This document shows positions 1-12,503 of a stretch of DNA of 12,503 nucleotides, one piece after another (positions within the stretch are counted from its first letter, which is position 1; each line of letters opens with the position of its first letter). Below the pieces are notes generated by a model. It had not been told where the DNA came from and searched no databases. It worked only from the letters and a program-made list of their open reading frames with translations. The position numbers and the translations under genes are program-made. The stretch lies in NCBI GenBank assembly GCA_963836185.1, contig CAWIIQ010000005.1, positions 1 through 12,503 of the forward strand, read 5' to 3'. The DNA is from Candidatus Krumholzibacteriia bacterium. Lineage in GTDB: Bacteria > Krumholzibacteriota > Krumholzibacteriia > Krumholzibacteriales > Krumholzibacteriaceae.

Positions 1-3000
1 CAATATCTTCAAGGATAGCATCAGCTCTTCCCTCGGGTCACGGCCCTCCTCGAAAGCGAATGCGTAGCCTGCCGAGAATGTCGTCTGCAGCGACGAGAAG
101 AAGACGATCTTAAGGTTAAGCTGTGTGCCGGCGTTGACTACCTCGACCCCTTCGTAGTCCGGATCGACATTCGTCGCGATGGCCGAACCGAAGAAGGTAA
201 GGCTGGCCCAGTTGCCATACAGCGACGGCCATCCGAGAGAGGAGAATCTCAGTGGTGGCAATGTCCATTCTACCATCCCCTTGAGGAAGTTAGTGCCGCC
301 GATCTCGTTGAGATCGACTCCGGGAAAGGCGTAAAACTCCCTGTACCTGTTGACGCTCCTGTGGTCGACCCAGTTGTTCCCGAATCCCCCGAAGAAGAAG
401 TACGAGTTTGATTCCTCCCTGTCGCCGAATGAGAAGCCTCCGGATGTCCTGAGCCATATCGAGGAATGGTCCCACGGGAGGAGGAATCCATAGTCCAGCG
501 TTCCCCAGAAGAGGGGGTAGGGGGATCCATTGACAAGTGAGTTATATCCGTTCAGTGAGAACTTGATTCCTTTCTCGGCCTGGATACCACCGATCGTTCC
601 TCTTGTATGGCTGTAGTGGAGGGACCCCTCGAGAGTGTAGAAATCCTTTATAGTCGCCTGCACGTTCTGGTAGTGGGGGAGATACTCGAGGTTTCCATAG
701 GCCGCGGCGCGGATATTCAGCCCGAGTTTCCTCGGTCTGTCTACCACGAATCCGTAGTCGTAATCGAGGGCGAGCGAATGCCCTTTCCTGCTGACCTTGG
801 TCGGGCCGAAGAGGTCGTAGAAGTCGGCGCGGTTGTAATAACCGGTCGCCGCCCACCTGCCCCTTGCATACTTGAACCTGAAGTGGGCCCGTTCGTTCTC
901 CGGCAGGTTAGTGTTGGGAGTGTAGGAAGCGGCCATATCGAGCGCGTTTATCCCCACCGGGTCCATCATGTTGAAACGCAGGCCGATCGTACCGTATTTC
1001 TTGTATCCCTCGACGATCGGGTACAGCGAGGTTACTCTGAGGTTCTTTGTCGGGCTGTACTCACCCTCGTATGTCACCAGTGAGTCGATCTCGATCTCCC
1101 TCGGCGACGAGAGTTTCCAGTCGTCGACGACGGGGTGTTCCAGGATAACAGCCTGGCCGAGATATCTCACTGCCGCTACATCTTCTATCGGCTTTACAGG
1201 TATCATGACCGGTTCGAAGCCTTCGCCCGTATAGATGAAGGTGATCAGCGAATCGTCCGAGACGGGGAGGGGGCGGAAACCGCCGATCTCAAAGTTGCTC
1301 ATCGCCTCGAGCTCCCACTGTTCTAGGTCGAACCTGAATATATTCGATGTGCCTGTAACGTATGAGCTCCCATAGAGGTAGCGTCCATCGGCCGAGTGTA
1401 CGAAATTGGCCGCGTTATTGTCTTTAAACTCATGGATCAGTTCCCACGTGCCGTCACCGAACATCAGCCTTTCCGTCTCCATCCTGATAAGCTTCTGATC
1501 GCCGCTTATGTCGGTCAGGGTGCCGGTCAGATACCTGCCGTCCGGAGAGATATCGATATCGAACATATCGAGCCCGTACCTGAGCTTGAGGAGCTCGTAA
1601 CCGTCAGTGTAGGGGGGAGTGAACATCACGATGCTGCTGAACCCGTTGTCGTGTCTCATGCCCCAGATCGTCGAGTCGGCCCGGCAGTAGACGAGGTCGC
1701 CGGTACGGTTGTTCTTGCAGAGGACTTTCGTTTTCCCGGTGGCAATATCGACAGAGTTCAGATCTCGCCAGCCCCTGCTGTTGTCTGTCGTGAAGAAGAG
1801 GGTCCCGCTGTCAGGATCATGGGCGAGTCCGGTCACGTAATAGAGAGCGGGGGTCTCGATCTCACAGATCTTTCTCATCTTTCCCGTGTCGATATCTATC
1901 GCCGCTATATGAGAGAACTCGCCGGGATAGTTCACCGCTGTGTAGAGCGTGCGGGTCCCGGGATCGAAGAACTCCCTCGAGACCGAACCGAGCGGGCGCT
2001 CGCACAGCTTCCTGGCGGGGGTCACTGGATACTGCCGTATCGAGTCGAGGTTGGTCGCCTGCCACTTCTTCTCGAACTCGATCCATTCGTCCCATTTTTC
2101 GTAGATCGACGCCCCGTATACGTTCCTGAACTGTTTCGAGAAGTAGGCCCCGCTTCCCTCGTTGCGGCGCACCCATTCGATAACCGAATCGGGGCCGTAC
2201 ATCAGCGAGAGGTAGCTGAAGAAACGCGTGCCGTAGAGGTAAGAGACCTGGCCGATCTGGAAATCCTTCGCCGTGCCTTCCGACTCGAGACCTACGACGG
2301 TATGGAACTGCATGCTGTCACGCACCATAGCCCTGAAAGTCATCTCGTCGTATCCGGTCAGCGACCGGCCGATCCCGCCCGCCATCCATGTCTCCATGAA
2401 GACGGCGATACCCTCGTGGTACCACCGCGGCGAGTAGAGCCGAGGCGTAGTAAGGTAGGCGTAGAAGATCGAGACGGGATCTTCCGCGACAGGGTGGACC
2501 TTGCCGAAGAAGAGCTTCCTGAATCTCGAATCCCATCCCGTAGCCTGGTCGGAGGCGGTCACATGGACGAGCTCGTGATTCATTACCCAGTTCATCCGTT
2601 CGTTAGTCGGGCATGTATCGTATACGTACTCGAACGGCTCGATACCGAGGGTTATCCAGTTGTTGGGGATCACCGTGGTTCCGGCATACCCGTAATCATC
2701 GTCATCGTTAAAATAGACCGTGACCTCACCGCTGGGCTTGTAGTCGAAGAACTTCTGGTGATAACGGAAAGCGTTCTCGAAACAGCGGGACATGTGTTCT
2801 ATCACATATTCCTGCTCCCTGAAGAAATAGAAGACCCTGAGGTCTTCTGTCTGATACGTCCTGTATTTAAGCTGGTACGGCTTTTCCTGAACGTAGTCGT
2901 CCTGGCCCGACGCCCGCTGTGGAACGAGAAAAATCGCCGCGGCGGCGATAAGAATGGAGATCGGGCGAAGAATCAGTCCGGCGGTCGATGTGAAACCTCT

Positions 3001-3003
3001 CAT
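1..3003 (-). CDS. Large exported protein: zinc metallopeptidase (gluzincin/peptidase MA-like) + TolB/PD40-like beta-propeller + C-terminal outer-membrane beta-barrel (Omp85-like); stop codon lies outside the window
   Basis: Manual translation from ATG at 3003 (RBS-like AAAGGAAAAAG) gives MRGFTSTAGLILRPISILIAAAAIFLVPQRASGQDD (signal peptide). It contains NHELVH (HELVH at 2563-2577), PRWYHEGIA as third-ligand motif (~2404-2430), the propeller motifs DISPDGRYL and HSADGRYL, and amphipathic strands with YFFFGGFGNNWVD, ending ...EELMLSLKIL at base 1. The ORF track lists no minus ORF in this frame, and the long plus ORFs 607-1083, 1135-1326 and 1396-3135 are its in-register antisense shadows. Confidence 0.9.
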   Translation of the reverse strand, partial: MRGFTSTAGLILRPISILIAAAAIFLVPQRASGQDDYVQEKPYQLKYRTYQTEDLRVFYFFREQEYVIEHMSRCFENAFRYHQKFFDYKPSGEVTVYFNDDDDYGYAGTTVIPNNWITLGIEPFEYVYDTCPTNERMNWVMNHELVHVTASDQATGWDSRFRKLFFGKVHPVAEDPVSIFYAYLTTPRLYSPRWYHEGIAVFMETWMAGGIGRSLTGYDEMTFRAMVRDSMQFHTVVGLESEGTAKDFQIGQVSYLYGTRFFSYLSLMYGPDSVIEWVRRNEGSGAYFSKQFRNVYGASIYEKWDEWIEFEKKWQATNLDSIRQYPVTPARKLCERPLGSVSREFFDPGTRTLYTAVNYPGEFSHIAAIDIDTGKMRKICEIETPALYYVTGLAHDPDSGTLFFTTDNSRGWRDLNSVDIATGKTKVLCKNNRTGDLVYCRADSTIWGMRHDNGFSSIVMFTPPYTDGYELLKLRYGLDMFDIDISPDGRYLTGTLTDISGDQKLIRMETERLMFGDGTWELIHEFKDNNAANFVHSADGRYLYGSSYVTGTSNIFRFDLEQWELEAMSNFEIGGFRPLPVSDDSLITFIYTGEGFEPVMIPVKPIEDVAAVRYLGQAVILEHPVVDDWKLSSPREIEIDSLVTYEGEYSPTKNLRVTSLYPIVEGYKKYGTIGLRFNMMDPVGINALDMAASYTPNTNLPENERAHFRFKYARGRWAATGYYNRADFYDLFGPTKVSRKGHSLALDYDYGFVVDRPRKLGLNIRAAAYGNLEYLPHYQNVQATIKDFYTLEGSLHYSHTRGTIGGIQAEKGIKFSLNGYNSLVNGSPYPLFWGTLDYGFLLPWDHSSIWLRTSGGFSFGDREESNSYFFFGGFGNNWVDHRSVNRYREFYAFPGVDLNEIGGTNFLKGMVEWTLPPLRFSSLGWPSLYGNWASLTFFGSAIATNVDPDYEGVEVVNAGTQLNLKIVFFSSLQTTFSAGYAFAFEEGRDPREELMLSLKIL

Positions 3004-3028
3004 CTTTTTCCTTTGAATGAAACGCGAC

Positions 3029-3069
3029 AGGAAGGAGGCAGCCCGGTCGGTGCCGGGCTGCTCCTTCCT
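3029..3069 (-). terminator. Strong intergenic stem-loop (mRNA-stabilising hairpin or leaky terminator)
   Basis: AGGAAGGAG(G)CAGCCCGG-tcggtg-CCGGGCTGCTCCTTCCT forms a 17-bp stem with one bulge, between the repeat gene stop (3116) and the next start (3003). There is no clean U-tract directly after the stem on the minus strand. Confidence 0.6.
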
Positions 3070-3115
3070 ACCACTCATCCCCTCTTCCGCTTCATGTCAA
3101 AAGTGCGAGGGACCC

Positions 3116-5079
3116 CTAAATATCCCTGCTTATAGACGACCTTTCCATGACGGAGGCCCTGTTGAATACCGCGGCTCTTTCCTGGACCGAGAAGCGTCCC
3201 ATGATCGAGGCCTTCTCCGTGATGGAGGCCCTGTTGAATACCGCCGCTTTCTCCATGACCGATGCGCGCCCCATTATGCTGACCTTCTCCTGCACCGAGA
3301 ACCTGTTCATCAGGGAGGCTTTCTCCTGGATCGAGAACTTTTCCTGCATGACGGCGGCCTTCTCCTGTACCGAGAGCTTGTCGAAAGCTTCCATGGTGAT
3401 CTCGGCTCTTTTCATGATAGAAGTACGTTCCGCGACTTCCAGGCGGTTCATCAGTTCCATGCGTTCCATGGCTGTAGATCGGTTGAATATCGCTGCTTTC
3501 TCCTGCACGCAGCAGCGCTCGAACATATCGGACTGCTCCTGGGCGGTGGCCCGGGCGAACACGTTCGATTTCTCCATGACCGAAGCCCGCTGGAAGATGA
3601 ACGCTCTGCCTTGTATGCTGGCCCTCTCCATTATGGAAGCTTTCTGCGCTATCGAGGCACGCTCCATGATCGAACTTCTCATCTGGACCGATGTACGCTC
3701 CATGATGCTGGATTTTTCCTGTACCGAGAACTTCTCCATCATTGCGGCCTTCTCCTGTATCGAGAACTTGCCCATGATCGAGGATTTTTCCTGCATCGGG
3801 AGCTTGTCGAAGGCTTCCATCGTGATCGATGATTTCTTCATTAGCGAGGTCCGATCCTGAACGGAAAGCCTGTTCATGAGCTCCATACGTTCCTGGACCG
3901 TGGCATGATCGAATATCGAGGCTTTCTCCGTGACCGAGGCGCGCTGCATGATGTCGGCACGCTCCATGACCGAGGCCCTCTCGAAGGTGAAGGAGGTCCG
4001 GCCCATGATGCTGGTCCTCTGCATGATCGCTGCCTTCTCCATGACGGAGGCGCGCTGCATCATCTCAGCCCGTTCCATGACCGAGGCCCTCTTCATGATA
4101 CTGGACTTCGCCTGGATCGAGAACCTGTCCATCATGAATGCTTTTTCCTGGATCGAGAACTTGTTCATGACAGAAGCTTTCTCCTGCATCGGGAGCTTAT
4201 TGAAGGCTTCCATCGTGATCGAATGTTTTTCGAGCAGCATGGCGCCGGCCGGGGTGAGAGCTTCGTGTAGACCTTCATCTTTTCCTGGATGTTGGCGCGA
4301 TCGAAGATAGCGGCCTTTCCCTGGAAAGATGATCTCTCGAGTATCGAAGCGTGCTCGGGCGCCGAGGCACGGTTGAAAATAGCCGCCTTCTGCTGGACCG
4401 AGGTGCGCTGCATGATATCGATACGCTCCTGGACCGAGGTACGATTGAAGACAGCCGCCTTCTGCTGTATCGAGGCGCGCATCATGATATCGGCTCTCTT
4501 CTGGATGGAGAGCCTCTCCATGATAGCTGCTTTCTCCTGGATCGTAGCGGTCTGCATCAGGGAAGCTTTTTCCTGTACAGAGAACTTCTCCATCATGAGA
4601 GCTGATTTTTCCTGCATGGGCAGCTTGTTGAAAGCTTCCATGGTGAACGAGATCCTCTTCATGATGCTGGTTCTATCCTGGATCGAGAACCGCTGGAACA
4701 TGGAGACACGTTCCATCGGAGTCGCACGCTCGACGAGAGAGACGCGCTCCTGCATTGGGACGAGGTCGGCGAACGCCGCTTTCTCCTGGATCGAGACCCT
4801 CTGCATGAGATTGGCCTTCTCCTGCATATCGGTGCGCTCGAACAGAGCTGCCATTTCCTCAGGGGAGATGATATTGTCGATAGTGTATTCCGACTCGTAA
4901 TCCCCCTCGAAATTCAGTACAACGTCCTCGTCGCTCATCTGCTGGTCACGGTGCTTATCCACCACTCCTATCGTCCCCTCGGCGCCTTCACGGCCTGTGG
5001 GAGGATGGAAGAAGGCGAAGTAGGCGACCACTGCGATCGCGATCAGGACAACCACCAGTAGAACCTTGTTCTTGGTCAT
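3116..5079 (-). CDS. N-terminally anchored or secreted Met-rich hexapeptide-repeat protein (~654 aa when the two ORFs 4165-5079 and 3116-4240 are joined across a 1-nt frameshift at ~4241-4257)
   Basis: Strong RBS AAGGAGG before ATG 5079. N-terminus MTKNKVLLVVVLIAIAVVAYFAFF is a signal or TM helix. Both ORF halves carry the same [RK]-x-[SA]-[IV]-[MQF]-[EQN] repeats and the same ITMEAFxKLPMQEK-type block, and adding one base restores the repeat register. Confidence 0.85.
3119..4860 (-). repeat. Degenerate coding tandem repeat: 18-nt/6-aa unit (often paired as 12 aa), roughly 90 units, with a higher-order ~131-143-codon super-repeat
   Basis: Example run: RASVME RAEMMQ RASVME KAAIMQ ... KLPMQE KSSIMG KFSIQE KAAMME KFSVQE. 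Recurring DNA words on the plus strand include ttctcctg, ccatgaccgaggc and gatcgagaac. Confidence 0.95.
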
Positions 5080-5136
5080 CTGGTGCCCTCCTTCTGGTAA
5101 ATGGGTTTCTGCCGCTTGCTGATTTACTGTTCACCC

Positions 5137-5166
5137 TAAATACAGGCGGGTCTTGCCGAAAGTTGG
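5137..5166 (-). promoter_or_regulatory. Putative ECF-sigma promoter for the repeat-protein gene
   Basis: Minus strand reads CCAACTTT-13 nt-CTGTATTTA: an AAC-type -35 and a TGTA -10 separated by 17 nt. The same two boxes occur upstream of the sigma gene. Confidence 0.7.
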
Positions 5167-5182
5167 TCGGATCCGCCTGTTT

Positions 5183-5920
5183 TTATTCTCCGGCGGAATA
5201 TTTCGTCGCCGCCACAGTCTTGCCATCGGTGAAGATCCGCAGCACGAAAGACGTGGATCCCGCCGATCTGAGTCTGACGATATATTCCGCGATGCCGTTA
5301 TGTACGAGCAGGAGGCTCTTTTCATCGACCTCCATCTGGTAGGCAGCTCCCTCGCTCGACCTGATCGACTCGAAGGATGTTCCATCCTCGAACTCGAGGA
5401 GGATGCTGGCATCCGCCTCTGAAGCCAGGTCTAATGTGATAGTCGCAGAACCGCTCTCGAATACGGGGGTTATGCTGCCCTTCACCCCGAAAGCGTCGAA
5501 TCTTCCTGTGGTCTCATCTTCTCCGGAAGCCGCTCCGATAGTCGCTCCGTATCCAGGTTCATCCGGTGCCCGGTCCGGCAGCTGCCGTATCGCGGCGAAG
5601 AGTATGAATCCTGCCGCTACGCCGGCAGCGAAGACCGGCACGAACGACCGCCAGAAAACGTTTCTTTCGGGGGGGCGGGCCACTGCCTCTTCCAGGGAGC
5701 GTTCGTATACCGAACTGAAGATCCGTTCCCTGAGTTCGGAGGGTGGCTCGACATCTCTCGTGCCGTCGATAGCCTCGACCGTCGCCCGAAGCTCCTTGTA
5801 GTATCTCCCGGCCTCCGGATCGGAGCTGACATATGAAGCGAGTCTCTCAGCGTCCTCATCGGAGATGACACCGTCGATCTCCTCGTTCATCATCCTTATG
5901 TATCTTTCATCTATGGTCAT
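5183..5920 (-). CDS. Membrane-bound anti-sigma factor (RsiW/RseA-type topology)
   Basis: Starts 3 nt after the ECF sigma stop. The N-terminal anti-sigma-like helices (MMNEEIDGVISDEDAERLASYVSSDPEA) lack the HxxxCxxC zinc ligands. A single TM segment (FVPVFAAGVAAGFILFAAI) is followed by a beta-rich extracytoplasmic C-terminal domain. Confidence 0.8.
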   Translation of the reverse strand: MTIDERYIRMMNEEIDGVISDEDAERLASYVSSDPEAGRYYKELRATVEAIDGTRDVEPPSELRERIFSSVYERSLEEAVARPPERNVFWRSFVPVFAAGVAAGFILFAAIRQLPDRAPDEPGYGATIGAASGEDETTGRFDAFGVKGSITPVFESGSATITLDLASEADASILLEFEDGTSFESIRSSEGAAYQMEVDEKSLLLVHNGIAEYIVRLRSAGSTSFVLRIFTDGKTVAATKYSAGE

Positions 5921-5923
5921 GAC

Positions 5924-6454
5924 CTACACCGCCCCTGTAAGTAATTCCTTCATCCGCTGCCTGGCTGAGTAAAGCCTGGACTTCACAGTCTTCTCATGGA
6001 TCCCCAGCACTTCGGCTATCTGGCTGTACGAGAGATCGACGAAGTGCCTGAGGATGATGACCACCCTCTGGTCCTCGCTGAGTCTCTTGAGCGCCGTCTG
6101 CACGAGCCCGTTCGACTCCTCACGGATCAGCTGCTGCTCCGGTCCCGGAGTGCGGGAGGGAGGGTCGAATTCGACGTGCACTATCCTGCTCTGTCTTTTG
6201 ACCTGATTGAGGGATTCGTTGACGCCCATCCTGTAGAGCCAGCTGAAGAACTTCCTCGAAGGATCGAAGGTCTCCAGCCTGTCGAAGGCCTTTACAAATA
6301 CTGTCTGTGTTACGTCCATGGCTTCCTCGTAGTCGCCGCAGATCCTTAACGCGAGGTTGAAGATCCGCCGCTCGTACTTCTCCACCAGCCTTCCGAACGC
6401 TTCCCTGTCTCCATTCAGCGTCTCGTTGACCAGCGATGAATCCGTTGTCGACAT
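5924..6454 (-). CDS. ECF-family (sigma-70 group 4) RNA polymerase sigma factor
   Basis: Region 2 GDREAFGRLVEKY...EAMDVTQTVFVKAF...KFFSWLYRMGVNESLN; region 4 LSEDQRVVIILRHFVDLSYSQIAEVLGIHEKTVKSRLYSARQRMKELL. Start placed at MSTTDSSLV (6454) rather than the 6517 start in the ORF track, which fits the usual ECF N-terminus. Confidence 0.95.
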   Translation of the reverse strand: MSTTDSSLVNETLNGDREAFGRLVEKYERRIFNLALRICGDYEEAMDVTQTVFVKAFDRLETFDPSRKFFSWLYRMGVNESLNQVKRQSRIVHVEFDPPSRTPGPEQQLIREESNGLVQTALKRLSEDQRVVIILRHFVDLSYSQIAEVLGIHEKTVKSRLYSARQRMKELLTGAV

Positions 6455-6482
6455 AAATACAGACCAACCATGAAAAAGTTGG
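6454..6482 (-). promoter_or_regulatory. Putative autoregulatory ECF promoter of the sigma gene
   Basis: Minus strand reads CCAACTTT-12 nt-CTGTATTTA(TG), with 16 nt from AAC to TGTA. The boxes are identical to those at 5137-5166. Confidence 0.7.
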
Positions 6483-6643
6483 CGGCCGGTATGGAAAACG
6501 TCCTCCGTCCGGCGCACTTCGATGGCCGGTGACGGAGGACGATACCGGAATACCGGACCGTGCCACAGCCGTCACGCTCGTGCTGCAGGTGTTGTTGTAA
6601 ATCCCTTGTGTTAGAGAGCTTGTGAATCAGAGTAAAATAACTT

Positions 6644-6931
6644 TTACTTTATGTCAAATATAAAGTCGAATCCGGCGATGGTGAAGATATCGCGGATGTG
6701 AGAAGTCATGTTGATGATCTCAAGCTTGTGACCTTTGTCGATGAGGCGTTTCTGGGTGCCGAGAAGGAGGCCGAGGCCGGCGCTGGAGATATATCGCAGC
6801 TCCGCGAAATCTACCTTTACCGTCGTTTCGACCTTTTCGAGGACGGTCCTGGTCGTATCGACCTGGTTCGAGTCGAGCCTTCCGGCGAGTCTTATCGTTC
6901 CATCTCCCGCTACCGATATGTCGAACGTCAT
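6644..6931 (-). CDS. STAS-domain anti-anti-sigma factor (SpoIIAA/RsbV-like)
   Basis: 95 aa; LAGRLD and DFAELRYISSAGLGLLL with the conserved phospho-acceptor serine. Its start overlaps the upstream stop (ATGA). Confidence 0.92.
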   Translation of the reverse strand: MTFDISVAGDGTIRLAGRLDSNQVDTTRTVLEKVETTVKVDFAELRYISSAGLGLLLGTQKRLIDKGHKLEIINMTSHIRDIFTIAGFDFIFDIK

Positions 6932-7332
6932 CTTTCCTCCAGGCGCTTCTTTACCGTGATGACCAGGGTGCCGTCATCGTAGTCGTATTCCAGGCTGTCC
7001 GCCATCTTTTTTACGAGATGGATGCCGAGCCCGCCCGGCTCGCGTTCCATCAGCGGAGCTTCAGTGTCGACTTCGCCGAGCGAGTTTCCATCGAACGGTC
7101 CGGTCTCGCGGTCGGTAAGGCGGATCGTTATAAGGCCGTCATCGAGTTCTATCTCGACATCGATATTCTCGCTTCCGTTGGCGTGACGCACGAGGTTTGT
7201 GAAGAGCTCTTCGAGCGTCAGGTCGAGGAAGTAAGATTCGGGATCCTCGAGGCCGTTGCAGGTCTCGAACTCTTCCGCGAACGCGAATAGCGCATCGAGC
7301 GATCCTATATCTCTTCTGAACGTTCTCCGCAT
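6928..7332 (-). CDS. Anti-sigma factor serine kinase (RsbW/SpoIIAB-like HATPase)
   Basis: N-box LTLEELFTNLVRHA, TDRETGPFD and G2 box REPGGLGIHLVKKMAD. The start is uncertain (7332 or 7353). The 7455 extension in the ORF track crosses the AT-rich divergent regulatory region. Confidence 0.9.
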   Translation of the reverse strand: MRRTFRRDIGSLDALFAFAEEFETCNGLEDPESYFLDLTLEELFTNLVRHANGSENIDVEIELDDGLITIRLTDRETGPFDGNSLGEVDTEAPLMEREPGGLGIHLVKKMADSLEYDYDDGTLVITVKKRLEER

Positions 7333-7384
7333 GGCTGAAGATGTTAACTGCATTCGTGATCTGATGCAAGCGGACTTCGCTCTT

Positions 7385-7447
7385 ACCTCGTAATACGGTA
7401 ATAAATTATCGTAAAACAATAAAAATTGCTTGAAAAACGGCAACATT
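7385..7447. promoter_or_regulatory. Three tandem operator-like sites at 21-bp spacing in the divergent intergenic region
   Basis: acctcg-taata-cggtaa (7385), ttatcg-taaaa-caataa (7406, near-palindromic) and tgcttg-aaaaa-cggcaa (7427). The third site overlaps a possible TTGAAA -35 box at 7430. Confidence 0.55.
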
Positions 7448-7498
7448 ATGTTCATTCTACCCGTATACGGAACAGGATTCTAAATGAAAGGAGCCGTC

Positions 7499-8131
7499 AT
7501 GACGGTACAGGGATTCAAGCCCTCCGCGGCGACGAAGGTATCGGTGGTAGTAGTCGAGATCCTCTTCTGGCTCGCCGTTCTCGCGATGCTTCTCTCGGTC
7601 GTTCTCGTGATCGCTGTGAACTTCACTCCATTCCATGTGAAGTATACGCGTGCCCCGGTTGAAGTATGCTACATCGCCGGTGGAGGAGGCTGGCTGCAGG
7701 GACAGGACCTTTCGATCACCAGCTCGAAGATCACCGGGTACAGCCGGCTCGTCATGGAGAACGGCGAGAAGGGGTTGCAGAGGATCTTCGTCATAATGCC
7801 GCTGCTCCTCTCGATGCTTTTTCTCGGGATAGTGATGATCCTCAGGAAGATCATCAAGTCTATAAAGAGCGGTACACCCTTTACACGGGTGAACGCCGCG
7901 AGGATAAGGGCGATGGGCTGGCTCGTGATGGCGGCCGGTCCTTTCTGGGGCATTCTCGAGTACATCTACGCGTGGATGTGGCTGCCGAAGATAGGGATCG
8001 AAGGGGCGAAGATCTATATCGAGCCCGACTTCCGTGTATTCTATATATTCGCCGGTCTTGTTATCGTAGTAATCGGGCACGTATTCCAGTACGGCGTGAG
8101 CCTGTGTGAAGACAGCGAACTGACCGTCTGA
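7499..8131 (+). CDS. DUF2975-family multi-pass membrane protein
   Basis: Four hydrophobic segments, the motif LRKIIKSIKSGTPFTRVNAARIRAMGW and the C-terminus IGHVFQYGVSLCEDSELTV, all typical of DUF2975 proteins. It is followed by the usual HTH partner. ATG 7499 has RBS AAAGGAG; 7484 is an alternative start. Confidence 0.88.
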   Translation: MTVQGFKPSAATKVSVVVVEILFWLAVLAMLLSVVLVIAVNFTPFHVKYTRAPVEVCYIAGGGGWLQGQDLSITSSKITGYSRLVMENGEKGLQRIFVIMPLLLSMLFLGIVMILRKIIKSIKSGTPFTRVNAARIRAMGWLVMAAGPFWGILEYIYAWMWLPKIGIEGAKIYIEPDFRVFYIFAGLVIVVIGHVFQYGVSLCEDSELTV

Positions 8132-8142
8132 GGGAGGGTGTC

Positions 8143-8355
8143 ATGGCAATCAACGTTAATCTCGACATGATGCTCGTCAGACGGAAGATGTCCCTTACGG
8201 AACTCTCGTCCGAGGTGGGAGTGACGATCGCGAATCTCTCCGTCCTCAAGACAGGACGGGCCAGGGCCGTCCGGTTCTCGACACTCGAAGCTGTCTGCAG
8301 GGCTCTCGACTGTCAGCCGGGGGATATACTTGAATATATCCCCGATAACGGTTAG
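8143..8355 (+). CDS. Cro/C1-type (XRE, YozG-like) helix-turn-helix transcriptional regulator
   Basis: MAINVNLDMMLVRRKMSLTELSSEVGVTIANLSVLKTGRARAVRFSTLEAVCRALDCQPGDILEY; RBS GGGAGG. Confidence 0.95.
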   Translation: MAINVNLDMMLVRRKMSLTELSSEVGVTIANLSVLKTGRARAVRFSTLEAVCRALDCQPGDILEYIPDNG

Positions 8356-8395
8356 TCTCCTTTCCATGATTTTCTGCATGTGAAAGGAGATACCG

Positions 8396-9130
8396 ATGAG
8401 ATACCTGACGATCCTCGTTCTCGCCGCCTGTATCCTGATGCCCACGACCGCGTGGAGCGGCAAGTACACTCTCGAGCACCAGGCTATTGCAACAGTCGAG
8501 CTGCCCAAGCCTCTCTTGAGCAGTGATTTCTCGATAGAAAAGGTCCTCCATGAGCGCAGGTCGGTAAGGAAATATACCGATGAGCCCGTTACGCTGGAGG
8601 AAGTCTCACAACTTCTCTGGTCCGCCTACGGGATCACCTACACGAAGGAAGGACTTCCCGATTTCATACGCGGCGGGTTCAAGACCGCACCCTCAGCCGG
8701 CGCGCGTTACCCGCTCGAGTTATATCTGGTAGTGGGAAACGTAAAAGGGCTCCTGCCGGGGATATACTGGTACGTACCTGAGGGTCATCTGATCCACAGG
8801 CTCGCCGATGGCGATATCCGAAGCGACCTGATGGCGGCTTGCCTTAGCCAGCCGTTCGCCGGTGAAGCTCCTGTATCGATCGTCTGGTCCGCCGTCTACG
8901 AGAGATGCACGGAGAAGTACGGGGAGCGCGGGCATGACAGATACGTCTGTATGGACCTCGGTCACTCGGCGCAGAACGTCTATCTGCAGTGCGGCTCCCT
9001 CGGGCTCGGCACCTGCGCGATCGGCGCCTTCTCCGACGATGCCCTCAAGAAGGTGATCGGGATGACAGAAGAGGAAGTGCCTCTCTACGTGATGCCTGTC
9101 GGCAGGCTCCCCAGGGAGCACAAGAAGTAA
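8396..9130 (+). CDS. SagB/ThcOx-family FMN-dependent dehydrogenase (nitroreductase fold) with predicted N-terminal signal peptide
   Basis: FMN-binding motifs ERRSVRKY, TAPSAGARYPLELY, DLGHSAQNVYL and LGLGTCAIGAF; RBS AAAGGAG; N-terminus MRYLTILVLAACILMPTTAWS. Confidence 0.9.
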   Translation: MRYLTILVLAACILMPTTAWSGKYTLEHQAIATVELPKPLLSSDFSIEKVLHERRSVRKYTDEPVTLEEVSQLLWSAYGITYTKEGLPDFIRGGFKTAPSAGARYPLELYLVVGNVKGLLPGIYWYVPEGHLIHRLADGDIRSDLMAACLSQPFAGEAPVSIVWSAVYERCTEKYGERGHDRYVCMDLGHSAQNVYLQCGSLGLGTCAIGAFSDDALKKVIGMTEEEVPLYVMPVGRLPREHKK

Positions 9131-10299
9131 TGATAATACTCGACAGGCCGTATGTATCCGATTTTCTCGCCGAAACACTTCAGCGCCTCCGGACGCCGGT
9201 GCTGCGAAACGCAGTCTCTGAAAAGGTTGCCGAGGAATACGACCTCGCTCTCCTCGACGGGGAGGAGTTTGCCGCGAGGGCCAACGCCGAGAAGTATCCC
9301 CGGATCTATACCAGCTCGGAGGACGCGATCGGTTGGATCGCCGAAAACCTCAGGCCGTCCGGACTTCCCTACAGGATCGATCGGCTGAAGAACAAAATCG
9401 ATTTCCGCGCGATGATCGAGGAGGACCATCCGGAGTTCTTCTACGCCGGTATAGATGTCGATGCGCTCAGGCATCTTGACCCCTCAGAGCTCCCCAAGCC
9501 GTTCGTCGTAAAACCGGCGGTCGGATTCTTCAGCGTGGCGGTCCGGAAGATAGAATCTGACGAGGACTGGCCCGCCGCCCTCAAGTCGATCGAGGATGAT
9601 CTGGAGAGTTTTAGCGGGATGTACCCCGGACAGGTATTCGATCCGGGGCAGTTTATCATCGAGGAAGGGATAAAGGGTGAGGAGTTCGCAGTAGACGTCT
9701 ATTACGATGAAACAGGCAGGCCGGTGATTCTCAACGTCCTTCATCATCTCTTCTCATCGGGGACGGATGTCAGCGATACGACATATATCACCTCGAAAAA
9801 TATAGTTGAGTACGGCATCCGGATGTTCACAGGGCCCCTTGCGAGGATCGGGAAGCAGGCCGACCTTAAGAACTTTCCCCTTCATATCGAGCTGAGAGTG
9901 GACGGCTGCGACATCGTTCCGATAGAGGCCAATCCGATGAGGTTCGCCGGATTCGGCGGAACCGATTTCGGCTGGTACGCATGGGGCATCAACACGCATG
10001 AGTATTTTCTCGAGAGAAAGATGCCCGACTGGAATTCGATCTTCGCCGGGAAAGAAGACAGGGTCTATTCGATGTATGTTGCCTTCATCCCCGAGGGTGT
10101 TCCTGTCGAAGATGTAGAGGAAATAGATTACGAAGGCTTCGCGGCCAACTTCGATAAGGTGATCGAGCTCCGGAAGACAGACTGGCGCACTTACCGTGTC
10201 TTTGCATTTGCTTTCACGGAGACTGGCCCCGGAACCGTGGCAGAGATCGAGCGGAACCTGCAACTCGACCTGTCGCAGTATGTACTTCTCAAGGACTGA
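9130..10299 (+). CDS. ATP-grasp domain protein (carboxylate-amine ligase-like), substrate unknown
   Basis: LKNKIDFR, PFVVKPAVGFFSVAV, FIIEEGIKGEEFAVD, HIELRV and PIEANPMRFAG. The start at ATG 9130 is coupled to the upstream stop (TAATG); the 8989 extension in the ORF track overlaps the previous gene. Confidence 0.9.
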   Translation: MIILDRPYVSDFLAETLQRLRTPVLRNAVSEKVAEEYDLALLDGEEFAARANAEKYPRIYTSSEDAIGWIAENLRPSGLPYRIDRLKNKIDFRAMIEEDHPEFFYAGIDVDALRHLDPSELPKPFVVKPAVGFFSVAVRKIESDEDWPAALKSIEDDLESFSGMYPGQVFDPGQFIIEEGIKGEEFAVDVYYDETGRPVILNVLHHLFSSGTDVSDTTYITSKNIVEYGIRMFTGPLARIGKQADLKNFPLHIELRVDGCDIVPIEANPMRFAGFGGTDFGWYAWGINTHEYFLERKMPDWNSIFAGKEDRVYSMYVAFIPEGVPVEDVEEIDYEGFAANFDKVIELRKTDWRTYRVFAFAFTETGPGTVAEIERNLQLDLSQYVLLKD

Positions 10300-10304
10300 G
10301 ACAG

Positions 10305-11129
10305 ATGGCTCTGCGCCGCAAGACGATAATTGCGCTGATCCTCCCGTTACTGCTGCTTGCGGTCCTGTCCGCGCTCGCGCTTCGTATTCCCCGCCTTCGA
10401 ACCGCTCTGAGGATAGTCGATGGATTCGAACCGCTCGAAAGTTACGAACTGGTCTATTATGAGCAGGGATCGGAAGAGTACGCCAGGCGTATAGCAGAGA
10501 CGCTGCCGGGTGCGATCGAGCGTATAGAGTCCCTGCAGGGCCGCCCTTTCCCGTCCCTGCCAAGGATCTACATCTGCGCGACTCATGAAAGATTAGCTGA
10601 ACAAATAGGCGAGTCACCGGAAACGGCCGTTCGCGGCATCGCGTTCAAGCGTGATATCTGGCTCTCACCCCTGATCTTCTCGTTTTTCGGAAAGGATACT
10701 CACGCCCAGTCCCTGCTGCATGAACTGTCCCATACTCATATCAGCCAGCACCTGAGCTGGTTCCATCGCGTCAGGAAGATCCCTGCCTGGTTCAACGAGG
10801 GACTGGCGGATTGGGTCTCAGGTACGGGAGAGGATCGGATCTCGCGGAGTGAAGGGATCGCCGCAATCAGGGCGGGGAGAGCCCTGGCGCCTGATGATAC
10901 GGGGCAGTTTCCCAGGCCGAAGGAGCCGGCGGACTACGGCCTCTCGTGGCCTATGCTTCATGTCCAGTCTTTGATGTTCGTAGAATATCTAGCGGAGCGG
11001 GACAGAGAGGCGTTCGACGGCTTTCTCGGTGATTTGCTGGACGGGGAGGACTTCGGTCCTTCGTTTGTCCGGCAGTTCGGTGCGGGCCCCGGTGTAATCT
11101 GGGAAGAATTCACGGGCACGCTGGAGTAG
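10305..11129 (+). CDS. Membrane-anchored zinc metallopeptidase (peptidase MA-like gluzincin)
   Basis: N-terminal hydrophobic anchor; LLHELSH (HExxH) followed by PAWFNEGLADW; SLMFVEYL helix. Confidence 0.85.
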   Translation: MALRRKTIIALILPLLLLAVLSALALRIPRLRTALRIVDGFEPLESYELVYYEQGSEEYARRIAETLPGAIERIESLQGRPFPSLPRIYICATHERLAEQIGESPETAVRGIAFKRDIWLSPLIFSFFGKDTHAQSLLHELSHTHISQHLSWFHRVRKIPAWFNEGLADWVSGTGEDRISRSEGIAAIRAGRALAPDDTGQFPRPKEPADYGLSWPMLHVQSLMFVEYLAERDREAFDGFLGDLLDGEDFGPSFVRQFGAGPGVIWEEFTGTLE

Positions 11130-11205
11130 CGGCTTGCTTGCAGGATCATTTCGGAATATTGTAAGCTTCGTCTGAAATCATGGTATCCGATCAAGGAGGA
11201 ACTTC

Positions 11206-12445
11206 GTGTTCAGGAAAATAACAATTTTTATCTTCGTTGCTCTATCTCTGGTTATATCAGGATGTGGGGGAGGCGGAGGTGACGGCACGACAGAGATCGT
11301 GATATGGGAACAGAAGGACCCTGTCGAACAGGACGTCCTCAACAGGCAGCTCGATGCCTACATGGCGAGCCATCCCGGTGTCAACGTCTCTACGGTACAC
11401 TTCGAGACCGACCTTCTCCACAGCCAGTTCCAGACTGCCACTCTCGCGGGAGGCGGCCCCGACCTCGTGTACGGGCCGAGCGACAAGATCGGTCCTTACT
11501 CAGTGATGCAGCTGATCATGCCTCTCGAGAAGATATTCGACGCGGCCTTCTTCGGCGCGTATGAGAAGTCGTCGCTCGGCTGTCCTCGAAGGGCACAATT
11601 ACGCGGTGCCCGACCAGATCGGCAACCACCTGATGCTGATATACAACAAGGCGATGGTAAAGTCGGTCCCGAAGGATACCGATGAGTGGATAGAGATCTG
11701 CAAGGACCTCACCGTCGACGAAAATGGAGACGGGATGCCGGAGATATACGGCGTCGTTTTCAACTCTGTCGAGCCTTTCTGGCTCGTTCCCTTCCTCGGC
11801 GGATTCGGTGGATGGGTGATGGATAAAAATTTCGCACCGACTCTCGACACGCCGGAGATGGCAAAGGCGCTCGCCTTCATGGCCGACCTTCGCAACAAGC
11901 ACAAGATTCTCCCGAAGGAATGCAATTACGAGCTGAGCGACACGATGTTCAAGAAGGGCCAGGCGGCATTTATCATAAACGGTCCCTGGTCGCTCAAGGC
12001 TTACATCGAGGCGGGGATGGATATAGGTGTAATGGCGATCCCGATGATAACGGAGACGGGGAATTACCCGGCACCGATGGTATCGAGCAAGGGATACTCG
12101 ATAAGCGTCAATGTCAAGGACGAGAAACTCCCTGCTGTAAAGGAACTCCTCGTCTATCTCACCGGAGAAGCGGTCCAGAGGGAGATCACCTCTGAACTGA
12201 AGATCCTTCCCGCCCTCTCCAGCCTCGCCACCGACGAAGTCCTTCTTTCCGACCCGGTGCTGAAAGGTTCGATGGAGCAGGCGCTGCACGGACAGCCGAT
12301 GCCGGTCGTGCCCGAGATGCGGGCGATCTGGGACGCGATGCGACCCTATTACCAGTCCGTGATGGGAGGGAAGCTCGACCCGACCGAGGCGGCCAGGGAC
12401 ATGCAGGAGCAGGCCGTCAGGAAGATCGCCGAGATGAGGGGATAG
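11206..12445 (+). CDS. Sugar (maltose/maltodextrin-type) ABC transporter substrate-binding lipoprotein, frameshifted at ~11575-11582 (sequence error or pseudogene)
   Basis: GTG start with RBS AAGGAGG; lipobox LVISGC; GGGPDLV in the first ORF; GHNYAVP, LIYNKAMV, FKKGQAAFIINGPWS and PMPVVPEMRAIW in the second ORF. The span of 1240 nt is not a multiple of 3. Confidence 0.85.
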
Positions 12446-12447
12446 GC

Positions 12448-12503
12448 TCAGTCAGAAGTGCGGGGGAAGACCTTCTCTATCAGCCCGTGCACATCCTCGA
12501 GTA
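12448..12503 (-). CDS. Possible 3' end of a convergent gene (partial)
   Basis: A minus frame reads ...LEDVHGLIEKVFPRTSD* with TGA at 12448-12450, right next to the stop of the binding-protein gene. It is too short to identify. Confidence 0.35.
   Translation of the reverse strand, partial: LEDVHGLIEKVFPRTSD

Follow-up and report, generated by a model that had tools for sequence, protein, structure and literature searches.

A seven-gene cluster pairing a peptidase-propeller-Omp85 barrel protein with a membrane-anchored passenger, PrsW and an ECF sigma factor

The window, that is, the whole stretch of DNA analysed here, is one entire contig of 12.5 kb and carries on its minus strand four adjacent genes encoding an ECF sigma factor, an anti-sigma factor, a repeat protein (5079-3116) and a large protein (3003-1), co-oriented as an earlier note on this DNA had described (Table 1). 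As also noted there, identical CCAACTTT and CTGTATTTA boxes precede both the sigma and the repeat genes, the strong ribosome-binding site AGAAGGAGGG stands ahead of the repeat gene and a hairpin folds between the repeat and large genes. Three points of that note need correcting: the repeat gene is frameshifted in this assembly, its unit is not a hexapeptide, and the cluster is larger than four genes, with a STAS/RsbW-like kinase pair before the sigma gene and PrsW after the barrel gene. The contig ends one codon short of the stop of the large gene, as judged by another copy of the locus, on contig C1 of the same genome, and the next gene, PrsW, is therefore hidden from the window; a PrsW match is found directly 3' of the large gene's C1 copy (G000:C1:1955260-1955475). 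The STAS and kinase genes (6644-7455) lie beyond the region covered by the earlier note. They occur in 42/52 and 38/52 well-flanked loci respectively, with the STAS phospho-acceptor pattern [IFMV][SD]SxG in 50/59 and the kinase N-box and GG[LIVM]G box in 41/48 and 47/48; the true start of the window kinase is probably near 7332. The cluster thus comprises seven genes, is spread over many little-studied bacterial phyla, and no description of it was found in the literature searched.

Table 1. Features of the locus, in window coordinates.
Feature	Position	Strand	Basis
RsbW-like anti-sigma kinase (HATPase_c_2)	6928..7455	-	Pfam PF13581 E 7.7e-18
STAS anti-anti-sigma protein (RsbV-like)	6644..6931	-	Pfam STAS_2 E 1.8e-12
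ECF-type promoter 1, CCAACTTT-N12-CTGTATTTA, abutting the sigma start codon	6454..6482	-	sequence and genome scan
ECF sigma factor, 176 aa	5924..6454	-	TIGR02937 121 bits (cut-off 42.9); Sigma70_r2 and r4_2
Single-pass anti-sigma factor, 245 aa	5183..5920	-	NF052375 E 1.1e-9, below cut-off
Anti-sigma juxtamembrane motif Y-G-A-T-I-G, residues 124-129	about 5551-5534	-	sequence
ECF-type promoter 2, CCAACTTT-N13-CTGTATTTA, 5' of the repeat gene	5137..5166	-	sequence and genome scan
Ribosome-binding site AGAAGGAGGG of the repeat gene, ahead of ATG 5079	5086..5095	-	sequence
Passenger N-terminus: TM anchor (about residues 6-24), linker, leader GTIGVVDKHRDQQMSDEDVVL (residues 35-55, 4977-4915)	4915..5079	-	alignment of 57 rows
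Passenger body, ~47 degenerate 12-residue repeats, frameshift-split near 4235-4257	3116..4914	-	sequence; Pfam MgtE_N over cut-off in both pieces
Long RNA hairpin, passenger/barrel intergenic	~3015..3080	-	-45 kcal/mol for 80-nt segment
Signal peptide and gluzincin peptidase domain (residues about 45-325)	2029..3003	-	catalytic motif alignment; ESM Atlas
Catalytic residues H143, E144, H147, E197	2577, 2574, 2565, 2415	-	
TolB-like beta-propeller (residues about 326-608)	1180..2028	-	VIA-align TolB 1c5k Z 22.6, rmsd 2.8, 240 aligned; PD40 E 4e-4
16-stranded Omp85-type barrel, altered loop 6 (residues about 650-1001)	1..1056	-	predicted structure

The gluzincin motif HExxH...E previously pointed out in the large protein is invariant in 57/57 aligned orthologues. 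The top ESM Atlas cluster for the peptidase domain is 'Peptidase MA-like' (score 0.95; PF13485 on 35% of members), and the domain's own Pfam match is weak (E 0.035). The AF2 model of the barrel has 16 long strands (pTM 0.82) and can be superposed on D. radiodurans BamA (8xnb; Z 19.1, rmsd 4.1, 283 aligned). Its loop 6 carries an invariant F-P-G, as against [VLM]RGY in three distant peptidase-WD40-Omp85 paralogues, and a POTRA domain is absent from the protein, so that the usual Omp85 translocation hardware is changed, which counts against export through the barrel; a separate BamA is encoded in the genome.

In the assembly the repeat gene appears as two ORFs (5079-4165 and 4240-3116), with one base missing near 4235-4257, whereas in same-genus genomes it is a single ORF of 651-670 aa. 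The frameshift is likely an assembly error, because the C1 copy carries many indels different from those of the window copy; no read piece spanning the site was found among the read pieces listed. The unit of the repeats, S-[LI]-Q-E-K-A-S-I-[FM]-E-R-A and predicted to be helical, has a period of 12 (identity 0.34-0.50 across its six nearest orthologues) rather than 6 (0.26-0.41 in the four orthologues where listed). An LpxD/LbH hexapeptide identity was rejected, the NCBIfam matches being far below cut-off; one orthologue passes the Pfam cut-offs for both LbH_EIF2B (58.2 vs 54 bits) and MgtE_N (94 vs 25.9 bits). An AlphaFold model of an orthologous passenger shows short helices at low confidence (mean pLDDT 61, pTM 0.30), with a helix that gives way to a poorly predicted stretch (residues 25-71). 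Across lineages the bodies are unrelated (~200-820 aa, with periods of 4, 6, 7, 9, 10 or 12, or non-repetitive), as are the C-termini, and only the leader, G[TA]IG..K[YH]R..Q[IM]...D[VI].L, is conserved; a search of 50%-identity representatives matched it to 1643 clusters (E<=0.001).

The earlier note had proposed testing whether homologues of the large protein consistently have a repeat protein and an ECF pair as neighbours. The outcome did not refute its reading: the leader protein adjoins the large protein in 69/73 loci (HMM; loci with >=1.8 kb upstream), and an ECF pair lies near it in 42/52. In all four HMM misses the leader was present on inspection or was encoded one gene further up. 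Among relatives, a leader-motif gene was detected in 21/22 genomes with a strong barrel-protein match, the sole exception being 75% complete, and in 0/39 without; these counts include kin and are therefore non-independent, and the leader HMM was trained on 60 of these loci, some of the genomes in this and the next count overlapping the training rows. Among 301 Acidobacteriota genomes the leader was found in 28/29 barrel carriers, in 25 of them within a few kb on one contig, with three further leader matches being borderline (E 8-9e-4). Two genomes have two barrel genes, each preceded by a leader gene. This consistent adjacency makes a dedicated pair of substrate and machine well supported by genomics. 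What had been missed is PrsW, present in 49/52 well-flanked loci (all but L074, L125 and L127) and in 20/22 relatives, as well as in three relatives with neither barrel nor leader (G012, G046, G051).

The PrsW motifs EExxK, FxxxEN and HxxxN are all kept in 71/71 sequences, which have a conserved additional C-terminal region of ~130 aa. Anti-sigma factor and passenger have in common a juxtamembrane [DE]-hydrophobic-x-G-T-hydrophobic motif: G[TS]-hydrophobic occurs 9-23 residues past the TM in 29/38 separate anti-sigmas (4.0 expected) and in 0/5 other TM-bearing anti-sigmas of this genome. At positions not used for selection, a hydrophobic residue stands at -2 in at least 32/35 anti-sigmas, and D/E at -3 in 15/35 anti-sigmas and 116/145 leaders. 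The distal part of the leader is absent from the anti-sigmas (0/38). In nine loci the anti-sigma domain is fused to the TM-leader-repeat protein, corresponding to four changes on the FastTree phylogeny, at least two of them forced by strongly supported branches, and such fusions make up 16/142 motif-matching representatives; the fused forms lack the periplasmic domain of the anti-sigma. Several fused ORFs retain an internal Met ahead of the TM, at which translation might begin. Where the sigma/anti-sigma pair is displaced, in G061 and G048, PrsW accompanies it, and in five loci from three lineages (L081, L099, L107, L120, L122) for which a cognate sigma was not found genome-wide, PrsW has stayed beside leader and barrel; among ten 'sigma-less' loci the cognate sigma lies elsewhere in the genome for four, and the other six genomes may be incomplete. 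We consider PrsW the better candidate for releasing the anchored protein and for cutting the anti-sigma.

CAACTTT-N11-14-CTGTATTTA occurs at four sites genome-wide, namely both window promoters and their counterparts in the C1 copy; the promoter is confined to the locus copies, and no regulon beyond the cluster's own genes was found in this genome. A looser version precedes 29/52 sigma genes (1.6 expected from shuffles) and 23/68 leader genes (2.7 expected). The hairpin is likely a terminator or stabiliser and, together with the second promoter, would set the passenger in excess over the transporter, as for structural exports; long hairpins lie at the same place in most folded loci, as judged by eye and without a shuffle control.

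The gene set, its cross-phylum conservation, the one-to-one passenger/barrel pairing, the common motif and promoter, the intact catalytic motifs of both proteases and the recurrent fusions led us to an overall reading that we hold tentatively, at a little under an even chance: PrsW would cut both anti-sigma and passenger, activating the sigma factor, and the leader would dock on the barrel protein, with likely export of the passenger as a predicted helical rod. PrsW would probably be the site-1 protease of both, its cut falling at or close to [DE]-hydrophobic-x-G-[TAS]-hydrophobic. The genome encodes an RseP-type M50 protease, which would likely complete anti-sigma cleavage, the sigma then transcribing from both promoters in positive feedback. 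The barrel protein would likely recognise the passenger by the distal leader K[YH]R..Q[IM]...D[VI].L, which passengers alone carry, and the chances are about even that the passenger leaves through the barrel and the gluzincin removes the leader. The STAS/kinase pair may gate PrsW, not the ECF sigma, though this is somewhat less likely than not. If this scheme is true, cutting at one motif frees the passenger for likely export while turning the cluster on.

The main rival, though unlikely, is periplasmic quality control, in which the released repeat protein would be a holdase or adaptor (Spy/CpxP/DUF3106-like) handing misfolded envelope proteins via its leader to a propeller-gated gluzincin, the barrel being a mere outer-membrane anchor. 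The passengers are amphipathic and lack enzyme domains (of 86 scanned, 64 gave no match, 11 matched MgtE_N and six STI1/HOP DP), and barrel loop 6 lacks the RG[FY] motif. STI1 domains and Met-rich helices serve as chaperone surfaces, and Met makes up 8.5-10.7% of the window passenger, but just 1-4% of many orthologues. One orthologue matches DUF3106 (E 4.6e-6), the family encoded at +2 of ECF37 sigma genes (PMC7826278), and in PlpD, a precedent, the enzyme domain attached to an Omp85 barrel remains periplasmic (PMC11116518). However, the bodies are unrelated between lineages, only the leader being conserved. The passenger paralogues found in tandem (L110, L122, L124, G069) and the single passenger per barrel suit cargo better than a housekeeping chaperone.

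Signal peptidase I requires small residues ahead of its cut site, and the leaders have, counted from such a cut, G at -1 and A/V/T at -3, two residues before the invariant G (117/145), so that PrsW may not be the releasing enzyme. Export would then follow the route proposed above, with signal peptidase I cutting behind the invariant Gly to free the passenger and PrsW acting on the anti-sigma only; we regard this as improbable. The site lies 10-15 residues past the TM, which is long for signal peptidase I, the T/A-I-G after it is strongly conserved, and the anti-sigma version of the motif is bulky (M/Y/F) at -3 in 13/35. PrsW is moreover kept beside leader and barrel where a cognate sigma was not found, although in G061 it moves with sigma and anti-sigma, away from them. 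One passenger (L117) has a lipoprotein-like N-terminus, and signal peptidases are the site-1 proteases for RsiV and RsiP (PMC10202637).

Slightly less probable still is a polyprotein precursor, one of the options in the earlier note, whose repeats the gluzincin would chop into short peptides that leave via the barrel as signals or weapons, the ECF pair closing an autoinduction loop. Near-perfect short repeats in L091 (period 9, 0.82) and L119 (period 12, 0.81), one basic residue per unit in most repeat types, the fusion of peptidase to barrel and bodies without a common fold are consistent with it. Yet the repeats of the present lineage, which diverge from one another (0.34-0.38 at period 12), are kept by position between its species (0.76-0.81), as a fold would require, a spacer or cleavage signature common to the families is absent, passengers from Bacteroidales show no repeats (best period identity 0.09-0.13), and the fused forms lack the anti-sigma periplasmic domain, the would-be receptor; the helical rod is accordingly favoured over peptides. 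Least probable is an envelope-spanning sensor without cargo, in which the anchored protein would reach the outer-membrane protein as a strut or bait, lost contact or damage letting PrsW cut the anti-sigma: the fusions do make the repeat protein the anti-sigma itself and signalling parts (STAS, kinase) abound in the cluster, but conservation is confined to the stretch within ~35 residues of the inner membrane and the C-termini are unrelated, so that contact would need release, the passenger length varies fourfold, and the promoter scan points to the cluster's own genes alone.

Two-partner secretion couples a dedicated Omp85 protein to a passenger with an N-terminal signal. As in the type Vb systems TpsA/TpsB (FhaB/FhaC), where a conserved signal and a variable passenger stand beside the transporter (PMC11358297), a dedicated Omp85-superfamily barrel here adjoins a long repetitive passenger; unlike them, this system lacks POTRA and TPS domains, its passenger is predicted to be alpha-helical and inner-membrane anchored, its transporter carries its own metallopeptidase, and the unit includes PrsW and an ECF pair. 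In the WD40-like Omp85 subfamily (Heinz and Lithgow 2014, PMC4104836), called uncharacterised in PMC11116518, the passages on it in both papers naming no partner or function, a TolB-like propeller likewise replaces POTRA before a 16-stranded barrel. This clade differs in loop 6 (FGGFGNN...FPG vs GG...[VLM]RGY), in lacking the terminal aromatic residue and in its fixed passenger, PrsW and ECF neighbourhood; distant paralogues in related genomes (~24% identity) combine Peptidase_MA_2, PD40 and barrel, and at the three such loci examined neither leader gene nor PrsW was found in 13-14 kb. The regulatory part resembles Bacillus subtilis SigW-RsiW-PrsW-RasP, in which PrsW is the site-1 protease of RsiW (PMC10202637, PMC3482391), in its ECF sigma, single-pass anti-sigma, intact PrsW, genomic site-2 protease and autoregulated promoter, but the hosts are diderm, PrsW is cluster-encoded with its additional C-terminal region, and a second protein bears the same juxtamembrane motif and can fuse to the anti-sigma domain. 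PrsW has been proposed to release exported polymorphic toxins (Zhang et al. 2012, PMC3482391); there, as that source describes it, PrsW is toxin-fused and mainly Gram-positive, whereas here it is a separate gene accompanied by an Omp85 barrel, and no toxin domain was found in the 86 passengers. ECF37 shares the order of sigma, anti-sigma and a helical-repeat protein at +2, the weak DUF3106 match in one orthologue being to that family, described as soluble, with RDD at +3 and a predicted TGTCAACC/CGTT promoter (PMC7826278); the portion of that source dealing with ECF37 does not mention PrsW or Omp85, both present in this cluster.

The window corresponds to an entire 12.5-kb contig, C5, of a six-contig, 3.5-Mb assembly. 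The same genome carries a second copy of the locus on contig C1; it differs by many indels, and the two ends that were compared are 87-90% identical in DNA, so that C5 is likely to be a strain haplotig. The whole window seems to duplicate positions ~1943400-1954985 of C1 (genome G000). C1 is rich in frameshifts and overlaps at its end with contig C6; more than one strain appears to be mixed in the assembly, which also seems to retain uncorrected indels. Near 4235-4257 the repeat gene lacks one base: in genomes of the same genus, a single repeat protein of 651-670 aa is encoded, and both pieces found in the window align with it in register. Programmed frameshifting in this gene was ruled out because relatives carry one ORF. 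No bridging read piece was found at the frameshift site among those listed, and no run contained half of the query words in the read search. The identical promoter boxes ahead of the sigma and repeat genes, the strong ribosome-binding site of the latter and the hairpin separating it from the large gene, all described in the earlier note, were found as stated. Within 1-7500, contigs of a sediment metatranscriptome (X5) mapped to the repeat gene and scarcely to any other part; they originate from one study whose RNA library may hold DNA, cannot rank genes, and their absence from other parts of this interval carries no inference. Among the plus-strand genes, the 274-aa HExxH protein is without Pfam match and displays a weak flagellinolysin match (E 6e-4), and the split of the SBP_bac_8 gene is probably another assembly indel.

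Coordinates of the genes identified in the window
Feature	Position	Strand
RsbW-like kinase	7455-6928	minus
STAS protein	6931-6644	minus
ECF sigma	6454-5924	minus
Anti-sigma	5920-5183	minus
Repeat gene	5079-3116	minus
Large gene	3003-1	minus
DUF2975 membrane protein, then Cro/C1-type HTH_26 regulator (common pair)	7484-8355	plus
Nitroreductase-family protein, ATP-grasp_4 protein, 274-aa HExxH protein	8396-11129	plus
Sugar-binding lipoprotein (SBP_bac_8), apparently split across two frames near 11560	11206-12445	plus

The AlphaFold (AF2) model of the large protein, obtained with 35 sequences (mean pLDDT 82, pTM 0.82), comprises a helical domain (residues ~45-325), a propeller (~326-608) and 16 long strands (656-1000). 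Using VIA-align, the propeller could be aligned with TolB (1c5k; Z 22.6, rmsd 2.8, 240 aligned, residues 328-584), and the model matched D. radiodurans BamA (8xnb; Z 19.1, rmsd 4.1, 283 aligned). The predicted organization is that of a WD40-like Omp85 protein, with a C-terminal 16-stranded Omp85-type barrel and a TolB-like propeller replacing the POTRA domains; the Omp85_2 match to the barrel (E 1.4e-4) is slightly below the cut-off. The earlier note had recognized gluzincin marks, and these were borne out: a Glu further along the chain completes the HExxH motif as third zinc ligand, and H143, E144, H147 and E197 are invariant in 57/57 orthologues and also present in three distant paralogues from related genomes. 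In the ESM Atlas, the peptidase domain fell among Peptidase MA-like clusters (score 0.95), 35% of whose members carry PF13485. Foldseek and VIA-align lists for the whole large protein were filled by propellers and contained no gluzincin, an absence that excludes nothing in such propeller-dominated lists. Sequence profiles of the whole protein, the peptidase and the barrel gave no useful PDB relatives.

A (V/I)RG(F/Y) motif in loop 6 marks the BamA, TamA and TpsB translocases. The large protein lacks it and carries instead F893-P894-G895, with P and G in 57/57 orthologues, whereas the three distant paralogues, which match Peptidase_MA_2 and PD40 and possess a terminal Phe, keep [VLM]RGY. This difference argues that the large protein represents a derived clade of peptidase/WD40-type Omp85 proteins, as judged by comparison with these local paralogues. 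Neither a leader gene nor PrsW was found near the three paralogues. At L156 (4860-8024), L157 (4720-7863) and L158 (3947-6970), peptidase-WD40-Omp85 paralogues with intact HExxH and RGY are surrounded by different neighbours. The host genome encodes a separate BamA, which rules out the large protein as the host's BamA. The nearest named relatives of the large protein are records titled Krumholzibacteriota, and a search started from a Bryobacterales orthologue returned no cultured isolate by name among the best 120.

The repeat protein, hereafter the passenger, is composed of a TM helix, a 10-15-residue linker, a leader motif, G[TA][IF]G..K[YH]R..Q[IM]...D[VI].L, and a body. The body has a period of 12 in the window, and the other passengers display periods of 4, 6, 7, 9, 10, 12 or none, with lengths of ~200-820 aa. 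In the lineage of the window, repeats share 34-38% identity with their neighbours as opposed to 76-81% when compared position by position across species of the genus. A Pfam scan of 86 passengers assigned no family to 64, MgtE_N to 11, STI1/HOP DP to 6 and a zinc ribbon to one, and detected an enzyme or toxin domain in none of the 86. The leader profile search yielded 1643 clusters at 50% identity, compared with 22 matches for a less sensitive word-based search, and the ESM Atlas returned no usable match to the passenger N-terminus. Several observations count against a hexapeptide beta-helix built of [LIV]-x-x-x-[ASTV]-x strands: period 12 scores above period 6, NCBIfam hexapeptide matches are far under cut-off, 8% of 468 units have Pro where the beta-helix core residue would be, and the passenger model, albeit of low confidence (pLDDT 61), consists of short helices. 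One orthologue above the LbH_EIF2B cut-off supports the beta-helix. We tentatively favour a helical rather than a left-handed beta-helical repeat fold; Foldseek searches with the model retrieved generic helical solenoids only (TM-score <0.2). A role as methionine-rich oxidant scavenger was ruled out, since Met amounts to 1-4% in many orthologues. In L117 (7754-8908), the passenger N-terminus is lipoprotein-like and without TM anchor, the motif Gly lying ~11 residues past the Cys. Expanded loci were encountered in G069 (L166, 2776-13911), with two barrel genes and four leader genes, and in L122 (6395-8517), with three passenger paralogues in tandem. Away from the cluster, L159 (6319-6882; G060:C15) is a short leader-motif gene with a 187-aa ORF, possibly an extra cargo.

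We examined 97 loci (L031-L127), from which duplicates were then dropped. Five loci that were duplicates or incomplete (L050, L051, L053, L057 and L069) were left out throughout, L039, a near-copy of L037, was left out of the shared-site, neighbourhood and motif counts, five fused proteins out of the anti-sigma counts and six mis-anchored leaders out of the offset list; alignments A2 and A3 omit six loci, five mis-anchored ones and L039. Among 73 loci that have 1.8 kb or more of upstream sequence, an HMM identified in 69 a leader gene ending less than 900 nt from the large gene; the remaining four have a divergent leader gene (L107, L120), a split one (L059) or one that lies a gene farther upstream (L054). 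Because 60 of the examined loci had served to train this HMM, whole genomes were searched as well. Strong large-protein matches were present in 22 of 61 relatives, and the leader was detected in 21 of these 22 and in 0/39 others; among 301 Acidobacteriota genomes 29 carried the barrel gene, and the leader was found in 28/29, plus 3 borderline matches, some of the searched genomes overlapping the HMM training rows and kin not being independent. In the 52 loci flanked by 4.5 kb or more on the upstream side and 1.2 kb or more downstream, we counted the leader 52 times (2 by eye), the gene of the membrane protease PrsW 49 times, sigma and STAS 42 times each and the kinase 38 times. The neighbourhood of large-protein homologues thus agrees with what the earlier note had anticipated, both for the leader-bearing repeat protein and for sigma. 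PrsW also directly follows the C1 copy of the large gene. By record title, the cluster is found in Krumholzibacteriota, Eisenbacteria, Latescibacterota, Acidobacteriota, Bacteroidota, Ignavibacteriota, Balneolota, KSB1 and others. We conclude that it is a real, widely conserved system, the last mechanistic step of which is uncertain.

The promoter pattern CCAACTTT/TGTATTTA occurs at 4 sites of the host genome, two per locus copy, and a looser pattern was found upstream of 29/52 sigma genes (1.6 expected) and 23/68 leader genes (2.7 expected). The locus displays the components of SigW/RsiW/PrsW-type RIP: an ECF sigma with an adjacent single-pass anti-sigma and a promoter that, judged by its motif, would be autoregulated, a PrsW with intact catalytic motifs (EExxK, FxxxEN and HxxxN in 71/71; PF13367 above cut-off) and an M50 (RseP-type) site-2 protease in the genome (E 6.6e-68). 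A G[TS]-hydrophobic motif is located 9-23 residues past the TM in 29/38 separate anti-sigmas (4.0 expected from shuffles), in 35/38 if A is allowed for G, and in 0/5 other TM-bearing anti-sigmas of the host genome. The residues at -2 (hydrophobic) and at -3 (frequently D/E), which were not selected for, agree with those of the leader; the distal leader was found in 0/38 anti-sigmas. Linkage and the shared motif suggest that PrsW may cut the anti-sigma. Nine loci encode the anti-sigma domain in one protein with TM, leader and repeats. Mapped on an unrooted FastTree built from 81 large proteins, these fusions require 4 changes, of which strongly supported branches force at least 2, and 16/142 motif-matching representatives are of the fused form.

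All 10 well-flanked sigma-less loci were traced to their genomes. The cognate pair resides elsewhere in 4 of them, with its own PrsW in G048 and G061 and inside a second cluster copy in G062 and G069, which rules out the general claim that sigma is dispensable. No cognate sigma was found in the other 6/10 genomes, and in five of those six, from three lineages, PrsW stays beside leader and barrel. In G046 and G051 (L160, 6592-7920; L161, 6324-7652), STAS is directly followed by a cluster-type PrsW and neither leader nor barrel was found in the genome, an arrangement that suggests a STAS-PrsW link or a remnant. Cluster PrsW proteins (e.g. G003:C4 near 126870) possess a conserved C-terminal region of ~130 aa after the PrsW domain, without Pfam match in the one orthologue scanned, which is a candidate docking site for the STAS/kinase pair.

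In the simplest reading, PrsW would cut passenger and anti-sigma at their shared site, RseP would finish the anti-sigma stub as in SigW-RsiW-PrsW-RasP, and the freed sigma would transcribe its own gene and the passenger gene, the second promoter and the hairpin giving cargo in excess. Unless released, the distal leader would stay too near the inner membrane for contact with a protein of the outer membrane; this position and the unrelated C-termini make the leader the likely address of the passenger for the barrel protein. From the gene pairing, our best guess is that the passenger may cross the outer membrane through its cognate barrel. Because barrel pairing is one-to-one, cargo varies behind a fixed signal, and promoter and hairpin are suited to cargo excess, we favour a scheme ending in export with leader removal, to which, its last step being a best guess, we grant a little less than an even chance. 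The altered loop 6, the lack of POTRA domains and the precedent of PlpD (PMC11116518) count against export and support a periplasmic chaperone or degradation role in which nothing is exported, a reading that we find rather unlikely. Release of the passenger by signal peptidase instead of PrsW appears improbable, and a peptide polyprotein, also envisaged in the earlier note and given no favour by the repeat analysis, is still harder to defend. A static sensor is the least credible of these roles. The export scheme can be extended: a cytoplasmic STAS/kinase partner switch would gate PrsW, a single cut site common to anti-sigma and cargo would switch on the operon and launch the cargo together, and a peptidase-containing Omp85 transporter would read the 20-residue leader and export interchangeable helical fibres. 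Such a new route across the outer membrane, with its switch built in, is proposed tentatively and is less likely than not.

WD40-type Omp85 proteins were named in 2014 (PMC4104836) and still called uncharacterised in 2024 (PMC11116518). One clade of them now gains a candidate substrate family (1643 clusters), a 20-residue candidate recognition motif and, as targets for mutation, two catalytic sites, all directly testable in E. coli, and a PrsW protease gains a candidate recognition motif and a candidate second, non-regulatory substrate. Should the passenger indeed be exported, the cluster would represent a secretion pathway, distinct from two-partner secretion, that takes on cargoes unrelated to one another, each preceded by a short leader. 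If the extended scheme with STAS/kinase gating of PrsW also holds, a WD40-Omp85 protein would acquire its first function and an ECF sigma would be activated from inside out.

The architecture of the large protein agrees with that described for WD40-like Omp85 proteins by Heinz and Lithgow in the accessible sections of PMC4104836, which give neither partner nor function. PrsW-dependent export has been proposed for PrsW-toxin fusions (PMC3482391), whose arrangement differs from that of the cluster. ECF37/DUF3106 loci (PMC7826278) have a TGTCAACC/CGTT promoter, a soluble DUF3106 protein at +2 and RDD at +3, unlike the cluster with its CCAACTTT/TGTATTTA promoter, a TM in the +2 protein and the barrel protein at +3. 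A literature search found no description of the cluster, although a more recent account of an ECF group may have escaped it, and the system is apparently undescribed so far; what is new is the gene system, from which we infer the mechanism. In two-partner secretion, the transporter has two POTRA domains, and its passenger an N-terminal TPS domain and a beta-helix. Here, residues 45-650 hold peptidase, propeller and a short linker, the large protein shows no Pfam match to POTRA, a TPS domain was found in 0/86 passengers, and the passenger model is helical, with low confidence. Having no POTRA, no TPS domain and no RG[FY] motif, the cluster therefore falls outside two-partner secretion. By analogy, its mode of action would nonetheless come closest to two-partner secretion (PMC11358297) coupled with a proteolytic switch of the SigW type, in the manner of the SigW-RsiW-PrsW-RasP cascade (PMC10202637).

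Follow-up and report, generated by a model that had tools for sequence, protein, structure and literature searches.

A repeat protein with a conserved leader beside a predicted outer-membrane peptidase-barrel protein in a Candidatus Krumholzibacteriia bacterium

Introduction

Several described systems join a repeat protein to dedicated machinery. Two-partner secretion (TpsA/TpsB) combines a long repeat cargo, an N-terminal recognition element on that cargo and a dedicated partner. The fibre systems curli (CsgA/CsgG) and Fap use a signal, a short targeting leader, repeats and a dedicated outer-membrane channel, and Fap also has a peptidase. Protease-processed repeat precursors are represented by fungal Kex2-processed repeat proteins and leader-bearing RiPP precursors, which combine a conserved leader, variable cores, regular basic residues and a co-encoded peptidase.

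The Omp85 superfamily includes the TpsB class, which is listed in the available part of PMC4104836. There, Heinz and Lithgow (2014) compare the WD40-like subfamily with a fusion of BamA and BamB. In the enzyme-bearing Omp85 protein PlpD, the enzyme domain remains in the periplasm according to the available text of PMC11116518; enzyme-bearing Omp85 barrels therefore need not export anything. The combination of an ECF sigma factor with PrsW is described as a stress-response layout in the part of PMC3482391 that deals with PrsW and RsiW.

Layout of the locus and comparison with described systems

The window analysed here is the whole 12,503-nt stretch of contig CAWIIQ010000005.1 (positions 1 to 12,503), and its features are collected in Table 1. 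The sequence-only reading had flagged a repeat tract of about 570 residues at 3119..4860. The tract is borne out in size and place, although it is split into 193 and 375 residues in the minus-strand frames 4258-4836 and 3119-4243. The gene itself starts at 5079, which is 219 nt beyond the flagged range, and that reading had overlooked its N-terminus, with a hydrophobic anchor and a 22-residue conserved leader, as well as the partner and the operon.

Table 1. Positions and basis of the features in the window
Feature	Positions	Strand	Basis
Predicted outer-membrane partner, 1001 aa, reaches contig end	1..3003	-	profile scans, Atlas neighbours
HExxH zinc motif of partner (H143, E144, H147; third ligand E197)	2563..2577	-	invariance
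Stem-loop 3' of repeat gene, likely partial terminator or stabiliser	3024..3076	-	folding energy
Repeat-protein gene, ~654 codons, read as ORFs 4165-5079 and 3116-4240	3116..5079	-	ortholog comparison
~46 twelve-residue helix-turn units, predicted MgtE-N-like alpha-solenoid	3119..4866	-	periodicity, models, fold matches
Higher-order repeat copy 4	3347..3444	-	family D6
Higher-order repeat copy 3	3773..3870	-	family D6
Higher-order repeat copy 2	4166..4263	-	family D6
Interval with one-base deficit, likely long-read error	4236..4276	-	length vs 4 orthologs
Higher-order repeat copy 1, holds 10-residue insert	4594..4691	-	family D6
Conserved leader, residues 34-57, predicted docking motif	4909..4980	-	conservation; complex-model interface
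Hydrophobic segment, residues 6-24, predicted membrane anchor or signal peptide	5008..5064	-	sequence; ortholog model
Shine-Dalgarno-like site of repeat gene	5087..5093	-	sequence
Predicted ECF-type promoter of repeat gene (CCAACTT, spacer, TGTA.TT)	5138..5166	-	motif comparison
Predicted membrane anti-sigma factor	5183..5920	-	NCBIfam anti-sigma E 1.1e-9, below cut-off; position; hydrophobic stretch
ECF sigma factor, start 6454 by ortholog comparison	5924..6454	-	profile matches
Second ECF-type promoter motif copy, ends beside sigma start codon	6455..6482	-	motif comparison
STAS (anti-anti-sigma-like) gene, conserved cluster	6644..6931	-	profile match, cluster conservation
RsbW-like HATPase gene, conserved cluster, start approximate	6928..7455	-	profile match, cluster conservation

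The locus resembles TpsA/TpsB in having an adjacent gene for a dedicated Omp85-family partner and a conserved N-terminal recognition element on a repeat cargo. Adjacency and dedication are both observed: leader and partner share one set of carriers, 40 of the 121 genomes of the phylum, and in 36 of these 40 they lie on one contig within 3.5 kb. In contrast to two-partner secretion, the cargo is predicted helical, a 22-residue leader takes the place of the TPS domain, the partner has a peptidase and a propeller rather than POTRA domains, and sigma/PrsW control is present. No TPS domain was matched on the cargo, whose anchor is separated from the repeats by only about 50 residues, and no POTRA domain was matched on the partner in the Pfam scans. 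The order of signal, short targeting leader, repeats and dedicated channel recalls curli and Fap; however, those subunits are beta-solenoids, whereas the present ones are predicted helical, and the profile scans assign the present channel to the Omp85 type rather than to the CsgG or FapF type. The Pfam and NCBIfam scans gave no match to a curli or Fap family. Kex2-processed and RiPP precursors share with the locus the leader, the variable cores, the regular basic residues and the peptidase. They differ from it in having near-identical cores between dibasic or otherwise specific sites, whereas here the cores are heterogeneous (52 of 66 hexapeptides are distinct), the sites are single basic residues, and the conserved cluster has no tailoring enzyme and an enzyme fused to a barrel.

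As in the WD40-like Omp85 subfamily (PMC4104836), a predicted propeller may precede an Omp85-type barrel in the partner; unlike in the partner's setting, the available part of that paper mentions no peptidase, cargo or operon for the subfamily. The Metallo subfamily in the same source carries PF00149, whereas the partner carries a HExxH domain. The combination lacks a defining trait of each of MgtE, two-partner secretion, curli/Fap and repeat precursors, with its parts belonging to known families. The novelty would lie in the layout of the system, whose activity is putative. A published description of a peptidase-barrel/repeat-cargo system was not found in the literature; the supplement of PMC7826278 may list an ECF group of such a neighbourhood.

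Periodicity of the repeats

Lys or Arg had been read at every sixth residue. The phasing is real, with 66 of the 91 Lys/Arg spacings equal to exactly 6 (20 of 31 in one frame and 46 of 60 in the other, against a shuffled fraction with a mean of 0.07 and a maximum of 0.23 in 1000 shuffles), but the unit is 12 residues long. Identity autocorrelation is 0.30-0.35 at lag 12 and 0.30-0.33 at lag 24, 0.21-0.26 at lag 6 and 0.20-0.24 at lag 18, and about 0.07-0.08 in shuffles. Lag 18 falls below lags 12 and 24 in all six sequences compared, so the 18-residue periodicity of a beta-helix coil is not found. The tandem period of the gene is 36 nt. Within the unit, position 5 is Lys/Arg in 87-96% of cases and position 11 in 86-93%, and Pro is confined to positions 1-3 and never found at positions 4-11 (523 tabulated units). 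The claimed scarcity of Gly and Pro holds, with 6 of each among 568 residues; Met makes up 10% of the protein. The hexapeptide pattern that had been described as nearly uninterrupted does not survive a count, since only 31 of 66 hexapeptides fit it. The phase is interrupted by four 10-residue inserts and a few 7-residue units. The inserts form a 98-nt repeat family with spacings of 426, 393 and 428 nt, and the insert motif is also present in orthologs.

Predicted fold

Among the folds proposed by the sequence-only reading, the MgtE-N-like alpha-solenoid with a 12-residue period gains support from a Pfam match, helical models, the top fold match and the placement of Pro. Pfam MgtE_N matches both halves above its cut-off (39.2 and 37.4 bits vs 25.9), and neither of two AlphaFold models, both only modestly confident (pLDDT 61 and 67), contains a strand, short helices making up each of them. 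The ten best Foldseek matches of a 9-unit model are all MgtE N-domains (E 0.11-0.55, TM 0.47-0.57). The three best matches of the same model in the VIA fold search are MgtE N-domains as well (Z 9.3, rmsd 5.6, 108 aligned), where Z < 13 counts as weak for helical repeats. Foldseek with the full-length model returned generic long solenoids only (TM ~0.2), and the family profile matched none of the PDB sequences at E 0.1. The repeats are predicted to fold as a helical rod, with the MgtE N-domain as the nearest solved fold. The likeness to the MgtE N-terminal domain (PF03448; PDB 8gpv, 8gps, 2oux, 2zy9) and to the armadillo-like motifs of FliG consists in 12-residue helix-turn units; MgtE has about 9 of these against about 46 here, and in contrast to MgtE the repeat protein is predicted to be extracytoplasmic. 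A confident full-length match to a characterised family of known function was not found, the MgtE_N matches being partial.

Identity as an MgtE transporter was considered and rejected: Pfam and NCBIfam scans of both halves and of a whole ortholog found no CBS pair and no multi-pass MgtE membrane domain, and there is one hydrophobic segment only. We also note that one database member of the repeat family carries the label MgtE transporter, an annotation that these findings correct.

The statement that the tract does not match the left-handed beta-helix pattern has to be withdrawn, as beta-helix profiles do match it. LpxD reaches E 3e-19 on the 3' ORF, below its curated cut-off, and Pfam LbH_EIF2B, with its cut-off of 54 bits, scores 44.4 bits here but passes it with 65.3 bits on an ortholog whose frame is intact; the NCBIfam left-handed beta-helix matches are all below cut-off. 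That hexamer-like members fold as, or convert to, a left-handed beta-helix or an amyloid-type beta-solenoid would agree with the dominant hydrophobic period of 6, with LpxD/LpxA profiles down to E 3.5e-33 on the ortholog (below cut-off), with LbH_EIF2B above cut-off on that ortholog and with the modest confidence of the AlphaFold models. We nevertheless consider it very improbable. Strands are absent from both kept models, lags 12 and 24 exceed lag 18, Pro at unit positions 1-3 includes a would-be inward strand position, MgtE_N scores higher relative to its own cut-off, and distant homologs have clear helix-capping boxes. The beta-solenoid or amyloid option of the sequence-only reading is likewise disfavoured by the strand-free models, the lag pattern and the Pro placement. 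The fragment fold searches listed no left-handed beta-helix, an outcome that is compatible with the beta reading too.

Leader and variable cargos

An ortholog model has a helix over residues 3-24, and the leader that follows conforms to the consensus G[TA]IG[AGV]xxKYRxxQ[IM][ST]xxDVxL. It is kept in five phyla in front of repeat cargos that cannot be aligned between lineages (periods 6, 8, 9, 11, 12, 16, 26 and 34), and a leader search returned 716 representatives at E 0.001. The leader is apparently indifferent to what follows it. One family member can be read nearly from end to end as hexapeptides with a final ER, and in this member half-unit changes are tolerated.

An in-frame cytoplasmic anti-sigma-like domain is carried by 18 of 157 leader proteins, which ties cleavage at the anchor to sigma release. 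Two positions ahead of the first Gly of the leader, which the search pattern itself imposed, 97% of the 157 have A, V, T, L, S, M or G. A putative signal peptidase I site follows the hydrophobic stretch at a distance of about 11 residues, and signal peptidase I may be an alternative to PrsW for release from the anchor; constant cutting by it would not suit the anti-sigma fusions.

Predicted outer-membrane partner and modelled docking of the leader

The partner is predicted to comprise, in order, a signal peptide, a HExxH...E zinc peptidase, a beta-propeller and an Omp85-type barrel. Its zinc ligands are invariant in 22 of 22 aligned sequences, and the motif is present at all 25 of 25 loci. The PD40 profile scores about at its cut-off and Omp85_2 below; the ESM Atlas neighbours at 0.98-0.99 are named WD40-like, TolB or D15, and the PDB sequences gave one weak propeller match (E 0.016). 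Partners are 45-88% identical across lineages, while their cargos are unalignable.

The leader is predicted to dock on this adjacent peptidase-propeller-Omp85 protein. The complex model scored 0.81, and the best of three controls 0.00; the mark used for such scores is reached by 116 of 157 solved pairs and by 2 of 215 mismatched pairs. Docking runs share at least 86% of contacts, with a partner pLDDT of at least 60. Interface columns are modestly more conserved (mean 0.72 vs 0.65), and the zinc ligands lie outside the confident interface.

Operon and predicted sigma control

Leader, partner, ECF sigma, anti-sigma and PrsW genes form one operon. PrsW lies beyond the end of the window and was found in relatives and on C1, a second haplotype of the locus; a PrsW family gene is present at 17 of 18 evaluable cross-phylum loci and at 13 of 13 further operon loci. 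The ECF-type promoter motif precedes the repeat gene at 19 of 30 loci, with a spacing that we take to be like that of the sigma-W type. A genome-wide search with a strict promoter pattern found one site, the pattern missing known copies, and a scan for sigma-70 promoters and terminators stayed at chance level. RNA-library contigs were without the partner gene; the run was chosen as containing the repeat region, so that it permits no ranking.

The clustering of an ECF sigma factor, a membrane anti-sigma and a PrsW-family protease is shared with sigma-W/RsiW/PrsW of Bacillus subtilis, as far as the available part of PMC3482391 describes it. In contrast to that system, the hosts here are diderm and the module is linked both to a predicted outer-membrane peptidase-barrel and to a repeat protein; unlike with RsiW, the repeat protein itself is the outer domain of the anti-sigma in some lineages.

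Function of the repeat protein

The explanation that we put first, and hold tentatively, is that the repeat protein is a dedicated client, freed from the membrane and then captured and cut by the adjacent peptidase-barrel. Its own predicted ECF promoter would likely drive its production in excess, and PrsW of the operon would likely free it from the predicted inner-membrane anchor. The leader would dock it on the outer-membrane partner, which would likely unwind and cut it, and the pieces would likely leave through the Omp85 barrel. Cleavage would fall after the phased Lys/Arg residues, and the same PrsW step would feed back on the sigma factor. This reading draws on the joint occurrence and adjacency of leader and partner, the modelled docking, the invariant zinc ligands, the PrsW genes of the loci, the promoter motif and stem-loop of the repeat gene, the contrast of unalignable cargos with a conserved partner, the Lys/Arg at unit positions 5 and 11, the member read as hexapeptides in ER and the in-frame anti-sigma-like fusions. 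The position of the zinc ligands outside the confident interface and the case of PlpD weigh against it.

A polyprotein cut into hexapeptides had been among the early suggestions. The co-occurring peptidase-barrel supplies a plausible enzyme for it, but even spacing of Lys/Arg is no stronger than that of Asp/Glu elsewhere: evenness specific to Lys/Arg was not found in 69 other cargos (median z -2.15 vs -2.18 for Asp/Glu). Lys/Arg evenness may thus reflect only short amphipathic helices. In favour of processing, simulated cutting after Lys/Arg places 82% of residues in 5-10-mers for 12-mer-type cargos (a class of 19 that includes four with period 8 or 9, six close relatives having been dropped beforehand), 52% for other cargos and 23% for control ORFs. 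It speaks against processing that, of the 92 cargos not belonging to the strict 12-mer group, 45 lack a hydrophobic-x-basic motif at z > 2, and that 2 of 88 cargos are poor in Lys/Arg. The diversity of the hexapeptides would be odd for a signal and counts against a processed client, as do the capping boxes, the 10-residue insert and the constant 651-654 aa across three genera; these last three point to selection on the fold.

A possible alternative, nearly as likely as the client reading, is that the repeat protein is no product but a periplasmic adaptor, sponge and sensor, much as CpxP works with DegP and RsiV with lysozyme. Its amphipathic helices, rich in Met and Ala, would capture foreign peptides or damaged proteins of the envelope, which the leader would bring to the peptidase. 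The PrsW cut, and through it the sigma factor, would depend on whether the repeat protein is occupied. The in-frame anti-sigma-like fusions are in keeping with such a role, as are the apparent sufficiency of any amphipathic helical cargo, the Met content and the modelled docking outside the catalytic site. The 9-residue cargos match STI1/HOP DP profiles (E 7.5e-10 and 9.4e-12), but low-complexity cargos yield many spurious Pfam matches. The near-invariant Lys/Arg at both half positions and the tolerated half-unit changes would be unneeded in an adaptor, and the strict-pattern promoter search, with its single match, showed no wider regulon in the genome. The ECF and PrsW pair also fits a stress response, in the terms of the available part of PMC3482391.

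Export of the repeat protein largely whole, in the manner of two-partner secretion cargo or of a curli subunit with a short targeting leader, seems unlikely. Only the leader would be clipped by the peptidase, and the chain, let through the barrel to the surface, would refold there as a rod, adhesin or matrix fibre. A signal followed by a short conserved leader and a long repeat would suit this, together with the dedicated Omp85 partner, the gene's own promoter and stem-loop, and the conserved fold features and length. A second leader-bearing frame of 109 codons, under the same promoter motif in the genome G055, is also in its favour. Against it stand the partner without a POTRA match and the absence of any conserved C-terminal anchor or adhesin domain. 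PlpD, in the available text of PMC11116518, is a precedent against export by an enzyme-bearing Omp85.

Returning to the processed client, the fuller scheme, which we regard as possible and rather doubtful, is a new kind of diderm system for secretion and processing. In it the leader would address freely interchangeable helical cargos to an outer-membrane Omp85 barrel with a propeller-gated zinc peptidase; the peptidase would unwind the stored solenoid and cut it at the phased basic residues into dozens of short peptides, which would leave through the barrel, and the PrsW cut that releases the cargo would also activate the sigma factor. The comparisons point to an envelope processing system common to several bacterial phyla. 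If true, an Omp85 barrel would be coupled to a protease acting on leader-tagged cargo. The propeller-bearing Omp85 proteins, for which the available part of the 2014 account gives no tested function, would then have a named client, together with a predicted site for binding it. With a leader that is short and apparently indifferent to cargo, binding, cleavage and export are directly testable.

The frameshift and the 3' end of the repeat gene

The two ORFs are probably one gene that is one base short near 4236-4276; its length is 1964 nt, against 1959, 1956, 1956 and 1962 nt in four orthologs. The shift is probably a long-read error, because six relatives encode the protein whole, in one frame. 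That it is instead real in this strain, leaving a broken gene and a truncated 304-aa protein, is a question separate from the function of the family, and we think it improbable. Both haplotype copies carry a break, the two being no more than about 20-40 nt apart, and the site is bridged by no public contig, the runs coming from related organisms and holding 5-21% of the words. However, the breaks fall at different bases in the two copies, and C1 shows a further one. On the present contig the partner gene is whole, and on C1 it is in seven pieces, whereas a solute-binding-protein gene is split on the present contig and whole on C1; the extra base at the break of the latter gene (11580) is missing from a public contig. 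The 3' half is moreover 66-86% identical to orthologs, with no stop.

A paralog reading of the C1 match was rejected, because C1 is another haplotype of this locus, with 91.6% identity. Of 5007 candidates in a word-index homolog search with the 3' ORF, two matched, namely a member of the family and a low-complexity sequence hit by chance, and the ESM Atlas held no usable match for the repeat protein. Downstream of the gene, the 99-nt stretch with the stem-loop folds at -51.1 kcal/mol (z -3.9; 0 of 200 shuffles), and inverted repeats after the repeat gene were seen by eye in other loci.

Repeat unit and fold

The repeat feature is genuine, and its unit spans twelve residues. The sequence-only reading had proposed a strict Lys/Arg at every sixth residue; this spacing is exactly 6 in 20/31 and 46/60 intervals, against 7% when shuffled, but the 12-residue autocorrelation is stronger: in both halves, as in all four homologs tested, lags 12 and 24 exceed lags 6 and 18. 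The proposed hexapeptide pattern matches 31 of 66 hexapeptides, while the remainder do not fit and 52 of the 66 are distinct. The tandem period at the DNA level is 36 nt. Fitting a position model to the window gave 41 units, with S/T at position 1 (83% of units), E at position 4 (76%), K/R at positions 5 (96%) and 11 (86%), and mostly hydrophobic residues at positions 2, 8, 9 and 12. Units tabulated from the window together with 6 orthologs and 7 distant members number 523; in these, Pro is confined to positions 1-3 apart from a single case at 12, and positions 4-11 are free of it. In light of the established rules of helix capping, this pattern, including the placement of Pro, points to a unit made of a capped 10-residue helix followed by a 2-residue turn. 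The array is split into blocks of 131-143 residues by four 10-residue inserts, and a similar insert is present in distant members.

An MgtE-N-like alpha-solenoid, one of the folds suggested from sequence, is supported by the profiles and models. Pfam MgtE_N scores above cut-off on both halves, and reaches E 7.6e-39 on one distant member. The AlphaFold model of an intact ortholog has a helix at the N-terminus, 49 further short helices and zero strands (pLDDT 61.3, pTM 0.27). A 108-residue fragment from the window, modelled with an alignment of 47 in-register segments from close and distant members together, forms 9 helices (pLDDT 67.1, pTM 0.43); all ten of its best Foldseek rows are MgtE structures (E 0.11-0.55), and the top VIA row, 8gpv, aligns 108 residues at rmsd 5.6 with Z 9.3, a value unremarkable for helical repeats according to the tool. 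The claim that the repeat matches no left-handed beta-helix pattern did not hold, as such profiles match strongly: LpxD gives E 3e-19 in the window and 3.5e-33 on the ortholog, both below cut-off, and LbH_EIF2B is above cut-off on the ortholog. These matches count toward a beta fold of the left-handed beta-helix type for the hexamer-like repeat, which we nevertheless consider very improbable. With good confidence, the protein is predicted to fold as a helical solenoid of the MgtE-N-like kind. We also note that P0001, a family fragment closely matching the repeat protein of locus L070, is named Mg/Co/Ni transporter MgtE in its source database.

Leader and family

Residues 1-66, which lie beyond the range originally flagged, comprise a hydrophobic stretch and a leader motif, whose G, G, Q and D are invariant in 31/31 aligned rows. 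Out of 1.84 billion, the leader profile picks out 716 representatives with E 0.001 as the threshold; 129 remain at 1e-10. The 30 loci with a leader come from genomes labelled Krumholzibacteriota, Bacteroidota/Ignavibacteria, Calditrichota, Acidobacteriota and Fibrobacteraceae. The cargo that follows the leader is unalignable between lineages, with repeat periods of 6, 8, 9, 11, 12, 16, 26 or 34; some cargos are non-repetitive, helical-looking tails.

We examined 180 sequences, made up of the 30 loci plus the 150 best representatives; the motif pattern fits 157 of them, and 18 of the 157 carry 110-160 extra N-terminal residues that lack a hydrophobic stretch. Two extended proteins were scanned, and both match an anti-sigma profile below cut-off; locus L054 also has an anti-sigma-type domain fused in frame to the leader protein. 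An internal Met lies just before the anchor in these fusions (P0046, P0048, P0110, P0120, P0124, P0140 and others; L054:7629-8001), preceded by Shine-Dalgarno-encodable residues, judged at the protein level for the P records. Such genes may yield the stand-alone form as well as the fused one.

Additional copies were also encountered. Genome G007 encodes a second, orphan 12-mer repeat protein away from the cluster (L063:2357-4675, a 773-codon frame). Its N-terminus bears a hydrophobic stretch and no recognisable leader. The promoter motif also precedes a second leader-bearing frame of 109 codons in G055 (L064:3057-3504), which has none of the cluster genes in its vicinity. Two leader matches are also seen in each of G125 and G130.

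Predicted docking of the leader to the partner

The partner is the downstream gene product of 1001 aa, with a predicted signal peptide, zinc peptidase, beta-propeller and Omp85-type barrel. Repeat-protein residues 21-62 and partner residues 45-1001 were each supplied as an alignment; the complex models scored 0.81, 0.81 and 0.79, against 0.00 for the best of 3 controls. The mark applied is attained by 116/157 solved and 2/215 mismatched pairs, counts that are only approximate with our own alignments. At least 86% of contacts are common to the runs, and the partner pLDDT is 60-62. In the model, leader residues 34-57 occupy a groove formed by peptidase residues 65-73, 134-138 and 207-217, propeller residues 476-567 and the linker 606-635; the confident interface does not include the zinc ligands. 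About 90% conservation or more is found in 18/48 interface columns versus 269/952 overall. PDB sequence searches returned no close solved relative for either chain, so a known complex is less likely to have been reproduced. The modelling supports a putative binding of the leader to the partner.

Gene cluster

Positions of the features in the window
Feature	Position	Strand	Remark
Repeat-bearing ORF	4165-5079	-	ORF reading
Repeat-bearing ORF	3116-4240	-	ORF reading
ECF-type promoter motif	5138-5166		CCAACTT, ~15 nt, TGTA.TT; before repeat gene
Same promoter motif	6455-6482		before sigma gene
RsbW-like and STAS pair	6644-7455
DUF2975 membrane protein and HTH_26 regulator pair	7484-8355
Second small HExxH peptidase-MA-like gene	10305-11129	+
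Solute-binding-protein gene	11206-12445		frameshifted near 11580

The partner lies downstream of the repeat gene in 25/30 loci; in the five where none was found, the locus stops within the repeat gene (four) or 0.6 kb past its end (one). HExxH and a downstream W-x-x-E-G motif are present in 25/25 partners, and the zinc ligands are invariant in 22/22. The partner gives weak PD40 and Omp85_2 matches, and its Atlas neighbours are named WD40-like, TolB or D15. Leader and partner profiles match the identical 40 of 121 genomes of the phylum, a count in which kin are not independent and which includes some genomes used in profile building, although presence is patchy inside genera (e.g. 3/4, 3/6, 1/6). 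The two genes are at most 3.5 kb apart in 36/40 and on separate contigs in the other 4. The ECF sigma gene is upstream in 22/30 loci; upstream DNA is absent in six, and two Acidobacteriota loci have no such gene despite full flanks. A PrsW-family gene (Pfam E 1.8e-17) follows or neighbours the partner in 17/18 evaluable and 13/13 further operon loci, and is also found on the haplotype in C1, another contig of the assembly.

The Acidobacteriota loci L049 and L053 keep the repeat gene, partner and PrsW, and have neither an adjacent ECF sigma gene nor a promoter-motif match before the repeat gene. In most loci the RsbW-like/STAS pair accompanies the cluster; in some it has been moved to a place behind the partner gene (L049, L061, L065, L071). 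For the DUF2975/HTH_26 pair, tblastn in 30 related loci returned one short fragment only, and the pair is likely a recent insertion. The second small peptidase gene was not found in these same 30 loci.

A search of largely open-access full texts found no paper on this cluster, nothing joining PrsW with Omp85 and a sigma factor, and nothing joining Krumholzibacteriota with Omp85. WD40-like Omp85 proteins are described in PMC4104836, whose main text makes no mention of a peptidase. A matching ECF group may be among those in the supplement of PMC7826278. In PlpD, another enzyme-bearing Omp85 protein, the enzyme domain is kept on the periplasmic side (PMC11116518). The peptidase-barrel system is an undescribed one, and the repeat protein is predicted to be its leader-tagged partner.

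Proposed release and fate of the repeat protein

The leader is only ~11 residues from the anchor, so the repeat protein would probably have to be released from the inner membrane before reaching its outer-membrane partner. PrsW is the natural candidate for this release, as it is given as the site-1 protease of RsiW in PMC3482391; that paper also has PrsW fused to toxins, a layout different from this cluster. In the fused forms, a PrsW cut would also free the anti-sigma domain.

We tentatively regard the repeat protein as a substrate of the partner, with release, at somewhat below even confidence. Cutting into peptides, also raised from sequence, is favoured by the near-invariant basic residue at both half positions of the unit and by a member in G092 (L057:6775-8559) that is almost all hexapeptides ending in ER, in which repeated half-unit changes break the 12-residue register. 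A hydrophobic-x-basic motif is moreover enriched (z over 2) in 59/104 cargos versus 13/150 control ORFs. Against cutting, acidic and aliphatic residues are equally evenly spaced in other cargos, a mixture of dissimilar peptides would result, and the fold features show conservation. A periplasmic adaptor or sensor is nearly as likely an identity for the protein, and its export as a whole is unlikely.

Integrity of the repeat gene

The repeat protein is a single frame of 651-654 aa in six relatives from three genera, and the gene in the window is likely broken by an assembly indel. It measures 1964 nt, versus 1959, 1956, 1956 and 1962 nt in 4 aligned orthologs, and its one-base deficit falls within 4236-4276. 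The closest named relatives are Candidatus Krumholzibacteriota, at 91-92% over the N-terminal 66 residues. The assembly comprises 6 contigs; relative to a stretch of C1, the contig that holds the window is a haplotype at 91.6% identity. Indels are frequent: the C1 copy of the repeat gene is broken at two other places, and the partner gene, intact on the window contig, is in 7 pieces on C1. The solute-binding-protein gene is intact on the C1 haplotype and in one relative, and the extra base at its split is absent from a public contig. None of the public contigs compared spans the break of the repeat gene, and we infer the assembly error, as very probable. The entire contig (1-12503) duplicates C1:1943419-1954985 at ~91% identity as a strain haplotype, and contig C6 overlaps the C1 end at 95.6%.

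Promoter motif and expression

The motif before the repeat and sigma genes has the shape of an ECF promoter. Its stricter form has 0 matches in 200 window shuffles. The looser form precedes the sigma gene in 19/22 loci and the repeat gene in 19/30; it matches 13 times elsewhere when both strands of about 320 kb are read. A stem-loop (z -3.9) lies behind the repeat gene; taken together with the gene's own promoter motif, it suggests that the repeat protein is produced in excess over the partner. One RNA library of related organisms contains contigs that match the repeat gene, among them a 238-nt contig with 1 mismatch; this is a weak sign of transcription because DNA can be present.

The GTA of the motif before the sigma gene (6452-6482) is just 3 nt before the ATG, with the same spacing in most loci compared. 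Given this distance and the usual ECF geometry, the sigma transcript would start at or after the ATG; it may be leaderless, or the anti-sigma may be made without full-length sigma, a possible negative feedback.
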